Assembly: GCA_035564115.1 (NCBI GenBank)
Contig: DATMTN010000012.1
Span: 25,673 to 89,672 of the forward strand
Origin: Candidatus Microsaccharimonas sp.
Lineage (GTDB): Bacteria > Patescibacteriota > Saccharimonadia > Saccharimonadales > UBA4665
Direction: 5' to 3'
Length of the DNA stretch: 64,000 nucleotides
Shown: positions 1-64,000 of the stretch, piece by piece
Layout: each line of letters starts with the position of its first letter
How positions within the stretch are numbered: position 1 is the stretch's first letter
Notes under the pieces: generated by a model
Database searches by the model: none
What the model was told of the DNA's origin: nothing
The model's input: the letters and a program-made list of their open reading frames with translations, nothing else
Translations under genes and position numbers: made by a program

Positions 1-151
1 TCATGTTGCTGGTCGCATCTTCCTCCAGCGAGACGACAGCTTCCAAGATAGGAATGCCGGCTGTTAGCATGGTCGACAGATCGCTAAAAAGGCTGAGACG
101 TTCCTTTCCTTTGAGCCGAATTTTTGGATACTTCTTTACGTTATCAACCAC
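1..151 (-). CDS. pilC: Type IV pilus/T2SS platform protein PilC (GspF family), N-terminal fragment running off the window start
   Basis: Absent from the ORF track (<60 aa). A GTG at 151 lies 2 nt after the pilB stop. The translation VVDNVKKYPKIRLKGKERLSLFSDLSTMLTAGIPILEAVVSLEEDATSNM stays open to position 1 and resembles the GspF N-terminal motif (LSLFxxxLxxLLxAGIPxLEAL). Its position just downstream of pilB is canonical. Confidence 0.55.
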   Translation of the reverse strand, partial: MVDNVKKYPKIRLKGKERLSLFSDLSTMLTAGIPILEAVVSLEEDATSNM

Positions 152-153
152 AG

Positions 154-1845
154 CTATACCTCAGTTACCCGCAATATTTCAAGTAAGGTGGTCTCACCGT
201 TCAAGACTTTGTCGAGCCCATCGTCCAGCATGGTGTTCATACCATCGGCCACTGCCTGAGCCATCAGTGTGTCGCTGTCGGCACGTGCAGTGATAAGTTG
301 CGCCAGTTTGGGCGTGACTTCGAGCACTTCAAAGATACCAATCCGTCCCTGATAGCCGGTGTCATGGCAGGCTGTGCAGCCAGTCCCGTGATAGACACGG
401 ACTGCCGCCTTCTTGCCGAAGTGTTTGTCGACCATCTTGGCATCGAGGGCATTTAGGACGGCCGTTTGCTCACTGTTCCCAGCCCAGCCCTTGGTGGTGC
501 GCTTGAGCTCAATGCTAGCTTTACAGTGGCTACATATCTGGCGTACCAGACGTTGCGCCACAATTACATTCACAGTTGATGCGGCCAAGAACGGCTCGAT
601 ACGCATGTCGACCAGACGTGGCAAGGTGGTGACGGCGTCGTTGGTGTGCATGGTGGAGAGCACTAGGTGCCCAGTCATAGCAGCATTGACCGCAATATCT
701 GCCGTTTCTTCATCACGAATTTCACCCACGAACAGGACATCTGGGTCTTGCCGGAGCAGCGAGCGCAGGCCCTCGCTGAAAGTAAGGTTCGTCTTGGCAT
801 TGGCTTGAATCTGGTTGATGCCGTCCAGCTCATACTCGACTGGGTCCTCGATAGTGGCGATGTTACGGTCGCGGGTGTTGAGGATCTTCAGGATGGCGTA
901 CATAGTGGTTGTCTTGCCGGAGCCGGTTGGGCCAGTCGATAGAATCATGCCAAATGGTCGGCTAAAACCATCACGCACTTGCTGGAGGTCGTCTTGGCTC
1001 ATGCCCAAATCTGTCAGGCTGAACTGCCGGCTGTGCTTGGCGAGCAGTCGCATCACGACCTTTTCGCCCATTACATTCGGCACGATCGATACACGAACGG
1101 TTAGCTGTTCATCGTTAATGGTGACGTGTAGTCTGCCATCCTGGGCGCTCAAGTGCTCATCGGTGCGCAAGCGGGCTAAGACTTTTAAGCGAGTAACAAT
1201 TTGGTCGTGGATTTTCTTCGGGAAAAATACTTCGTCGTGTAGCACGCCATCGATACGAAAACGTACCACCGTTTGTTCGCGTAGTGGTTCGATATGCAAA
1301 TCTGAAGCACGAGCATCGTAGGCGTACTCAAAGAGCTTATCGACGAGCTTGGCAATGGGCTCATTGCTGTTCTGCGACTTGGCAAGTAGATCGTCGAAAA
1401 CTGCCTGTAGGTCTTGCTTGTAGAGGTGCAGTGCGGCAGCGATGCCCGGTTCAGTCGCAAACGATACTTTGTATTCAGCTGCACCAACTTTCTTGGCCAG
1501 CATGGCAAATAGGTCTTCAGCATCGGGCTGATTACTAGCAATATGTAAAGTGCCACTAGTGAACTCAAACGGTACGGTACGGTACTCGGCGGCAACTTGT
1601 TCGGGAATGAGCTTCAGCACCTGCTCGGAGATGTTAACTTTGCTTAACGATACGTAAGGCATCTGATAGTGGTAAGCAATAACCTTGCCAACCTCGTCTT
1701 CGTTCAGATAGTCGTGCTGAATCAGTGCCTCGTACAAGCTGGTCTGCTCGCGCTTGGCATCGACCTTCGCAGCCTCGAGTTTCGGTGCAGGTAAATACTT
1801 CAGATGCTCGAGCACCTTGGCTAGCTCATCATCGGTCAGTGTCAT
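154..1845 (-). CDS. pilB: Type IV pilus assembly ATPase PilB (GspE family)
   Basis: 563-aa ORF with a T2SSE_N-like N-terminus and Walker A GPTGSGKTT. The GspE core (VGEIRDEETA, LVLSTMHTNDA) and the C-terminal tetracysteine CSHC...CTAC are present. pilC follows directly. Confidence 0.9.
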   Translation of the reverse strand: MTLTDDELAKVLEHLKYLPAPKLEAAKVDAKREQTSLYEALIQHDYLNEDEVGKVIAYHYQMPYVSLSKVNISEQVLKLIPEQVAAEYRTVPFEFTSGTLHIASNQPDAEDLFAMLAKKVGAAEYKVSFATEPGIAAALHLYKQDLQAVFDDLLAKSQNSNEPIAKLVDKLFEYAYDARASDLHIEPLREQTVVRFRIDGVLHDEVFFPKKIHDQIVTRLKVLARLRTDEHLSAQDGRLHVTINDEQLTVRVSIVPNVMGEKVVMRLLAKHSRQFSLTDLGMSQDDLQQVRDGFSRPFGMILSTGPTGSGKTTTMYAILKILNTRDRNIATIEDPVEYELDGINQIQANAKTNLTFSEGLRSLLRQDPDVLFVGEIRDEETADIAVNAAMTGHLVLSTMHTNDAVTTLPRLVDMRIEPFLAASTVNVIVAQRLVRQICSHCKASIELKRTTKGWAGNSEQTAVLNALDAKMVDKHFGKKAAVRVYHGTGCTACHDTGYQGRIGIFEVLEVTPKLAQLITARADSDTLMAQAVADGMNTMLDDGLDKVLNGETTLLEILRVTEV

Positions 1846-1874
1846 AGTTGTACGGTTCCACCCTCTGTTGCTCC

Positions 1875-1894
1875 GGAGTCGTTATCACGACTCC
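1875..1894 (-). promoter_or_regulatory. Inverted repeat/hairpin in the predicted pilB 5' leader
   Basis: Perfect inverted repeat GGAGTCG-N6-CGACTCC. It lies between a minus-strand extended -10 (TGCTACAAT, plus-strand coordinates 1908-1916) and the pilB ATG at 1845. Confidence 0.3.
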
Positions 1895-1973
1895 ACGTAT
1901 CAGATGTATTGTAGCAATGCGCTCGTGCTTTTACCAATGTTTTTTGGCCCTCGAACTGCTATAGTAAGCGGTA

Positions 1974-2903
1974 ATGCTTCCGAAGCGTACGACCTCACTC
2001 ATTCGCACGAATGTTCTCGGTGTGACAATTTTGTCACTTGCAGCGCTTGTGCTCGGCTTAGTCGTCTTCTCAAAGGCCAGTGTTGTGTTCATCGTCGCGC
2101 TCATACTGGCCGAGTTTGTTTTGTTCATGCTTTTTTGGCAATCACTACGCACGAAGCATCGGGCATTCGAAGAGTCCAAGGACGAATTCGTCTCACTTGT
2201 TTCGCACCAGCTGCGGACACCGCTCACGTCGATGCGCTTATTCGTCGAGATGTTGCTCGATGGCCAGGTTGGGGAGCTCAATGCCAAACAGCACGAATAT
2301 TTGCGTATGGTAGAAATTTCGACTGGTCGGATGGTCGACTTAGTAAGTGATTTTTTGAACGCTTCAAAATTGGAGCTCGGACGCATGGAGATACGGCCAC
2401 AGCCAACACACCTAGAGGACCTCGTAGAAAGTATTGTGAAGAACCTGCGTCCCTTGGCTGATCAGCAGCGGCTAACAATTGTCTATGACAAACAAGAGCT
2501 TCCCGAGGTTGCCGTCGAACCAACACTCTACAGTCAGATTGTAAATAACCTCTTAAGTAATGCGTTGCACTACACGCCAGACGGCGGCACTATAACCGTT
2601 CGTTTAGTGCAGAATGCCAATGGCTATCAGCTAGATGTCACGGATACGGGCATCGGCATTCCGTTTGGGGCTCAGGCCGAACTGTTTAAGCGATTTTATC
2701 GTGCGGACAATGCCAAACATGTACTGGGTGAAGGCTCTGGACTGGGCTTGTATCTCATCAAGCGTATCGTTGACACTTGTGGCGGGCGGGTCTGGTACGA
2801 AAGTACCGAAGGCAAAGGGACTACGTTTCATGTTATAATTCCCTCAACAGGGATGGTTCCGACCACCACTAAACCAACCAAGCAAAAGGGCAGAGCTGCC
2901 TAA
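1974..2903 (+). CDS. Sensor histidine kinase with two N-terminal TM helices and almost no external loop (intramembrane-sensing type)
   Basis: H-box SLVSHQLRTPLTS, N-box LLSNALHYTP, G1 VTDTGIGIP and G2 GSGLGLYLIK are all present. The N-terminus is hydrophobic. Confidence 0.85.
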   Translation: MLPKRTTSLIRTNVLGVTILSLAALVLGLVVFSKASVVFIVALILAEFVLFMLFWQSLRTKHRAFEESKDEFVSLVSHQLRTPLTSMRLFVEMLLDGQVGELNAKQHEYLRMVEISTGRMVDLVSDFLNASKLELGRMEIRPQPTHLEDLVESIVKNLRPLADQQRLTIVYDKQELPEVAVEPTLYSQIVNNLLSNALHYTPDGGTITVRLVQNANGYQLDVTDTGIGIPFGAQAELFKRFYRADNAKHVLGEGSGLGLYLIKRIVDTCGGRVWYESTEGKGTTFHVIIPSTGMVPTTTKPTKQKGRAA

Positions 2904-2911
2904 GGGAGCGC

Positions 2912-3292
2912 ATGGAACCGCAGAATAAAAAGACGATTCTACTGGCTGATGACGAACAGTTTATCGTCATAGCCTACAAGGACGGCCTAGAGCGCGCAGG
3001 CTACAGTGTGGTGGTGGCGCACGATGGAGAGGAAGCGCTGCAGCAGGCTCAGGCTACTCATCCTGACCTAATCTTGCTTGATCTCATTATGCCTAAAATG
3101 AATGGTTTCGAGGTACTCCGCAGCCTTAAAGAGGATGCCAACTGTGCCACTATTCCAGTGGTTGTACTCACCAATCTGAGCCAGAGTAATGACGAAGAAG
3201 AGGCGCGGACAGCTGGCGCTGTGGATTTTGTGGTCAAGGCCGATATTTCCTTGAAGGACTTGTTGGCGCGGATTGAGCATATCTTCGCCTGA
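2912..3292 (+). CDS. Stand-alone response-regulator receiver (CheY-like, no output domain)
   Basis: 126 aa. It has the acidic pocket LLADDE, the phospho-acceptor context ILLDLIMPKMNG, and conserved T (VVLTN) and K (FVVKAD). Confidence 0.85.
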   Translation: MEPQNKKTILLADDEQFIVIAYKDGLERAGYSVVVAHDGEEALQQAQATHPDLILLDLIMPKMNGFEVLRSLKEDANCATIPVVVLTNLSQSNDEEEARTAGAVDFVVKADISLKDLLARIEHIFA

Positions 3293-3348
3293 TACGGACA
3301 CACTACTCTTTAAAATATAGTAAAATCCTGGTATAATATATATTACGT

Positions 3349-4305
3349 ATGACTATCAAACGACCGATTTTATCTGTTGTCGTTCCGCTCTATAACGAAG
3401 CGGCTGGTATTGAGACGTTTTATCAGGCTTTGCATGGGGTGCTCGAGGCGCTCCAGATCGAGTACGAGATCATCTTTTGTAACGATGGGAGCCGGGATGA
3501 TACGCTTGCCATTATTCGGCGGCTAGCAAAACAGGATCGAGCGGTTCGTTACCTGAGCCTGACACGTAACTTTGGTAAAGAGCTGGCCGTAACTGCCGGT
3601 ATCCATGCTGCCCGTGGGAAAGCGATACTCATGCTTGATGCCGATGGCCAGCACCCAGTAAAGCGTATTCCGGAATTTATAGAACATTGGCGAGCTGGCG
3701 CTAAGGTAGTTGTCGGCATACGTACAGCCAATCGCCATCAAGCTCTCATCAAGAAACTAGGCTCGAGTACGTTTTATCGTCTGTTTAATAAGCTTTCGCA
3801 CACTCGGCTTGTACCAGGCTCCACTGATTTCCGACTTATCGACGAAACCGTTCAGCATGATTTTATTCGGCTCACTGAGCGTAATCGTATTACGCGGGGG
3901 CTTATCGACTGGCTCGGCTACAAACAGGAGTATATCTATTTCGAGGCCAATGATCGGATTGCCGGTGAAGCAACCTACTCGCTCGGTGGTCTACTCAAGT
4001 TGTCGATAGACAGTGTCGTATCGTTGAGCGTGTCACCACTGTTCGTGGTGGCGTATATCGGCGCTGTAGTCCTGCCTCTTTCATTGCTCATCGGACTCGG
4101 AATGGTGGTAAATTTGCTGTTTGGTGACCCACTGGGCCTGCACGCGACGGGCGGAGCCTATGTGGCAGTGTTGACGCTCTGTCTGGTCGGTATCCTCATG
4201 GTCTCGCAGGGTGTTATCGGTCTCTACCTATCGCATATTCATGCCGAGTCACAGAATCGTCCTCTCTATCTTATCGATCGTGATAACTCATCTGACAAGT
4301 TATGA
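3349..4305 (+). CDS. Family 2 glycosyltransferase, polyprenyl-phosphate sugar synthase type (GtrB/ArnC/DPM1-like)
   Basis: N-terminal GT-A motifs VVVPLYNE, CNDGSRDDT and LDADGQH. Two C-terminal TM helices follow, as in GtrB/ArnC. Confidence 0.8.
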   Translation: MTIKRPILSVVVPLYNEAAGIETFYQALHGVLEALQIEYEIIFCNDGSRDDTLAIIRRLAKQDRAVRYLSLTRNFGKELAVTAGIHAARGKAILMLDADGQHPVKRIPEFIEHWRAGAKVVVGIRTANRHQALIKKLGSSTFYRLFNKLSHTRLVPGSTDFRLIDETVQHDFIRLTERNRITRGLIDWLGYKQEYIYFEANDRIAGEATYSLGGLLKLSIDSVVSLSVSPLFVVAYIGAVVLPLSLLIGLGMVVNLLFGDPLGLHATGGAYVAVLTLCLVGILMVSQGVIGLYLSHIHAESQNRPLYLIDRDNSSDKL

Positions 4306-4718
4306 GGCAACTGCTTGATCGCTATCTAAGCCCACAGATGCAACGCTATCTGGTGGTTGGTGGAGGCGTGTATTTACTGGAGCTAGGGGTGATACTTCTT
4401 GCGCAGGCCGCTGGTACCTCCTCGGTCTGGGCGGTTGGTATTGCCTTCTGGGTCGGACTGGTCGTCTCCTTCGTGCTACAAAAGTTTGTGACATTTGGCG
4501 ACAAACGGACGCACCACAAAGTCGTATTCAAGCAGGTTACGGCCGTCTCGGCACTGGTGTTGTGGAACTTCCTGTTCACCGTGCTGTGCACCAAACTTCT
4601 GCAACACGCCTTGCCGGCGGTGGTTATCCGGACCGCTGCGTTGCTAGTCACGACACTGTGGAATTTTTATCTGTATAAGACGAGCATTTTTCGTGAGCCG
4701 GAAAACCCGATATACTAG
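4302..4718 (+). CDS. GtrA-family small membrane protein
   Basis: 138 aa with four hydrophobic helices. Its start overlaps the GT2 stop (ATGA). The size and neighbourhood are typical of GtrA. Confidence 0.75.
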   Translation: MRQLLDRYLSPQMQRYLVVGGGVYLLELGVILLAQAAGTSSVWAVGIAFWVGLVVSFVLQKFVTFGDKRTHHKVVFKQVTAVSALVLWNFLFTVLCTKLLQHALPAVVIRTAALLVTTLWNFYLYKTSIFREPENPIY

Positions 4719-4760
4719 AGAAAAATTGGTCACACTGTAGGTTGGCCACCAAGGATAACA

Positions 4761-7415
4761 ATGCCGAAGACGACCGCTCAGGCCAAACAATCTAAACATG
4801 CACCCAAGCCTCAGCCACTTACGAGGCTTGAACGAGTTACAAATAACCGCTGGGTTGGCCGTATTTTTGTGACAGTCGCTTTGAGTGCAGCGCTAGCCAC
4901 GACTTGTCTATGGGCAATTCTCGGCGCCAGTCTTCAAAATAATAATGCCGATCAACTAGTCGACAGCTACTTGTTTGAAAACGCGCAGACGGTGCATGGG
5001 GCTAGCTTTCCAGGGCAACACACGTTTCTATTCAAGTGGCCATTGTTCTGGTTGCAACATGTGTTCGGGTATACACCAACTGGATTTATAGTCCTCACCA
5101 CGCTAGTCGTGTTAGTGACTGTCGGCGGGCTGGCATACCTGTTGTGGCGTATCGAGCGACGACCCTTTATGTTCGGTCTGCTGTGTTTGGCGTTAGCATC
5201 GGCCTTGTTGCTCGTGCCACCAGTACCATATCCGGGCGCCTTACTCCCAGTAAATATGGCCATGCTGACCACTCGTAACCTCGAGTACCTACTGTATATT
5301 CTTGGCTTGGTTCTAGTCGCCGGCATAACTCAGATACGTAGCAAACGATTCGTGGCCGGGGTAGGTTGCCTGGGCTTGTTATTCGCAAGTGATCGACTGT
5401 TTGGAACGCTCAGTCTGGGCGGTTCGGTAGTAGGGCTGGTTGCCTACGGCCTTACGAAGCGTCTTGAGCTTCGACGATTGGCATGGCGATGGCTTATAGC
5501 TTCAATGTTGGGGCTTATAGTCGCCTCAATATTTTTGGCGTTACTAGATAGCACTGGTGTGGTACATATCGTCGGTCAGTCGACAACAACCCCATACGGC
5601 CTGGTGCCGAGCTTGCGAAAGTTTGTGCTGGGTAGTATCTATGCGCTATTTGCGTTCTTTACTAATCTGGGCGCTAATCCGGCAGCAAGCGCCACAACCC
5701 TGGCTGCTGCGCCGCAAACAGTAAGAGCAGAGATTTTTAGTGTTGGGGGATTCGCTTACCTTATTAATGGATGTCTGTTGGTGGTAGGGCTGTGGGCCTG
5801 CTTACAAGTACTACGCACGAGCTTCAGCAATGTAGCAACCAAGCCCAAGAAGAAGCCGGTACTCCTGCCTCTAGGCACACGGCTCGCCCTAATGCTCATA
5901 GCCAGCACGGTTGTGGCGGCTGCGTCATATGTGGTTACGAATCACGAGTATCTCGTCGATAGTCGCTATCTGACAATTGAGTTTTTTGCAGTATTTGTAT
6001 CTATTGCCGTCTATAGCCGGACAAAACGACTGCAACCGCAACTCATCTTCGCGGCGAGTGCAGTATTGCTATGTGCGCTGCTCGGCGGCAGCTACCTTGT
6101 ATCGCACACAAACGCTAGGAATAGCCAGGCGTTGTCCACGCAACAAAGTCGAAATAGTCTGATTGTCGCTGCTTTAAAAGGGCACCCTACAGAAGTGGTC
6201 GTCGGGGACTACTGGCGCGTGTTGCCACTGAAACTGGCCGCTACCAATCACCAAAAAGTATTGCCACTTGCGAGCTGTACAACGCCGCGGAATGCACTAA
6301 CAAGTGATGCCTGGCAGCCCGACCTCCGATACCATAGTTTTACCTATGTACTGACTCTGGATGGGGCCACTAAAGATTTCACTGGCTGTACGCTCGAGCA
6401 AGTGATTCATGCATACGGTAGGCCGAATGCTAGTACCGTTATTGCGGGGACGAACGAGAAACCCCGGGAAGTCATTTTGTTCTACGATAAGGGCATCCGT
6501 CCCGCTGACAAACGGCCAGTTGTCCCGTCACTAACTGCCAGCTCCAGCATTCTTCACCCGATATCAATCAAAAATTTGAAGCATACGACCTGTCCGGGAC
6601 ATTCCACTATTATGCAAGTTGTAGCCCACGAAGACGACGATTTGTTATTTATGAACCCTGACTTGGAACATGCTATCCAAGCCGGCGACTGCGTGCGAAC
6701 TGTCTATGTTACGGCTGGCGATGCAGGGAGCGGTAAATTCTACTGGCTTGGACGAGAGCAGGGCTCACAAGCGGCCTATAGCGCATTTACGAACACTTCA
6801 AATCTTTGGCAAGAGCAGACTACTAAGATCGCTGATCACGAATTTGCCACAGTCAGCATGCCAGTTAGAGGTGGTCAGCTGTCGCTGATATTCTTGCACT
6901 TACCTGATGGTAGCCCAAGTGGGCAAGGCTTTGGAGCTTCCAATTTCGAGAGCCTTGCGAAGCTTAAGAATCAGTCTATCGGTACCATTCATTCGGTAGA
7001 CCATCAATCCTACTACAGTGCGCAAGAGCTCGTGGCGGCCCTCACCAATCTTATGGATGTGTACCAGCCTGATGAAGTGCGTACGCAGCTCCCGTATAGT
7101 GCAAACATGGTCTACGCCGATCATAGTGATCATACGGCTGTCGGAGGCTTCACTACGGTCGCCTATGAGGCTTATGCCACCAGGCACCAATCATCGAAGA
7201 TCGCTTATTATGCCGGTTACCCAATCCATGCCTACGAGTCGAACGTGACAGGCTCGGACTTAGACCGCAAAGAGCGAGCATTTTTTGCCTACAGTGACTT
7301 CGATAAGGCTGCCTGTGCTAATGCTGTTATGTGCGATAAAAGCGGTGTGTATGGTGCTTATCTTACGAGACAATATCGCGTAGATGACTTAGCAGACCCC
7401 CAATTACCCCTGTAA
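4761..7415 (+). CDS. Large polytopic membrane protein (GT-C-like, unverified) fused to a C-terminal PIG-L/LmbE-family deacetylase domain
   Basis: 884 aa, of which roughly the first 450 aa contain many TM helices. The C-terminal part carries PIG-L motifs MQVVAHEDDDLLFMNPD, VTAGDAG and YADHSDHTAVG. Confidence 0.65.
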   Translation: MPKTTAQAKQSKHAPKPQPLTRLERVTNNRWVGRIFVTVALSAALATTCLWAILGASLQNNNADQLVDSYLFENAQTVHGASFPGQHTFLFKWPLFWLQHVFGYTPTGFIVLTTLVVLVTVGGLAYLLWRIERRPFMFGLLCLALASALLLVPPVPYPGALLPVNMAMLTTRNLEYLLYILGLVLVAGITQIRSKRFVAGVGCLGLLFASDRLFGTLSLGGSVVGLVAYGLTKRLELRRLAWRWLIASMLGLIVASIFLALLDSTGVVHIVGQSTTTPYGLVPSLRKFVLGSIYALFAFFTNLGANPAASATTLAAAPQTVRAEIFSVGGFAYLINGCLLVVGLWACLQVLRTSFSNVATKPKKKPVLLPLGTRLALMLIASTVVAAASYVVTNHEYLVDSRYLTIEFFAVFVSIAVYSRTKRLQPQLIFAASAVLLCALLGGSYLVSHTNARNSQALSTQQSRNSLIVAALKGHPTEVVVGDYWRVLPLKLAATNHQKVLPLASCTTPRNALTSDAWQPDLRYHSFTYVLTLDGATKDFTGCTLEQVIHAYGRPNASTVIAGTNEKPREVILFYDKGIRPADKRPVVPSLTASSSILHPISIKNLKHTTCPGHSTIMQVVAHEDDDLLFMNPDLEHAIQAGDCVRTVYVTAGDAGSGKFYWLGREQGSQAAYSAFTNTSNLWQEQTTKIADHEFATVSMPVRGGQLSLIFLHLPDGSPSGQGFGASNFESLAKLKNQSIGTIHSVDHQSYYSAQELVAALTNLMDVYQPDEVRTQLPYSANMVYADHSDHTAVGGFTTVAYEAYATRHQSSKIAYYAGYPIHAYESNVTGSDLDRKERAFFAYSDFDKAACANAVMCDKSGVYGAYLTRQYRVDDLADPQLPL

Positions 7416-7603
7416 TATGTGAGTTTTTTGCTCAGGGGTGTATACTGATTAGCGTAAGCATGAAACAAACATGAAAGCTATCATTCTAAAGCACCCACGG
7501 TTTTTGCCGGCGCTGACACTTGTCCTCCTTATCGCGAGCTCGACGACTGCCATGGCAGCGTCATAGCTCCTTCCGATTCGCACTTATTTGCTATACTACT
7601 CAC

Positions 7604-7987
7604 ATGAAGATTCTGAGTATCTCCGGATTTGCATGCTATGTTCAGGACTTGGCTAAGACCAGCGAGTTCTACGAAAGGCTTGGCTTCCGTCCAGGTAAGC
7701 AAGAGGCTGGTCGTATGACGTGCTATGTAAACTGGTTCTCCGTTGATTTTGTTGAGGTTAGCGCCGAAGACAAGAGCGAATTTGCCAAAGAAGCCAACCT
7801 TGAGAATAAGGGGGCAGGACTTTTTATCAACATCAGTGTTGATACTGTTGACGAGTTCTATGAAGGTATTATCGCGAAGGGTTTCACGCCATCAAGTGAA
7901 CCCCGTGATTGGCCCTGGGGGCGTCGCGAGTTCGTGCTCCGTGATCCAGATGGCTACAAGTTAGTATTTTTCCAAAAGATTAAATAA
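7604..7987 (+). CDS. VOC-family (glyoxalase/bleomycin-resistance fold) protein
   Basis: Trimmed from track ORF 7520 (TTG) to the ATG at 7604, which lies 6 nt after TGCTATACT. The sequence is MKILSISGFACYVQDLAKTSEFYERLGF...RDPDGYKLVFFQ. Confidence 0.7.
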   Translation: MKILSISGFACYVQDLAKTSEFYERLGFRPGKQEAGRMTCYVNWFSVDFVEVSAEDKSEFAKEANLENKGAGLFINISVDTVDEFYEGIIAKGFTPSSEPRDWPWGRREFVLRDPDGYKLVFFQKIK

Positions 7988-8019
7988 TAGTACATATTGA
8001 TTCGAAGCAGAGCTCTCAC

Positions 8020-8057
8020 AAAAAAACAGCGGCCATTAGCGGCCACTGTTTCGTTTT
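8020..8057. terminator. Bidirectional rho-independent terminator between convergent genes
   Basis: An A-run precedes the stem ACAGCGGCC / GGCCACTGT (8 bp plus 1 mismatch, 6-nt loop), and a T-rich run follows. Confidence 0.6.
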
Positions 8058-8069
8058 AGCTTCTATCGA

Positions 8070-9236
8070 CTAGCGAGCGTGATGTACTGCACGCTTCTTG
8101 TGCTGTGTGTGACGGTGGCGGATGTGGAATATGTAGCCACCCAAGATAGCAGCACCGAACACTATCAGGATTGCACCTGGACCGGTGTTGGGTAGCGATG
8201 TGGCAGCGGCTTGAACGGCGACAGGTGTGGGTTGCTCACAATCAGCAGGGTTCTTACTGTACTTCGTGCTGTTAAAGGTATTGTCTTTAATAGTCACCAT
8301 AGCCTTGGTGGTGAGATTACAGACTGTCATGGTGCCCGGAGGCGGCGTACATGCTGCTAAGTTTTTGCTCTCAGTCTTGCTGTTGAAGGCATCATTTTGA
8401 ATGGTAATGATCTGTAGCTTGGTAAGGTCGCAGACTTTGATCTGACAATCAGCAGGGTTCTTACTGTACTTCGTGCTGTCAAAGGCTGTCTCCTTGATAG
8501 TTACCATGTGCTTTGTCGCCAGGTAACAGACGGTGATGTTGGGAACTGGCGGCGGTGGTGGCGGTGAGGTGGTGGGCGTGCCAGTGACGCTGTTGCCGCA
8601 AGGAGCCAAAATCGCAAACTGGAAGACGTTATTCTTCATGACGACATAGGCAGGAGCGGAGTGGTGCGACCACGAGCTGGCGAGCGATCGGACATAGAAT
8701 GTCGCGCCGCCGGAGGTTACTTGGCGATCACCGCTTGTCACGCGCTGACGGGCTTCAGTGAGCACATTTTTGGCTACGAGTTTGCCGCCGACTTTGACGG
8801 TGCCGTCGTCGTAGACTGTACCAGCAACGGCCGAGGTATCCATGCCCGAAATATCAGAGGAACTGATGCCCATGTGGGCATACACGGCTTGTATATAGTT
8901 GCTCGCGCGGTATTTCGCTTGCAAGTCATTGGTAGAGGAGACGCCACAGTTAATGATTGAGAAAGAGTCGCAGTCTTGACCGGTTGCGATGCTGAGGGCA
9001 CTGGTATGACCAATTTTACCAAGTGGGACAAGGGTGACAATACCCACAAACGCACCAACAACCATACCGTGAACGAATTTCGGTGTCAGATGATATAGGC
9101 GCTTCGCGTGATGACGCAGACCTTTTGGAGTGGTCGTCCTTTTGGCCAGCACAGGAGTCTTGCGCGTCTTTTTGGCGACACTTGCTCGGCTGTTCGAAAT
9201 TTTCCTTACAGGGGTGGTTTTCTTTTTCATATCCAA
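8070..9236 (-). CDS. LPXTG-anchored cell-surface protein with three Cys-x26-Cys repeats
   Basis: The C-terminus reads LPNTG, then a hydrophobic helix, then the basic tail HIRHRHTQHKKRAVHHAR, which is a sortase sorting signal. The N-terminus is basic with a TM/signal anchor. A PPPPPPP linker is followed by three repeat units. Confidence 0.75.
   Translation of the reverse strand: MDMKKKTTPVRKISNSRASVAKKTRKTPVLAKRTTTPKGLRHHAKRLYHLTPKFVHGMVVGAFVGIVTLVPLGKIGHTSALSIATGQDCDSFSIINCGVSSTNDLQAKYRASNYIQAVYAHMGISSSDISGMDTSAVAGTVYDDGTVKVGGKLVAKNVLTEARQRVTSGDRQVTSGGATFYVRSLASSWSHHSAPAYVVMKNNVFQFAILAPCGNSVTGTPTTSPPPPPPVPNITVCYLATKHMVTIKETAFDSTKYSKNPADCQIKVCDLTKLQIITIQNDAFNSKTESKNLAACTPPPGTMTVCNLTTKAMVTIKDNTFNSTKYSKNPADCEQPTPVAVQAAATSLPNTGPGAILIVFGAAILGGYIFHIRHRHTQHKKRAVHHAR
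8238..8530 (-). repeat. Three tandem coding repeats inside the LPXTG protein
   Basis: Each unit reads VC.L....(V/I)TI....F.S....SKN.A.C and is bounded by Cys codons at 8528/8447, 8432/8351 and 8321/8240. A 35-nt stretch is identical between units 1 and 3 (8445-8479 versus 8238-8272). Confidence 0.8.
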
Positions 9237-9337
9237 TATTTTTATGTTTTTAATGCTTATGGTTGATTATACCCTAGAATCGAGCATTGTCTAGCGCGGC
9301 GGTTGCATTCTCTCGCTCGTTTGGACATACTTGGCCT

Positions 9338-9745
9338 ATGAGTCTAAACACACCAAAACCATCAGCACCCAAGCAGCCCTCAACCAAACCGTCCATTATG
9401 GGCGGTGTTTTTTCAATTCTTGCCCTAATTGGCGCGGGAATCGCTCATTTTCTAACCCATTCTGAATCACGCTCGCACACGACGGTCACGACAGCAGTCG
9501 GTACCGTAAGCAACGGTCCGATCGCACAGGTCGCATCTAAATCAATCACCGGCATCTTGAGCCTACCCTTTATCGTGGGAGCAATTTGTTTTGCACTACT
9601 GGCTATGCTGCTGACTGTCCTCCGTCTGCGCAAGGTAAAGGCCGGCGGCCTATTCTGGAGTATCGTTTGGATTCTGCTAAGTATTTGGTCTATTGGTCTT
9701 GCGGCCGGTGCGCTCAGTACCTTGAAGGCTCACCCTGCAAGTTAG
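9338..9745 (+). CDS. Hypothetical integral membrane protein
   Basis: Start taken at the ATG at 9338 (the track begins at a TTG at 9287). Four hydrophobic segments are visible and no motif was recognised. Confidence 0.4.
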   Translation: MSLNTPKPSAPKQPSTKPSIMGGVFSILALIGAGIAHFLTHSESRSHTTVTTAVGTVSNGPIAQVASKSITGILSLPFIVGAICFALLAMLLTVLRLRKVKAGGLFWSIVWILLSIWSIGLAAGALSTLKAHPAS

Positions 9746-9818
9746 AACTGCACAATTTCTTACCACTGATTCTGAAGCGCAACGTATATAATGCAGCCAT
9801 AACTATAGGAGGCACCCA

Positions 9819-10238
9819 ATGCAGTCAAAACTCAATCCGTACATCAGCTTCGATGGTAACGCACGCCAAGCGATGGAATTTTATCAGACTGTCTTTAGCG
9901 GGGAACTGACACTGTCGACATTTGGTGAAGCCGGTATGACCGACCATGGGGTCCAGCCAGACGGTATCATGCATGCTTCGTTGATTACGCCCAATGGTAT
10001 CACGCTGATGGCGTCAGATGCTGCGACAGGCATGCGCGAATATGTTGCCGGTACGAATATGAGTATGTCGCTCAGTGGTGATAATGAAGCAGAGCTGACC
10101 GACTACTACAACAAACTGGCTGACGGTGGCAAGGTAGAGCAGCCGCTCACCAAAGCACCGTGGGGCGATACCTTTGGCATGTGTATCGACAAGTTCGGCA
10201 TCTTTTGGATGGTGAATATTACCGGACCGACCGCGTAG
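9819..10238 (+). CDS. VOC-superfamily protein, PhnB/YjdN-like
   Basis: A GGAGG Shine-Dalgarno lies 6 nt upstream. The N-terminus NPYISFDGNARQAMEFYQTVFSGE and the C-terminal WGDTFGMCIDKFGIFWMVN are typical of this family. Confidence 0.7.
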   Translation: MQSKLNPYISFDGNARQAMEFYQTVFSGELTLSTFGEAGMTDHGVQPDGIMHASLITPNGITLMASDAATGMREYVAGTNMSMSLSGDNEAELTDYYNKLADGGKVEQPLTKAPWGDTFGMCIDKFGIFWMVNITGPTA

Positions 10239-10241
10239 ATA

Positions 10242-10640
10242 CTAGTTCTTCGCTTCGTTTAGGCTGACGGCTTCGTCGATAAGCGCTTTCAAACCTGCTT
10301 CATCTAGAGCCATGTCTTCTGAGAAATCTATGGCACGCACAGCATTACCGTCTAGCCGGGTATTAAATAGCTTGTTGGGATCAGCTAACTGGGCGCCCTT
10401 GGGAAAGGTAAGCCGTACGGCATTCTTGAGCATCTCGCCAATGCAGATATTACCGTTCAGCGACCAGACGGGCACGCCCTCTGGCTTGGACGGCTTTTTC
10501 CATTTCACTTCTTCCACCAGATCCGGATTTGTCTGGAGGATGACGGCGCGCAGACTGGCAAGTGTTTTCCCACGCCAATCATTCGCTGCGGCAACGATAG
10601 CGTCGATTTGTTCCGATGCAGATTTTTCAGATTCGCTCAT
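10242..10640 (-). CDS. DUF1801 (YdhG-like) domain protein
   Basis: Start trimmed to MSESEK (10640) so it does not overlap the upstream gene. The motif WRGKTLASLRAVILQTNPDLVEEVKWKKP...PVWSLNGNIC is family-typical. Confidence 0.65.
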   Translation of the reverse strand: MSESEKSASEQIDAIVAAANDWRGKTLASLRAVILQTNPDLVEEVKWKKPSKPEGVPVWSLNGNICIGEMLKNAVRLTFPKGAQLADPNKLFNTRLDGNAVRAIDFSEDMALDEAGLKALIDEAVSLNEAKN

Positions 10641-10650
10641 AGTTTGCTCC

Positions 10651-11235
10651 TTAGTAGCTGACTGCTTGCGTGAGGACGTCAGCGATGGCTTTTGAGTCAA
10701 TGTTGTTCAACTTCCAAGCTTGGTCGCAACCAGGAATGCTTGGCGCGTAGTAAATGTGCATGGTTTTACCATTGCTGAGGGCGATACTACCGTCCAGTTT
10801 CCACTTCGGATTCACGGGGTAGGATGGCGTCACGAAATCGGCGTAGGCAACTTCCGTACAGTCGAACTGCTGGGTGGTGCTCACGGCATTGCCCGCCAGA
10901 TCATGGGTACTGATCGACAGCGTGGCTGGGAATACTTTGGTGTCGCCAGGCAGTTTGTAGTCGTCGGTGTAGGTGTATACCAGGCCTTCCGCTAGGGCTG
11001 AATCAGGTAGTTTTAGCTTAGCCAGCGGCAAATATACAGCCTGCTCGTTCGGTAGAATGGTGGCATCAATGTAGTTTGTGCCATGGATGGATGCTTGGTT
11101 GGCTTGTACTTGATCGAGTTGAGCTTGGAGTGAGCTGCTTTCGGCCCGTTGATGTAACCACAGGGCAAGTGAGCTGGCTGCAATAAGGAGTACAAGTACG
11201 AGATAGACGTAGTGGCGGGGCTGACTTTTCTGCAT
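10651..11235 (-). CDS. Hypothetical membrane-anchored/secreted protein (two Cys; pilin-domain-like layout)
   Basis: An N-terminal TM helix (YVYLVLVLLIAASSLALWL) is followed by a soluble domain with one Cys pair. Confidence 0.45.
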   Translation of the reverse strand: MQKSQPRHYVYLVLVLLIAASSLALWLHQRAESSSLQAQLDQVQANQASIHGTNYIDATILPNEQAVYLPLAKLKLPDSALAEGLVYTYTDDYKLPGDTKVFPATLSISTHDLAGNAVSTTQQFDCTEVAYADFVTPSYPVNPKWKLDGSIALSNGKTMHIYYAPSIPGCDQAWKLNNIDSKAIADVLTQAVSY

Positions 11236-11350
11236 GGTTTTCGGTTCTTAGATGACCTTTCATGCTCAATATATCGCTTCAAACGAGCTTACGCAATGGA
11301 AAGATGATAAGCCTCTTGCAGGCGATAAAAGGATTTGAGAGCTTGGCATA

Positions 11351-11377
11351 TAAAAATTACCTACACGAAGCAGGTAC
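11351..11377 (-). terminator. Rho-independent terminator after tRNA-Gln
   Basis: The minus strand reads TACCTGC-ttcgt-GTAGGTA (7 bp including one G-U), followed by ATTTTTA. Confidence 0.5.
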
Positions 11378-11385
11378 TTTTTATA

Positions 11386-11459
11386 TGGCTAGGGATGAGG
11401 GATTCGAACCCCCGATCACGGGACCAGAACCCGTTGCCTTACCACTTGGCCAATCCCTA
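11386..11459 (-). tRNA. tRNA-Gln (anticodon CTG), CCA encoded
   Basis: The reverse complement is TAGGGATTGGCCAAGTGGTAAGGCAACGGGTTCTGGTCCCGTGATCGGGGGTTCGAATCCCTCATCCCTAGCCA. The acceptor stem is TAGGGAT/ATCCCTA and the anticodon stem ACGGG/CCCGT closes the loop TTCTGGT. The T-loop is GGTTCGAATCC. Confidence 0.85.
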
Positions 11460-11678
11460 ACGTTTGTAATGATAAAGAAGTTTTATATGACCGAAGGTCA
11501 TATACACACTTCTTGTATCATCGCGCCGGGCGCCGAAATGAATTCGGCCGCTCGGGCTGCTCTTTTCCCTCGAGCTACAGGTCGAAATTATAACGCATTT
11601 GTCCCTGTTATGCCAGTCTTTTCGACCTAAGCCATAACGACTATGCTACAATAGCTTCACTTAACAATTTTAAATATA

Positions 11679-11788
11679 CAGAGTGCAGTGAGAGATCTAG
11701 CTCGTCGACCTGCCAGCAACCTGCGCCCAGCGTAAGGTGCTCCATCTAGCCCGCCAGGACAGCGCGGGGAAGATATGAACCTCGTTTT
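11679..11788 (+). ncRNA. Candidate SAM riboswitch aptamer (SAM-I clan; SAM-I/IV-like core)
   Basis: Sits directly upstream of metK. The core strings are GAGTGCAG (11681-88), CTGC-CAGCAACC (11710-21) and GGTGC (11736-40). Pairings are P2 GCAG/CTGC and P3 ACC-TGCGC-cca-GCGTA-a-GGT, with a further hairpin CCCGC/GCGGG. An extended -10 (TGCTACAAT) lies at 11644-52. Confidence 0.5.
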
Positions 11789-11828
11789 ATATCCTTTCCT
11801 GCGTACATCGGCAGAAAGGATATTTTTA
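11789..11828 (+). terminator. Intrinsic terminator forming the riboswitch expression platform
   Basis: Stem ATATCCTTTCCTGC / GCAGAAAGGATAT (13 bp with one bulge) is followed by TTTT. The 3' arm contains the only SD-like AAAGGA, 14 nt before the metK ATG. Confidence 0.6.
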
Positions 11829-11833
11829 ATATC

Positions 11834-12952
11834 ATGTCAAAAACAACCTATTTCACGAGTGAGTCAGTCTGCGCTGGTCACCCCGACAAGATCTGCGATG
11901 GCATCAGTGATGCGATTGTCGATGCGATTCTGGCCCAAGACCCACATGCCCGCACGGGTGTTGAAACGGTAGCCGGTGCGAACCAGATCTGTCTGTTTGG
12001 TGAGATCAACACGACGGCAAAGGTTGATTTCGAGGCAATTGCCCGTCAGAAAATTGCCGAGCTGGGCTACACCAACCAAGCCTGGGGATTTGGCCCGGAG
12101 TCGAGTTTTAGTAACGATATCCACCAGCAGTCACCTGAGATTGCCCAGGGCGTAGATGGTGACGATACCGGCGCCGGTGACCAGGGTATGATGTTTGGCT
12201 TTGCCATCGACGAAACGCCCGAACTGATGCCCTTGCCGGTAGCAATTGCGCATAACATTGCCAAAAAGATTGATGAAACTCGCGAAAACGGCAGGCTCAC
12301 ATGGCTACGCCCAGATGGCAAGTCTCAGGTGACGGTGCGCTATGAAGACGGTAAGCCAGTGGGTATCGAAAAGCTCGTCGTTGCAGTTGCTCACCACGAA
12401 GAAACCAGTGCAGAGCAAGTTAGAACAGAGGTCATAACTAGCATCCTACTACCAGTACTCGATAGCTATGGTTACAAACTACCTAGCGAGGAAAACATCG
12501 TCATCAACGGCACCGGCCTGTGGCACATCCCCGGGCCGGAGTCTGACGCTGGCCTGACCGGTCGCAAAATTGTTGTCGATACCTACGGCGGCTACGCCCG
12601 AGTTGGCGGCGGTGCTTTTAGTGGCAAAGACCCATCCAAGGTCGATCGTTCCGGTGCCTACGCCGCGCGCTACATTGCCAAAAACATTGTGGCCGCTGGC
12701 CTGGCGACCAAGTGTGAAGTGGGCCTGGCCTATGTTATCGGTCAGCCAAAACCACTCATGCAGACTATCGAAACATTCGGTACTGCCACGGTCGGCGACG
12801 ACGAGCTGTACGCTTTCAAGGACAAGCTCATCAACACCAGTGTACGGGGCATCATTGAAAAGTTGGATTTACAAAGACCGCTCTACGGCCAAACCAGCGC
12901 CTACGGCCACTTCGGTAAGGCGGAGCTCCCATGGGAGCAAATTGCTTCCTAA
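11834..12952 (+). CDS. metK: S-adenosylmethionine synthetase
   Basis: Motifs GHPDKICDGISDA, GAGDQGMMFG and DAGLTGRKIVVDTYGG are present, with full-length similarity to the family pattern. Confidence 0.95.
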   Translation: MSKTTYFTSESVCAGHPDKICDGISDAIVDAILAQDPHARTGVETVAGANQICLFGEINTTAKVDFEAIARQKIAELGYTNQAWGFGPESSFSNDIHQQSPEIAQGVDGDDTGAGDQGMMFGFAIDETPELMPLPVAIAHNIAKKIDETRENGRLTWLRPDGKSQVTVRYEDGKPVGIEKLVVAVAHHEETSAEQVRTEVITSILLPVLDSYGYKLPSEENIVINGTGLWHIPGPESDAGLTGRKIVVDTYGGYARVGGGAFSGKDPSKVDRSGAYAARYIAKNIVAAGLATKCEVGLAYVIGQPKPLMQTIETFGTATVGDDELYAFKDKLINTSVRGIIEKLDLQRPLYGQTSAYGHFGKAELPWEQIAS

Positions 12953-12980
12953 GACGCCACATCTGGGCTACAATGCAACT

Positions 12981-13871
12981 ATGAATGCGTTACTGGCGGA
13001 AACAAAAACTATTCTCGGCGACATGTACGACATCGAACCAGAGCTCTACTGGTCTGAAGTGCCTACCGCAAGCGGACCAGTCCCCGTGCACGACCTGTGG
13101 CAGCGGTTCAATGACAGTCCCTATGGCCAACACATGGGCACTCAGCCCCTGCGCTATGCGCAGTCATATGGCCATGATCCTGAGTTGATGGTTCGTAACC
13201 TGGGCGCCGATGTCCTGCCGCTGCTCCATCAATACGAAACCGGCCTGTACGGAGCGGGGATGATTAAGGCAGAGCGTAGTGAGGGTACGATTTACTCTAT
13301 GGATGACGAGAACGCGGCAATTACACTGTTCGCCCTCTCAATTCATGACATGGGCGAAACCACCCACGAAGCGGTTCGAGAGGCTGTGGGGGCCACAGTC
13401 GGTGATATCGAATACGGACGTAAGACACCCGAAGATCGTAGGATTGAGGCCAATGTCCGAAAATTCCTGTACGCCACCGTATTCCCCGATGTCGACAAGC
13501 CAGTCCTCGATGAGGCCGAAGCTATCATCGCGCACCAGGATAACGGCCTGCGTCACGAGGTTTTCGAAGCGTCTCACGATTTACAATCTGTCGTAACAGC
13601 TGCTCGGGCCCGTATCGCTTTTGAGCGTGGACTGTCGGGCCTCTTGGTCGCGGCAAACCCAGACCATCACCACGACGAGGCCCTGGCACTGCGGAAGCTG
13701 CACAACTTGTATGTGGCGGTAAATACTTCATATAGCGAGCATATGGAACGATCGGCAGCACAGTTTGGTTTTACGCGTAAAGCGTTGCCCATGATTCGGC
13801 GAGCAATTGCCGAGGCAGGTGCACAGACTGATGTGCACTATGATGCGTATCGTCGCGCGCTAAATGGCTAG
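12981..13871 (+). CDS. Hypothetical protein, possible HD-superfamily phosphohydrolase (YfbR-like)
   Basis: Track ORF 12570 trimmed to the ATG at 12981, which lies 6 nt after TACAAT. The stretch LFALSIHDMGETTHEAVREAVGATVGDI resembles the HD...E...GD segment of 5'-nucleotidase-type HD domains. Confidence 0.45.
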   Translation: MNALLAETKTILGDMYDIEPELYWSEVPTASGPVPVHDLWQRFNDSPYGQHMGTQPLRYAQSYGHDPELMVRNLGADVLPLLHQYETGLYGAGMIKAERSEGTIYSMDDENAAITLFALSIHDMGETTHEAVREAVGATVGDIEYGRKTPEDRRIEANVRKFLYATVFPDVDKPVLDEAEAIIAHQDNGLRHEVFEASHDLQSVVTAARARIAFERGLSGLLVAANPDHHHDEALALRKLHNLYVAVNTSYSEHMERSAAQFGFTRKALPMIRRAIAEAGAQTDVHYDAYRRALNG

Positions 13872-15037
13872 TTTGCGATGTCGTCGGGCAAGAAGCCGGC
13901 TTCCGGTTGGAAGTCGGCTTGCCATTTGTAGCCCTTGCCATAGTCCAGCTCTTTCATGAGTTTGGTCGGGGCATTACGCAGGTGCAGTGGCACCGGCGAA
14001 TCGGGATACTCACGTGCCAACGATTTGTACTGCGACATCAGGTCAGCGACTTCGCGTGATTTCTGGGATCGGGCCAAGCCGATAGCGCAGTGGTACAGAT
14101 TGTATTCACATTCCGGCAGGCCAATACGCTCCACAGCTTGGAAGGTGGCGACGGCCAGTGATAGGCCGCCGTTGCCGGCCAGGCCAATGTCTTCGGAGGC
14201 AAAAATTACCATGCGACGAGCGATAAACTTTGGGTCTTCGCCAGCCTGTAGCATCCGGGCCATGTAGTACAAGGCACCCTCCACGGACGAGCCACGCAAG
14301 GACTTTATGAACGCACTAATGATGTTGTAATGCATCTCACCGGCTTTGTCGTAGCCGGGAATACGCTTCTGGGCGGCGGTCTTCACGACTTCTGGCGTAA
14401 TAGCTTTGCCGCCACTGAGTTCGAGCGCTAGCTGCAAGTTGCCCAGGGCCACGCGGGCGTCGCCGCCTGACAGCTCGGCGAGCAGCTCAACACTCTTGGC
14501 CGGGAGGATTTTAGCTGAAAGTTTTAACTCCTTAGCCGCCCGCTTGACGACGGTAGTAATAGCCGCCTTGTCAAGCGGTTCTAGCACCAGCACACGCGAG
14601 CGACTCAGCAGTGGCGTTATAACTTCAAAACTCGGGTTCTCGGTGGTCGCACCGATCAGCACAATGGTGCCGGCCTCAACATGGGGCAGAAAAGCGTCCT
14701 GCTGGGCCTTATTGAAGCGGTGAATTTCATCGACAAATAGGATAGTGCGCATACCTAGGCGTTGATTTTGCTCGGCCAGCTGTACGACCTTTACGACGTC
14801 GGCCTTGCCAGCCGTGACGGCACTGAGCTCTACAAACTCCGCGTCGGTTTCGTGCGCGATAATGCGGGCCAGGGTGGTCTTGCCGGAGCCCGGTGGCCCC
14901 CACAGTATCAGGCTGGTCGGCTGGTTGTTGGCGATAATCTCGTGAATGATCTTGCCAGCCGACACCAAATGCTCCTGGCCAATCACCTCGGCCAGTTTTG
15001 TGGGGCGCATCCTCTCGGCAAGCGGTCTCGTATCCAT
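13868..15037 (-). CDS. rarA: Replication-associated recombination protein A (AAA+ ATPase)
   Basis: Walker A GPPGSGKTTLA, Walker B LFVDEIHRFNK and the MgsA C-terminal region are present. The start is set at MDTRPLAERMRP (15037) because a minus-strand TATACT lies 6 nt upstream. Confidence 0.85.
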   Translation of the reverse strand: MDTRPLAERMRPTKLAEVIGQEHLVSAGKIIHEIIANNQPTSLILWGPPGSGKTTLARIIAHETDAEFVELSAVTAGKADVVKVVQLAEQNQRLGMRTILFVDEIHRFNKAQQDAFLPHVEAGTIVLIGATTENPSFEVITPLLSRSRVLVLEPLDKAAITTVVKRAAKELKLSAKILPAKSVELLAELSGGDARVALGNLQLALELSGGKAITPEVVKTAAQKRIPGYDKAGEMHYNIISAFIKSLRGSSVEGALYYMARMLQAGEDPKFIARRMVIFASEDIGLAGNGGLSLAVATFQAVERIGLPECEYNLYHCAIGLARSQKSREVADLMSQYKSLAREYPDSPVPLHLRNAPTKLMKELDYGKGYKWQADFQPEAGFLPDDIAN

Positions 15038-15097
15038 GTGAATAGTATAGCCTGTCGCTTCCATACCAGACACAGAAAATATGTTACACTATGGAAA

Positions 15098-15514
15098 ATG
15101 AGTGAAGTCAAACAATCGATTATTGGTCTAGAACGTGCCGACCTCACGGACGAAGTCTGGCAGGGTGTCGCTGAAGCGTATGTGCGCAGCGCCTACCAGC
15201 TTCACGATGATGAAACGGTATCGAGTCGTCGTTGGTTCAATACGACGGTCGACGACATCGAGCGCAGCTACGGTGAATTTCGTTTTGGTTCGACTATCAC
15301 GCTCCATTCAAAGCTGCTTGTTTGCGACATGTCTCGGCTGGCAGTGCACTTTACCTTCGATGCCCATGCCGAACCACATGAGCTTACCTGGGCCAAACGC
15401 TTACTCGGTGTCACCCCAGAGAGCATCCAGGCTGATTTTTCGGCTCGGCAGGCAGCCTGGCTCGGTGAGCTTGGTCTCGCCCGCGAAATCACTGACTGCT
15501 ATCACGCCCGCTAG
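15098..15514 (+). CDS. Hypothetical protein
   Basis: Track ORF 14762 trimmed to the ATG at 15098, which lies 7 nt after TGTTACACT. No motif was recognised. Confidence 0.4.
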   Translation: MSEVKQSIIGLERADLTDEVWQGVAEAYVRSAYQLHDDETVSSRRWFNTTVDDIERSYGEFRFGSTITLHSKLLVCDMSRLAVHFTFDAHAEPHELTWAKRLLGVTPESIQADFSARQAAWLGELGLAREITDCYHAR

Positions 15515-16488
15515 CGCTTCTTTAGGCGGTCAGTTTCGTCTTCGATTTCGTGGCCAACAATTTCTTCAATCACGTCTTCAATAGTTACGATACCAACGAT
15601 TTCGTCATCGCGTTCAATTGGCAGTAGGTGAGTGCCGGAATTTATAAACTTGCGGAACATAGTGTCGAGCGCCGTCATACTACCAACGATTTGTGATGGA
15701 TAGAGCGGCAGATCTTCAACCTTTTGTGGTTCCTCGTCGAAGTCCATGTCGACCAAATCCTTCATGAGCATCACCCCATAGCAGCGGGTTAACTTCTTAT
15801 CAAATATTGGGATGCGGCTAAAGCCGTGCTGCTTGATTTCATTAATCTTGGCACCGTCAACAACTGTCTGAGGCGTCAGCCAGAAGACATTTCGCATCTT
15901 GGTCATGATGTCACGGACTCGTTTTTCGCTGAGCTGCAGGGCACCACGAATGATCTCGACTTCGTCTTCATCGAGCTCGCTCTCCTTGGTACCGAGGTGT
16001 TCGGAAATCATAATACCGAGTTCCTGGCGGCTTTGTAGGTAAATTGACTCATCCTTCAGCAAGCTGTCGAGCATGAGCTGGAGTAGTTTCGAGACGGGGT
16101 AGGTGATAAAAATCATAAGCTTGACGATGGGACTGAACAGCGCCATGAAGTACAGCGCCCGGCGAGCGATGAGAGCTTGTGGTAGGATTTCGCCAAATAT
16201 AACGATAAGCAGCGTACTGAGGATGCCCGCAAATACGCCGTAGAGCACACTTTCGAGCACCAGCGAGCTGGTTGAGACGGCAGCGACGTTGGTAAGCAAA
16301 ATAGCTGATAGTGAGAGGTGGGTGTTTTGGCGGAGGGGTAGTACTCGTTTAGCCTCATGCCGACCTAGCTTGGCTTTGCGTTTCAAATCTTGCAAGTCGA
16401 GGCTCATGAGGGCAACATTCAAGCCTGAGCACATCGCCGAGATGGCGATGAGGATAATGACGATCAGGATGACAAGGGGTGTGCTCAC
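15511..16488 (-). CDS. CNNM/DUF21 transporter with a CBS pair (CorC/HlyC-family, putative Mg2+/Co2+ efflux)
   Basis: The N-terminal DUF21 region has four TM helices and is followed by two CBS-like repeats. The start is a GTG. Confidence 0.75.
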   Translation of the reverse strand: MSTPLVILIVIILIAISAMCSGLNVALMSLDLQDLKRKAKLGRHEAKRVLPLRQNTHLSLSAILLTNVAAVSTSSLVLESVLYGVFAGILSTLLIVIFGEILPQALIARRALYFMALFSPIVKLMIFITYPVSKLLQLMLDSLLKDESIYLQSRQELGIMISEHLGTKESELDEDEVEIIRGALQLSEKRVRDIMTKMRNVFWLTPQTVVDGAKINEIKQHGFSRIPIFDKKLTRCYGVMLMKDLVDMDFDEEPQKVEDLPLYPSQIVGSMTALDTMFRKFINSGTHLLPIERDDEIVGIVTIEDVIEEIVGHEIEDETDRLKKR

Positions 16489-16583
16489 GCTTGCGTTTGT
16501 TCCAGAAGAGAAGTGTCGCTCATGTAGTACCCCAAGTATATCGAAAACTAGCGACGAGCACCAGGGGCTGGTATGCTAATGTC

Positions 16584-17309
16584 ATGGCCGATACGACCTA
16601 CTTCACACCGAAAATCATCCTAGCTATTGGCGCGCATGCCGATGACATGGATGTCACCAGTGCCGGCACCCTGCTGCGCTGGGCACATGAAGGGGCCGCG
16701 GTCTATTACCTGCAACTCACAGACAGTAGTCGTGGTTCATCGGACCGGAACATTTCACCGGAACAGGTAGCCACGACTCGCCAGGCAGAGCAGCGCACAG
16801 CCGCTGAGCTGCTGGGCGCCAAAGACGTGTTCTTCCTGAGCAACTGCGATGGCTGTTTGGAGGTAACACAGGACTTGAAACGCGACATCGTACGCGTTAT
16901 CCGTCAGGTCAAACCCGATACGGTGATTGGCATGGATCCGACGTTCATTTATTCAGCTGAACGTGGCATGATTAATCACCCAGACCACCGGGCGGCTGGC
17001 CAGGCAACACTCGATGCTGTCTATCCGTTGGCTCGCGACCACCTGACATTCCCCGAGCTGCTGCAAGATGAGCAGCTCGAACCACACAGGGTCGAACATG
17101 TACTGCTCGCAAATTTTGAGACGCAGAACTATTACGTCGACATATCAGAGTTCATGGACCGTAAGCTCGAAGTGGTACTGGCTCATGCCAGCCAGTTCGG
17201 CGAGCCAGAACGTATGAGTGATATGCTGCGTGGTATGGCCGAAGGCATGGGAGTCAAAACTGGCTCACGCTATGCTGAAGGATTCATGCGCATTGACCTT
17301 GCATTTTAG
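16584..17309 (+). CDS. PIG-L/LmbE-family N-acetylglucosaminyl deacetylase (cytoplasmic type)
   Basis: Motifs ILAIGAHADDMDV and INHPDHRAAG are present. The ATG lies 6 nt after TGGTATGCT. Confidence 0.8.
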   Translation: MADTTYFTPKIILAIGAHADDMDVTSAGTLLRWAHEGAAVYYLQLTDSSRGSSDRNISPEQVATTRQAEQRTAAELLGAKDVFFLSNCDGCLEVTQDLKRDIVRVIRQVKPDTVIGMDPTFIYSAERGMINHPDHRAAGQATLDAVYPLARDHLTFPELLQDEQLEPHRVEHVLLANFETQNYYVDISEFMDRKLEVVLAHASQFGEPERMSDMLRGMAEGMGVKTGSRYAEGFMRIDLAF

Positions 17310-17361
17310 ATACTCTCTTGGAATTTTCGGCTGTTCGGCCAATTACTGAAAGGAAAAACGT

Positions 17362-18087
17362 ATGCTCCCAATATTACTTGCATCCGGAACATTTATATCA
17401 ACTTTAACGGGCGGTATCGTCGGGCTTAAGAACAAGGATAATCTCCACCGCTTCCTCGGATACACTGCTGGTGTGCTGATTGGCGTGGTCGCCTTCGACC
17501 TGTTGCCGGAGATCTTTGAATTGCTTCAGAAGCAGCACCTGGCACCGACTGGCGCGATGATTGCCCTAGTTTGTGGCTTTGTACTGTTCCACATCATCGA
17601 GAAATCTATTCTGATTCACCACAGTCAGGAGCATGAGTACGAGGTGCATCACCACCCGCAGGTCGGTGTGGCCAGCGCGCTGGCATTGACTGGGCATAGC
17701 TTTTTAGATGGTGTTGGTATCGGCCTGGGCTTCCAGGCGGGTAACACGGTGGGCATCGCTGTGGCGATCGCCGTTATCGCCCACGATTTTACCGACGGCC
17801 TAAATACTGTCAATCTGATGCTGCTCAATAAGAACAAATCGAAGAAAGCTCTGGCGTTCCTGCTGCTCGATGCCCTGGCACCGGTGCTCGGCGCACTGAG
17901 TACGCTCCTGTTCACCATTCCAGATAGCGTACTGCCGCTGTATCTCGGTTTCTTTGCTGGTTTCCTACTGTATATCGGTGCCAGCGAGATCTTGCCCGAA
18001 GCCCACAGTAAGCATTCGTCATATTGGACTATCATCCTGACGGTTTTGGGCGCGACATTCATGTTTGTGGTCACCCGCTTCGCCTAG
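17362..18087 (+). CDS. ZIP-family divalent metal transporter (ZupT-like)
   Basis: About eight TM helices, a His-rich loop HHSQEHEYEVHHHPQ and the motif IAHDFTDGL. Confidence 0.8.
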   Translation: MLPILLASGTFISTLTGGIVGLKNKDNLHRFLGYTAGVLIGVVAFDLLPEIFELLQKQHLAPTGAMIALVCGFVLFHIIEKSILIHHSQEHEYEVHHHPQVGVASALALTGHSFLDGVGIGLGFQAGNTVGIAVAIAVIAHDFTDGLNTVNLMLLNKNKSKKALAFLLLDALAPVLGALSTLLFTIPDSVLPLYLGFFAGFLLYIGASEILPEAHSKHSSYWTIILTVLGATFMFVVTRFA

Positions 18088-18113
18088 GGCTACTAGCTGC
18101 TACAATACTAAGC

Positions 18114-19169
18114 ATGATTATTGCGGTGATTGTTCTGGGGGTACTGGTGCTGGCATTGCTGGCGGTGGTGTTACGTCAACAGTTGACACCGAAGACCGAT
18201 GACAATGTTTCGCTTCTGCTCAAACAAGATTTGACTAAGCTGAGTGATGACATTACGCAGCTGAAGGATGGGGTGCAGAAGCAGATGAATGACCAAATGA
18301 CTGCCAGCAACCGACAAATCGCCCAGCAGTCAGCGGCGAGCATCAAAATCCTGCAGGATGTAACCGAAAAGCTCACCAAGCTCGAGGGTACCAACAAAAA
18401 TGTCGGTGATATCGCCAACGAACTAAAGAGCCTGCAAAACGTGCTCCAGAACCCTAAACAGCGTGGCGTGCTCGGTGAATTCTACCTAGAGCAGATTCTG
18501 AAGAATACACTCCCACCCGGTGCCTTCCAGCTGCAGTACAAAATTGGTCCAACGATGATTGTGGATGCCGCGATCATCCTGGACGACAAAGTCTTGCCGG
18601 TCGACAGCAAGTTTAGCCTAGAGAACTACAGCCGACTGTTGGAAGCCAAGCCGGAAGAGCAAGATACCCTCGCCAAAGCGTTCAAGGAAGACTTGAAGCG
18701 GCGCATCGACGAGACCAGCAAGTACATCTTGCCGGGCAAGGGCACGCTGGACCAGGCGCTGATGTTCATTCCGTCAGAGGCGATTTACTACGACCTGCTA
18801 GCCAACAAGGTAGGGCTAGGCAATGTCTCGGGCCGAAATCTGGTGCAATACGCCAGCGAGAAGAAAGTGACGATCGTCGGCCCCAGCACCCTCAGTGCCA
18901 TGTTGCAGACTATTATGCAGGGCCTGCGCAGCATTGAAATCCACAAAGACACCGAGAAAATTCGCAAGAACATCGAGCAGCTCAGTAAGCACCTCATCGC
19001 ACACAATGCCTACATGATGAAGCTCGGCGCGTCACTGGGGACGACCGTAAACCACTACAATGCAACGTACAAGGAGCTCGGCAAAATTGACCGTGACATC
19101 GTGAAGATTACTGATGCCGAAAGCTCGGTCGATCCACTACTGCTCGAAAAACCCACTCTCGAAGACTAG
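18114..19169 (+). CDS. rmuC: DNA recombination protein RmuC
   Basis: An N-terminal TM helix is followed by a coiled coil and the RmuC nuclease-like C-terminus (RGVLGEFYLEQIL, VDSKFSLE, MFIPSEAIY). The ATG lies 7 nt after TGCTACAAT. Confidence 0.8.
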   Translation: MIIAVIVLGVLVLALLAVVLRQQLTPKTDDNVSLLLKQDLTKLSDDITQLKDGVQKQMNDQMTASNRQIAQQSAASIKILQDVTEKLTKLEGTNKNVGDIANELKSLQNVLQNPKQRGVLGEFYLEQILKNTLPPGAFQLQYKIGPTMIVDAAIILDDKVLPVDSKFSLENYSRLLEAKPEEQDTLAKAFKEDLKRRIDETSKYILPGKGTLDQALMFIPSEAIYYDLLANKVGLGNVSGRNLVQYASEKKVTIVGPSTLSAMLQTIMQGLRSIEIHKDTEKIRKNIEQLSKHLIAHNAYMMKLGASLGTTVNHYNATYKELGKIDRDIVKITDAESSVDPLLLEKPTLED

Positions 19170-20488
19170 TCTTTTTTAAGTAAATCGATGGTCAGTGCTG
19201 CCGTCCAGGTGAAGTTTTCAGCGCCGGCGGCTTCGCCGGTCCCAGGGTCAAAGTACTCGGCAAACCCACTGCGAGCAACCATTTCGAGTGTCGTTTCCGT
19301 CAGGGCATCGGCGTGGTCGTTGAAACCGTAACGCCGGAGGCCATCAATGATTAGCCAGTTGGTGTTAACCCAACTCGGTCCTTGCCAGTAGCGCTTGGCG
19401 TGGAACCACGGTGAGCTGACGGGTACACTCGGCACGGGGTAGGCAGTGCCATAGAGCTGCTCGTTTTCCAGCAAACTGACAATTTCCTTGGCGCGCTCCT
19501 TGCTGACACAACCGGCGTAGAGCGGCATAAAAGCGGCGATGGAATCTTCCTTGATAAGGTTGTGGGTCACAAAATCGCGCGAGAAATATTGCCCAGCGTA
19601 CGGGTCCCACAGGTTATCGAGGGCTTTGACGGTTTGATGCATACTTTTAGCTAACTCTTCTGGAATTTCGGCGCGGATGGTTTTGGCGATGTCCTGAATA
19701 TGCTGATTGGCGCGGATGAGGATACAGTTGAATGTCAGATCCTCAATGCTGAAGAGTGAGTGGTCGAGGATTTTATCGGTGTTATAGCGTTTGCGGCGCA
19801 GCCGGCGTTGGGCGTCGAAGAGGGCTAGCACCTCGAGCGTGGTATAGCGCTCATCGAGCGGCACACTGCGGGTATCGCGCCGGAACATGCCCACTAAGCC
19901 AAGCAAATGGAGGTTTTTGAGGAGGCGAATCCAGGCAGGCAGTAGGTGCTCTCGTAGCTCTGTTGTCCAGGGTGGTGTGTTGTCGAGGCCGGCCTCCCAG
20001 GGGTGTACGAGCAGCACCAAGCCTTCACCATGCGGATCACGGTCTTCGTAGAGCCACTGGTGGTAGGCGATAAGTGCTGGCCAGGTCATCTTGTACCAGG
20101 CTCGTCGCTCGGCGAGCTTGAGCTTGCTACCCACTTGCACGATTGCTTCGGCGAGCATCGGTGGTTGGGTGATACCACTGGTACTGAGAGTATCGGGTGA
20201 GTACGGGTTAAGGTTACTGCTCCAGGCCGCGCGATCAGTGTGGTAGCGGTTCTCGCTGCGAAAGATGATATTTGGCAGCATGCCATTGTGCCACTGGCCA
20301 CGGAGCAGGCTGGTAACCTCCAGCTTGGCGCGGTCCACATCTAGGTGGCGCAGGCCGATAGCAGCAAAACAACTGTCCCACAGCCACTGATGAGGGTATA
20401 AATCGGGTGCTGGCATCGTATAGGTGCCACGGTCATTTTGTTTTAACACTTCTGCGGCGGCAGCCAGTAATTGTTTGCTATCCTGCAT
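19166..20488 (-). CDS. GH63-like (alpha/alpha)6-barrel glycoside hydrolase (mannosyl-/glucosylglycerate hydrolase or trehalase-like)
   Basis: Motifs YPHQWLWDSCFAAIGL, HPWEAGLDNTPPW and WQGPSWVNTNW are present. The start is set at MQDSKQ (20488), downstream of a minus-strand TATACT. Confidence 0.6.
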   Translation of the reverse strand: MQDSKQLLAAAAEVLKQNDRGTYTMPAPDLYPHQWLWDSCFAAIGLRHLDVDRAKLEVTSLLRGQWHNGMLPNIIFRSENRYHTDRAAWSSNLNPYSPDTLSTSGITQPPMLAEAIVQVGSKLKLAERRAWYKMTWPALIAYHQWLYEDRDPHGEGLVLLVHPWEAGLDNTPPWTTELREHLLPAWIRLLKNLHLLGLVGMFRRDTRSVPLDERYTTLEVLALFDAQRRLRRKRYNTDKILDHSLFSIEDLTFNCILIRANQHIQDIAKTIRAEIPEELAKSMHQTVKALDNLWDPYAGQYFSRDFVTHNLIKEDSIAAFMPLYAGCVSKERAKEIVSLLENEQLYGTAYPVPSVPVSSPWFHAKRYWQGPSWVNTNWLIIDGLRRYGFNDHADALTETTLEMVARSGFAEYFDPGTGEAAGAENFTWTAALTIDLLKKD

Positions 20489-20641
20489 ATGCTTTCCAGT
20501 ATAACGCCGAGGAAACACTTTACTACCCTAAATGCCTGCTGTAGATAGCACTACATTTAGATGTACTTATTGTTGGCAGAGGGTCACCGGAACGCTATTA
20601 TCTAAACCATAAGCATATAAAACGACAGAAAGACCAAACCC

Positions 20642-21226
20642 ATGAAACACTTCAAGAAACTAAACGCCAAAGGCTTCGCCCACTGGGTCATCCCAGCCCT
20701 CGCCATTGTAGTAATCGGCGGTATCGGTAGCTACGTCTACTTGCGTCAAAGCCATGCAGACCCGATAGCGCACGCTATCGTCACAAACACCGGCAGCGGC
20801 GCCAGGGCGCCTATCACAGTACCTCTTGGATCATATAAATTTACAGGCTCAGACGTTAATGTCATACAGGCGGTCAGTGTACCACCTAATATTAAGTATT
20901 ACGCTTGGTTTCATGGTCACGTAGACGCAAGCTATAGCGGTGCCAGTATTTACCGCGAAAGTGGTTATTACCAATACACCCAAAGTAATCTCGACCCAAC
21001 CAAAAAGTTTGTGGTAACGCCTACCAATAATAGCCATATTACGACTGGCTTTCCGCTCACCGCAAGCAACACGACGGTTAATCTGTGCAATAAATATGTA
21101 GAGGTTAAGGTGTCGGGCCACACTGGTTACTATGGTGTTAAGTACTGTACGCTGAATAACACGTATACTTCATTTGGCGGGTCTGTCAATGACCCGATTT
21201 TTCCTGATAGTATACTTAGCAACTAA
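20642..21226 (+). CDS. Hypothetical exported protein with a pilin-like N-terminus lacking Glu5
   Basis: The N-terminus is MKHFKKLNAKG/FAHWVIPALAIVVIGGIGSYVYLRQ. No other motif was recognised. Confidence 0.4.
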   Translation: MKHFKKLNAKGFAHWVIPALAIVVIGGIGSYVYLRQSHADPIAHAIVTNTGSGARAPITVPLGSYKFTGSDVNVIQAVSVPPNIKYYAWFHGHVDASYSGASIYRESGYYQYTQSNLDPTKKFVVTPTNNSHITTGFPLTASNTTVNLCNKYVEVKVSGHTGYYGVKYCTLNNTYTSFGGSVNDPIFPDSILSN

Positions 21227-21263
21227 GCAGTAGCGGCTCTTAAAATAGCAAAGTATCGGAAAC

Positions 21264-21758
21264 TTACCGGTAGTTCGTGAAGCTGACGGGGAAGTCGAAA
21301 TCACTCGCCTTGATGGCCTGCATAACTGCTTGCAGGTCATCTTTGCTTGTTGACATGACCCGCACGGTGTCGCCCTGAATCTGTGTTTTCACCTTTGAAA
21401 ACTTGTCACGCACCAGCACGGTAATCTTTTTGGCCTTGTCCTGGTCTAGCCCCTGTACGAAAGGTACTTCCTTGGTCGTTTTCAAGTTTGATTCAACGGC
21501 ATCTTTCGAGGTATCGAGGACCTTCTGCGAGAGGCCGCGGGTCGCCAGCTTCTTGCGGTAGATGTCCAGGATAGCATCGATTTGCCACTCGCCGCTGCCG
21601 GTGACTTTGATGCCTTTTTTGTCATCCAGCCACTCGATAGCCGCCGGCGTGCCCTTGAAGTCGTAGCGCGCAGTCATCTCGCGCTCCGTTTGGTCGAAGA
21701 CGTTGTTCATCTCGGCCTTATCAAATTCACTCACTGCATCAAAGGAAAAGTTTGCCAT
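21264..21758 (-). CDS. yajQ: YajQ-family nucleotide (c-di-GMP)-binding protein
   Basis: The N-terminus MANFSFDAVSEFDKAEMNNVFDQTEREMTARYDFKG is typical of UPF0234/YajQ. The start lies 7 nt after a minus-strand TACAAT. Confidence 0.85.
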   Translation of the reverse strand: MANFSFDAVSEFDKAEMNNVFDQTEREMTARYDFKGTPAAIEWLDDKKGIKVTGSGEWQIDAILDIYRKKLATRGLSQKVLDTSKDAVESNLKTTKEVPFVQGLDQDKAKKITVLVRDKFSKVKTQIQGDTVRVMSTSKDDLQAVMQAIKASDFDFPVSFTNYR

Positions 21759-21848
21759 GACCTCTATTGTACCCACCCCTATGGGGTGCTTGCAAACGTA
21801 AGCGGAAAGCCTATACTTGGAAGTATCTTAAACAAGGAAGCTTGCAGT

Positions 21849-22529
21849 ATGACAAAAATTATCAGCAAACTACGCCTGGCAGCGACCCTCCCACTTGTAG
21901 TAGGTATCATGGGCTTTGCTCCAGTAGTGGTATATGCCGATCATGGCAAGGCCGCCGCCGATACGACGACTACGAGTGAGACAGAGACGACCGATCCTAC
22001 AACTGGAAGTGACGATACGGCTGCCAAAACCGAAGCGATTAATACGGCTCACAGCAAAGCTCTGGAATTACTGACAGAAAAGCGGGCGACTATTAAGCAG
22101 CACACAACTGAACAGAAACAAAAGGCGTGCGAAGCTCGTGCCACGAATATCGATATGCGAGCTAACAACTACGCGACTGCTGCTCAGCGTCACCTCGCTA
22201 ACTTCACCGCTATATTTACGAAGGTCCAGGCATTCCACGATAAGAAGCAGCTGAATGTTACAAACTACGATACGCTAGTCGCGGCTGCGAACGCCAAGCA
22301 GGTAACCGCTCAAGCGGCTGTTGATGCCTTAAAGGCAGTTGACGTTAAGATTGACTGTACGCAAGCCGATCCTGCGATTGCAGTGGCTAATCTCAAAACA
22401 GCTACCAGCAATGCTCGTACGGCATTACAAGACTACCGTACCGCCATCAAAGATGTGATCATTGCGCTCCAAGGCGCCTCGACCGCCAACAAGACAAGTG
22501 ATACAAGTAGCACCGGGGGTAACCAGTAA
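21849..22529 (+). CDS. Hypothetical secreted alpha-helical protein
   Basis: Trimmed to the ATG at 21849. A Sec-type signal peptide ends VVYA/D. A Thr/Asp-rich linker and helical repeats follow, with two Cys. Confidence 0.45.
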   Translation: MTKIISKLRLAATLPLVVGIMGFAPVVVYADHGKAAADTTTTSETETTDPTTGSDDTAAKTEAINTAHSKALELLTEKRATIKQHTTEQKQKACEARATNIDMRANNYATAAQRHLANFTAIFTKVQAFHDKKQLNVTNYDTLVAAANAKQVTAQAAVDALKAVDVKIDCTQADPAIAVANLKTATSNARTALQDYRTAIKDVIIALQGASTANKTSDTSSTGGNQ

Positions 22530-22810
22530 TGAAGCGACTTAATCAATCCGGTTCTCACGTTATTGCTCTAGCTGTTGGCGTATTAGCCATCGGGGTCATT
22601 GCCTTTGCTGGCTACACCGTGATGCAGCGCCAAAATACAACCACGGCAAACTCCACGACCAAGACGCCTACAACTACGGCATCGTCGAATAGCATCAATA
22701 CGAGTGCTGACCTTACGAATGCTTCCAATCAGCTCGATGCTTACTCAGGCCAGGTCAACAGCAGCTTGAATGATTCCTCACTCGACGCTGACCTGAACGA
22801 CATGCTCTAG
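22529..22810 (+). CDS. Small pilin-like membrane-anchored protein (no Glu5)
   Basis: The N-terminus is MKRLNQSG/SHVIALAVGVLAIGVIAFAGYTVMQRQ. Its start overlaps the upstream stop (TAATG). Confidence 0.4.
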   Translation: MKRLNQSGSHVIALAVGVLAIGVIAFAGYTVMQRQNTTTANSTTKTPTTTASSNSINTSADLTNASNQLDAYSGQVNSSLNDSSLDADLNDML

Positions 22811-22865
22811 AATTGCATAAATAAGCGCTATTGCAATAGACTCACCTCTGGTACAATAGAGGTCA

Positions 22866-23891
22866 ATGATAGACGATAGCGTAGCTGCTGAGCTCAAAAA
22901 GCGGGCCCAAGACGGTGACACCGGCGTACTGCGCAGTGTCGAGTTCCGGGCCCTTTTTGATCAGATTAAAACCCTTCCGAATGACCAAAAAGCTGCCTAC
23001 GGCCAGGCAGTGAACGCTCTGCGCCAAGAAATCGAAGGGATTGTGGCTGCCAAATCAAATGAGGCGGAAGCACTACCGCCTATCGATGTTACGGCGCCGT
23101 TTGATGTCAACGCCGCGGCACCAACGCTGCTAGCAGCCGAAACCGGCAGTATCCACCCGCTGATGGCTGAGCGCGATACCATCCTCGATATCTTCTACCG
23201 CATGGGCTTTACGGCTAGTGAATCGCGCGAGATTGACGATGACTTCCACATGTTCGGTGCCCTGAACTTCCCCGAGGGTCACCCGGCCCGCGACGACTAC
23301 GACACCTTTATGACCGAACAGACTGATGGCAACGCCAAACGGCTAATCGCCCCTGCCCACACCAGTACCATGCAACACCGCTTGCTGCAGCAGTACAAGG
23401 GCAATCTTGACCAGGGTGAGCCAATTGCCGTGGTCGTGCCGGACCGCGTCTTCCGTAACGAAGACCTCGACGCGCGTCACGAGCACACGTTCTACCAGCT
23501 GGAAGGTATTTACGTTGGACGGGGTGTTCACGCCGGCAATCTCATTGCCACGCTCAAGACGTTCCTGCAGGAGTATTATGGCAAGGAGCTGGACGTCATG
23601 ACTCAGCCCTTCTACTTCCCATTCACCGAGCCATCGTTCGAGTTTGCCCTCAGTTGTCCATTCTGTGATAAACAGGGCTGTAACATCTGTAGTCAGTCGG
23701 GCTGGATCGAACTGCTGGGCTGTGGCATGATTCATCCAAATGTCCTCCGTGCTGCCGGCATTGATCCGGAAGTCTATACTGGCTTTGCTTGGGGCTGTGG
23801 TATCGACCGCTTGGTCATGATGAAATACGGTATCGAAGATGTGCGCCACTTCCACTCAGCAAAATTAGACTTCCTGAGGCAGTTCGCATGA
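22866..23891 (+). CDS. pheS: Phenylalanine--tRNA ligase alpha subunit
   Basis: Class II aaRS motifs are visible (HPARDDYDTF, FRNEDLDARHEHTFYQLEG, GFAWGCGIDRL). Confidence 0.95.
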   Translation: MIDDSVAAELKKRAQDGDTGVLRSVEFRALFDQIKTLPNDQKAAYGQAVNALRQEIEGIVAAKSNEAEALPPIDVTAPFDVNAAAPTLLAAETGSIHPLMAERDTILDIFYRMGFTASESREIDDDFHMFGALNFPEGHPARDDYDTFMTEQTDGNAKRLIAPAHTSTMQHRLLQQYKGNLDQGEPIAVVVPDRVFRNEDLDARHEHTFYQLEGIYVGRGVHAGNLIATLKTFLQEYYGKELDVMTQPFYFPFTEPSFEFALSCPFCDKQGCNICSQSGWIELLGCGMIHPNVLRAAGIDPEVYTGFAWGCGIDRLVMMKYGIEDVRHFHSAKLDFLRQFA

Positions 23892-24343
23892 GCGACACGC
23901 TTTTCGACAAAATTATCAGTGGTGAAATCCCGGCCTGGAAAGTCTGGGAAGACGGCGGCTACCTGGCGTTTCTGACACCTTTCCCGAGCACACCCGGTCT
24001 GACTGTAGTCATTCCCAAGGTTAACCCGGGTGACTACCTCTTTGATCTCGATCAAACGGCGGTGAATGGGCTGATGGCGGCTGCCCAGACAGTTGCCAAA
24101 AAGCTCGAGAAAGCCTTCGACACGCCGCGCGTTGCGCTTGTTTTTGAAGGTACCGGCGTGCCGTATATTCACGCCAAGCTGTACCCGCTCCATGGTGACC
24201 TGGCCGGTGAAACTGGGGTGTGGTCAAAACACCAAGAGTTCTACCCAGAGTACGCTGGCTACATCTCGACGGTCGAAGGACCAAAGATGAGTGATGAAGA
24301 GCTGACGGCGATCCAACAGAAAATCATCGAGGCCGAGGCATGA
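23888..24343 (+). CDS. HIT-family protein with an atypical triad
   Basis: The N-terminus MSDTLFDKIISGEIPAWKVWEDGGYLAFL is typical of HIT proteins. The triad position reads Y-I-H-A-K-L-Y-P, so only the central His is kept. ATGA overlaps occur at both ends. Confidence 0.65.
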   Translation: MSDTLFDKIISGEIPAWKVWEDGGYLAFLTPFPSTPGLTVVIPKVNPGDYLFDLDQTAVNGLMAAAQTVAKKLEKAFDTPRVALVFEGTGVPYIHAKLYPLHGDLAGETGVWSKHQEFYPEYAGYISTVEGPKMSDEELTAIQQKIIEAEA

Positions 24344-24765
24344 ACGACGACATCCAAAAGCAGATTTTCGAAGTACTAGAAAAACATGACCTATGCGTGC
24401 TGTCGACGGTTACCACCGACAACGTACCACAGGCCGCCATAGTTGGTTTCTCACCGAATGCTAGCCTACAGTTACTTATTGGTACATCCAACCGCACTCG
24501 CAAGTATGCCAATCTCCAACATAACCAGCGGGTTGCGGTCACGGTGGGCGACTACGAATCCGAAGTGCAGTACGAGGGTACGGTTCGTCAGCTGACCAAA
24601 ACTGAGCTGGCAGAACACCTAGAGACCCATTTTGATAAACTGCCGGGTACGGCGAAATATCTCGAGGACGAAACCCAGGCGTGGTTCCTCCTAGACCCAA
24701 GCTGGATTCGCCTAACAGTCCACGGTACCGTAAACACTGTTACTGAACTAAAGGATTTTGCATGA
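24340..24765 (+). CDS. Pyridoxamine-5'-phosphate-oxidase-like (FMN-binding split-barrel) protein
   Basis: 141 aa. The pattern LCVLSTVTTDNVPQAAIVGF...RKYANLQHNQRVAV is typical of the PNPOx-like family. Confidence 0.65.
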   Translation: MNDDIQKQIFEVLEKHDLCVLSTVTTDNVPQAAIVGFSPNASLQLLIGTSNRTRKYANLQHNQRVAVTVGDYESEVQYEGTVRQLTKTELAEHLETHFDKLPGTAKYLEDETQAWFLLDPSWIRLTVHGTVNTVTELKDFA

Positions 24766-27281
24766 AAATTAGTCTAAATTGGATGCGTGAATTTGGGGGC
24801 CAAGGACTGGATGTTCCGACTGATGAGTTGGTACGGCGTATTGGTGCCCAGCTGGGTGCGGTTGAGGAAGTCGAGAACTTGGGCGCAAAATACCAGGGAA
24901 TCGTCATTGCAAAAATCGTCAGTTGTGTCGACCACCCCAATGCCGACCGCCTGCACATTTGCACTATTGACGACGGCGGTATTACACCCGACGTCAAGCG
25001 GGATGCCAACGGCCATGTCCAAGTGGTTTGTGGTGCACCGAATGCCCGCGAAGGCATTACGGTTGCGTGGCTGCCACCAGGGGCAACGGTACCTGACAGC
25101 GTGGGTACGGGCGATCCGTTCGTGCTGGAAGCCCGCGAACTCCGCGGCGTCGTTAGCAATGGTATGCTGGCCTCGCCAAAGGAATTGGCACTCGGTGAGA
25201 ATCATGACGGCATTCTAGAAATTGACCCCACCCAGTGGACACCAAGCCAAATGGAGATCAAACCTGGCGCCGACTTCGCCAAGGTCTTTGGTCTGGATGA
25301 CATGATTATTGATATTGAAAACAAGATGTTCACCCACCGGCCGGACTGCTTTGGTCAGCTGGGCGTGGCGCGCGAAATTGCTGGTATTAGTGGCCAGCAG
25401 TTCATATCACCACGTTGGTATAGCGACAAGCCACAGTTCCCGAATGGCGATGGTCTGGCGCTAGAAGTTGTGAATGAATCACCAGAGCTCGTACCACGCC
25501 TAATGACCCTGACGATGAAGAATGTAAAGATTGCGCCCAGCCCGCTCTGGCTACAATGTGCACTCATCCGCGTTGGTGCCAAGCCGATCAACAACGTGGT
25601 GGATGTCACGAACTATATCATGCTACTGACAGCGCAGCCGACTCATGCCTATGACTACGACAAATTGCGCGGTCACAAGCTGGTGGCGCGCATGGCCAAG
25701 CCAGGCGAAAAGGCGCTGTTATTGAATCACAAGACGTACGAATTTGATCCAGCGGACATCGTCATCGCTGACGGCGAAGGGCCAATCGGCTTGGCCGGTA
25801 TCATGGGTGGTGGCGACAGTGAAGTGTCCGATGAGACCACGAATATTGTGCTGGAGTGTGCCAACTTTGATATGTACAACGTCCGTCGCAGCAGCATGCG
25901 CCACGGCATCTTTACCGATGCGCTGACTCGCTTCAACAAGGGCCAATCACCCCTACAGAACGACCACGTACTGCATTTGCTAATGCAGTCAGTTCAAGAC
26001 GTAGCAGGGGGGGAAGCCGCTGGCCAAGTTACTGATATCAACAGTGCCGATGGTCGTGAATGGGTCCATCCACCGGTGCCAGTGACGGTTGAATTCGTAA
26101 ATGCTCGTCTGGGCTTTGACCTATCAGCCGATGACATGAAACAACTGCTCGAAAACGTGGAGTTCCGAGTGGACGCCGACGGCGACAAGCTAACAGTGAT
26201 GGCACCATTCTGGCGGACTGATGTTGAAACCCGTGAAGATGTGGTGGAAGAAATCGGTCGCTTGTATGGCTTCGACAAGTTACCACTCGTACTCCCCGAG
26301 CGCGACATCGTCCCGGCTCACCGCAATGACACACTGCAAACCAAGGCGGCTATTCGCGCCAAGCTCAAGACGATGGGCGCCAACGAAGTACTGACGTATT
26401 CGTTTGTGCACGGTAACTTGCTCGACAAAATGGGGCAGAACAAAGCCCAGGCATTCAGCCTAAGTAATGCCCTCAGCCCAGACTTGCAGTACTATCGCCT
26501 GAGTCTTACACCAAGCTTGCTCGACAAAGTGCATATGAATGCCAAGGCTGGCTACGACGCCTTTGCGTTGTTTGAAATCGGTACAGTGCATGGCCAGGGT
26601 GAGGTTGATGAAGACGGTCTACCGAAGGGCATGGGCCGAGTGAGCTTGGTGTATGCAAACACCGGCAAGCAACAGTCGACAGCCTACTATCAGGCGAGAA
26701 CTTTTGCTAGCGAACTGCTCGCCGAACACTTAGATATAGGGCAGATCCGTTTTGTGCCGATTGCTGAAGCCGGCTTTGCGGATCATAAGTTATTCCAACA
26801 GATGATCGCGCCTTATGATGATGGCCGCGCGGCGGTACTGCTGATTGGTGAGCGTCCACTTGGTGTCGTTGGTGAGTTCAAGCCGAGTGTCGCCAAGGCC
26901 ATAAAACTACCCAAACAGTGCGCTGGATTTGAACTGTTCTTGTCGGCGTTCAAGGCGGAACGGAGCAATACGTATCAGCCGCTTTCTCGTTTCCCGAGTG
27001 TTACGCAGGACATTACTCTCAAAATCACGACTGCTACGAAGTTCGAAGACGTAGCTAACGCCTTGCAACAGTCCCTGAGTGGTGCACAAAGCGAGGCGCT
27101 GACACTGGCGCTTAAGCCACTGGGTATCTATCAATCACCGGATGATGGCGAACATAAGAATATCAGCTTCCGACTAGTGGCAACCAGCTACCAGAAGACG
27201 CTGAAAGATGCCGAGGTGAACGACGTACTCGAGGCTGCTGCACATTCAGCCCAGCGGGCCGTTGGGGCGGAAAGAATCTAG
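24762..27281 (+). CDS. pheT: Phenylalanine--tRNA ligase beta subunit
   Basis: 839 aa. The N-terminal tRNA-binding domain begins MKISLNWMREF, and B3/4, B5 and FDX-ACB-like regions follow in order. Confidence 0.95.
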   Translation: MKISLNWMREFGGQGLDVPTDELVRRIGAQLGAVEEVENLGAKYQGIVIAKIVSCVDHPNADRLHICTIDDGGITPDVKRDANGHVQVVCGAPNAREGITVAWLPPGATVPDSVGTGDPFVLEARELRGVVSNGMLASPKELALGENHDGILEIDPTQWTPSQMEIKPGADFAKVFGLDDMIIDIENKMFTHRPDCFGQLGVAREIAGISGQQFISPRWYSDKPQFPNGDGLALEVVNESPELVPRLMTLTMKNVKIAPSPLWLQCALIRVGAKPINNVVDVTNYIMLLTAQPTHAYDYDKLRGHKLVARMAKPGEKALLLNHKTYEFDPADIVIADGEGPIGLAGIMGGGDSEVSDETTNIVLECANFDMYNVRRSSMRHGIFTDALTRFNKGQSPLQNDHVLHLLMQSVQDVAGGEAAGQVTDINSADGREWVHPPVPVTVEFVNARLGFDLSADDMKQLLENVEFRVDADGDKLTVMAPFWRTDVETREDVVEEIGRLYGFDKLPLVLPERDIVPAHRNDTLQTKAAIRAKLKTMGANEVLTYSFVHGNLLDKMGQNKAQAFSLSNALSPDLQYYRLSLTPSLLDKVHMNAKAGYDAFALFEIGTVHGQGEVDEDGLPKGMGRVSLVYANTGKQQSTAYYQARTFASELLAEHLDIGQIRFVPIAEAGFADHKLFQQMIAPYDDGRAAVLLIGERPLGVVGEFKPSVAKAIKLPKQCAGFELFLSAFKAERSNTYQPLSRFPSVTQDITLKITTATKFEDVANALQQSLSGAQSEALTLALKPLGIYQSPDDGEHKNISFRLVATSYQKTLKDAEVNDVLEAAAHSAQRAVGAERI

Positions 27282-27284
27282 CTC

Positions 27285-28028
27285 ATGCAAACCACGCTTC
27301 AGGTGGGTGAGCGGGCGGTCCAGATTGAATACGTCTTAGCACCTCAAATGGTGGTGTTTAGCCATGGGTTTGGTGTCCGGCATGATGCCCGAGGTCTCTT
27401 CACCGATATCGTAGCGGCCCTGCCGAAGGGCTGGGGGTATGCGCTGTTCGATTATGACTCGTACGACGAGGCGACCAAACAACAACATGTTGTTGGCTTT
27501 GCCACTCGACTAAAAGAGCTCAAAGCCGTGGTGGATTGGGCCCTCGTCCAAAAAGGTGTTGAAAAGTTACATTTGGTAGGACATTCGATGGGTAGTCTAA
27601 CTATAGCGAGCCTGGCTCCAGAAATTCGGGGCGAGATTGTCCTGATGGTTCCACCATTGACGCTTGGTTCTCGGTTCGTGGAGCTGTACAACAAGCGCCC
27701 GGGTGTAGAGCACGAAGGGCACACCTGGAGCATCCCACGCAGCGACGGCACAACTACGATCGTAGATGATGTAGCATTTGCCGAGCTTATGAGTATCGAC
27801 GCCGAGGGCGAGCTTGCTAAATTGGCCATGTTCCGGTCGTACACTATCGTGCTTGCAGGCACAGACGAGGTCTTGCCGGACGAAGATTATACCGATCTGA
27901 TTGTAATGCCGAGTGTGAGCATGCAGGGTATCGATCAGGCTGACCATGATTTTAGCGGCCGAGCTCGAAAAGAGAGTGTCAGCATTGTGGTACGACTATT
28001 GCAGGGTGACAAGATAGATGCCGAATGA
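27285..28028 (+). CDS. Alpha/beta-fold hydrolase
   Basis: Nucleophile elbow HLVGHSMGS. A late Asp and His (DQADHDF) are also present. Confidence 0.65.
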   Translation: MQTTLQVGERAVQIEYVLAPQMVVFSHGFGVRHDARGLFTDIVAALPKGWGYALFDYDSYDEATKQQHVVGFATRLKELKAVVDWALVQKGVEKLHLVGHSMGSLTIASLAPEIRGEIVLMVPPLTLGSRFVELYNKRPGVEHEGHTWSIPRSDGTTTIVDDVAFAELMSIDAEGELAKLAMFRSYTIVLAGTDEVLPDEDYTDLIVMPSVSMQGIDQADHDFSGRARKESVSIVVRLLQGDKIDAE

Positions 28029-28094
28029 GCGTCACTAGTTTGTAGAAGAAATATATCGACGCTGTCGATAGCATAGGCTATACTGGTTGCTAAG

Positions 28095-28646
28095 ATGACA
28101 AAAGTGAAGGATCGAATTTTTGCAGGTTTTGGTGCGTTATTGTTTTTAGTGACCGCTTCAGCTCTGACTATTGCGGTGATTGTAAACGCTGTCGGTAATC
28201 ACGACTCAAGCCAGTCGGAGGCACAGGCCGCCAGTAAGGCCGCGAGCTGCTCGTCTACGGCGCCAATTGCGGCAGCAACCTTGCCAGCACCAGATGTCTA
28301 TAAACCCGATGGTGAAGTTAAGACACTGGACAAGACCGACCTCGAGGTTGGTACCGGTGCTACCCTCAAGAGTGGTGACTGTGTGCAGGTAAAATACTAT
28401 GGCACGCTGGCGAGTGACGGGACGAAGTTTGACGAGAACTTCACGCAGCCAACCGCGTTCCAGTTCCAGCTGGGCAAGGGCAATGTTATTCAGGGCTGGG
28501 ACCAAGGCCTCGTGGGCGCCAAAGTTGGGGGCACGCGTCGACTCGTTATCCCGGCAAACCTTGCCTACGGCAATCAAGCTGCTGGTAGTATTCCGGCCGA
28601 CTCTGCCCTTGTCTTTGTCGTAGAGATTTTGAAGGTGGCGAACTAA
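28095..28646 (+). CDS. FKBP-type peptidyl-prolyl isomerase, membrane-anchored/exported
   Basis: An N-terminal TM helix precedes the FKBP core GDCVQVKYYGTLASDGTKFD...VIQGWDQGLVGAKVGGTRRLVIPANLAYG. Confidence 0.85.
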   Translation: MTKVKDRIFAGFGALLFLVTASALTIAVIVNAVGNHDSSQSEAQAASKAASCSSTAPIAAATLPAPDVYKPDGEVKTLDKTDLEVGTGATLKSGDCVQVKYYGTLASDGTKFDENFTQPTAFQFQLGKGNVIQGWDQGLVGAKVGGTRRLVIPANLAYGNQAAGSIPADSALVFVVEILKVAN

Positions 28647-29005
28647 TGTTGGACGATTTTGCTCCTGTTGACCAGGTTTCTGAGCTGCAGATTATCGACC
28701 GCGTTGAAGGCACGGGTGACACCGTAGCGGCTGGTGCGACAGTCACGGTTGACTACACGGGTGCGGTTGCGGCGACCGGCCATGTATTTCAAAGCAGTAA
28801 AGACTTCGGTAAGCCCATTACTTTTGGTCTGAATCAGGTTATCAAAGGCTGGACTGACGGCATTCCGGGCATGAAAGTTGGTGGCACGCGTCGACTCGTT
28901 ATCCCGGCCGAACAAGCGTATGGCTCACGACCACCCTATGGCTCTGGCATCCCTGCCGATGCTCCACTCGTCTTTGATGTGACTCTTCACGCTATCGAAG
29001 CATAG
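28646..29005 (+). CDS. FKBP-type peptidyl-prolyl isomerase (soluble paralog)
   Basis: FKBP core VTVDYTGAVAATGHVFQSS...VIKGWTDGIPGMKVGGTRRLVIPAEQAYG. Confidence 0.85.
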   Translation: MLDDFAPVDQVSELQIIDRVEGTGDTVAAGATVTVDYTGAVAATGHVFQSSKDFGKPITFGLNQVIKGWTDGIPGMKVGGTRRLVIPAEQAYGSRPPYGSGIPADAPLVFDVTLHAIEA

Positions 29006-29055
29006 CCCGGAAACGACTCGTTTTGTCTGTCAAACGTATTAAAAAACACAATATG

Positions 29056-29093
29056 TAGCGTATTGACGACCAACTAATACGCTAGAGTATACT
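29056..29093 (+). promoter_or_regulatory. Candidate promoter with an overlapping inverted repeat, upstream of the glutaredoxin-like gene
   Basis: TTGACG (29063-68), a 19-nt spacer, then TATACT (29088-93). The 9-bp inverted repeat TAGCGTATT-N11-AATACGCTA (29056-84) spans the -35 and the spacer. Confidence 0.35.
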
Positions 29094-29156
29094 CATAGTT
29101 ACAAGCAAAGATATACAAAAGTAACAGGTCAAAACGATCTACAGAGGGAAACAATT

Positions 29157-29405
29157 ATGGTCAAAAACATCACTATCTTCACCACCAACACCTGCGCTTA
29201 CTGCGCTATGGTGAAGCGTTTTCTGGATGCTAAGGACCACAAGTACGAAGTTGTGAACCTCGATGAACAGCCAGAGCGTCAGGCTGAGGCACTTGCGCTG
29301 AGCGGTGCGTTGACCGTACCTGTTACGGTTGTTACCAAGCAAGATGACAGCCGCGAAGTCATCGTCGGCTACAACCTAAGCAAGCTGGCACCAGCTGTCG
29401 CCTAG
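29157..29405 (+). CDS. Glutaredoxin-like protein (NrdH/YruB-type thioredoxin fold)
   Basis: 82 aa with a CAYC redox motif near the N-terminus and a TVPVTVV motif. A GAGGGA Shine-Dalgarno lies upstream. Confidence 0.75.
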   Translation: MVKNITIFTTNTCAYCAMVKRFLDAKDHKYEVVNLDEQPERQAEALALSGALTVPVTVVTKQDDSREVIVGYNLSKLAPAVA

Positions 29406-29430
29406 ACCTGGTACAATTGATATAGAACGG

Positions 29431-29461
29431 AAAAATGCTCCTTCGACCAGGGAGCATTTTT
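29431..29461 (+). terminator. Hairpin with T-run between the grx-like gene and trxB (terminator or attenuator)
   Basis: AAAAATGCTCC-ttcgaccag-GGAGCATTTTT forms an 11-bp stem. It is preceded by TGGTACAAT (29409-17). Confidence 0.55.
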
Positions 29462-29482
29462 AAACTAAAGAGGGAGAGAGAC

Positions 29483-30439
29483 ATGGCCGATGCAATCGAG
29501 ACACCAAAGCATGATGTGATAATCGTGGGCGCTGGCCCAGCGGCTCTGACAGCCGCCATTTATACGACACGTGAGGATATCGATACGTTGCTGTTTGAGC
29601 GTGGCGTGCCCGGCGGCCTGGCGGCTATCACGGACTGGGTTGATAACTACCCCGGTTTTGCCGATGGTATCGCTGGTCTTGACCTCGCTACCGCCTTGCA
29701 GAAGCAAGCTGAACGTTTTGGCGCTGTGATTGAGCTCGGTGAAGTGCTGGGTATCAAAGACGAGGGCGAATGGAAACGGCTCGACACTACAAGTGGTGAT
29801 ATGCTGGCTCGGGTAGTCTTGATTGCGACTGGGAGTGACTACAAGCGTGTCGGCGTGCCCGGCGAGCAGGAATACTACGCCCACGGCGTGCACTACTGCG
29901 CCACCTGTGATGGTGCTTTCTATCGTGATCGCAAGCTCGTGGTGATCGGTGGTGGTAACTCCGCCGTCCAGGAGGCGATCTTCCTGACTCGTTTCGCTAG
30001 CCATATCGATCTATTGGTGCGCTCAACCATCAAAGCCAGTGATGTATTGCAGGATGACCTGCAAAAGTTTGTTGATGAAGGCAAAATTACCGTGCACCTC
30101 GGTACAGGCACAGATGAAATCGTCGGTGAAGACGGCAATGTCGTCAAGGTAGTGGGCACGCAGAACGGCAAAAAGGTTGAATTCCCAACTGACGGTGTCT
30201 TTGTGTTCGTGGGCTTGAGCCCCAACAACCAAGTCGTAAAGGACCAGGTAGAACTAGACGAAGTCGGACTGATCAAAGCCGATGAAAATCTCATGACAAA
30301 CATTCCCGGCATCTTTGTGGCGGGTGATATTCGCTCTCACGCCACCATGCAGATTGCTTCCGCAGCCGGTGAAGGTGCCACAGCCGCCCTCAAGATTCGC
30401 GAATACCTCGAAGGTCGCGAACACCCCGTTCAGAACTAG
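29483..30439 (+). CDS. trxB: Thioredoxin-disulfide reductase
   Basis: Trimmed to MADAIETPKHDVIIVGAGPAALTAA. The redox centre CATCDG and the NAD(P)H motif VIGGGNSAVQEA are present. Confidence 0.9.
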   Translation: MADAIETPKHDVIIVGAGPAALTAAIYTTREDIDTLLFERGVPGGLAAITDWVDNYPGFADGIAGLDLATALQKQAERFGAVIELGEVLGIKDEGEWKRLDTTSGDMLARVVLIATGSDYKRVGVPGEQEYYAHGVHYCATCDGAFYRDRKLVVIGGGNSAVQEAIFLTRFASHIDLLVRSTIKASDVLQDDLQKFVDEGKITVHLGTGTDEIVGEDGNVVKVVGTQNGKKVEFPTDGVFVFVGLSPNNQVVKDQVELDEVGLIKADENLMTNIPGIFVAGDIRSHATMQIASAAGEGATAALKIREYLEGREHPVQN

Positions 30440-31107
30440 AGTTCCGCGTAACCATCGTAGTAATCAAACACAATTTGATTGCGGGGGACACCGAGCTGTT
30501 CGAATTGGGCTCGTAGGCCCTCCACGAAACGCTGACTACCAGAAAGGTAATAGAACGAATCCGGTGGGGATGTATCTAATACCTGCTGGGCAGTGAGCCG
30601 ATTGGGCGCGATGGTGAGCGCTGACCAGGCAAGTGGGTAAGAGTTAAAAAGTTCTCTATAGAGCTGCTCACGCTTGTCACGGAGGGCGTAGTAAAAGAAT
30701 ATTTGGCGTTCCTCACGCTTGGCGAGCAGCTCCTGTAGCATGCTGACATAACTGGCAATACCGATGCCACCGGCAATGAACACCAGCGGCAAGTTGGGAT
30801 CTTTGGGCAGAATCAGGTCGCCCATAGCATCCTGACAGCTGGCTGGGTCGCCGGGTTGAAGCCGAGTGAGTGCTTCTTTGTGTGGGCTGTGTGGCTCAGG
30901 CAGCTTCAGGATAAAGGTGATGAGCTCATCACCAGGCTGCGAGGTGAGCGTATAAACACGGGCTGACCCTCGCGAGTCGCCAACGACGCCCGGGACATTG
31001 ATGGACACATACTGGCCCGCAACGAAGTCGAGCGGACGCTCGGATTGAAAGGTGTATTCCCAGATAGTCGGGGCTAGCTCTCGCCGTTCTACGAAACTCA
31101 ATTTCAT
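30436..31107 (-). CDS. FNR-like FAD/NAD(P)-binding oxidoreductase
   Basis: The RxYS-type motif ARVYTLTS and GGIGIASYVSM are present. The start MKLSFVERR lies 7 nt after a minus-strand TATACT. Confidence 0.65.
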   Translation of the reverse strand: MKLSFVERRELAPTIWEYTFQSERPLDFVAGQYVSINVPGVVGDSRGSARVYTLTSQPGDELITFILKLPEPHSPHKEALTRLQPGDPASCQDAMGDLILPKDPNLPLVFIAGGIGIASYVSMLQELLAKREERQIFFYYALRDKREQLYRELFNSYPLAWSALTIAPNRLTAQQVLDTSPPDSFYYLSGSQRFVEGLRAQFEQLGVPRNQIVFDYYDGYAEL

Positions 31108-31185
31108 ACGTCTAAGTATACCGAAACAGCACTCAAACACGGGCATTGTAATTTTGGGAGGACGGACCTCCCAGGCAGTATGTGG

Positions 31186-31887
31186 CTAGTTTGGGAAGCG
31201 GTCAGGGTAGTCGGTTATGATGCCGTGCAGGCCGTATTTAGCCCACTTGGCGGGTCGGGTTGGGTTTGTGGGCAAGAAAGGGACGTGCTGGTCGGGATAA
31301 GTGAAGAGCTTATAACGCTTCGCCAGATTTCGGACGACACCCCACCAGAGGTATGACTGATCCATGCTCAAATAGTTGGTGCCCAGTCGACGTGCCCGAC
31401 TGACAGCTCGGACGCTGGACCAGACTTCGAGTACGACAATATCAATTGCTGGCAGAGCAGCCCGCAGCTCCCGGAGAACCTTAAAATCAAACGAAGCAAA
31501 TATGAAGTCCGATGGCTGCCAGCCCTTGTCCAGGAATGACTGAACGATGGCGATAACCGGCTTAGTGTCTACGCGCTTCTTAACTTCTATCATTAGTCGG
31601 ACCCGTCGATCCACAAAATCAATAGCTTCCTCGAGGGTGACCATAGTCCCATGATGTTCACGGAGCTGCGGCAACGTCATATCAAGCACGGTCAGTAGCT
31701 TCTTGTCCTCAGTCGTGAGCTGTTTGTCGTGAACGATCACGGCATGACCATCTTTTGATATCCGGACATCGGTCTCGATTTGATCGACGCCATTCTGAAT
31801 GGCGACCTCGAAACCTTCGAGCGTGTTTTCTGGCGCCAGGCCTTTGGCGCCGCGGTGACCGACAATGAGTGGTTTGGCTGCATGCAT
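31186..31887 (-). CDS. Glycerophosphodiester phosphodiesterase
   Basis: Motifs IVGHRGAKGLAPENT and QIETDVRISKDGHAVIVHD are present. The start is set at MHAAKP (31887), because the ppa promoter and SD occupy the upstream 60 nt of the track ORF. Confidence 0.8.
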   Translation of the reverse strand: MHAAKPLIVGHRGAKGLAPENTLEGFEVAIQNGVDQIETDVRISKDGHAVIVHDKQLTTEDKKLLTVLDMTLPQLREHHGTMVTLEEAIDFVDRRVRLMIEVKKRVDTKPVIAIVQSFLDKGWQPSDFIFASFDFKVLRELRAALPAIDIVVLEVWSSVRAVSRARRLGTNYLSMDQSYLWWGVVRNLAKRYKLFTYPDQHVPFLPTNPTRPAKWAKYGLHGIITDYPDRFPN

Positions 31888-31945
31888 TTCCGACGTAGTG
31901 TACAATGGTTTCCAGATTGAAACAATGTGAGTAAGAGGAGAAAAC

Positions 31946-32473
31946 ATGCCTGATTTTAATCAAGTTCTAACCCCGGGTGACTATCACAACGGCACTGTGA
32001 ATACCGTCGTCGAAATTCCGGAAGGCTCCCGCCTGAAGGTAGAATGGGACCGTGAGCACGCTGCGTTCAAGTTGGACCGTGTTGAGCCGGCTATCTTTGC
32101 CAAGCCCTGCAACTACGGCTTCATTCCACAGACGCTCGATGAGGATGGTGACGAGCTTGATACGCTAATCATCTGCCCCGAGCCCCTAGCAACTGGCGTG
32201 TGGCTCGAAGCGACCATCATCGGTGTCATGAAATTTGTTGATGACGGTGAGGTTGATGACAAGATCGTGGTCGTACCAAGCGACAATCGTGATGATGGTA
32301 ACGCTGTCAAATCACTCGATGATATTGCGCAGCTTGTAAAGCAGCTGGAGCACCACTTTACGCACTACAAAGACCTCAAGAAGCCTGGTAGCACCCAGGT
32401 CACTGGTTGGGGCGACGCCGAAGAGGCCAAAAAGGTTATCGCTGAATCAATCGAACGCTACAACAAGCAATAA
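31946..32473 (+). CDS. ppa: Inorganic pyrophosphatase (family I)
   Basis: Family I PPase pattern VVEIPEGSRLKVEWD...YGFIPQTLDEDGDELD...DDKIVVVP. An AAGAGGAG Shine-Dalgarno lies upstream. Confidence 0.9.
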   Translation: MPDFNQVLTPGDYHNGTVNTVVEIPEGSRLKVEWDREHAAFKLDRVEPAIFAKPCNYGFIPQTLDEDGDELDTLIICPEPLATGVWLEATIIGVMKFVDDGEVDDKIVVVPSDNRDDGNAVKSLDDIAQLVKQLEHHFTHYKDLKKPGSTQVTGWGDAEEAKKVIAESIERYNKQ

Positions 32474-33064
32474 ATGAGAAAGATTGTCCCTACCGATAGT
32501 GTCCTCATACCGGACACCGCTCAGAAAGTCTTCGCTGGCATAGTCCACGATGCGTACCACTGGCAGCAGGAAATGTTTGACGGCTCGCAGGCTACTTTCG
32601 AAATGTTGCGCCGCGCTGATACGACGGCCGTGATTTGTGTGGTTGATGGCAAGATTCTGGTACTCGATGATGAGCAGCCACACCGCAGTGTGCGTAAAAG
32701 CTTTCCGGGTGGTCGAGTCGAGGCAACTGACAGTAGTATTCTGGATTCCGCCAAGCGCGAAGTGCTCGAAGAAGCTGGCTACACATTTACAAACTGGCGA
32801 TTGGTAGATGTGGAACAACCCCAGGCCAAGCTTGAATGGTTTGTGCATACCTACATTGCTTGGGATGGCCAACAAATTGGTGAACCACAGAATGATGGCG
32901 GTGAGCGTATTACCGTGCACGCTCATGAATTTGACGAGGTAAAGCAGATGGTGCTCGATGGTGTCGAGTACATCAACGAAAGCCATCTCCTCTTTAAACA
33001 GTCAGAGACTCTGGATGAGCTCTTGGCTCTGCCGGAATTTAAAGGCATCGAAATTGAACGCTAA
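32474..33064 (+). CDS. Nudix hydrolase
   Basis: Nudix-box core REVLEEAGY, preceded by FPGGRVE. Confidence 0.7.
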   Translation: MRKIVPTDSVLIPDTAQKVFAGIVHDAYHWQQEMFDGSQATFEMLRRADTTAVICVVDGKILVLDDEQPHRSVRKSFPGGRVEATDSSILDSAKREVLEEAGYTFTNWRLVDVEQPQAKLEWFVHTYIAWDGQQIGEPQNDGGERITVHAHEFDEVKQMVLDGVEYINESHLLFKQSETLDELLALPEFKGIEIER

Positions 33065-33614
33065 CGACCTCCAAGAGGTGCTAAAAGCGTATCTCCAGTC
33101 TTTCCCGACCGAGTCGTTTGAAGTGTTGGGTGGGCAACTTATGCGTGGTGATGTCATGAACAATCGCCAGACACTGCCTGGGCACGTTACGGGATCGGCA
33201 TTCGTGCTGTCGCCAGATAGAACGAAGCTGCTGCTAGTGAAGCACAAAGTGCTCCAGATGTGGTTTCAGCCCGGTGGCCACTGGGACCCGGGTGAGGCTG
33301 ACCCGCTCGCCGCAGCCCAGCGTGAGGCCGAAGAAGAAACTGCCGTGACCGTCAAGACCTATCTAGCGCTAGACCCGAGTAGCCCACTCGTACCAATGGA
33401 CATTGACTCGCATGTCATCCCGGCGAATCCTCAAAAAGACGAACCGGAGCACTGGCATCACGACTTCCGCTACGTGTTTGTGGCTGCAAATGAAGACTTT
33501 GTGCGCCAAGAAACAGAGGTGGATGACATCGGCTGGTTTGCGCTCGACACGCCGCAGTGCCAAGCACTGGGTATTCTAGCGAAGCTCCAGGCGCGTGACC
33601 TCGTAAAATATTGA
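33054..33614 (+). CDS. Nudix hydrolase (start uncertain: TTG at 33054 or ATG at 33141)
   Basis: The Nudix box is GGHWDPGEADPLAAAQREAEEETAV. Confidence 0.65.
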   Translation: MNANDLQEVLKAYLQSFPTESFEVLGGQLMRGDVMNNRQTLPGHVTGSAFVLSPDRTKLLLVKHKVLQMWFQPGGHWDPGEADPLAAAQREAEEETAVTVKTYLALDPSSPLVPMDIDSHVIPANPQKDEPEHWHHDFRYVFVAANEDFVRQETEVDDIGWFALDTPQCQALGILAKLQARDLVKY

Positions 33615-33661
33615 CATAAGTGGTATAATGTAGCTTGAGTTGTAAGAAATCTCACACTACT

Positions 33662-34063
33662 ATGGCCCTTATCAAAACCGCGCGTGCAATCCTGCTTAAC
33701 CCTGAACGACAGGTCCTACTAGCGCGTCGTCCATGGACCAGCAAGAGTCGACCGGGCCAACTCGACTTTTTTGGTGGTCGGAGTAACGGCGGTGAGTCGT
33801 CGGTCCAGACTGCGATTCGCGAGACGCTGGAGGAGTCAGCGATTGATCTGACGGGCGCCAAACTCGAACAGGTGTACCGGGTTATTGAGCGCGACGGTCC
33901 CAATCAGTATCTCCGGGAGTACTTCCGAGCAATCATACCGGAATTTCCGACTGCAACCTTAACTGAGCATGTGAGTCAGCTTATTCTGCCCGGTTTGGTC
34001 GCCGTTGAGGAGCTATCATTTGCGCCACATCGCAACGCCCTCACGAACGCCCTGGGCGCATAG
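33662..34063 (+). CDS. Nudix hydrolase
   Basis: The Nudix box is GGRSNGGESSVQTAIRETLEESAI. TGGTATAAT lies at 33621-29. Confidence 0.7.
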   Translation: MALIKTARAILLNPERQVLLARRPWTSKSRPGQLDFFGGRSNGGESSVQTAIRETLEESAIDLTGAKLEQVYRVIERDGPNQYLREYFRAIIPEFPTATLTEHVSQLILPGLVAVEELSFAPHRNALTNALGA

Positions 34064-34066
34064 CTG

Positions 34067-34112
34067 TTGCATCCCGTTACGCTTGTATTTACAATAGATA
34101 CCATAAGCGTAA
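34067..34112 (+). promoter_or_regulatory. Sigma-70-type promoter of the gap operon with a flanking inverted repeat
   Basis: TTGCAT (34067-72), a 17-nt spacer, then TACAAT (34090-95). The inverted repeat TTACGCTT (34077-84) / AAGCGTAA (34105-12) brackets the -10. Confidence 0.5.
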
Positions 34113-34129
34113 TAAAAGGGTAACGACAG

Positions 34130-35170
34130 ATGAAAACACGGGTGGCTATAAATGGCTTTGGCCGAATTGGGCGTAACGCCTTCAAGATTACGTTCGCACG
34201 CACGGACTGCGAAATCGTCGCAATTAACGACTTAACAGATACCAAAACTCTAGCGTATCTGCTCAAGCACGATAGTAATTACGGCACGTACGACAAGGAA
34301 GTTAGTTTCGACGAAAAGGGCATTATTGTCGACGGCAAGCACATTGCCGTCCTGGCCGAGAGGGATCCAGCAGCCTTGCCCTGGGGCGAGCACAAAATCG
34401 ACGTCGTCATCGAATCAACCGGTCGCTTCACTGACAAGGATAGTGCTAGCTTGCACATTCAGGCTGGTGCCCGCCGGGTAGTTATCTCTGGCCCGACTAA
34501 AAGTGACGGCGTGGACACTATCGTACTTGGTGCCAACGACGACAAGCTCGAGGGCGCAACCGAAGTCATTAGCAACGCCAGCTGTACAACCAACTCGCTC
34601 GGTGCAGTCATGGCTATCATGGACGCAGAGTTTGGCGTCGAGAAGTCGCTGCTCACCACCGTGCATAGCTACACTCAGAGTCAGATGCTCCAGGATGCCC
34701 CAGCCAAGGACCTGCGCGAAGGCCGTAACGCTGCCGAGAACATTGTGCCCACCACCACTGGTGCCGCCATTGCCGTCACCTTGACTCTGCCACAACTAAA
34801 GGACAAGTTCGACGGGCTGAGTATTCGTGTACCAACCCCGGTTGTTTCTATCAGTGACATCACGCTGCTGCTCAAGCGCTCAACGAGTGTCGACGAGATT
34901 AACGCTGTCTTCAAGAAAGCTGCCAAGGATCCTTTCTATCAAGGTATCCTGGGTGTTTCCGAGGAACCACTAGTGAGCTCGGACTACATTGGTAACAGCC
35001 ACTCCGGCACGGTTGACCTACTGCTCACGAAAGTCGTTGGTGGTAACCTGGCGAAGGTCATGGTCTGGTACGACAACGAATGGGGCTACAGCAACCGCTT
35101 AGTAGAAGTTGTCGCTGACACCGGCAAGCACTTGCACAAAAAGGAAGACCACGCCGGCCACCACGAATAG
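34130..35170 (+). CDS. gap: Type I glyceraldehyde-3-phosphate dehydrogenase
   Basis: NAD-binding motif INGFGRIGRN and active site SNASCTTNS. Confidence 0.95.
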   Translation: MKTRVAINGFGRIGRNAFKITFARTDCEIVAINDLTDTKTLAYLLKHDSNYGTYDKEVSFDEKGIIVDGKHIAVLAERDPAALPWGEHKIDVVIESTGRFTDKDSASLHIQAGARRVVISGPTKSDGVDTIVLGANDDKLEGATEVISNASCTTNSLGAVMAIMDAEFGVEKSLLTTVHSYTQSQMLQDAPAKDLREGRNAAENIVPTTTGAAIAVTLTLPQLKDKFDGLSIRVPTPVVSISDITLLLKRSTSVDEINAVFKKAAKDPFYQGILGVSEEPLVSSDYIGNSHSGTVDLLLTKVVGGNLAKVMVWYDNEWGYSNRLVEVVADTGKHLHKKEDHAGHHE

Positions 35171-35182
35171 GTCAGGGACAAT

Positions 35183-35629
35183 ATGAAGATTTACATTGGC
35201 GCTGATCATAACGGATTCGAGTTCAGACAGCAGGTGGCTGACTTCTTAGCTCGTTCCGGACACGAAGTTGTGGACGAGGGTGACACTCAACTCGATCCGC
35301 AAGACGACTATCCGCAGTTTGCTGGTCGGACTGTCAACGCATTGCTGGCTGATGGTGACCCAGAGTCTCGGGCAGTGCTGATCTGTGGCAGCGGGCAGGG
35401 CATGTGTATCGCTGCCAACCGTTTTAAGGGTATTCGAGCGTGTGTATGTCTCGACGCCCATGAAGCGCGGGTAGCGCGCAATGATGACGATTGCAACGTC
35501 CTGTGCTTGCCAGCCCGCATGATGTCGGCCCAGGAGGCTGAGCCAATTATTAGCGCCTGGCTCCGCACGCCTTTCGCAGGTGCTGACAGATTTAAGCGTA
35601 GAATAAAAGAGTTAGACGAGTTGAACTAA
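35183..35629 (+). CDS. rpiB: Ribose-5-phosphate isomerase B
   Basis: MKIYIGADHNGFEF and CGSGQGMCIAANR match the RpiB/LacAB pattern. Confidence 0.9.
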   Translation: MKIYIGADHNGFEFRQQVADFLARSGHEVVDEGDTQLDPQDDYPQFAGRTVNALLADGDPESRAVLICGSGQGMCIAANRFKGIRACVCLDAHEARVARNDDDCNVLCLPARMMSAQEAEPIISAWLRTPFAGADRFKRRIKELDELN

Positions 35630-35632
35630 GCC

Positions 35633-36274
35633 ATGCACAATGTGAGCATTTGCCCGACTATAACCGCCGAAACGCCCGATGAGTATATGGAGCAGATGGA
35701 GCGTGTTGAGTCGTTTGCGACGCGTATCCATGTCGATCTGACAGATGGTGATTTCGCCCCGCACAAGCTGGTGAACTTCGACCAAGTCTGGTGGCGCGGT
35801 AACCGTACCATCGACCTGCACGTTATGCACCGCTACCCAGTTGACCATGCCGAGATTATCTTAGCCATGGCACCACGACTTGTCATCGTGCATGCCGAAG
35901 CTGAGGGCAATTTAATGAACTTCATTGATCACCTTCATCGCCACGGTATTGAAGTCGGACTGGCATTGTTACAGCGGACTCGCATCGAAGATATTGCCCC
36001 GGCACTCGAAGCCATTGATCATTTGTTAATCTTCTCGGGTAATTTGGGTTACCAAGGTGGCAGCGAAGCTGATATGGATTTGCTCAGCAAAGTTAAAAAA
36101 GCTAAAGAGCTTAATCCACGTATCGAAGTCGGCTGGGATGGTGGTGTAAATGATCAGAACATTCGTGAAATTGCCGAAGCTGGTGTTGACGTCATAAATG
36201 TCGGTGGGTTTATTCAGAAGTCCGAAAACCCGGCCAAAGCCTATGCTACACTAAAAGCATTAGCCCAATACTGA
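35633..36274 (+). CDS. rpe: Ribulose-phosphate 3-epimerase-like TIM-barrel protein (divergent)
   Basis: IHVDLTDGDFAP resembles the Rpe motif HxDxMDGxFVP. DLHVM and a C-terminal GG..D motif are present, and the gene sits in a pentose-phosphate context. Confidence 0.55.
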   Translation: MHNVSICPTITAETPDEYMEQMERVESFATRIHVDLTDGDFAPHKLVNFDQVWWRGNRTIDLHVMHRYPVDHAEIILAMAPRLVIVHAEAEGNLMNFIDHLHRHGIEVGLALLQRTRIEDIAPALEAIDHLLIFSGNLGYQGGSEADMDLLSKVKKAKELNPRIEVGWDGGVNDQNIREIAEAGVDVINVGGFIQKSENPAKAYATLKALAQY

Positions 36275-36287
36275 GGTAACATCGAGC

Positions 36288-37145
36288 GTGGCACAGACTT
36301 ATTCCCTAGATGCATTAGAACAAATCGCCGAGACTATCCGTGAGGATATTATTCGGATGCTCGAAGAAGCGGGTAGTGGGCACAGCGCCGGCCCGTTAGG
36401 CCTAGCCGACATCTTTACGGCTTTGTACTTTAGCGTGCTCAAGCACGACCCAAAGAACCCTGACTGGAATGAGCGCGACATCCTGCTGCTCAGCAATGGC
36501 CACTGTGTGCCGGTACGCTATGCGGCCATGGCCGAAGCCGGCTACTTCCCGAAGAAAGAGCTAATGACGCTGCGTAAACTTGGTTCGCGCCTCCAGGGTC
36601 ACCCGGAGCGTACCAAGTTGCCCGGACTCGAAAACACCAGTGGACCACTTGGCTCTGGCCTCAGCCAAGCGTGCGGGATGGCCCTGGCCTTGCGCATGAA
36701 CAAACAGCCACACCGTAACGTGTACGTAGTAATGGGCGACGGCGAGCAGGATGAGGGCAATGTCTGGGAAGCGGCGATGCTGGCCGGAAAATACCGGCTC
36801 GACAACGTGATTGCCATCACCGACCGCAACAACATCCAGATTGACGGTTTTACCGAAGATGTCATGCCGCTGGAAGACTTCCGTGGCAAGTGGGAAGCCT
36901 TTGGCTGGCACGTCATCGAGATTGATGGCAATGATATCGAAGCCGTCATCGACGCCTGTGCTATGGCCCGGGCTATCCATGAAAAACCGGTTATGATTGT
37001 GGCGCACACCATCCCAGGCAAGGGCGTTGACTTCATGGAGAATGATTTCCACTGGCATGGCATGCCACCGAACCACGAACAAGCCAAAGAGGCACTCCAC
37101 GAACTCCGCACCCTAAAGGGTAAGATCCGAGGTGAACATGAATAA
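36288..37145 (+). CDS. Transketolase, N-terminal (TPP-binding) subunit
   Basis: GTG start. Motifs GSGHSAGPLGLADI and GDGEQDEGNVWEA are present. The protein has half-size split-Tkt architecture. Confidence 0.9.
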   Translation: MAQTYSLDALEQIAETIREDIIRMLEEAGSGHSAGPLGLADIFTALYFSVLKHDPKNPDWNERDILLLSNGHCVPVRYAAMAEAGYFPKKELMTLRKLGSRLQGHPERTKLPGLENTSGPLGSGLSQACGMALALRMNKQPHRNVYVVMGDGEQDEGNVWEAAMLAGKYRLDNVIAITDRNNIQIDGFTEDVMPLEDFRGKWEAFGWHVIEIDGNDIEAVIDACAMARAIHEKPVMIVAHTIPGKGVDFMENDFHWHGMPPNHEQAKEALHELRTLKGKIRGEHE

Positions 37146-37422
37146 ACGCCCACTTATTGCTGCACTAGCAGCCTTTACGATCGCTTTTTTTGCACCAATC
37201 TGGAGTGTGGCAATCGCCTTGTCGGGAACGAATAGCGACACGCAGCAATACGGCGGAATACAGACTGCTGTGATGGGGGTTTTTAATCTTCTGTTCGTTA
37301 TCCCATCACTAGTATTCTTACTTATTGGGCGCAAGAAACAGTCGTTTTATACCGTAAGTATCGCATTGTCTATATGTAGTATTGCGGCAATGTGTGTATG
37401 GGCGTTTGGAGCATCATCATGA
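37138..37422 (+). CDS. Small 3-TM membrane protein inserted between the transketolase halves
   Basis: The ATG at 37138 follows a GAGGT Shine-Dalgarno (the track starts at a GTG at 37132). It overlaps the tktN stop, and its own stop overlaps the tktC ATG (ATGA). Three hydrophobic helices are visible, with an RKKQ loop. Confidence 0.5.
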   Translation: MNKRPLIAALAAFTIAFFAPIWSVAIALSGTNSDTQQYGGIQTAVMGVFNLLFVIPSLVFLLIGRKKQSFYTVSIALSICSIAAMCVWAFGASS

Positions 37423-38393
37423 GTGATTTGCATCTGAAAGATATTGCTAAAAAGCTCGAGGCGGAGCCGATTCGTAAGGGGTTTGGGCGTGGGCTTAAGA
37501 AGGCTGGTGAGCTCGACGTGAATGTCGTGGCGGCCTGTGCTGACCTGACTGATTCGACGCAGATTAGTATGTTCAAAGAAGAATTCCCTGATCGGTTCAT
37601 TGAGATCGGCGTGGCCGAGCAGAACCTCGTTACTGTAGGCTCGGGCCTAGCGGCCATGGGCAAGATACCATTTGTCAGCAGTTACGCTGCCTTCATGCCA
37701 GGTCGCTGCTGGGAGCAGATTCGCACCACGATCTGCCTGAATGACCAGCCGGTCAAATTGGTCGGTTCACATGCTGGTGTATCGGTCGGCCCCGATGGTG
37801 CCACGCACCAGATGCTCGAGGATGTTGCCCTAATGCGTGCCCTGCCAAACATGGTGGTACTCGCCCCATGCGACAGCGTGGAAGCCGAGAAAATGACGCT
37901 CGCCATGGCTCGTGACAAGCGTCCAAACTATGTACGTCTGGCCCGCGAAGCGACACCGATTATCACCACCGACAAAACACCGTTTGAAATCGGCAAGGCC
38001 TATGTCTACGAGCAGGGCTCAGATGTCACCATCATTGCCACCGGTACTATGACCTACCAGGCACTGCTGGCTGCCGAACAGCTCTACAAGGACGGCATCG
38101 AGGCCGAGGTAGTGCACGTGCCGACCATCAAGCCACTGGACGAAGCCACGATTCTGAAGAGCGTCAAAAAGACTGGCGCGGTGGTGACAGCCGAAGAAGG
38201 TCAGATTACTGGCGGTCTCGGCGGTGCAATTGCCGAACTACTGAGCGAAAACCACCCGGTGCCTCTTAAACGTGTCGGGATGATGAACCGCTTCGGTGAG
38301 TCTGGCGAGCCAAATGAGCTTCTCGAACATTTCGGCCTCGATGCGAAGCATATTCGTCTGGCGGCTCATCATGTCGTAGAAAAGAAGAAATAA
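37419..38393 (+). CDS. Transketolase, C-terminal (pyrimidine-binding) subunit
   Basis: The sequence includes MSDLHLKDIAKK and FIEIGVAEQNLVTVGSGLA. The C-terminal domain is present. Confidence 0.9.
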   Translation: MSDLHLKDIAKKLEAEPIRKGFGRGLKKAGELDVNVVAACADLTDSTQISMFKEEFPDRFIEIGVAEQNLVTVGSGLAAMGKIPFVSSYAAFMPGRCWEQIRTTICLNDQPVKLVGSHAGVSVGPDGATHQMLEDVALMRALPNMVVLAPCDSVEAEKMTLAMARDKRPNYVRLAREATPIITTDKTPFEIGKAYVYEQGSDVTIIATGTMTYQALLAAEQLYKDGIEAEVVHVPTIKPLDEATILKSVKKTGAVVTAEEGQITGGLGGAIAELLSENHPVPLKRVGMMNRFGESGEPNELLEHFGLDAKHIRLAAHHVVEKKK

Positions 38394-38396
38394 CGC

Positions 38397-38972
38397 ATGC
38401 CAAAGTCAAAACAAACAGCCCAACCGAAACAGTACTTCACGAATATTTCACGCAAGCTGGTGTATAGCTGCTTGGCTGCGTTCGCACTCATCGCCCTCGC
38501 ACTGTTTTTGTGCGTACCGCACTACAAGCCGTTGAAGCTCGCCAGTACCCAGCAGATCATGGATGCACATCGAGACATCATTCATGCATATTTTGTCAGT
38601 GAAACTACCTGTGTCAACGATACAGTCGACAAAGCCACCCGGGTAAAAACCTTCAACAAGTATTTTGCAGTCAACCAATACGCCAATCGAGCCGTCATGC
38701 GCGGCTGTCACGATGTTGATACGCTCCTTGCAAAGGACGACAGCGGCAAGTGGCAGCCAGTCGACATCGTCGTGGAGCTGGACGGTGGTCTGCCGGATAG
38801 CATTAATAATGCGTGTTTAACGCGAGACATCATCAAACACAATAATCTTGGTTTTTCTGATCCCGGCGTTATGGCCACGCAAGTTCCAAGGTATCAAAGA
38901 GTCTGCGAACGTTTAGCAAAACAGAGCTATGTTGAGGTACACTGGAACCAAAGTATGCAATTTCATTTCTAG
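38397..38972 (+). CDS. Hypothetical membrane-anchored protein (four Cys)
   Basis: One N-terminal TM helix. No motif was recognised. The gene is embedded in the central-carbon operon. Confidence 0.4.
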   Translation: MPKSKQTAQPKQYFTNISRKLVYSCLAAFALIALALFLCVPHYKPLKLASTQQIMDAHRDIIHAYFVSETTCVNDTVDKATRVKTFNKYFAVNQYANRAVMRGCHDVDTLLAKDDSGKWQPVDIVVELDGGLPDSINNACLTRDIIKHNNLGFSDPGVMATQVPRYQRVCERLAKQSYVEVHWNQSMQFHF

Positions 38973-38983
38973 GGAGGGCGAGA

Positions 38984-39898
38984 ATGGCACTATCATTACA
39001 GGAAATTCGGGATAACTGTGCAAAGGCACGAGCCAGCATGGCACGGGCGCGCGCCGAAAAGTGGGCCTTTGGTGCCTTCAACCTTGACGACGAGCCAACA
39101 CTGAAGGCGGTGGCACTGGCGGCGCAGAAGCTCAAGGCACCGATCCTGGTCGAAGTCAGCCAGGGTGAAGTCGATACGATCGGCCTCGACAATGTTCGTG
39201 ACATGGTCGACAACTTCAAGCGTGACTACGATTTGGAGATGTACATCAACCTCGATCACAGTCCGAGCATTGAGGCTGCCAAGAAGGGCATCGACGCCGG
39301 TTTCGAGTTCATTCATATTGATGTTTCTCAGGCTAACCACGACGCGTCGGACGAAGACATCATCAATGCCACCCGCGAAATTGTCGAGTACGCTAAATTT
39401 ACCGGTGCGCTGGTCGAAAGCGAACCACACTATTTCGGTGGCAGCTCCAATGTTCACACCGAAGACATTAACTACGACGAGATAAAGAAGACTTTTAGCA
39501 CACCAGAAGGCGCGAAGCACTTTGCTGAAGCTACTGGTATCGATACGTTTGCGGCGGCGATCGGCAATCTGCACGGGAAATACCCTGTGCCAAAAGTGCT
39601 CGATTTAGACCTCCTCCAAAAAATCCGTGATGCAATTCAATGTAACATCAGCCTGCATGGTGGTAGCGACACACCAGGGCACTATTTTGCGAGTGCGGTG
39701 CAAATCGGCGTGACGAAGATTAACATCAACAGTGACATGCGCTACGCCTACCGGAAGGCGCTTGAGAAAGTCATGGCGGATGAGCCCGGCGAATATTCGA
39801 TTGCTAAACTGATCGAGAAAGCCGTAGTGCCAGAAGTTCAGAAGGTTATTGAAGCCAAACTAGCAGATTTCAACTCGAGTGGTAAAGCTCAAGTTTAA
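38984..39898 (+). CDS. fba: Class II fructose-bisphosphate aldolase
   Basis: GGGAGGG Shine-Dalgarno upstream. Motifs FNLDD, NLDHSPS, LHGGSDTP and KININSD match the class II aldolase pattern. Confidence 0.85.
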   Translation: MALSLQEIRDNCAKARASMARARAEKWAFGAFNLDDEPTLKAVALAAQKLKAPILVEVSQGEVDTIGLDNVRDMVDNFKRDYDLEMYINLDHSPSIEAAKKGIDAGFEFIHIDVSQANHDASDEDIINATREIVEYAKFTGALVESEPHYFGGSSNVHTEDINYDEIKKTFSTPEGAKHFAEATGIDTFAAAIGNLHGKYPVPKVLDLDLLQKIRDAIQCNISLHGGSDTPGHYFASAVQIGVTKININSDMRYAYRKALEKVMADEPGEYSIAKLIEKAVVPEVQKVIEAKLADFNSSGKAQV

Positions 39899-39957
39899 CT
39901 TGCGTCAAGCGTAACCGCTATGGCACAATAAAGAAAATAGCATTAGAAAGTGGTGGG

Positions 39958-40965
39958 ATGAGCGACAGTACACAATTTGACGTCATGAGTATCGGTGACA
40001 TTGTGACCGATGATTTTATTAAGCTGATCAACGAGGACGCGCACACCTACGAGAACGATCACGGTAAGTGGCTGGCGATGCAGTTTGGCACCAAACTGCC
40101 GTTTGACCACCGGGAAGTGCTTGAGGCTGTCGGGAATGCCTCCAATGCCGCTGTCGCTTTTGCGCGGCTGGGTCTGAAGACTTCCTTTGCTACCAATGTC
40201 GGTGGTGACTCCTATGGCCGCGATATGATTAATACCCTCGGCAAGAACGGTGTTGACCACCGCTTCGTCACTATCAACCCCGGCAAGATTAGCAACTACC
40301 ACTTCGTACTGTGGTACAAGGACGAGCGGACGATCCTGATCAAGCATGAAAACTACGATTACCACTGGCCGCACATCAAGCAGACTGAAGTGCCAAAGTG
40401 GGTCTACTTTAGCTCGATCTCTGACCACGCCATCGAGTACCACGATGAGGTGGCTGATTGGCTCGACAAAAATCCAAGCGTCAAACTGGCCTTCCAGCCG
40501 GGTACCTTCCAGATGGCTGCCGGCACCGAACGGTTGAAGCGCATCTACCAGCGCAGCGAGATTATTTTCCTGAACCGTGAGGAAGCCGTGTTTGTGACCG
40601 GTGGTAGTTACGATAACCTACACGACTTGCTGGACCGACTGCACGGTTTGGGCGCTAAAATCGCTGTCATTACCGACGGTCCTGATGGCGCGTACGCTTC
40701 CGACGGTCAGCAGCGCCTGAAGATGCCTCTTTACCCTGACCCCGCACCACCGTACGAGCGCACCGGCGCCGGTGACGCTTTCGCTTCTACATTTGTGGCA
40801 GCGCTGGCCAAGGGCAACACCCTCGAAGGTGCACTGCAGTGGGCACCAATCAACTCGATGAGTGTCGTCCAAAAAGTCGGTGCTCAGAACGGCCTCTTAA
40901 CCGAAGAAGAGCTGAACGAGTGGCTGCGTAAGGCACCCGACTGGTACAAAGCGACCAGTTTCTAA
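39958..40965 (+). CDS. PfkB-family carbohydrate kinase
   Basis: C-terminal signature TGAGDAFASTFVAAL. The N-terminal GD..D motif is also present. Confidence 0.8.
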   Translation: MSDSTQFDVMSIGDIVTDDFIKLINEDAHTYENDHGKWLAMQFGTKLPFDHREVLEAVGNASNAAVAFARLGLKTSFATNVGGDSYGRDMINTLGKNGVDHRFVTINPGKISNYHFVLWYKDERTILIKHENYDYHWPHIKQTEVPKWVYFSSISDHAIEYHDEVADWLDKNPSVKLAFQPGTFQMAAGTERLKRIYQRSEIIFLNREEAVFVTGGSYDNLHDLLDRLHGLGAKIAVITDGPDGAYASDGQQRLKMPLYPDPAPPYERTGAGDAFASTFVAALAKGNTLEGALQWAPINSMSVVQKVGAQNGLLTEEELNEWLRKAPDWYKATSF

Positions 40966-40988
40966 TACTTCTCACGACCTCTGTAACT

Positions 40989-41026
40989 ACACCCTTGGGC
41001 GGTCCGTCCTCCGAAGGGTGTTTTTG
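40989..41026 (+). terminator. Rho-independent terminator ending the gap-pfkB operon
   Basis: ACACCCTT...AAGGGTGT forms an 8-bp stem around an inner GGCGG-TCCGT-CCTCC element, followed by TTTTT. Confidence 0.7.
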
Positions 41027-41106
41027 CTAGTAGCGGGGTAATAGTATCGGATGGCTAGTTATATCTGTTGTATACCTTTCCGCTTCTGTTAAAATAAAGC
41101 ATAACT

Positions 41107-42336
41107 ATGACACGCACGTTGTCGGATATCTTGGGGACCGAGGAGCACCTGTTGCAGCAGGGGCTAAAGCGCCTGGAAAGCGCGAGTGGACATGGCAGCG
41201 CCGATGTACGCCTCACTGCCGACGTTCTGCAATCGAGCCAACGTAAGCTCAAGCAACTAGGGTTGGATCCGCATGATACGACGGGACAGGAGCTGTATGC
41301 GGTGCTCCGTCAGCGTTTGCAGGATGATGATGCACGCTTGCTGGCTGCGCTGCAGCAAAGCGCCGGGACCACTGACATTGTAGCCAGCATTGCGTATGCG
41401 CTGCGCACGGCTGAGGTGGCCAAAGGGACGTTTGCCCTCAAATCGACCGTCATAAAAGCGCTGCTGAAGAAGCATGCACCAAAGCAAACAATGCGCCAGC
41501 TGGGCTACCGGTCGCTTGACTCGATGCTGAAACACGAACAGTCAGCCAACCTGCTAGCCGCAGCGTGGCTGTTAGAGTCACTTACCTGGCGTAAGTCGCT
41601 ACACGAACACTACAAGCGACTTAAGCCGGCTGATTTCGAATCACGCGAAATTGCTATACTGGCGCCTGACAGCGAGCGCTGGCAGAAGCTCGCCAGTAAG
41701 TTGATAGAAGCTCACCAGCACACCGTAGTAGCCCTGAAAGAATCAGGTACGGTGGTGTTGCTACCATTGCCAGCCGAGATGCCTGAGGTGGTTACGACTG
41801 CCACTCTCGCATTGGCACTGCACAGTATGAATGAAATTCGAGCGGCTAGTACGTTCCTGAAACTCTGTCAGGTAAAGCCCGATTTTGGTGCGATCGTCCA
41901 GGAGGTAGTGGCCGATGAGCCGCAGTTGGCAACTGAGATGCTTGATCAGCAGGTGCCGTGGCAAATTATTCAGCGCTACTATGCTCGTTTTCGTGAGGCG
42001 TTTCGCAGTGAAGTCTTCGAGCCACATATTCAGGAACCAGATCTGAGCTGGCATAGTGTGGAGCAGGTATTGGAATCTATTGAGCCAAGTATGAGCTTCT
42101 GGCAAGACACCGCTCACCTGGGCATTATCGACGATCGCCAACCGGTTTCTATGAATCTGCTTGATGTAGCAATCGCTGCCTGTAACCATTTGCCATACGA
42201 ACAGCGGATCGTCCACTATCTGCGGCATTCCCTGCAGGCAGAACTACTGCTAAAATACCTTAAGCACGAAAACGTTGAACAAGCAGTTCTGGGCCAACTT
42301 GAGCCCGCATTTGCGACAGAACCGGTACGGATATAA
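41107..42336 (+). CDS. Hypothetical 409-aa soluble protein, first gene of the pilin operon
   Basis: Long ORF starting after a strong terminator. No TM helix and no motif was recognised. Confidence 0.5.
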   Translation: MTRTLSDILGTEEHLLQQGLKRLESASGHGSADVRLTADVLQSSQRKLKQLGLDPHDTTGQELYAVLRQRLQDDDARLLAALQQSAGTTDIVASIAYALRTAEVAKGTFALKSTVIKALLKKHAPKQTMRQLGYRSLDSMLKHEQSANLLAAAWLLESLTWRKSLHEHYKRLKPADFESREIAILAPDSERWQKLASKLIEAHQHTVVALKESGTVVLLPLPAEMPEVVTTATLALALHSMNEIRAASTFLKLCQVKPDFGAIVQEVVADEPQLATEMLDQQVPWQIIQRYYARFREAFRSEVFEPHIQEPDLSWHSVEQVLESIEPSMSFWQDTAHLGIIDDRQPVSMNLLDVAIAACNHLPYEQRIVHYLRHSLQAELLLKYLKHENVEQAVLGQLEPAFATEPVRI

Positions 42337-42352
42337 CAAAGAAAAGGGTGGC

Positions 42353-42931
42353 ATGAAGAAATCTCAATATCAGATCTGCGTCTCAGGGGCGGCTAAGGGC
42401 GCCAGCGTCGAAGAAGGCAAGGAACTCGCACGTGAGCTTGGGGCGGCTATTGCTCGGGCTGGGCACAGTCTGCTAACTGGCGCGACTATCGGGCTGCCAA
42501 ACTATGCCGCTGAAGGCTACAAAGCAGCTGGCGGCACTATGAGCGTCGGTATTAGTCCCGCCTCCAGCAAGATTGAACATGTCATGAAGTATCGCTTGCC
42601 GACCAAGGATTACGACACAATTCTCTACACGGGTTTGCATTACGTTGGTCGCGATACGCTACTTATTACCTCATCTGACGCAGTGGTGAGCATCGGTGGA
42701 CGCTTGGGCACATTGCACGAGTTTACGATTGCCATGGAGACGGACACGCCGATTGGCTTCCTGCAGGGCGCTGGTGGTGTGAGCGAGCAGATTCAGACAC
42801 TCATGGGGCTGGCGCATCCGCTGCGCCATGGAGCGTTCGTGACCTTCAACGAAAACGCGGACAAGCTGATTGCTGACCTAGCAAAATTCCTTGACGAGGA
42901 ACGAGCCGAGTACCATACTCTGTATCAGTAA
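42353..42931 (+). CDS. LOG/TIGR00725-like (SLOG-type Rossmann) nucleotide-binding protein
   Basis: Trimmed to MKKSQYQICVSGAA. GGRLGTLHEF matches the LOG motif GGxGTxxE. An AAGGGTGG Shine-Dalgarno lies upstream. Confidence 0.6.
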   Translation: MKKSQYQICVSGAAKGASVEEGKELARELGAAIARAGHSLLTGATIGLPNYAAEGYKAAGGTMSVGISPASSKIEHVMKYRLPTKDYDTILYTGLHYVGRDTLLITSSDAVVSIGGRLGTLHEFTIAMETDTPIGFLQGAGGVSEQIQTLMGLAHPLRHGAFVTFNENADKLIADLAKFLDEERAEYHTLYQ

Positions 42932-42953
42932 ACCTTAAGCGGAATTCAGCCTC

Positions 42954-43544
42954 ATGAAAAAACTCAGTCAATCTGGTTTCACTATCGTTGAAACGTTACT
43001 TGTACTCATCCTTCTGGCCATCCTTGGCTTTACGGGCTTCTATGTCTACAATGCCCAGCACGATGCTAGTAAGTCGCTCGATGCGGCAAGTAAAACTGTA
43101 AACTCCGCCTCGACTGCGCAGTCTCAAAAGAAGGCTGATTCGACGAGCAGTCAAAGTAATGTTAAGTACCTGGATATCAAGGAGTGGGGTGTAAAATTCC
43201 CATACACGAGCACGGACACTCTTTCGTATGTGCTTCACACGGATGCTCCCACCAAGTTTGCTGCCATAGTGTCGGCGAATGAGGCGACTAACTTCCCGGG
43301 TTGCTCAACATGGGGTGCCGGTTCTATTGACCGCGGATTTGCCACCGACGGGTACTACGATACGACGATTGCCGATGAGTACCGACAGAACCCGGGTGCT
43401 TTCACTAAACTAGGTGACTATTATTACTACTACGGACATGACCAAGCGGCATGTGCCCAGAACCCAACTGCAGCAGCTGCCGAAGCTCAAGGTAGCGCCA
43501 GCGATTTAGTAAAAGCTATCGTTCCGAAGGTCCAGGCTGATTAA
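42954..43544 (+). CDS. Type IV pilin-like protein
   Basis: Class III signal MKKLSQSG/FTIVETLLVLILLAILGF with Glu5. A C-terminal Cys pair is present. Confidence 0.75.
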   Translation: MKKLSQSGFTIVETLLVLILLAILGFTGFYVYNAQHDASKSLDAASKTVNSASTAQSQKKADSTSSQSNVKYLDIKEWGVKFPYTSTDTLSYVLHTDAPTKFAAIVSANEATNFPGCSTWGAGSIDRGFATDGYYDTTIADEYRQNPGAFTKLGDYYYYYGHDQAACAQNPTAAAAEAQGSASDLVKAIVPKVQAD

Positions 43545-44137
43545 TGCGGGCTCGGAATCAAACAGGCTTTGCAGTAGTAGAGACACTACTGGTACTAGTC
43601 ATTATCGCCATGGTTGCTGGCACCGCCTACTTCGTCTGGCATGCTCAACGCAATGCTGATGCGTCGCTCAATGCGGCAAACAGTTCGGCGTCTAAGATAG
43701 TTAAGTCAAATAAACCAACCGCTCAAGGTGAAGGTGGCCCGGGACTTAGCAATTCCCAGCAATACCTCACGATTAAGGAATGGGGCGTCCGGATGAAGCT
43801 TAATGCAAGCCAGTCCAGCTTGTATTACAAGGTTAGCGACAGTACACCGAACATAATCTACCTGTCGTTCAGAACAATTACAGCCGTGGCGCCTGATTGT
43901 ACGGAACTGGCGGCAGTTTCACGGCTCACGCAAGCCGAACAAGCTAGCGCAACAGCACAGCCGAGTGACATGAACGCGCCCGGTTCAATAAAAATCGATA
44001 GTTATTGGTACGGATATGAGCATTCGCACGCAGATTGTACTGATGGCACAGACGCTATGCGCGCGGCAGTTGAAAAAGCACAACCATCAAGCAGTTCAGA
44101 TCTCTACTCTATCTTTAAGACACTGGAGGCAGTATAA
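43544..44137 (+). CDS. Type IV pilin-like protein
   Basis: Class III signal MRARNQTG/FAVVETLLVLVIIAMVAG. It shares the YL.IKEWGV block with the preceding pilin and has a Cys pair. Confidence 0.75.
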   Translation: MRARNQTGFAVVETLLVLVIIAMVAGTAYFVWHAQRNADASLNAANSSASKIVKSNKPTAQGEGGPGLSNSQQYLTIKEWGVRMKLNASQSSLYYKVSDSTPNIIYLSFRTITAVAPDCTELAAVSRLTQAEQASATAQPSDMNAPGSIKIDSYWYGYEHSHADCTDGTDAMRAAVEKAQPSSSSDLYSIFKTLEAV

Positions 44138-44140
44138 AGT

Positions 44141-44689
44141 ATGAGTCACAATAATCATCAATCTGGCTTCGCGGCCATCGAAGCAGTACTCATTCTAGTA
44201 ATCGTGGCAATGCTCGCCGGTACCGGTTACTATGTCTGGCACGCCCGACAAGCGACTAACCGATCGCTGGAACAAGCGGCAAAGTCCACTCAACAGAAAG
44301 TCACCGCATCTGTGAAGCCGGATACGACCGCTCAAAAGATCAAAGACTCGAAAGAAGCTTCCGGCTTCGTTACAAAAACATACGTGACATACGCTACGTC
44401 TTTAAATACGACCCACAATGCCTCGACAGCTCTTAATGTAGTCAAAAACGACCTGAGCGACCAACTTTTCGTGACGTTACTTGGCAAAAGCGGTAGCTCT
44501 GACCCGCTGCTTTGCGACCAGACGGTGGCCAATCCAACTACTATTGCAGTGATTTCGGTCATACCGTCAGCTACTGTTATTGGTACTAGCATAGAGCTGA
44601 GCGGTGACTATGCAGGCAGAGACGCGCCCACCATACAGGCTAACTACAATATCTCAACGCACAAAATTACTGACATAATCTGTCCGTAA
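44141..44689 (+). CDS. Type IV pilin-like protein
   Basis: Class III signal [28 protein letters not shown] Cys pair is present (LLCDQ...DIICP). Confidence 0.7.
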
Positions 44690-44721
44690 CCCTACTAAGC
44701 AAAGCTTGCTACAATATAAGG

Positions 44722-46686
44722 ATGGCTAAGTTTGAGCTATCTTCTGACTATTCCCCAATGGGGGACCAGCCTGGCGCTATTAAGCAGCTAACTGCTGGTG
44801 TGGAGGCGGGCCTGCGTGACCAGGCATTGCTGGGCGTGACTGGTTCTGGTAAGACGTTTACCATGGCGAACATTATCCAGAATACGCAGAAGCCGACACT
44901 GGTTCTGAGTCACAACAAGACGCTTGCCGCTCAGCTGTATAGCGAGTTTAAGAACTTCTTTCCGAACAATGCCGTTCATTATTTCGTCAGCTATTTCGAC
45001 TACTATCAGCCAGAAGCCTACATTGCCCGGAGTGATGTCTATATCGAGAAAGATAGCCAGATAAATGAGGAAATTGACCGACTACGACATGCTGCGACGG
45101 ATGCGCTGCTGACACGCCGGGATGTGATCATTGTGGCTAGTGTGAGCTGCATCTACGGTATCGGTTCGCCTGGTGACTACAATGATTTGGCCGTGAAAGT
45201 GCGGAAGGGCGAACGCCGGGTGCGTGACAAGCTGCTGCGCCAACTCACGGACATTCAGTATGCTCGCAACGATGTCGACTTTCACCGTGGTACGTTCCGG
45301 GTGCGCGGTGATGTCGTGGATGTCTTCCCGGCTGGTGAGGAAATGGCCTATCGGATAGAGCTGTTCGGGGATGAGATCGACCGGATCACCCAAGTTGATC
45401 CGCTGACGGGCGAGGTGCTAAAGAGCCTGGACCAGCTGACTATCTTCCCGAGTAGTCACTACGTAACACCGCAGGACAAATTGAAGGTGGCGCTCGGCAG
45501 TATCGAAGAAGAGATGCAGCAGCGTGTCCGACAGTTTAAGAGCGAAAATAAATTGATCGAAGCCCAGCGCATCGAGCAGCGCACCCGGTTTGATCTGGAA
45601 ATGCTGCAGGAAACAGGCTTTGTGAAAGGTATTGAGAACTATAGTCGCTACCTGACCGACCGCGAACCAGGGGAGCAACCAGCGACATTGCTCGACTACT
45701 ACCCAGATGATTTCCTGATGCTGATCGACGAGTCGCACATGACGATTCCGCAAGTCCGTGCTATGTACAGCGGCGATCGGGCGCGCAAGGAATCGCTGGT
45801 GGAGTATGGCTTCCGTTTGCCAAGTGCCCTGGACAACCGGCCACTGACCTTCACGGAGTTCGAGAAGCATGTCAACCAAGCAGTCTATGTCAGTGCCACC
45901 CCCGCTGAATACGAGCTGTCCCGGAGCCCAGAACCGGCTCAACAAGTTATTCGGCCGACCGGTCTGCTGGATCCACCAATCGAAATTCGGCCGGTTGATG
46001 GGCAGGTCGATGACCTGATTGCTGAGATCCGCACCACCATTGCTAAGCATCAGCGCGTGCTGGTGACGACACTGACTAAGCGCATGTCCGAAGACCTGGC
46101 GGAATATCTAGAAGAGCTGAACATCAAGGTGGCCTACCTCCACAGTGATGTCGACACGCTGGACCGCACCGATATCCTGCGTGACCTGCGCCTGGGCGTC
46201 TACGACGTGCTGGTGGGCATTAACCTGTTGCGTGAAGGCCTCGACCTGCCAGAAGTCTCACTGGTAGCTATCCTCGATGCTGACAAGGAAGGCTTCTTGC
46301 GCTCCGAACAGGCCCTCATCCAGACCGTTGGCCGTGCCGCTCGGCATGTCGAGGGTCATGTGATCATGTACGCCAACAACATTACCAAGAGCATGCAGAA
46401 GACGATTGACGAGACAACCCGTCGTCGCAAGATTCAGGAAGCCTACAACACCGAGCACGGTATTACCCCGACCGGTATTAGCAAAGCTATCGAAAAGGGC
46501 ATGCGGCCCGACTTGCCCGAAGAGGCTAAGTCCGCCAAGCTGAACCTAAAGAAGATTCCAAAGGATGAGTATGCCAGCCTTATCAAAGACCTGACAGGCC
46601 AGATGGAATTAGCCGCTGCCAATCTACAGTTCGAAACCGCTGCCGAACTGCGTGACATTATCGACGATATCAAAAAGAAACTATAG
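44722..46686 (+). CDS. uvrB: Excinuclease ABC subunit B
   Basis: Walker [13 protein letters not shown], the helicase motifs and the C-terminal UVR domain are present. The ATG lies 6 nt after TGCTACAAT. Confidence 0.95.
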
Positions 46687-46701
46687 GTAGGGCAGCGTCT
46701 C

Positions 46702-47832
46702 TTAGGCGACGAGCGATAGACTTGCACGGTGGCCGGCGAGCTTATCCGTAACGAGTGGTCGGGCCAATACATCGGCGATGGTCGAAGGCTCCGCGCCAAT
46801 ATCAAGTAATGCTTGAGCAGTCCAGACGCTCTGGGCACCATTTTCAACAACTTCACGGCGCATCAGAGCCATGTGACGGAGCTTTTCGCCAATAATTCGA
46901 CCATGGGGGCGCTGTCTTATCTGCGCTTCAAACTCATCATGATGGTTCAGACGATTCTTATTAAAGAAGTTAGCGATGATAACCTGTTCGTTGGGAATGT
47001 GTTTGACGAAACTGCCGGCTTCGCCAGCCCAAAGTGCCTTGCCGGAATGGATTTGAGCCAGCAGGTAGTTCGGCGTAACTCCCACAGTGTGGGCCATGGT
47101 ACAAAGGCGCTTCAAATACGCAATGGGTGACTCGTCGTCCCAGCGCTCTTTTATGCAATGCCCAAACTCTAAGACTTCATCAGCTAGGTCAAGCGGCGTG
47201 AGTTTCTGGAGTGTTTCACGCACGCCAGTTTGACGAGCTAGACAGGGATCTTGATGAAAACTGACAGGTACTTCTAGCCCGTATTCTGCGGCATAGGCCG
47301 ATATGCCGAAGGCGCCCATTGCTCCGCGTGACTTGCCCTCGAGTACGACGGCGCGATCATCATTCATCAGTTGTTCGCGACGATTAAAAGTATAGCCAAG
47401 GAGTAAGGTGGCAGCTTCGGCGTCTGCCGAGAGGCTACTCGGAAAAGCGGCTGCTTGGTTGAACCCAACGAGCGATACTTCGCTGCCGCCTGCAGCAATA
47501 CGGAGAGCATTGAGTGTGTTGAAGCCGTTTACGCGGGTGGCTAGCGCCGTCATCATACCGACTTTGGTGTCGTAGTTCTGATGGCTAGGCATGATGTCAC
47601 GTTTGATGTGCTGAGCCCCTGTATCGAGCGTAAAAACCGTCGTGAGCATCGAGCGGACTCCCGGATATGGATTGAGCTCAATAACGGGCTCGCTCCAGTC
47701 AACGACCTCCGGCTCATGATAGTGCAAGGTGTCCTCGACATGCTCGAGGTCAAAAAAACCCTCACTAACATGAGGGTTATGTAACTCTGTAACGTTTGTG
47801 ACCGATGGTTGTTCCCCGATGAGGGCAGTCAT
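46702..47832 (-). CDS. Hypothetical protein, possible alpha/beta hydrolase
   Basis: 376-aa ORF with a GxSxG-like element (GKSRG). No other motif was recognised. Confidence 0.4.
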   Translation of the reverse strand: MTALIGEQPSVTNVTELHNPHVSEGFFDLEHVEDTLHYHEPEVVDWSEPVIELNPYPGVRSMLTTVFTLDTGAQHIKRDIMPSHQNYDTKVGMMTALATRVNGFNTLNALRIAAGGSEVSLVGFNQAAAFPSSLSADAEAATLLLGYTFNRREQLMNDDRAVVLEGKSRGAMGAFGISAYAAEYGLEVPVSFHQDPCLARQTGVRETLQKLTPLDLADEVLEFGHCIKERWDDESPIAYLKRLCTMAHTVGVTPNYLLAQIHSGKALWAGEAGSFVKHIPNEQVIIANFFNKNRLNHHDEFEAQIRQRPHGRIIGEKLRHMALMRREVVENGAQSVWTAQALLDIGAEPSTIADVLARPLVTDKLAGHRASLSLVA

Positions 47833-48012
47833 TGTTTTTCTCCCGCGCTCGCTTATCGTGGAACGCTATCGTTATCGTATGCCCGCATAAGCACTTTGTA
47901 AAGAACTTTTTTGTAAGATTTCTTACAATTTGAAGGTCAGGACATAGTATGTGTAAAAAATGTTGATTCACCCCTAGCGCCCAGAACTCCACCAGTGGTA
48001 TACTGACATGAA

Positions 48013-48312
48013 ATGGCAGATCTTTCTCGTGATGATGTATTAAAATTGGCCCGTCTAGCTCGGTTGAGGCTAAGCGATGACGAGGTCGCACAGTATCAAG
48101 ACGAACTAACGGAAATCCTAAAATATGTCGAACAACTCGATTCTGTAGACGTTGCTGGTCTGGAGCCAACCAGCCAAGTGACTGGCCTGACGAATGTCAC
48201 TCGTGCCGACCAAGAAGTCAACTACGGTTACGAGGCATTGGAGTTACTAAAGAACGTGCCGCACGACCGCGTCGAGGATGACCTTATTAAAGTGAAAAGG
48301 ATGATCGGGTAG
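48013..48312 (+). CDS. gatC: Asp/Glu-tRNA amidotransferase subunit C
   Basis: The N-terminus LSRDDVLKLARLARLRLSDDEV is typical of GatC. Confidence 0.9.
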   Translation: MADLSRDDVLKLARLARLRLSDDEVAQYQDELTEILKYVEQLDSVDVAGLEPTSQVTGLTNVTRADQEVNYGYEALELLKNVPHDRVEDDLIKVKRMIG

Positions 48313-49737
48313 ATGAGTCAGTGGTTGGCCATTGCTGATATCGCTGCGAAAGTGCAGGCGGGCGAGTTAAAGGCCGTGGACCTCGTCGAGCAGTCGCTCA
48401 AGACTATTACCGACCAGGCCGAATATCAGGCTATCATTGCCACGCTCGATGCCAAAGCTCGCGCTCGCGCCGAAGACATAGATGGACGCGTGGCCCAGGG
48501 CGAGCAAGTCGGCAGACTCGCTGGTGTGCCATTTATCGCGAAGGATAACTTCCTGGTGTTTGGTTCCGACACGACTGCCGCCAGTAATATCTTGAAAGGC
48601 TTTGACGCACCCTACCAGTCAACGGCTATTAATCGTCTGGAGGCTGAGGGCGCTATTTGCGTGGCCAAGGCCAATCTCGATGCGTTTGCCCACGGCTCGA
48701 GTACCGAGAACTCTGACTTCTTTACAACCAAGAATCCCCATGACATGGAGCGGGTGCCAGGCGGTTCATCGGGCGGCTCAGCTGCCGCAGTGATGTTAGA
48801 TATGGCGCCCTTTGCACTAGGTACTGACACGGGTGGCTCAATTCGCCTGCCGGCCAGCTTTACTGGTGCCGTCGGGTATAAGCCAACGTATGGTCTTGTC
48901 AGCCGCAGTGGTGTGGTTGCCATGGCAAGTAGCCTGGATGTCGTCGGTCCTATAACTCGCACTGTTGCGGACTCGGCAATCGTCCTCGACGTGATGAGCG
49001 GGGTTGACGCGCTCGACAGTACCACGATTGCTAAGGATGAAGCTGGCTACAGCACACTGAGCGGCTCACTGCAGGGCAAAAAAGTTGGTGTTATCAAGGA
49101 GTACATGGGTGAGGGGTTGGAGGCCGGTGTCAAGGCGTGTATCGAGGCCGCTATCGACAAGCTGAAGGCTGCCGGCGCGGAAATAACAGAGGTAAGCTTA
49201 CCGACGCTGCCTGCTGCACTTGCCGTTTATTACATCATCTGTCCAGCTGAAGTAAGCAGCAACTTGGCTCGCTACGATGGTCAGAAGTATGGCTTTAGCC
49301 TGGAAAATCCAGCCAATCTGGAAGACAGCTATAGCGGCACCCGTGACGAGGGCTTTGGCGCCGAGGCCAAGCGTCGCATCATGATCGGCACGTATGTGCT
49401 GAGCAGTGGCTACTATGACGCGTATTACAAGAAAGCACAGACCGTTCGCACTAAGCTCATAAATGAATTTGCCCAGGCATTTGACTCAGTCGACTTGCTG
49501 CTTGGCCCAACGGCACCAGAAGTAGCATTCAAAATTGGCGAGAATAGTGCAGACCCTCTGAAGATGTACCTGACAGACATTATGACCGTGGCCGCCAACT
49601 TGGCTGGCGTACCAGCAGTGAGCATCCCGGCTGGCACGAGTCAGGAGCTGCCGGTTGGCTTGCAGCTCATGGCACCACAGCGCGCTGACCGCGCACTACT
49701 CGAAGCTGCTCAGGCGGCAGAAGGGATCGTAGTATGA
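48313..49737 (+). CDS. gatA: Asp/Glu-tRNA amidotransferase subunit A
   Basis: Amidase signature GGSSGGSAAAV...GTDTGGSIR. Confidence 0.95.
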   Translation: MSQWLAIADIAAKVQAGELKAVDLVEQSLKTITDQAEYQAIIATLDAKARARAEDIDGRVAQGEQVGRLAGVPFIAKDNFLVFGSDTTAASNILKGFDAPYQSTAINRLEAEGAICVAKANLDAFAHGSSTENSDFFTTKNPHDMERVPGGSSGGSAAAVMLDMAPFALGTDTGGSIRLPASFTGAVGYKPTYGLVSRSGVVAMASSLDVVGPITRTVADSAIVLDVMSGVDALDSTTIAKDEAGYSTLSGSLQGKKVGVIKEYMGEGLEAGVKACIEAAIDKLKAAGAEITEVSLPTLPAALAVYYIICPAEVSSNLARYDGQKYGFSLENPANLEDSYSGTRDEGFGAEAKRRIMIGTYVLSSGYYDAYYKKAQTVRTKLINEFAQAFDSVDLLLGPTAPEVAFKIGENSADPLKMYLTDIMTVAANLAGVPAVSIPAGTSQELPVGLQLMAPQRADRALLEAAQAAEGIVV

Positions 49738-50153
49738 TGGACGTCACGAGTACGACTATCGCCGTGATTGCCGCTGGTGCAATACTGGTGGTGGCTAGCG
49801 GTGGTGGCTGGTTCGTTCGTCGCCGTCCGCACAAACTGAACCGTGAAGAGTTCAATAGCAAGTGGCAGGCTGCGCAGGGCCTCTGCGCCAAGGAAGATAC
49901 CTGGCCGCTGGCGGTTATTAATGCCGACAAACTACTCGACGAAGCTCTGAAAAAGCTAAAGTATCGCGGCAAGACGATGGGTGAGCGTATGGTGGCTGCG
50001 CAACACGAAATTCAGGATAACGACAGTATGTGGTTTGGCCACAAACTACGTAATAAGCTAGTCCATGAAGATATGAAGAAGCTGAAGAAGAAGGACGTCA
50101 TGACGGCTCTGATCGGCCTCCGTGAAGCCCTAAAAGACCTGGGAGCGCTCTAG
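49734..50153 (+). CDS. TM-anchored small helical protein with an Rx4H (HEPN-like) motif, inserted between gatA and gatB
   Basis: 139 aa. It has an N-terminal TM helix (IAVIAAGAILVVASGGGWF) followed by RRRPHK. The roughly 105-aa helical domain ends ...WFGHKLRNKLVHEDM. It overlaps gatA by ATGA, and gatB starts immediately after its stop. Confidence 0.55.
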   Translation: MMDVTSTTIAVIAAGAILVVASGGGWFVRRRPHKLNREEFNSKWQAAQGLCAKEDTWPLAVINADKLLDEALKKLKYRGKTMGERMVAAQHEIQDNDSMWFGHKLRNKLVHEDMKKLKKKDVMTALIGLREALKDLGAL

Positions 50154-51602
50154 ATGATTACTGACGAACTCCGTAAGCAATATAAAGTGACAATCGGTAT
50201 TGAGTGTCATGTGCAGTTCAAGACGAAGACGAAGCTCTTTAGTGCTGCCGATAATGATGCCCGCGAAGCAGCACCAAATACTCTGGTAAGCCACATTGAT
50301 ATGGGCCTGCCCGGTGCTTTGCCGGTACTGAACGCCGAAGCAGTGGAACTGGCCTGTCGAGCGGCTTTTGCCCTGGGTACGACGCCCCAGAAGTTTAGTA
50401 AGTTTGATCGCAAGCACTACTTTTATCCAGACTTGCCGATGGGCTATCAGATTACCCAGTATGATCAGCCAATCATTCTCGGTGGTGAAATTGCTATCGA
50501 AGTTGCCGGTGAGCCCAAGCTTATTCATATCACCCGCGCCCACATGGAAGCCGATGCCGGTAAATCGACTCACCCTGCCGGCAAGGATTACAGTTTGGTT
50601 GACCTCAATCGCGCCGGTACGCCGCTGCTCGAGATCGTCAGTGAGCCGGAAATGCACAGCGCAGCCGACGCCAAAGCCTATGCCAAGGAACTTTACCTGC
50701 GCATGAAGTATGCTGACGTGTCGTATGCGAACCTCTACTACGGAAACATGCGCTTCGACGTGAACGTGAGCGTGAGCAAGACGGATGAGATGGGTACGCG
50801 TACTGAAACCAAAAACCTGAACTCTTTCCGCAGCGTCGAGAAAGCCGTGCTCTATGAAGTTGATCGTCAGATTGAGGAGCTCGAAAAGGGCAACGCGATC
50901 GTCCAGGAAACTCGTGGGTGGGACGATGCTAAGCAGAAGACCATTAGTCAGCGTACCAAGGAAAATGCTGACGACTACCGGTATATGCCGGACCCCGACC
51001 TGCCGCCAATCGTCCTGGATGACGAATTTATCAATAAGATTAAAGCCGAAATGCCCGCTGTTCCTGATGACTATCGCAAGATTCTCGCCGATATCGGTGT
51101 AGACGCTAAAACTGCCAGCGATATTATTGCCGTGCCAGAGACTGCTATGACCGTCAAACGCGTCTACGAGACTGCAGATGCGTCACATGCCAAGCGCGTC
51201 GCTTTCTGGCTGTTACAACCGCAATCCGATGACGAGGACTCTACTGAAGACACGGCAGAGGTGGTAAATGTCGACGCGCAGTTGATTAAGCTATCGCAGA
51301 TGGTGGCCGATAACAAGCTCAGCTCCACTGCCGCCAAAGAGGTACTTGCAGAAGTGCTCAAGACTGGTGCCGATCCTGAGCAGGTTGCCGAAGACAAGAA
51401 CCTTGTCCAGGTATCCGATGAAGGTGCCATCATTGCCATCGTTGACCAAGTCCTGACCGACAATGCACAGGCTGCCGAAGACGTGAAGAATGGCGAGATG
51501 AAAGCCATTGGTTTCCTGGTCGGCCAAGTTATGAAGGCTAGCCAAGGCAAGGCCAACCCAGCCATGGCCCAGCAACTTATCAAAAAACAATTGGGGGTAT
51601 AG
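50154..51602 (+). CDS. gatB: Asp/Glu-tRNA amidotransferase subunit B
   Basis: Matches the GatB pattern (IGIECHVQ, GLPGALPVLN). The YqeY-like C-terminal tail is present. Confidence 0.95.
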   Translation: MITDELRKQYKVTIGIECHVQFKTKTKLFSAADNDAREAAPNTLVSHIDMGLPGALPVLNAEAVELACRAAFALGTTPQKFSKFDRKHYFYPDLPMGYQITQYDQPIILGGEIAIEVAGEPKLIHITRAHMEADAGKSTHPAGKDYSLVDLNRAGTPLLEIVSEPEMHSAADAKAYAKELYLRMKYADVSYANLYYGNMRFDVNVSVSKTDEMGTRTETKNLNSFRSVEKAVLYEVDRQIEELEKGNAIVQETRGWDDAKQKTISQRTKENADDYRYMPDPDLPPIVLDDEFINKIKAEMPAVPDDYRKILADIGVDAKTASDIIAVPETAMTVKRVYETADASHAKRVAFWLLQPQSDDEDSTEDTAEVVNVDAQLIKLSQMVADNKLSSTAAKEVLAEVLKTGADPEQVAEDKNLVQVSDEGAIIAIVDQVLTDNAQAAEDVKNGEMKAIGFLVGQVMKASQGKANPAMAQQLIKKQLGV

Positions 51603-51604
51603 TC

Positions 51605-52507
51605 ATGAATAGGCCAAAAGTTACTAAAGCCGTCATCGCCGCCGCCGGTTTTGGTACACGCTTTTTGCCGCAGACCAAGGCCATGCCGAAGGAAATGCTG
51701 CCAATTGTCGATAAGCCAATCATCCAGTATATCGTCGAAGATCTGGTGGCGGCGGGTATTCAGGATATCATCATCGTGGGGAGTAGCAACAAGCGGTCGA
51801 TAGAGGATCACTTCGATACCCCAAGTGAAGACTTACTCGTAAATTTGCGCGCCGGTGGGGCAAAAAAACAACCATATATTGATGAGATCAATGATGTGGC
51901 CAATCTGGCTAACTTTATCTATGTTCGCCAAAAAGGCCCCTACGGCACCGGTACGCCCATCCTAAATGTCGCTCACCTCCTTGGCAATGAGCCGTTTATT
52001 TACGCTTTTGCCGATGACTTGACGATTGGGAAACCCCAGAATATCTTTCAGCAAATGATTGCCTGTTACGAAGAGTTTGGTGGTCACGTGTTACCCTCGG
52101 TGCGTCTCAGTGATCCAAAAGCATATGATATGTACGGAGTGCTTGGCGGCGAGGCAGTACGCGATGACGTGCTGAAGGTGACGGATATTGTCGAGAAACC
52201 TGGTGCCGACAAGGCACCGTCTAACTTTGCGGCTGTGACGGGCTACCTGTTCTTGCCCAGCGTCATCCCCTATGTGGAAGCGGCGGCGGGCACCATTGAA
52301 GAAGGTACCGAATTCTATGTCACGACCAAGGTGATTGATCCGATGTTGGCGGACGGTGAGGAGTTCTACGGCTTTGAGATCAAGGGTGATCGTTATGACA
52401 CCGGTGACAAGCTTGAGTATGTGAAAACTGTGGTTGATTTCGCGCTGCAGCGAGAGGATATCGGGCCAGCATTACGTGATCATTTGCAGCAGAAACTCGC
52501 AGAGTAA
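51605..52507 (+). CDS. galU: UTP--glucose-1-phosphate uridylyltransferase
   Basis: Motif AAAGFGTRFLPQTKAMPKEMLPIVDKP. Confidence 0.85.
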   Translation: MNRPKVTKAVIAAAGFGTRFLPQTKAMPKEMLPIVDKPIIQYIVEDLVAAGIQDIIIVGSSNKRSIEDHFDTPSEDLLVNLRAGGAKKQPYIDEINDVANLANFIYVRQKGPYGTGTPILNVAHLLGNEPFIYAFADDLTIGKPQNIFQQMIACYEEFGGHVLPSVRLSDPKAYDMYGVLGGEAVRDDVLKVTDIVEKPGADKAPSNFAAVTGYLFLPSVIPYVEAAAGTIEEGTEFYVTTKVIDPMLADGEEFYGFEIKGDRYDTGDKLEYVKTVVDFALQREDIGPALRDHLQQKLAE

Positions 52508-52552
52508 GAATCCTAACTTGCAGGGGTAGCGGAGCGGTGTCATACTAAGTGT

Positions 52553-52810
52553 ATGAATACAGCTGAACAAATCCTCGTCATTATTACGTCGTCACTGCTA
52601 GCGATCAGTCTGCTCCTAAGTATCGTGGTACTTATAGTTGTGCTCAGACTGGTTGCGACCATCAAGCGAATTGCCGCCAAGGGTGAGCAGGTTATAGATT
52701 CGGCGGAGGCTGCTGCTGAGACGTTTGCTCGCGCAGCGGGTCCCCTCGGCGTGCTGAAGTCTATTGTGAATATTGTCGACTCTGTAAATAAGCACAAGAG
52801 GGGGAAGTAG
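52553..52810 (+). CDS. Small membrane protein (hypothetical)
   Basis: 85 aa with one long hydrophobic helix. The ATG lies 6 nt after TGTCATACT. Confidence 0.4.
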   Translation: MNTAEQILVIITSSLLAISLLLSIVVLIVVLRLVATIKRIAAKGEQVIDSAEAAAETFARAAGPLGVLKSIVNIVDSVNKHKRGK

Positions 52811-52812
52811 TT

Positions 52813-53220
52813 ATGAGTAAAGATAACGTGGCCAAGAAATTTGCAATCGGAGCCGCAGTTGCTGCCGCTGCCGGCTACCTAGCTGGCCTACTAACTGCAC
52901 CAAAAGCTGGTAAGGATACCCGCCAAGGGATCAAAGACAATGCTGCTAAGGGTGTAGCTGAGGCAGAGAAGCAGCTCCAAAACGTCCAGGATGAGCTCAA
53001 GAACGCCCTCGACGAAGCGTCTGCCAAGGGTGAAAAGCTCAGCAAAAAGGCCAAGGACGAGCTGCAAGACTTGGTTGCCAAAGCCGGTGAAGCCAAGGAC
53101 AAAGTCACAGAAGTTGCCAAAGCGCTGAAGAATGGTGCAGCCGAGGACAAAGAGCTGCAACGAGCACTCGATGACGCCAAGAAGGCTCTACAGCACCTCC
53201 GAGCTTACATGTCCAAGTAG
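52813..53220 (+). CDS. YtxH-domain protein
   Basis: An N-terminal hydrophobic helix is followed by APKAGKDTRQ, then a Lys/Glu/Ala-rich coiled region. Confidence 0.65.
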   Translation: MSKDNVAKKFAIGAAVAAAAGYLAGLLTAPKAGKDTRQGIKDNAAKGVAEAEKQLQNVQDELKNALDEASAKGEKLSKKAKDELQDLVAKAGEAKDKVTEVAKALKNGAAEDKELQRALDDAKKALQHLRAYMSK

Positions 53221-53254
53221 CTCGACGTAAAAACTACCTGGTTTTACACCGTTT

Positions 53255-53277
53255 ATACCCCATATATGGGGTATAAT
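53255..53277 (+). promoter_or_regulatory. Perfect 20-bp palindrome overlapping the dnaE -10 element
   Basis: ATACCCCATATATGGGGTAT (53255-74) is its own reverse complement. TATAAT lies at 53272-77. Confidence 0.4.
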
Positions 53278-53304
53278 TATAAGTGAACGAGAGGGTAACG
53301 ACTG

Positions 53305-56300
53305 GTGCCAGGTAGCATGTCTAAAACAGCGCTTCAGGCGAGTGATTATGTGCACCTGCACAATCACACGCAGTACAGTTTGCTCGACGGCTTAACCAAG
53401 CTGCCGGCGTTGATTGATTTTGTCAAAACATCCGGCATGGAAGCAGTTGCCATGACCGACCACGGCACACTGTCCGGTACGGTTGAATTCTACAAAGAAG
53501 CCACCGGGAACGGTGTGAAGCCCATCATCGGTATGGAAACCTATGTCGCGGCGCGCACACTGCACGACAAAGACCCCGGCAAAGACAAGCCCAACTTCCA
53601 CCTCATCCTGCTGGCCATGAATGACCAGGGTTATCGCAACCTGATGCGACTAAGCACCATTGGTAACCTGCAGGGTTTTTACTACAAACCCCGTATCGAT
53701 CACGAGGTACTCGAGAAGTACAACGAAGGTCTGATCGTCGTCAGTGGCTGTATTGGTGGCGAAGTCGGTGACGCCATGCGTCAAGGCCAGTATGACCAAG
53801 CGCGTGATATCGCGAGTTGGTACAAAAAGGTCTTTGGTGATCGTTACTACATCGAGGTGCAGGATCACGGGCACGCTGACCACCCCAGCAAATGGGACGA
53901 GCAGGTACGGGTCAACGAGCAGCTGATAAAGCTAGCCGAAGAGCTTGATCTGCCCTGTGTCGTAACCTGTGATGCCCACTATTTGCGGCACGCTGACCAG
54001 GAAGCCCACGAAATCCTACTCTGTGTGCAGACGGGCTCCTTTATGAGTGACGAGAAGCGCATGAGCCTGAAAGATTTTGAGCTGCATGTTACCGAGCCGA
54101 GTGAAGTTATCGCCCGGTGGGGCAAGGAACACCCTGACTTCATAACTAATACTCGAACAATTGCTGATCGTTGTAAGGTGACACTGGAGCTGGGCAAGAT
54201 TCTGATTCCAAAATTCCCTGTGCCGAAGGGCGAAGATGAAAAGTCGTACCTAGATAAACTGGTATGGAGCGGTTTGGCCTGGCGCTACGGTGGGGTAGAC
54301 GAAGAAGTCGCCGCTACATTAGACATCGAAGCAGCCCGCAAAACATTGCCAAAGCATATTATTGAGCGGGCCGACTATGAACTGAGCGTTATCGACCAGA
54401 TGGGTTTCAACGGCTACTTCCTGATTATTTCCGACTTTATTAACTGGGGTAAAAATCAAGGAATCGTCTTTGGACCTGGTCGTGGCTCGGCAGCCGGTTC
54501 CATCATCTCGTACTCCCTCAAAGTAACCGAGCTTGACCCAATGAAATACGACCTCCTCTTCGAGCGCTTCCTGAACCCTGACCGTATCTCCATGCCCGAT
54601 GTGGACATCGATATCCAGGATACTCGTCGCAACGAAGTGATCCAGTACTGTGTTGAGAAGTATGGTACTGAGCGGGTAGCAAACATTGTGACCTTCGGCC
54701 GCATGGCGGCTCGTAATGCCGTCCGTGACGTCTCACGGGTACTACAAGTGCCGTATGCTGAGGCAGATCGCTGGGCCAAGATGATTCCAGCGCCAGTCCA
54801 GGGCAATCACATCCCGTTGGCGACATCACTCGAACGCGATGCTGATCTAAAACGCGAGTATGAAACCAACGAAAATGCCAAACGGGTATTCGACCTGGCT
54901 GTGCAGATGGAAGGTACGATCCGCAGCCATGGTGTGCACGCTGCTGGCGTCGTGATCGCGCCAACGGATATTGTCAACTATGCACCACTCGAAATGGCGC
55001 AGAAAGGTGTGGTGGCGACGCAGTATGCCATGGGCCCGGTCGAAGAGCTGGGACTGCTTAAGATGGATTTCTTGGGCCTGTCTAACTTGACGATTATCAA
55101 GAACGCCCTGCGTATCATTAAACGTGTTTACGACACGGACATCGATATCAACAATGTGCCACTCGATGATGAACAGACGTATCAACTATTGCAACGGGGC
55201 GATACAACGGGTGTGTTCCAGATTGAATCTGCTGGCATGAAGCGCTATCTAAAAGAATTGAAACCAACGGTGTTCGAGGACATCGTGGCTATGGTGGCGT
55301 TGTATCGGCCGGGTCCGATGCAGTTTATCGACGACTTTATCGCTCGCAAACATGGCGAGAAGCGGATCACCTACATGCATCCAAAAATGAAGGGCGCGCT
55401 GGAGACAACATACGGCGTGTTGGTGTATCAAGAACAGGTGATGCAGATTTCGAAAGACCTGTCGGGCTTTACCGGTGGCCAAGCCGATACTCTGCGCAAA
55501 GCGATCGGCAAGAAAAAAATTGACGTGATGCAGAAGATGAAGCAAGAATTCATCGATGGTGCTATTAAGGAGTCTAATGCAGATCGACCGACCATGGAGA
55601 AGTTCTGGAAGCAGCTCGAAGATTTCGCGGCCTACTGTTTCAATAAGTCACATGCCGCTTGCTATGGGCTGATTGCGTACCAGACGGCGTATCTGAAGGC
55701 GCATTATCCAGCGGCTTTCATGGCGGCACTCATGACCAGTGACTATGACGATACAGATCGTTTGGCGATTGAGATTACGGAGTGTCAGCACATGGGTATT
55801 AAAGTACTGCCACCGGATGTCAATGAATCGTTCGTTGAATTCGCTGTTGTACCAAATCCAGACAATCCCGACGACCGCAAAGCACCAATTCGTTTCGGTA
55901 TGTCGGCTATCAAGAACGTGGGTACTGGGGCAGTTGAAGAGATCCTCCGGGCTCGTCACGAAGCGCCGTTTGAAACTCTAGAAGATTTCCTGAGCAAGGT
56001 CAGTACACGCATTGCCAACCGCAAAGCACTGGAAAGTCTGGTGAAGGCCGGAGCTTTCGATAGGTTCGGTGACCGTAGTACGCTTTTGCACAATCTGGAC
56101 GTTATGCTGGCCTATGGGTCACGTTTACAAAAGCAGCTCAGTAGTGGCCAAGTAGATTTGTTTGGCAACCAAGAAGACACTGTTGTGCGGGCACAGTTAA
56201 CACTCGAAGCTCCCGTGGAACGTTTCGACACCCATCAGGCACTGCTCTGGGAACGGGAACTCCTGGGTCTATATCTGAGCCAGCATCCACTTGAACTCTT

Positions 56301-56961
56301 CGAAAAATTCCTCGAAGAACAGACAATTGCCATCAATACACTTAAACGGGAACATGATGGCCGGGCGGTGACAATTGGCGGTGCTATCACCGATGTTCGT
56401 GAGATTACGACTAAGAACGGACAGAAAATGGCGTTTGTGAAGCTCGAGGATCGCTTCGGTGAAATTGAGATTATCCTATTCCCAGGCAGTTTCCAGCAGA
56501 CGCTCGGGCTCTGGGAGCGCGATAAGGTTGTGCTGGTGCGTGGCAAAGTGAATGCTAAAGACCGCGAGGGCAACATCAGCTCCGATGTGAAGGTCATGGT
56601 TGATGACGCGCGCGAGATTACAAGCGAGCAAGCAACAGCGTACCAGACGACGGGCAAGAAAAAGAAAACGCCGAGTGCGAATAAGAAAGTAACCGTAAAG
56701 AAAACCGTGCCAAAGGATGAAGAAGTAAGCGCGGCTGACCCACGTCTTTATATTCGCCTCAAGACCAGCGAAAATGCTGAATTACTGCAGTCGCTTAAGC
56801 AAATGCTCGACGGCAACCAAGGGGGTACTGAAGTAGTTCTCGTACTCGGGGATGCTGATGCGCGCCAAGCCGTGAAATTGCCAGAGGGCGTGCAATCTGA
56901 TGAACAGGTACTCGCAGACCTACGCGAACTGGTTGGCGCCGAGAACGTGAAGTTGCACTAG
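53305..56961 (+). CDS. dnaE: DNA polymerase III alpha subunit
   Basis: The PHP motif HLHNHTQYSLLDG, the polymerase core and the OB fold are present. The start is the GTG at 53305 (GAGAGGG SD 7 nt upstream) or the ATG at 53317. Confidence 0.95.
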   Translation: MPGSMSKTALQASDYVHLHNHTQYSLLDGLTKLPALIDFVKTSGMEAVAMTDHGTLSGTVEFYKEATGNGVKPIIGMETYVAARTLHDKDPGKDKPNFHLILLAMNDQGYRNLMRLSTIGNLQGFYYKPRIDHEVLEKYNEGLIVVSGCIGGEVGDAMRQGQYDQARDIASWYKKVFGDRYYIEVQDHGHADHPSKWDEQVRVNEQLIKLAEELDLPCVVTCDAHYLRHADQEAHEILLCVQTGSFMSDEKRMSLKDFELHVTEPSEVIARWGKEHPDFITNTRTIADRCKVTLELGKILIPKFPVPKGEDEKSYLDKLVWSGLAWRYGGVDEEVAATLDIEAARKTLPKHIIERADYELSVIDQMGFNGYFLIISDFINWGKNQGIVFGPGRGSAAGSIISYSLKVTELDPMKYDLLFERFLNPDRISMPDVDIDIQDTRRNEVIQYCVEKYGTERVANIVTFGRMAARNAVRDVSRVLQVPYAEADRWAKMIPAPVQGNHIPLATSLERDADLKREYETNENAKRVFDLAVQMEGTIRSHGVHAAGVVIAPTDIVNYAPLEMAQKGVVATQYAMGPVEELGLLKMDFLGLSNLTIIKNALRIIKRVYDTDIDINNVPLDDEQTYQLLQRGDTTGVFQIESAGMKRYLKELKPTVFEDIVAMVALYRPGPMQFIDDFIARKHGEKRITYMHPKMKGALETTYGVLVYQEQVMQISKDLSGFTGGQADTLRKAIGKKKIDVMQKMKQEFIDGAIKESNADRPTMEKFWKQLEDFAAYCFNKSHAACYGLIAYQTAYLKAHYPAAFMAALMTSDYDDTDRLAIEITECQHMGIKVLPPDVNESFVEFAVVPNPDNPDDRKAPIRFGMSAIKNVGTGAVEEILRARHEAPFETLEDFLSKVSTRIANRKALESLVKAGAFDRFGDRSTLLHNLDVMLAYGSRLQKQLSSGQVDLFGNQEDTVVRAQLTLEAPVERFDTHQALLWERELLGLYLSQHPLELFEKFLEEQTIAINTLKREHDGRAVTIGGAITDVREITTKNGQKMAFVKLEDRFGEIEIILFPGSFQQTLGLWERDKVVLVRGKVNAKDREGNISSDVKVMVDDAREITSEQATAYQTTGKKKKTPSANKKVTVKKTVPKDEEVSAADPRLYIRLKTSENAELLQSLKQMLDGNQGGTEVVLVLGDADARQAVKLPEGVQSDEQVLADLRELVGAENVKLH

Positions 56962-58025
56962 CGAATAACGCCAGCTGAGTGGCTGAGCACGACTGCAAGG
57001 ACGGCCAGTGCGACGAAAAGCATATCGAGCAGTGGGTGATGCAAGATGAGTTGTTCACCTCGCTTGATGACTTTATGCCAGGCAATGCCGTGACGCAGCA
57101 GGAATAGCGCAATCGCGCCAGTACCAATGAGTGCCACAGCTAAACCGCTCCATGGGGCTTTACCGGCGGTTAAGAGTTGGGTTCGACTGACATGTTGTTG
57201 TTCGGGCTCCTGGACATTCTTCAGCTGAGTATTCGAGGGGACAACAATGTCGGTTGAATTGGCGGGATTAGAGTTAGGGGTTGGAGTGGGGTCGCTGGCT
57301 TGTGTGGGCTGGGTGTCTGCGCCTCCCGAGCCACTGGCAGCACTCCCACCAGATGACTGCTGGGTCGCTGTTTGAGTCGGGGCCGGGGTAGAAGGCGCTG
57401 GCGGCGGAGCTGCAGCAGCTGGCGCTGGCGTGCTCGCTGGTGAAGCGTACATAGCAACGACAAGTGTCTCGGGCCCGGTACCTTGATAGTTAGCGATATT
57501 AATGTATCCAAAACCGACTTCGGTGTAACCACCATTAAGGATATTCGCCCGGTGTTCGGGACTGTTCATCCAGCCAGTTAAGGTATCGGCAGCAGTGTCG
57601 AAGCCGTACGCTAAGTTCTCGCCGGCTAACTGGTAGTTATACCCGGCGGCCGTGATAAAGGTCCAGGGGGTCTGCCCATCGGGCGTATTGTGTGACCAGT
57701 AATCACGGGCTGCCATGTCGTTCGCTTTGCTCTGCGCAGCATTATCCAGCAGACTGTTTAGCCCCAGTGCGGCCTCGCCGTTGCCAATACGCTGTTGGTT
57801 GGTATCGTCCAGTAACTCCTGGATGCTCATATCAGTTGCATATCCTAGTACCGAACCATGCCCTGGCAGCCAGCTGACATTACTGAGCAATATGCCGGCA
57901 ATCACGATGCCGACAATAGGCAAGTAGGGCCAGTACGGTTTGTGGTACGTCTTGCTGTGCCGGTGGTGTCGACCGGTGTTTTTCTTGTGATGGGCGGGTG
58001 GTTTGAGCGGAGCTACAAGTGTCAT
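56958..58025 (-). CDS. CAP/SCP (PR-1-like) domain membrane protein
   Basis: A basic, His-rich N-terminus is followed by a TM helix. The CAP core is AAQSKANDMAARDYWSHNTPDG...GWMNSPEHRANIL. A Pro/Ala-rich linker and C-terminal TM helices follow. Confidence 0.7.
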   Translation of the reverse strand: MTLVAPLKPPAHHKKNTGRHHRHSKTYHKPYWPYLPIVGIVIAGILLSNVSWLPGHGSVLGYATDMSIQELLDDTNQQRIGNGEAALGLNSLLDNAAQSKANDMAARDYWSHNTPDGQTPWTFITAAGYNYQLAGENLAYGFDTAADTLTGWMNSPEHRANILNGGYTEVGFGYINIANYQGTGPETLVVAMYASPASTPAPAAAAPPPAPSTPAPTQTATQQSSGGSAASGSGGADTQPTQASDPTPTPNSNPANSTDIVVPSNTQLKNVQEPEQQHVSRTQLLTAGKAPWSGLAVALIGTGAIALFLLRHGIAWHKVIKRGEQLILHHPLLDMLFVALAVLAVVLSHSAGVIR

Positions 58026-58073
58026 ATGGGTTGTTTGTTTTTGCTAATTTTAACTAATTATACCATAAGCAGG

Positions 58074-58568
58074 TCAGGAGAAGCGACAATGATAGAGCGC
58101 CATGGCAGCGGCTTGCACGACATTGAAGGATTCTTTCTTACCGAACATCGGAATCTCGACGCTGGTATCACAAAGCTCTAATACTTCGGGCTCAACTCCT
58201 TCAACTTCCCGGCCCACCAGAAGGGCAATTTTGTCTGGGACCTGGAACGTCGCCAACGGTACGGAGGTCGCGGACTGTTCAACGGCAACGATACTGAAAC
58301 CATCGCTCTGTAAGTCGGCAATCGTTTTGAAGACATCTGCCTCATGCTGCCAGGGAATCAGCGTCTCGGCATCGAGGGCAGTTTTATGAATTTGTTGGTC
58401 AAGCTTGCGGGCAATGTGGGGCAGACGGTCGTCGTTGGGGGCGAGCGGATAGGGAGTATAGCCGGTCATGTATAGTTTGCTAACTCCAAGTCCCTCGGCG
58501 GTTCGCAGCAGCGAACCAATATTATGGGTGCTGCGCAGATTGTGGGCGATCAGAATAATGTTTCGCAT
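58074..58568 (-). CDS. SpoU/TrmH-family RNA 2'-O-methyltransferase
   Basis: Motifs LIAHNLRSTHNIGSLLRTAEGLG and LLVGREVEGV...IPMFGKKESFNV. The start lies 6 nt after a minus-strand TATAGT. Confidence 0.8.
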   Translation of the reverse strand: MRNIILIAHNLRSTHNIGSLLRTAEGLGVSKLYMTGYTPYPLAPNDDRLPHIARKLDQQIHKTALDAETLIPWQHEADVFKTIADLQSDGFSIVAVEQSATSVPLATFQVPDKIALLVGREVEGVEPEVLELCDTSVEIPMFGKKESFNVVQAAAMALYHCRFS

Positions 58569-58629
58569 ACACCTACTATACCGGCACCAGCGTAGACAGG
58601 CATACTGCTCATGCTTTATGATAGGGGAT

Positions 58630-60234
58630 ATGTCTCAAGACGCCCGTGCCGACGAGGAACTTTCCACCCAACAGCGAGCCCGTATATTAGGACTCGACTA
58701 TGCCGATACCTTCCATATGGCTGAGAAGCCACTGTACAAGGACCTCCTGACTCTCAATGAACTCAGGAGTTTGCGCATTGTGCCGCTGCGGGTTGACCAA
58801 AATAACATCATGTTCGGTATCACGACCAGTACGTCACAGACGACCATGAATCAGCTGCGACAGCGCTTTAGTGATCAACGGGTCGGCTTCGCGATTATCT
58901 CCGACGCTGGTTTCCGCGACTACATGGCGCTGTATGATCCCCCAAAGCAAGTGGTTTACCAGGATATCAATATCAGTAATGCTGGTTCCGACCAGATGGT
59001 TTCCCAAGTCTCCCAGACGCTCGAGCAGGTGCGAGCCGATGACATGTTGGCCTATCTGGTTGAGCAAGCGCACGGTCTCGGGGCATCTGACATCCATGCT
59101 GAGTGTCAGCAGGGTTTTGTGCGTATTCGTTTCCGTATTGACGGTGTGCTGCATCCGATTGCCAAGCTGAGCTATGAGAAGTATCGGCTGCTCGTATCGG
59201 CTGTGGCGAGTGCGGCCGGCATATCTACCTCCGATCCCGATGCCCAACAAGGGCACATTGCCCAGCATCTCAAGATGGCCAACGGCTCAGAAGTAGATGT
59301 AAACGTTCGTCTCGAAACGGTACCAACTATCAACGGCATGGACTTCGTGATGCGTCTGTTCAACATGAACCAGGATATGTACAACCTCGACCGCTTGGGC
59401 TTGTTGCCGGCTGAGCGAGCAGTCGTCGATGATATTATCGCCAAGCCGAGCGGCCTGGTACTCGTCGTCGGTCCAACTGGCTCTGGTAAAACCACGACGC
59501 TGTACTCCATGCTTAACTCGCTCAACAACGAGGAGCGCAAGATTATCACCATTGAGGATCCAGTGGAATACGCGTTCCCGGGTATTGTGCAAATATCGGT
59601 CGCTAGCCAGAACTCTCAGGAGCTGAACTTTGCCGAAAAACTACGTGCTATCTTGCGCCTAGACCCCGATATTGTGATGGTCGGCGAGATTCGTGATAAC
59701 GACACGGCCAAGACAGCGCTGCAGGCTTCGCTCACTGGTCACCTCGTCCTTAGTACCTTCCACGCCAGTTCTGCCTCGGCTGCTTTGACGCGCCTGAGTG
59801 ATGTGATCGGTCAAAACCCTCTGTTCGTATCGGCTATTCGACTTGTCCTGGCACAGCGGTTGGTTCGTCAGCTGGACGATGCTCTTAAACAGCCTTACCA
59901 GCCCACCGAGGCTGAAGTTGCCAAGATTCGTGAGATTGTCGAGACCCTACCCGAAGGAGTTGAACGGCCGGATCTGAATAACCTGCAGCTGTTCAAGCCA
60001 GGAAGCTCCCCCGAAAACCCCTATGGCTTTAAGGGTCAGATTGCTATCCGAGAACTCTTTATGATGACCGGTGAAATCCGTAAGTTACTCGAGACGACCC
60101 ATACGGTGATATCAGCTCAGGAAATCGAAGCTGCGGCTATCAAGAGTGGCATGCGCACCATGCTTCAGGACGGTATCCTCGAAGTCTGCGCCGGTCGCAC
60201 CACCCTAGAAGAAGTCTTCCGCGTCGTCGGCTAA
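58630..60234 (+). CDS. Second GspE/PilB-family ATPase (orphan paralog lacking the tetracysteine motif)
   Basis: Trimmed to MSQDARADEEL, 7 nt after TATGAT. It has a T2SSE_N-like N-terminus, Walker A GPTGSGKTT and the core VGEIRDNDTA. No Cys occupies the region where PilB has CxxC...CxxC. Confidence 0.85.
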   Translation: MSQDARADEELSTQQRARILGLDYADTFHMAEKPLYKDLLTLNELRSLRIVPLRVDQNNIMFGITTSTSQTTMNQLRQRFSDQRVGFAIISDAGFRDYMALYDPPKQVVYQDINISNAGSDQMVSQVSQTLEQVRADDMLAYLVEQAHGLGASDIHAECQQGFVRIRFRIDGVLHPIAKLSYEKYRLLVSAVASAAGISTSDPDAQQGHIAQHLKMANGSEVDVNVRLETVPTINGMDFVMRLFNMNQDMYNLDRLGLLPAERAVVDDIIAKPSGLVLVVGPTGSGKTTTLYSMLNSLNNEERKIITIEDPVEYAFPGIVQISVASQNSQELNFAEKLRAILRLDPDIVMVGEIRDNDTAKTALQASLTGHLVLSTFHASSASAALTRLSDVIGQNPLFVSAIRLVLAQRLVRQLDDALKQPYQPTEAEVAKIREIVETLPEGVERPDLNNLQLFKPGSSPENPYGFKGQIAIRELFMMTGEIRKLLETTHTVISAQEIEAAAIKSGMRTMLQDGILEVCAGRTTLEEVFRVVG

Positions 60235-60250
60235 AGTCTACCAGAGAGGG

Positions 60251-60279
60251 TTGCAACAGATAAGAAAATAGTGTAAGAT
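60251..60279 (+). promoter_or_regulatory. Promoter of rplS
   Basis: TTGCAA, a 17-nt spacer ending in TG, then TAAGAT. The ATG lies 9 nt downstream. Confidence 0.5.
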
Positions 60280-60288
60280 GGTTCGGAT

Positions 60289-60804
60289 ATGGAAAGTGTG
60301 ATCTCAAAAATTAATGCGAAGTACCGCAAGTCGGCTGTTGTCGACGTGCGCAGCGGTGACACCGTGAAGGTACATCAGAAAATCCGTGAAGGTAACAAAG
60401 AACGTGTGCAGATCTTTCAGGGTCTGGTTATTCGTACTGACCGCAAGGGCAGTCACACCAGCCGCATTACGGTCCGCCGTATCGCAAGTGGTATCGGCGT
60501 AGAAAAGAGCTTCTTGCTCCACAGCCCATTGGTGCTGAAGATTGAAGTTACTAAGCGTTCCAAGGTTCGTCGTAACTACCTCAGCTACATGCGCGCTCGC
60601 ACCGGTAAGTCAGCTCGTCTGACTGGAATGGCGTTTGACGCAGAGGCTGTAAACAACATTCACGACGCTGCCGCTGAAGCTGCCGAAGCAGAGACTAAAG
60701 CTGCAGTTGCCGCCGAGGCCGAGGCTAAGGTCGAGGAAAAGGCTGCCGAAGAAGCAGCTAACGAAGCTAAGGTTGCTGAAGCTGTCGCTAAGCACGAAGC
60801 CTAA
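60289..60804 (+). CDS. rplS: 50S ribosomal protein L19 with an Ala/Glu-rich C-terminal extension of about 55 aa
   Basis: The L19 core is VRSGDTVKVHQKIREGNKERVQIFQGLVI...RRNYLSYMR. The tail is AAAEAAEAETKAAVAAEAEAKVEEKAAEEAANEAKVAEAVAKHEA. Confidence 0.9.
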   Translation: MESVISKINAKYRKSAVVDVRSGDTVKVHQKIREGNKERVQIFQGLVIRTDRKGSHTSRITVRRIASGIGVEKSFLLHSPLVLKIEVTKRSKVRRNYLSYMRARTGKSARLTGMAFDAEAVNNIHDAAAEAAEAETKAAVAAEAEAKVEEKAAEEAANEAKVAEAVAKHEA

Positions 60805-60824
60805 GTTTTAGACAAAGCACAACC

Positions 60825-60850
60825 AAGCTCCGAGCGATCGGAGCTTTTTG
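60825..60850 (+). terminator. Rho-independent terminator after rplS
   Basis: AAGCTCCGA-gcga-TCGGAGCTT forms a 9-bp stem, followed by TTTG. Confidence 0.7.
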
Positions 60851-60878
60851 TTTGCATGAGTAGGGTAAAATAGTAGAC

Positions 60879-61448
60879 GTGATAACGGTAGGCATTGATG
60901 AAGTTGGTCGTGGGTCATGGGCTGGGCCAGTTGTAGCTGGGGCGGTCGTGCTTGGCACGCCGATTCTGGGCCTGAACGATTCCAAAAAACTTAGCAAAGC
61001 TCAACGCGAAATTCTGGCCCTAGAGATCAATAGGAATGCTCGGGCCGTCGGCCTTGGCTGGGTAGATGCCAGCGAAGTCGACGCTATCGGTCTGACAGCA
61101 GCCGTTGGTTTGGCTATGCAGCGGGCACTAGAACAAATTAACAGCAACTTCGATGAAATCATTATTGATGGCAATCTCAATTATTTTCCGAATGATGCCC
61201 GGGCAAAAGCCGTCATCAAGGCTGATGCAAGCGTGCCGGCCGTCAGTGCGGCCAGCATCGTGGCCAAGGTGGCGCGCGATAGTTATATGGCAAATGTCGC
61301 CCACCAGAAATATCCAGAATATGCATTCGACAGACATGTGGGCTACGGCACGAGCTTGCACCAACAGATGCTAAAGTTATATGGAGTGACCGAACTGCAT
61401 CGCAAATCATACCGTCCAGTCCAAGCAATCATGGCGGCTATGGTATGA
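60879..61448 (+). CDS. rnhB: Ribonuclease HII
   Basis: GTG start 7 nt after TAAAAT. The motif GIDEVGRGSWAGPVVAGAVVL...DSKKLS is present. Confidence 0.9.
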   Translation: MITVGIDEVGRGSWAGPVVAGAVVLGTPILGLNDSKKLSKAQREILALEINRNARAVGLGWVDASEVDAIGLTAAVGLAMQRALEQINSNFDEIIIDGNLNYFPNDARAKAVIKADASVPAVSAASIVAKVARDSYMANVAHQKYPEYAFDRHVGYGTSLHQQMLKLYGVTELHRKSYRPVQAIMAAMV

Positions 61449-61792
61449 CCACATTTACGACTGGTCGGCAGGCTGAAGCAGCTGCGGCTGACTATTTAGA
61501 AAGTCAGGGTTTTAGGGTCATCGAGCAGAATTATCGCACCCGCTGGTGCGAAATAGATATCGTTGCCAAAAAAGCTGAAATTGTCTATCTGGTTGAGGTA
61601 AAATATCGCAAAACTGATGACTACGGTGCCGGACTCGAATATATTACCGCAAAGAAGCTCCGCCAGATGTCCTTTGCGGCCGAACTTTGGCTGACCGACC
61701 ATTCGCACACAGGGGGCTATCAGCTAGCGGGTATCGAGGTCAGCGGCACAGACTTTACGATTACCAACTTCATCGAGTCGCTCACTGACTAA
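61445..61792 (+). CDS. yraN: YraN-family (UPF0102) endonuclease-like protein
   Basis: The pattern GRQAEAAAADYLESQGFRVIEQNYRTRWCEIDIVA...VEVKYR is family-typical. It overlaps rnhB by ATGA. Confidence 0.8.
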   Translation: MTTFTTGRQAEAAAADYLESQGFRVIEQNYRTRWCEIDIVAKKAEIVYLVEVKYRKTDDYGAGLEYITAKKLRQMSFAAELWLTDHSHTGGYQLAGIEVSGTDFTITNFIESLTD

Positions 61793-64000
61793 TTGAAGAA
61801 TTGCTGGACACTCGATAGGTCACGCTGGAGCCAAGCAGCGCGGCTCGTGATTTCTTCTAGGCCGATCTCAATGTTGCGCTTCAAAGGTACTTCTGTCATT
61901 TTCGGCTCAAAGAACTCGCGGTAGCGTGTGCCCTGCGCAGCAGTATTGCAGGCCATGGCGGCATAGCGAGGCAACATGTCGTATGACTTATCGTTGCTGT
62001 ATGTTTCAACGATCCAGCCCCAGTTTTCGACCATCCACTCCCAGGCGACGTCACCACAGTAACGACTGCGCAGGAGATAGATCAGCCAACGGTCGGCATC
62101 TTGCGGCTTTACGAGTGAGGCATCGGTAATGCGCTGCAGCAACATGTCGGCGGTTTTGGGGTTACGGGTAGCGGTCAGGGCACCGCAAATATCCGCCTGG
62201 AGGTCGCTGTTACTTGTGCTGCGGTGCAGATCGAGCAAGTAGTCGATTGCTTTGGCATCACCCAATTTGACGGGCACACCGAAGACGAGACTTCGGAGTT
62301 CGGCGTTTACCGCACTGGCATCTTGCTGGTAAGCGGCAAACAGTTTTTTGGCCTGCTCGATGACGCTCGGCTCATCGGCATATGCGGCGAGGCTAATAAT
62401 GGTGGCTCGCAGCTTGCCATCGGCCAGTGATTCGTCCGACTTTGGCTCCCAGCCGAGACGTGCCAGTTCGGCTGCGACGAGCGAGCGGATAAAGGCTTTG
62501 ATTTTGTCTTCCAGGCCGTCATCGAGGTTCACGAAGCGACGGGCTTCGGCAATGATCAAGCTAATCATGTCCCAGACCGGCTCGGAATCCTCCTGTGCAT
62601 AGGCCTGCAGCAGTTCCAGAACGGTGCCATAGGCACGCAAGCCAGCCCGGGCAAGCATGCTGGCATCATTCAGCGCCATGAGCCGTTCACCGTTACTCAG
62701 CTGCTTTGAACTGATCTGTTCTCGGAGCTCAGCCTGCTGGGCCGGCTGCGTATAGTTCACGATGTAGTGACCGTGGGCACCCCTGTTAATAAGCACAATG
62801 TCGTTGTCCTTGACGTCGGTTGTAATAGTCCGGCTGTCAAGCAAGGCGGGTAACTCTGTTGTCCCGTCGAAAAGCGGTACCGGCCACAGGCGGTCGACAT
62901 CGATCTTGGCAGGATTATCCAGGAAATGTTGTTGGCTGAGGGTCAGCTCAGAATCGGTCTGTGAAACCGTAATAACCGGGAATCCCGATTGCCGTAACCA
63001 AGGATTCATGAAGGCGCCAACATCTTTACCGCTGGCTTCACTCAGGGCTGCCCAGAGGTCATCACCCGTCGTGTTGCCATACTTGTGCTGCTCGAAGTAG
63101 GCACTGAGACCCTTGCGGAAAGCAGGCTCACCGATGTACTGCTTCATCATGTTCAATAAACGGCCACCCTTGGCGTAGACAATTGATGGATCAAAGAGCG
63201 TGCTGATTTCGTCAGGGTGTTTCACTTCGACTCGGACGGATTGTACGCCGGGTGTGGCATCGCGGCGCAGCGCGCTGAGGCCTTCATTCGTCACAAACGT
63301 GTCCCAGACATGCCACTCGGGATGCATGCGGTCGGGGGCTTCGTATTCCATGATGTCGGCGAAGCTTTCATTCAGCCAGAGGTCATCCCACCATTTCATG
63401 GTGACGAGGTTGCCGAACCATTGGTGGGATGTTTCGTGAGCCACAACTGTCGCAATGTATTCCTGAACGCTCTGTGCAGTGTCGCCGGGGTAAACCAAAA
63501 GGGCTCGCTCGCGGTAGGTAATGAGTCCCCAGTTTTCCATGGCGCCGCTGCTGAAGTCCGGGCAGGCCACATGGTCGGCCTTCGGCAGCGGGTAATCAAC
63601 GCCGAAGTAATCCTCGAAAAACTCGATGGATTGTTTGGCAATGTTGAGCGAGAAGTCGAATGAGTTAGCCGGTTGGGCCACGGTGCCCCAAACGGCCACA
63701 TCGGTACCACGCTTAGTCTTGGTGGACTTGCTGTGGAGTTCACCAACTACGAATGCTAACAGATAGGTGGACATGCGTGGGGTAATGGCAAACTCGGTGA
63801 CACGGCGACCATCACGGACGTTTTCGGACAGGGCTGGCATGTTACTGAGGGCCACACCTTCGTTGGGCGTGTTCAACACGAGCGAGAACGTTGCTTTGGC
63901 TTCGGGCTCGTCGATACAGGGGAAGGCTTCGCGGGCGTGGTGGCTCTCGAATTGTGTCATGAACAGTTGTTTATCGGTGCCGTCGTGCTTGAAATTACAG
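61789..64000 (-). CDS. pepN: M1-family aminopeptidase (aminopeptidase N-like), 5' end outside the window
   Basis: Motifs GAMENWG, HETSHQWFGNLV and WLNESFA are present. The frame stays open upstream of the track's first Met (63960) to position 64000, and the TQFE..AREAFPC block normally lies more than 100 aa into M1 enzymes. Confidence 0.85.
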   Translation of the reverse strand, partial: CNFKHDGTDKQLFMTQFESHHAREAFPCIDEPEAKATFSLVLNTPNEGVALSNMPALSENVRDGRRVTEFAITPRMSTYLLAFVVGELHSKSTKTKRGTDVAVWGTVAQPANSFDFSLNIAKQSIEFFEDYFGVDYPLPKADHVACPDFSSGAMENWGLITYRERALLVYPGDTAQSVQEYIATVVAHETSHQWFGNLVTMKWWDDLWLNESFADIMEYEAPDRMHPEWHVWDTFVTNEGLSALRRDATPGVQSVRVEVKHPDEISTLFDPSIVYAKGGRLLNMMKQYIGEPAFRKGLSAYFEQHKYGNTTGDDLWAALSEASGKDVGAFMNPWLRQSGFPVITVSQTDSELTLSQQHFLDNPAKIDVDRLWPVPLFDGTTELPALLDSRTITTDVKDNDIVLINRGAHGHYIVNYTQPAQQAELREQISSKQLSNGERLMALNDASMLARAGLRAYGTVLELLQAYAQEDSEPVWDMISLIIAEARRFVNLDDGLEDKIKAFIRSLVAAELARLGWEPKSDESLADGKLRATIISLAAYADEPSVIEQAKKLFAAYQQDASAVNAELRSLVFGVPVKLGDAKAIDYLLDLHRSTSNSDLQADICGALTATRNPKTADMLLQRITDASLVKPQDADRWLIYLLRSRYCGDVAWEWMVENWGWIVETYSNDKSYDMLPRYAAMACNTAAQGTRYREFFEPKMTEVPLKRNIEIGLEEITSRAAWLQRDLSSVQQFFN

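Follow-up and report, generated by a model that had tools for sequence, protein, structure and literature searches.

A three-gene cassette of Candidatus Microsaccharimonas (Saccharibacteria, TM7), contained in the genomic window of 64,000 nucleotides that we analysed, probably encodes a glycosylation system for the envelope that depends on a lipid carrier, has three components and is of the Gtr, GacIJL or PpgS-Rv3632-Rv3779 type, its transferase incorporating a de-N-acetylase. If this is true, the third gene would specify an undescribed enzyme, namely a transferase fused to an outward-facing deacetylase and yielding a positively charged amino sugar. The transferase::PIG-L fusion had been proposed in an initial annotation of this DNA, and it is supported by our analysis, as none of the tests run to refute it did so. 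That annotation knew of no characterised example of the fusion and, likewise, our literature search found no paper describing a GT-C::PIG-L fusion.

Organization and Conservation of the Cassette

The three genes are co-directional (Table 1) and appear to be co-transcribed. The TGA stop codon of the GT2 gene (4303-4305) overlaps the ATG of the GtrA gene (4302-4304) in an ATGA, and a ribosome-binding site, AAGGA, lies 8 nt before the ATG of gene 3. The extended -10 element TGGTATAAT (3329-3337), with TTTAAA 17 nt upstream, is the top promoter-like site between positions 1800 and 8200 (10 of 12 matches, plus the TG). Since only 11 nt separate the end of this site from the GT2 ATG, the cassette mRNA would have little or no leader. 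The ORFs, the ATGA overlap, the extended -10 and the protein motifs given in the initial annotation were all confirmed.

Table 1. Features of the cassette (genes from the ORF list of the window; positions are those of the window)
Feature	Position	Strand	Size or basis
Promoter-like site, -35 TTTAAA and extended -10 TGGTATAAT	3309..3337	+	17-nt spacer
Gene 1, GT2 with two C-terminal TM helices	3349-4305	+	318 aa
Gene 2, GtrA-family small membrane protein	4302-4718	+	138 aa
Gene 3, GT-C-like module, alpha/beta domain and PIG-L	4761-7415	+	884 aa
Gene 3 aa 1-474: N-terminus, GT-C-like module, long helix extension	4761..6182	+	AF2, Foldseek, conservation
Candidate catalytic Asp64 codon	4950-4952	+	invariance
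Gene 3 aa 475-612: predicted extracytoplasmic alpha/beta domain and linker	6183..6596	+	AF2 secondary structure, conservation
Gene 3 aa 613-884 and stop: predicted PIG-L/LmbE-like de-N-acetylase domain	6597..7415	+	PF02585, Foldseek, motif
H623-E-D625-D626	6627-6638	+	PIG-L metal motif
H788-S-D-H791	7122-7133	+	PIG-L metal/base motif

Of 51 related loci, 36 have a TGnTA[TAC]A[CA]T motif 9-43 nt (mostly 17-26) ahead of the start of GT2, as compared to 1.3% of background 90-nt windows with an extended -10-like motif. The extended -10 motif is also found 5-11 nt ahead of other long ORFs in the window.

The three-gene observation is not due to chance, since full-length homologues of gene 3 (E = 0) number in the hundreds and the -10-like motif before GT2 is conserved. 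At least 463 species genomes encode the gene 3 protein, with constant architecture, and almost all of the 80 records whose taxonomy was listed belong to Saccharibacteria. When the 70 related loci with enough upstream sequence were inspected, GT2 and/or GtrA genes were found directly upstream on the same strand in 61 (both in 38, GT2 only in 12, GtrA only in 11), so that the expected synteny was borne out. GT2 is not always in cis, being absent from 20 of the 70 loci, including the closest relative (L083), and therefore the sugar donor may be made elsewhere or shared.

The initial annotation had also raised, as a speculation, a PmrAB-like control of the cassette by the neighbouring kinase/receiver pair. 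This idea is not supported, as the response regulator consists of a receiver alone and the pair shows no consistent linkage to the cassette.

The GT2 and GtrA-like Proteins

The gene 1 product matched PF00535 in a Pfam search (E 8e-30), and hydropathy placed its two C-terminal TM helices at aa 231-249 and 272-290, confirming its description as a GT2 of this type. Judging from sequence, the protein is built like a polyprenyl-phosphate sugar synthase, with a GT-A fold. The best NCBIfam match was PgfS (218 bits, aa 8-313), and ArnC also aligned over the full length (123 bits, aa 8-311), both scoring below their equivalog cut-offs (500 and 529, respectively); PpgS matched part of the protein only, with 42 bits against a cut-off of 370.

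Gene 2 was rightly assigned to the GtrA family, matching PF04138 over the whole profile (E 6.5e-12, positions 1-117 of 117). All the Pfam matches of the cassette (PF00535, PF04138 and, for gene 3, PF02585) exceed the gathering scores. In some relatives (P0150, P0217, P0243 and P0265) GtrA and the gene 3 protein form one fused polypeptide, with GtrA at the N-terminal end, and the existence of such natural fusions, either GtrA::GT-C::PIG-L or GtrA::GT-C, shows that the two proteins work physically together.

Domain Structure of the Gene 3 Protein

AlphaFold2 models of the gene 3 protein (pLDDT 89-90; full-length pTM 0.86) show a basic cytoplasmic N-terminus, a polytopic module (aa 30-447, 11-13 helices; multi-span region at aa 35-447 by hydropathy) and a long helix extension. 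The layout initially given, a membrane part of about 450 aa with a PIG-L C-terminus, was correct as far as it went, but missed the alpha/beta domain lying between the two.

High-probability Foldseek matches of the membrane module were exclusively GT-C glycosyltransferases, in agreement with the GT-C-like fold that had been anticipated. They comprised ArnT (5ezm, the top match), DPY19 (7zlg), AftA (8if8), Pmt4 (9i5k), EmbA/B (7bvf) and PglB, with probabilities of 0.96-1.00, query-normalised TM-scores of 0.33-0.45, E-values from 1e-3 to 6e-2 and RMSDs of 10-17 A; the TM-scores of transporters were about 0.1. The predicted fold match is thus modest, and the module matched no Pfam family, including any GT-C family, even at E up to 10.

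The acidic first loop (ADQLVDSYLFE, aa 63) is indeed conserved, as N62 and D64 are invariant across 64 full-length homologues and 15 PIG-L-less relatives. Ten polar or charged residues of the module (N62, D64, H87, K92, R172, N173, E175, D211, R402 and Y403) are invariant and sit in outside loops, the first of which is modelled with short juxtamembrane helices (aa 63-70, 75-78 and 90-102). Asp64, with which the first outside loop begins, is the likely catalytic residue, although a residue-level superposition of D64 onto a known catalytic Asp was not obtained. The invariant residues are retained in PIG-L-less forms of 26-37% identity, one of which (L084) still adjoins GT2 and GtrA genes, implying that the membrane module has a conserved function of its own there. 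The existence of PIG-L-less forms, in addition to the GtrA-fused ones, shows that deacetylation is no inherent part of the transferase.

The middle domain is small (about 135 aa) and conserved, with invariant C506 and C543 and a GDYWRV motif. It is kept by the stand-alone PIG-L-less forms (about 550-570 aa), and its position corresponds to that of the C-terminal periplasmic domains of GT-C enzymes.

The C-terminal region matches PF02585 (E 8.5e-13, aa 619-801) and contains the motifs VVAHEDDDLLF (aa 620), VTAGDAG (aa 650) and YADHSDH (aa 785). The metal ligands align as had been expected, H623, D625, D626, H788 and H791 being invariant among the homologues, and these residues fit the metal/base motif of the LmbE-like family, HXD1D2+H (PMC4101496). 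Foldseek gave a probability of 1.00 for Orf2*, LnmX, MshB, Dac and BshB, whereas no sequence-level match to the solved LmbE-like members was found. From sequence and model, we predict a PIG-L/LmbE-like, metal-dependent de-N-acetylase activity for this domain. The spacing between ligands 2 and 3 (D626 to H791) is 165 residues, versus 97-148 in characterised members, the difference being due to a conserved insertion.

In the 64 homologues compared, the N-terminus carries a net charge of +8.9 and the loops at aa 132-134, 188-194, 232-234, 356-370 and 421-425 are basic, in a positive-inside pattern; the C-terminal part is acidic and contains all six invariant cysteines. The charge distribution, the GT-C architecture and these cysteines place the PIG-L domain, by prediction, outside the cell, answering the topology question raised in the initial annotation. 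Such a location is unusual for the family: to our knowledge, the characterised LmbE-like deacetylases act on the cytoplasmic side.

Proposed Pathway and Alternative Explanations

According to the reading that we favour, the GT2 would use a nucleotide sugar to load an N-acetylhexosamine onto polyprenyl (undecaprenyl) phosphate at the cytoplasmic face, and the GtrA-like protein would help this step and/or deliver the lipid-linked sugar through the membrane to the transferase. At the outer face, the GT-C-like module, with Asp64 as the likely catalytic residue, would transfer the sugar to an envelope acceptor, which may be a wall polymer, a lipid or a surface protein. The tethered PIG-L domain would strip the N-acetyl group from either the flipped lipid-linked donor or the newly attached sugar, leaving in both cases a surface with a free-amine (cationic) hexosamine. 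We infer the biochemical function, the lipid carrier and the order of deacetylation and transfer; a HexNAc is assumed only because all the characterised LmbE-like enzymes that we know of act on GlcNAc-containing substrates.

An alternative that departs from this explanation in the acceptor only, and that we regard as unlikely, is that the GT-C module O-glycosylates Ser/Thr/Pro-rich surface or membrane proteins, with PIG-L trimming HexNAc to HexN. GtrB/PgtC2 O-glycosylate proteins in streptococci. So do PgfS/PgfM1, where PgfS is a GalNAc synthase for proteins (PMC12041528), and PgfS is the best NCBIfam match of our GT2, albeit with a score far under the equivalog cut-off; PgfM1 and PgtC2, moreover, are YfhO-family proteins, at variance with the lack of Pfam GT-C matches for gene 3. 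About 650 bp downstream of the cassette lies a gene (8070-9236) for a repeat protein that is anchored by sortase (LPNTG) and contains a Pro/Thr/Ser linker, a homologue of which adjoins the cassette in L001, and a sortase gene sits beside a stand-alone GT-C form in L085. However, the LPNTG gene is read in the opposite direction (- strand), and its linkage was seen in only a few loci.

The PIG-L-less GT-C forms beside GT2 and GtrA genes imply that transfer and deacetylation are separable, and the polypeptide could accordingly house two independent activities, the GT-C module (partly an anchor) transferring the sugar supplied by GT2 and GtrA, and PIG-L deacetylating an unrelated extracellular GlcNAc substrate. 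This might be the cell's own peptidoglycan or lipid II, for lysozyme evasion, or else chito-oligosaccharides or host wall fragments, for scavenging; diacetylchitobiose deacetylase is among the LmbE-like structural matches. We consider this quite improbable, given that the fusion is stable across so many species and that the high full-length pTM suggests that the domains are firmly packed against one another and not loosely tethered. In addition, the known wall-sugar de-N-acetylases PgdA and PplD belong to CE4 and are not known to be LmbE-like. Very improbable, in our opinion, is that the membrane module is no transferase but a GT-C-derived lipid-binding platform presenting flipped polyprenyl-P-HexNAc to PIG-L, so that the sole chemistry of gene 3 would be to produce polyprenyl-P-HexN for another, unlinked transferase. 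The moderate fold similarity and the lack of a known GT-C sequence family agree with this possibility, as does the proposal that, in the GalN pathway of Corynebacteriales, the sugar is deacetylated while still linked to the lipid (PMC9671496). Still, the ten invariant outside-loop residues are also kept where there is no PIG-L to serve, which favours a catalytic role of the membrane module itself.

Comparison with Known Systems

The gene order of the cassette and its three roles (a GT2 ending in TM helices, a member of the GtrA family and a polytopic transferase) recall the Gtr system (GtrA/GtrB/GtrX) of O-antigen glucosylation and CsbB/GtcA/YfhO of teichoic-acid glycosylation. These systems, however, attach neutral hexoses or GlcNAc that are not processed further, lack a PIG-L domain and use transferases of families different from gene 3.

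The streptococcal proteins GacI/GacJ/GacL build the GlcNAc side chain of the group A carbohydrate. Both this system (bioRxiv 10.1101/180810) and PgfS/PgfM1 (PMC12041528) combine a GT2 Und-P-HexNAc synthase, a small membrane partner that is encoded beside the synthase and stimulates it, and outside transfer by a GT-C enzyme, a scheme that we propose for the cassette too. In both, though, the sugar stays N-acetylated and the transferase contains no deacetylase, PgfM1 being moreover of the YfhO family; the small partner is linked to the GT2, whereas here it is sometimes fused to the GT-C.

The Arn system, too, starts from an Und-P-linked, N-acylated amino sugar made by a GT2; after loss of the acyl group, the GT-C enzyme ArnT adds a cationic sugar on the outer side of the cell. 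ArnC/ArnD/ArnEF/ArnT place L-Ara4N on lipid A, and ArnD is a separate, CE4-type deformylase acting at the cytoplasmic face before flipping. The deacetylase of the cassette is instead an LmbE-like domain, predicted at the outer face and fused to the transferase; gene 1 scores well below the ArnC cut-off, and the neighbouring regulator is not of the DNA-binding PmrA type. Gene 3 resembles LmbE-like enzymes (PIG-L, MshB, BshB, teicoplanin Orf2* and diacetylchitobiose deacetylase) in fold, Pfam domain and metal/base motif, and differs from them in the conserved insertion, the predicted outside location and disulfides, and the fusion to a GT-C.

A similar pathway logic is found in the GalN modification of arabinogalactan in Mycobacterium and Corynebacterium, where PpgS, a GT2 helped by the small membrane partner Rv3632, makes polyprenyl-P-HexNAc; the sugar, once displayed outside, loses its N-acetyl group and is handed over by the GT-C Rv3779, giving a free-amine wall sugar (PMC9671496). 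The deacetylase acting on lipid-linked GalNAc and the flippase are still without an assigned gene in that pathway (PMC9671496), whereas the deacetylase of the cassette is identified, as a predicted domain fused to the transferase. PpgS and gene 1 are not orthologues, and the host of the cassette is a monoderm CPR bacterium without arabinogalactan.

Locus Organization and Promoter

The three open reading frames (ORFs) of the proposed cassette lie on one strand, exactly where the initial annotation had placed them, and the ATGA overlap that it described between the GT2 gene (gene 1) and the GtrA-family gene (gene 2) is present in the sequence. Gene 3 has a ribosome-binding site, AAGGA, 8 nt before its ATG. 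The positions of the cassette genes and of their neighbors are collected in the following table.

Features of the cassette region and near-ATG promoter motifs in the window
Feature	Position (nt)	Strand	Remarks
PilB-like type IV pilus ATPase	154-1845	-	
Short membrane histidine kinase	1974-2903	+	HisKA + HATPase_c (Pfam)
Response regulator	2912-3292	+	126 aa, receiver domain only (Pfam)
Gene 1, GT2	3349-4305	+	318 aa ORF
Gene 2, GtrA family	4302-4718	+	138 aa ORF
Gene 3	4761-7415	+	884 aa ORF
Glyoxalase/bleomycin-resistance family (PF00903)	7520-7987	+	155 aa, mechanical ORF from TTG 7520
388-aa protein	8070-9236	-	No Pfam match
Motif copies close to the ATG of a long ORF	3329, 7589, 15082, 18098, 22849, 41087, 44707, 47996	+	

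The extended -10 element first assigned to the cassette, TGGTATAAT at 3329-3337, has a TTTAAA 17 nt upstream and leaves only 11 nt between its end and the GT2 ATG. Taken together, promoter-like sites showed no enrichment in the region (9 found versus 6.5 expected). Comparative data favor this particular site: among 51 related loci, 36 have a motif TGnTA[TAC]A[CA]T whose first base lies 9-43 nt (mostly 17-26) ahead of the GT2 start; of background 90-nt windows, only 1.3% contain it. Because of this conservation, we conclude that the cassette has its own promoter; its mRNA probably carries little or no leader. There are 22 copies of this motif in the window, compared to 9.6 ± 3.2 in shuffled sequences, and eight of them end 5-11 nt before the ATG of a long ORF, so that leaderless or near-leaderless mRNAs look common in this genome.

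On the 3' side, the PF00903 gene is also found next to the cassette in the two closest relatives (loci L082 and L083). Its homologues there are 127 aa long and, in the window, TGCTATACT at 7589-7597 precedes an ATG at 7605, which is probably the true start. In the 388-aa protein encoded further downstream, a hydrophobic segment and then a basic tail come after the LPNTG sortase signal at aa 348; the protein also contains three repeats with Cys residues (about 35 aa each) and a poly-Pro/Thr/Ser linker. A homologue with 35% identity is encoded just downstream of the cassette in another related locus (L001), and the protein is a possible candidate for a surface-protein acceptor.

Genes 1 and 2

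The product of gene 1 matched the GT2 profile PF00535, which describes a GT-A catalytic domain (E = 7.9e-30, 104 bits versus a cut-off of 23.3), and has two C-terminal transmembrane helices (aa 231-249 and 272-290), an architecture that in sequence terms is that of a polyprenyl-phosphate glycosyltransferase (GtrB/ArnC/DPMS-like). It could be aligned over its whole length to the NCBIfam models for PgfS (aa 8-313, 218 bits) and ArnC (aa 8-311, 123 bits), both of which describe undecaprenyl-phosphate sugar synthases (PgfS: PMC12041528), and scored 42 bits with the PpgS model. All three scores fall below the equivalog cut-offs (500, 529, and 370, respectively); gene 1 was thus not assigned as an orthologue of PgfS, ArnC, or PpgS, which would have fixed its sugar.

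Gene 2 matched PF04138 over the whole profile (positions 1-117 of 117, E = 6.5e-12, 46 bits versus a cut-off of 26.1) and, as expected of a GtrA protein, is small, with hydrophobic segments for about four transmembrane helices. Context bears on its putative flippase or synthase-stimulating activity, through the overlap with the GT2 gene and the natural fusions of GtrA to the GT-C protein in relatives.

Domains and Fold of Gene 3

An NCBI protein with 100% identity to gene 3 is named in public annotation solely [quoted passage not shown], which assigns the window to a Saccharibacterium (TM7, Patescibacteria/CPR). The sole Pfam match of gene 3 was indeed PF02585 (PIG-L; aa 619-801, 49.4 bits versus a cut-off of 28.2). 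For aa 1-612 no Pfam or NCBIfam match appeared even at E values up to 10, and the same was true of nine stand-alone homologues. PDB sequence searches with a whole-protein profile or with the PIG-L domain alone returned nothing relevant, and fold comparison alone tied the domains to known structures.

A full-length AlphaFold2 model, built from an alignment of 64 full-length homologues, had a mean pLDDT of 89.2 and a pTM of 0.86 (89.8 and 0.89 for aa 1-612 alone). It shows four sections: a Lys/Arg-rich N-terminus; a membrane bundle of 11-13 helices (aa 30-447); a long helix that runs into a compact α/β middle domain (aa 475-575) and a linker; and a second α/β domain (aa 613-884). Foldseek searches of the PDB with the N-terminal module gave confident matches to GT-C glycosyltransferases exclusively, as reported in the following table.

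GT-C glycosyltransferases matched by the N-terminal module of gene 3 (Foldseek against PDB)
Enzyme	PDB entry	Probability	TM-score (query-normalized)
ArnT	5ezm	1.00	0.36
DPY19	7zlg	1.00	0.45
AftA	8if8	0.99	0.35
Pmt4	9i5k	1.00	0.38
EmbA/B	7bvf	0.97	0.33
PglB	3rce, 5ogl, 6gxc	0.96-0.98	0.38-0.39

The GT-C-like fold that the initial annotation had anticipated for this module is therefore upheld by probabilities of 0.96-1.00, with modest query-normalized TM-scores (0.33-0.45). Given also E-values of 1e-3 to 8e-2 and large RMSDs, the likeness seen in the model is moderate, at the level of fold and not of family, and searches of Pfam, NCBIfam, and PDB sequences did not place gene 3 in any described GT-C sequence family (e.g., PMT_2, YfhO, or GT87). 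The alternative that the module is a generic transporter or membrane anchor was rejected: MFS, CLC, and SV2A structures did appear among the matches, but with probabilities of at most 0.54 and TM-scores of about 0.1; no non-GT-C fold class exceeded a probability of 0.54 or a TM-score of 0.15. The model also places short juxtamembrane helices, a GT-C hallmark, between TM1 and TM2 (predicted at aa 63-70, 75-78, and 90-102).

The first outside loop, whose acidic character had been noticed early on, opens with an invariant N62-A-D64-Q65. Both N62 and D64 are invariant in the 64 fused homologues and in 15 homologues that lack the PIG-L domain, making D64 a candidate catalytic aspartate. The other membrane-module residues invariant in the 64 homologues are H87, K92, R134, R172, N173, E175, D211, H395, D400, R402, and Y403.

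Foldseek linked aa 613-884 to LmbE-like structures with a probability of 1.00 (3dff, 5bmo, 1q74, 4xm1, 2ixd, and 6p2t; target-normalized TM-score 0.44-0.63), among them teicoplanin Orf2*, LnmX, MshB, diacetylchitobiose deacetylases, and BshB. The defining motif of the LmbE-like superfamily is HXD1D2+H, in which the two histidines and D2 are metal ligands and D1 is the general base (PMC4101496). The PIG-L motifs read from the sequence correspond to H623-E-D625-D626, which together with H791 conforms to this definition, and H788-S-D-H791; they are invariant in the 64 homologues, as are A622, D627, T651, G653, D654, G656, D787, and D790. Motif and fold together point to N-acetyl hydrolysis as the probable activity of this domain. 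D626 and H791 lie 165 residues apart, as compared to 97-148 residues between ligands 2 and 3 in characterized members (PMC4101496). The excess is due to a conserved insertion, in which L714-P-D-G and G721/G723/F724 are invariant. Measured against the Pfam profile, the insertion comprises about 55 aa (aa 683-735; about 6807-6965 in the window), with three β strands, and by analogy with the capping loop of the teicoplanin deacetylases it may be a substrate-binding lid (PMC4101496).

Predicted Topology of Gene 3

Charges were counted loop by loop over the 64 homologues. A net charge of +8.9 was obtained for the N-terminus, and the short loops at aa 132-134, 188-194, 232-234, 356-370, and 421-425 are net-positive. 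The invariant polar residues lie in neutral or acidic loops (aa 62-105, 151-172, 266-329, and 393-405). Together with the AlphaFold2 helices, this pattern predicts that the protein starts on the cytoplasmic side (N-in) and that its last 437 residues are extracytoplasmic, the arrangement of GT-C enzymes, in which a cytoplasmic N-terminus goes with a long first outside loop and a C-terminal domain on the external side. The invariant cysteines, six in number (C506, C543, C611, C644, C852, and C858), all fall in the predicted outside part. In some homologues GtrA, whose ends are presumably cytoplasmic, is fused to the N-terminus, in agreement with the N-in orientation. Since charge pattern, cysteines, and side of the GtrA fusion agree, the PIG-L domain is predicted to lie on the outer face of the membrane. 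To our knowledge, the characterized LmbE-like enzymes all act on the cytoplasmic side. The words "periplasm" and "extracellular" are absent from a review of these enzymes (PMC4101496).

Distribution, Gene Neighborhood, and Fusion Variants

In a scan of one genome per species, at least 463 genomes encode a relative of gene 3, and the 80 records among the matches listed are almost all from Saccharibacteria or Saccharimonadales. One of them, on a 4.8-kb contig (DATKKU010000023.1), is filed under a "Candidatus Binatia" MAG, probably through a binning error given the small size of the contig. When 1.84 billion representative proteins were searched exhaustively with a profile of aa 1-612, only 375 clusters at 50% identity emerged; as judged from sequence, the N-terminal module is a small, lineage-restricted, separate family.

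For the 70 loci that extend 1.6 kb or more upstream, we recorded the immediately preceding genes of the same orientation. Both GT2 and GtrA were found in 38 of them, GT2 only in 12, GtrA only in 11, and neither in 9. The synteny expected of a genuine cassette thus holds, in that GT2 and/or GtrA adjoin gene 3 in 61 of the 70 loci; this neighborhood, which recurs beside a form of gene 3 without PIG-L, is compatible with a possible use of a polyprenyl-phosphate donor by the GT-C module. GT2 is absent from the locus in 20 of the 70 relatives, and the donor synthase can therefore be encoded elsewhere. The gene order is LPG_synthase_TM, GT2, GtrA, gene 3, glyoxalase in L082 (66% identity), with neither kinase nor receiver, and PilB, kinase, receiver, GtrA, gene 3, glyoxalase in L083 (67% identity), without GT2. 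The LPG_synthase_TM protein of L082 (5385-6341; PF03706, an MprF-like membrane domain), encoded directly upstream of GT2 on the same strand, could be a further lipid-handling partner.

The common fused form of gene 3 is about 870 aa long. Forms fronted by GtrA reach about 1000 aa (homologues P0150, P0217, P0243, P0040, P0064, and P0095), and one homologue (P0265) is a GtrA::GT-C protein without PIG-L. Forms lacking PIG-L altogether (about 550-570 aa) end after the middle domain and are complete genes in loci L081, L084, and L085. With 26-37% identity to the module in the window, they keep N62, D64, H87, K92, R172, N173, E175, D211, R402, Y403, and the C506/C543 pair. The persistence of these residues implies a separate, conserved function for the membrane module. 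GT2 and GtrA genes still adjoin the PIG-L-less gene of L084, and we regard GT2, GtrA, and GT-C as the core and PIG-L as an added module. The surroundings of this gene in L084 (2210-5555 and 7726-9803) comprise GT2, GtrA (on the opposite strand), a sugar nucleotidyltransferase, and Acyl_transf_3, with two unannotated proteins of 184 and 508 aa encoded downstream. In L085, a sortase gene (4212-4808) adjoins the PIG-L-less form.

Proposed Function and Its Implications

The reading best supported by the domains, folds, invariant residues, predicted topology, synteny, and fusion variants is a lipid-carrier-dependent glycosylation system with built-in deacetylation. Gene 1 would make polyprenyl-P-HexNAc at the inner face of the membrane; gene 2 would aid the synthase and/or hand the lipid-linked sugar to the transferase; the GT-C module would move the sugar onto an acceptor outside the cell, where the PIG-L domain would strip the acetyl group, before or after transfer. 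HexNAc is the presumed sugar because every characterized LmbE-like enzyme acts on a GlcNAc-containing substrate (PMC4101496), and the weak similarity of gene 1 to PgfS may be a minor hint in the same direction. The natural GtrA::GT-C fusions argue that GtrA would work at the transferase, which fits flipping or hand-off; they are also compatible with a synthase-stimulating role such as that shown for GacJ (10.1101/180810). We further propose, tentatively and with somewhat less than even confidence, that gene 3 founds a new Saccharibacteria-restricted GT-C family in which one protein chain, extended by GtrA in some species, both transfers a polyprenyl-phosphate-carried HexNAc and de-N-acetylates it at the outer side of the membrane.

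Saccharibacteria, like other CPR bacteria, live in attachment to bacterial hosts, and hardly anything is known about the chemistry of their envelopes. The cassette, with relatives in at least 463 species-level genomes, predicts a specific surface modification, a free-amine hexosamine. It would add a GT-C family missed by sequence profiles and shift an LmbE-like deacetylase to the cell exterior, where, if our reading is true, it would be the first extracytoplasmic LmbE/PIG-L-type deacetylase. In these ultrasmall epibionts, the system would then be a self-contained "cationic sugar installer" acting on the envelope and a possible determinant of surface charge, of cationic-peptide or lysozyme resistance, and of attachment to host bacteria. 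The series GtrA::GT-C::PIG-L, GtrA::GT-C, and GT-C alone provides genetic evidence that GtrA-type proteins work with a GT-C transferase, and not solely with GT2.

Comparison with Known Systems

We found no description of this architecture in the literature on PIG-L, LmbE, or GtrA in Saccharibacteria and Patescibacteria or on LmbE::GT-C fusions, nor in a Saccharibacteria Tn-seq paper; the initial annotation, which knew of no characterized example of the fusion, still holds in this respect. Judged by sequence scores, none of the systems compared is an orthologue of the cassette, no equivalog cut-off having been reached.

What the Arn (L-Ara4N) pathway has in common with the proposed system is the outcome: a GT-C enzyme installs a cationic sugar. 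The Arn deacylase belongs to a different family and acts on the cytoplasmic face. Membership of the cassette in this pathway was rejected: the ArnC score of gene 1 is below the cut-off, ArnT gave no sequence match, the deacylase is LmbE-like, and the adjacent regulator is receiver-only. The kinase/receiver pair lies between the PilB-like ATPase and the cassette, an arrangement shared with L083, and PmrAB-type control had been raised as a speculative link. This link did not withstand comparison, because the response regulator lacks an output domain, a conserved promoter motif precedes the cassette itself, and the pair is not consistently tied to the cassette, adjoining it in L083 but not in L082. 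In most related loci the pair is absent, downstream, or oppositely oriented; of 80 loci, 11 have a strong kinase match (at least about 130 bits) in their flanks, and most of these matches are downstream or on the other strand. It seems equally plausible that the receiver acts through protein-protein contacts, perhaps with the pilus system, as that it has any link to the cassette.

The GacI/GacJ/GacL (10.1101/180810) and PgfS/PgfM1 (PMC12041528) systems are analogous to the cassette, but their sugar stays acetylated. Closest in logic is the GalN pathway of Corynebacteriales, in which PpgS and Rv3632 make polyprenyl-P-GalNAc (PMC9671496); it is not orthologous, the PpgS cut-off lying well above the score of gene 1. 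If glycosyl transfer with built-in deacetylation is indeed what gene 3 carries out, the cassette would offer a concrete enzymatic model for the missing deacetylase step of this mycobacterial and corynebacterial pathway.
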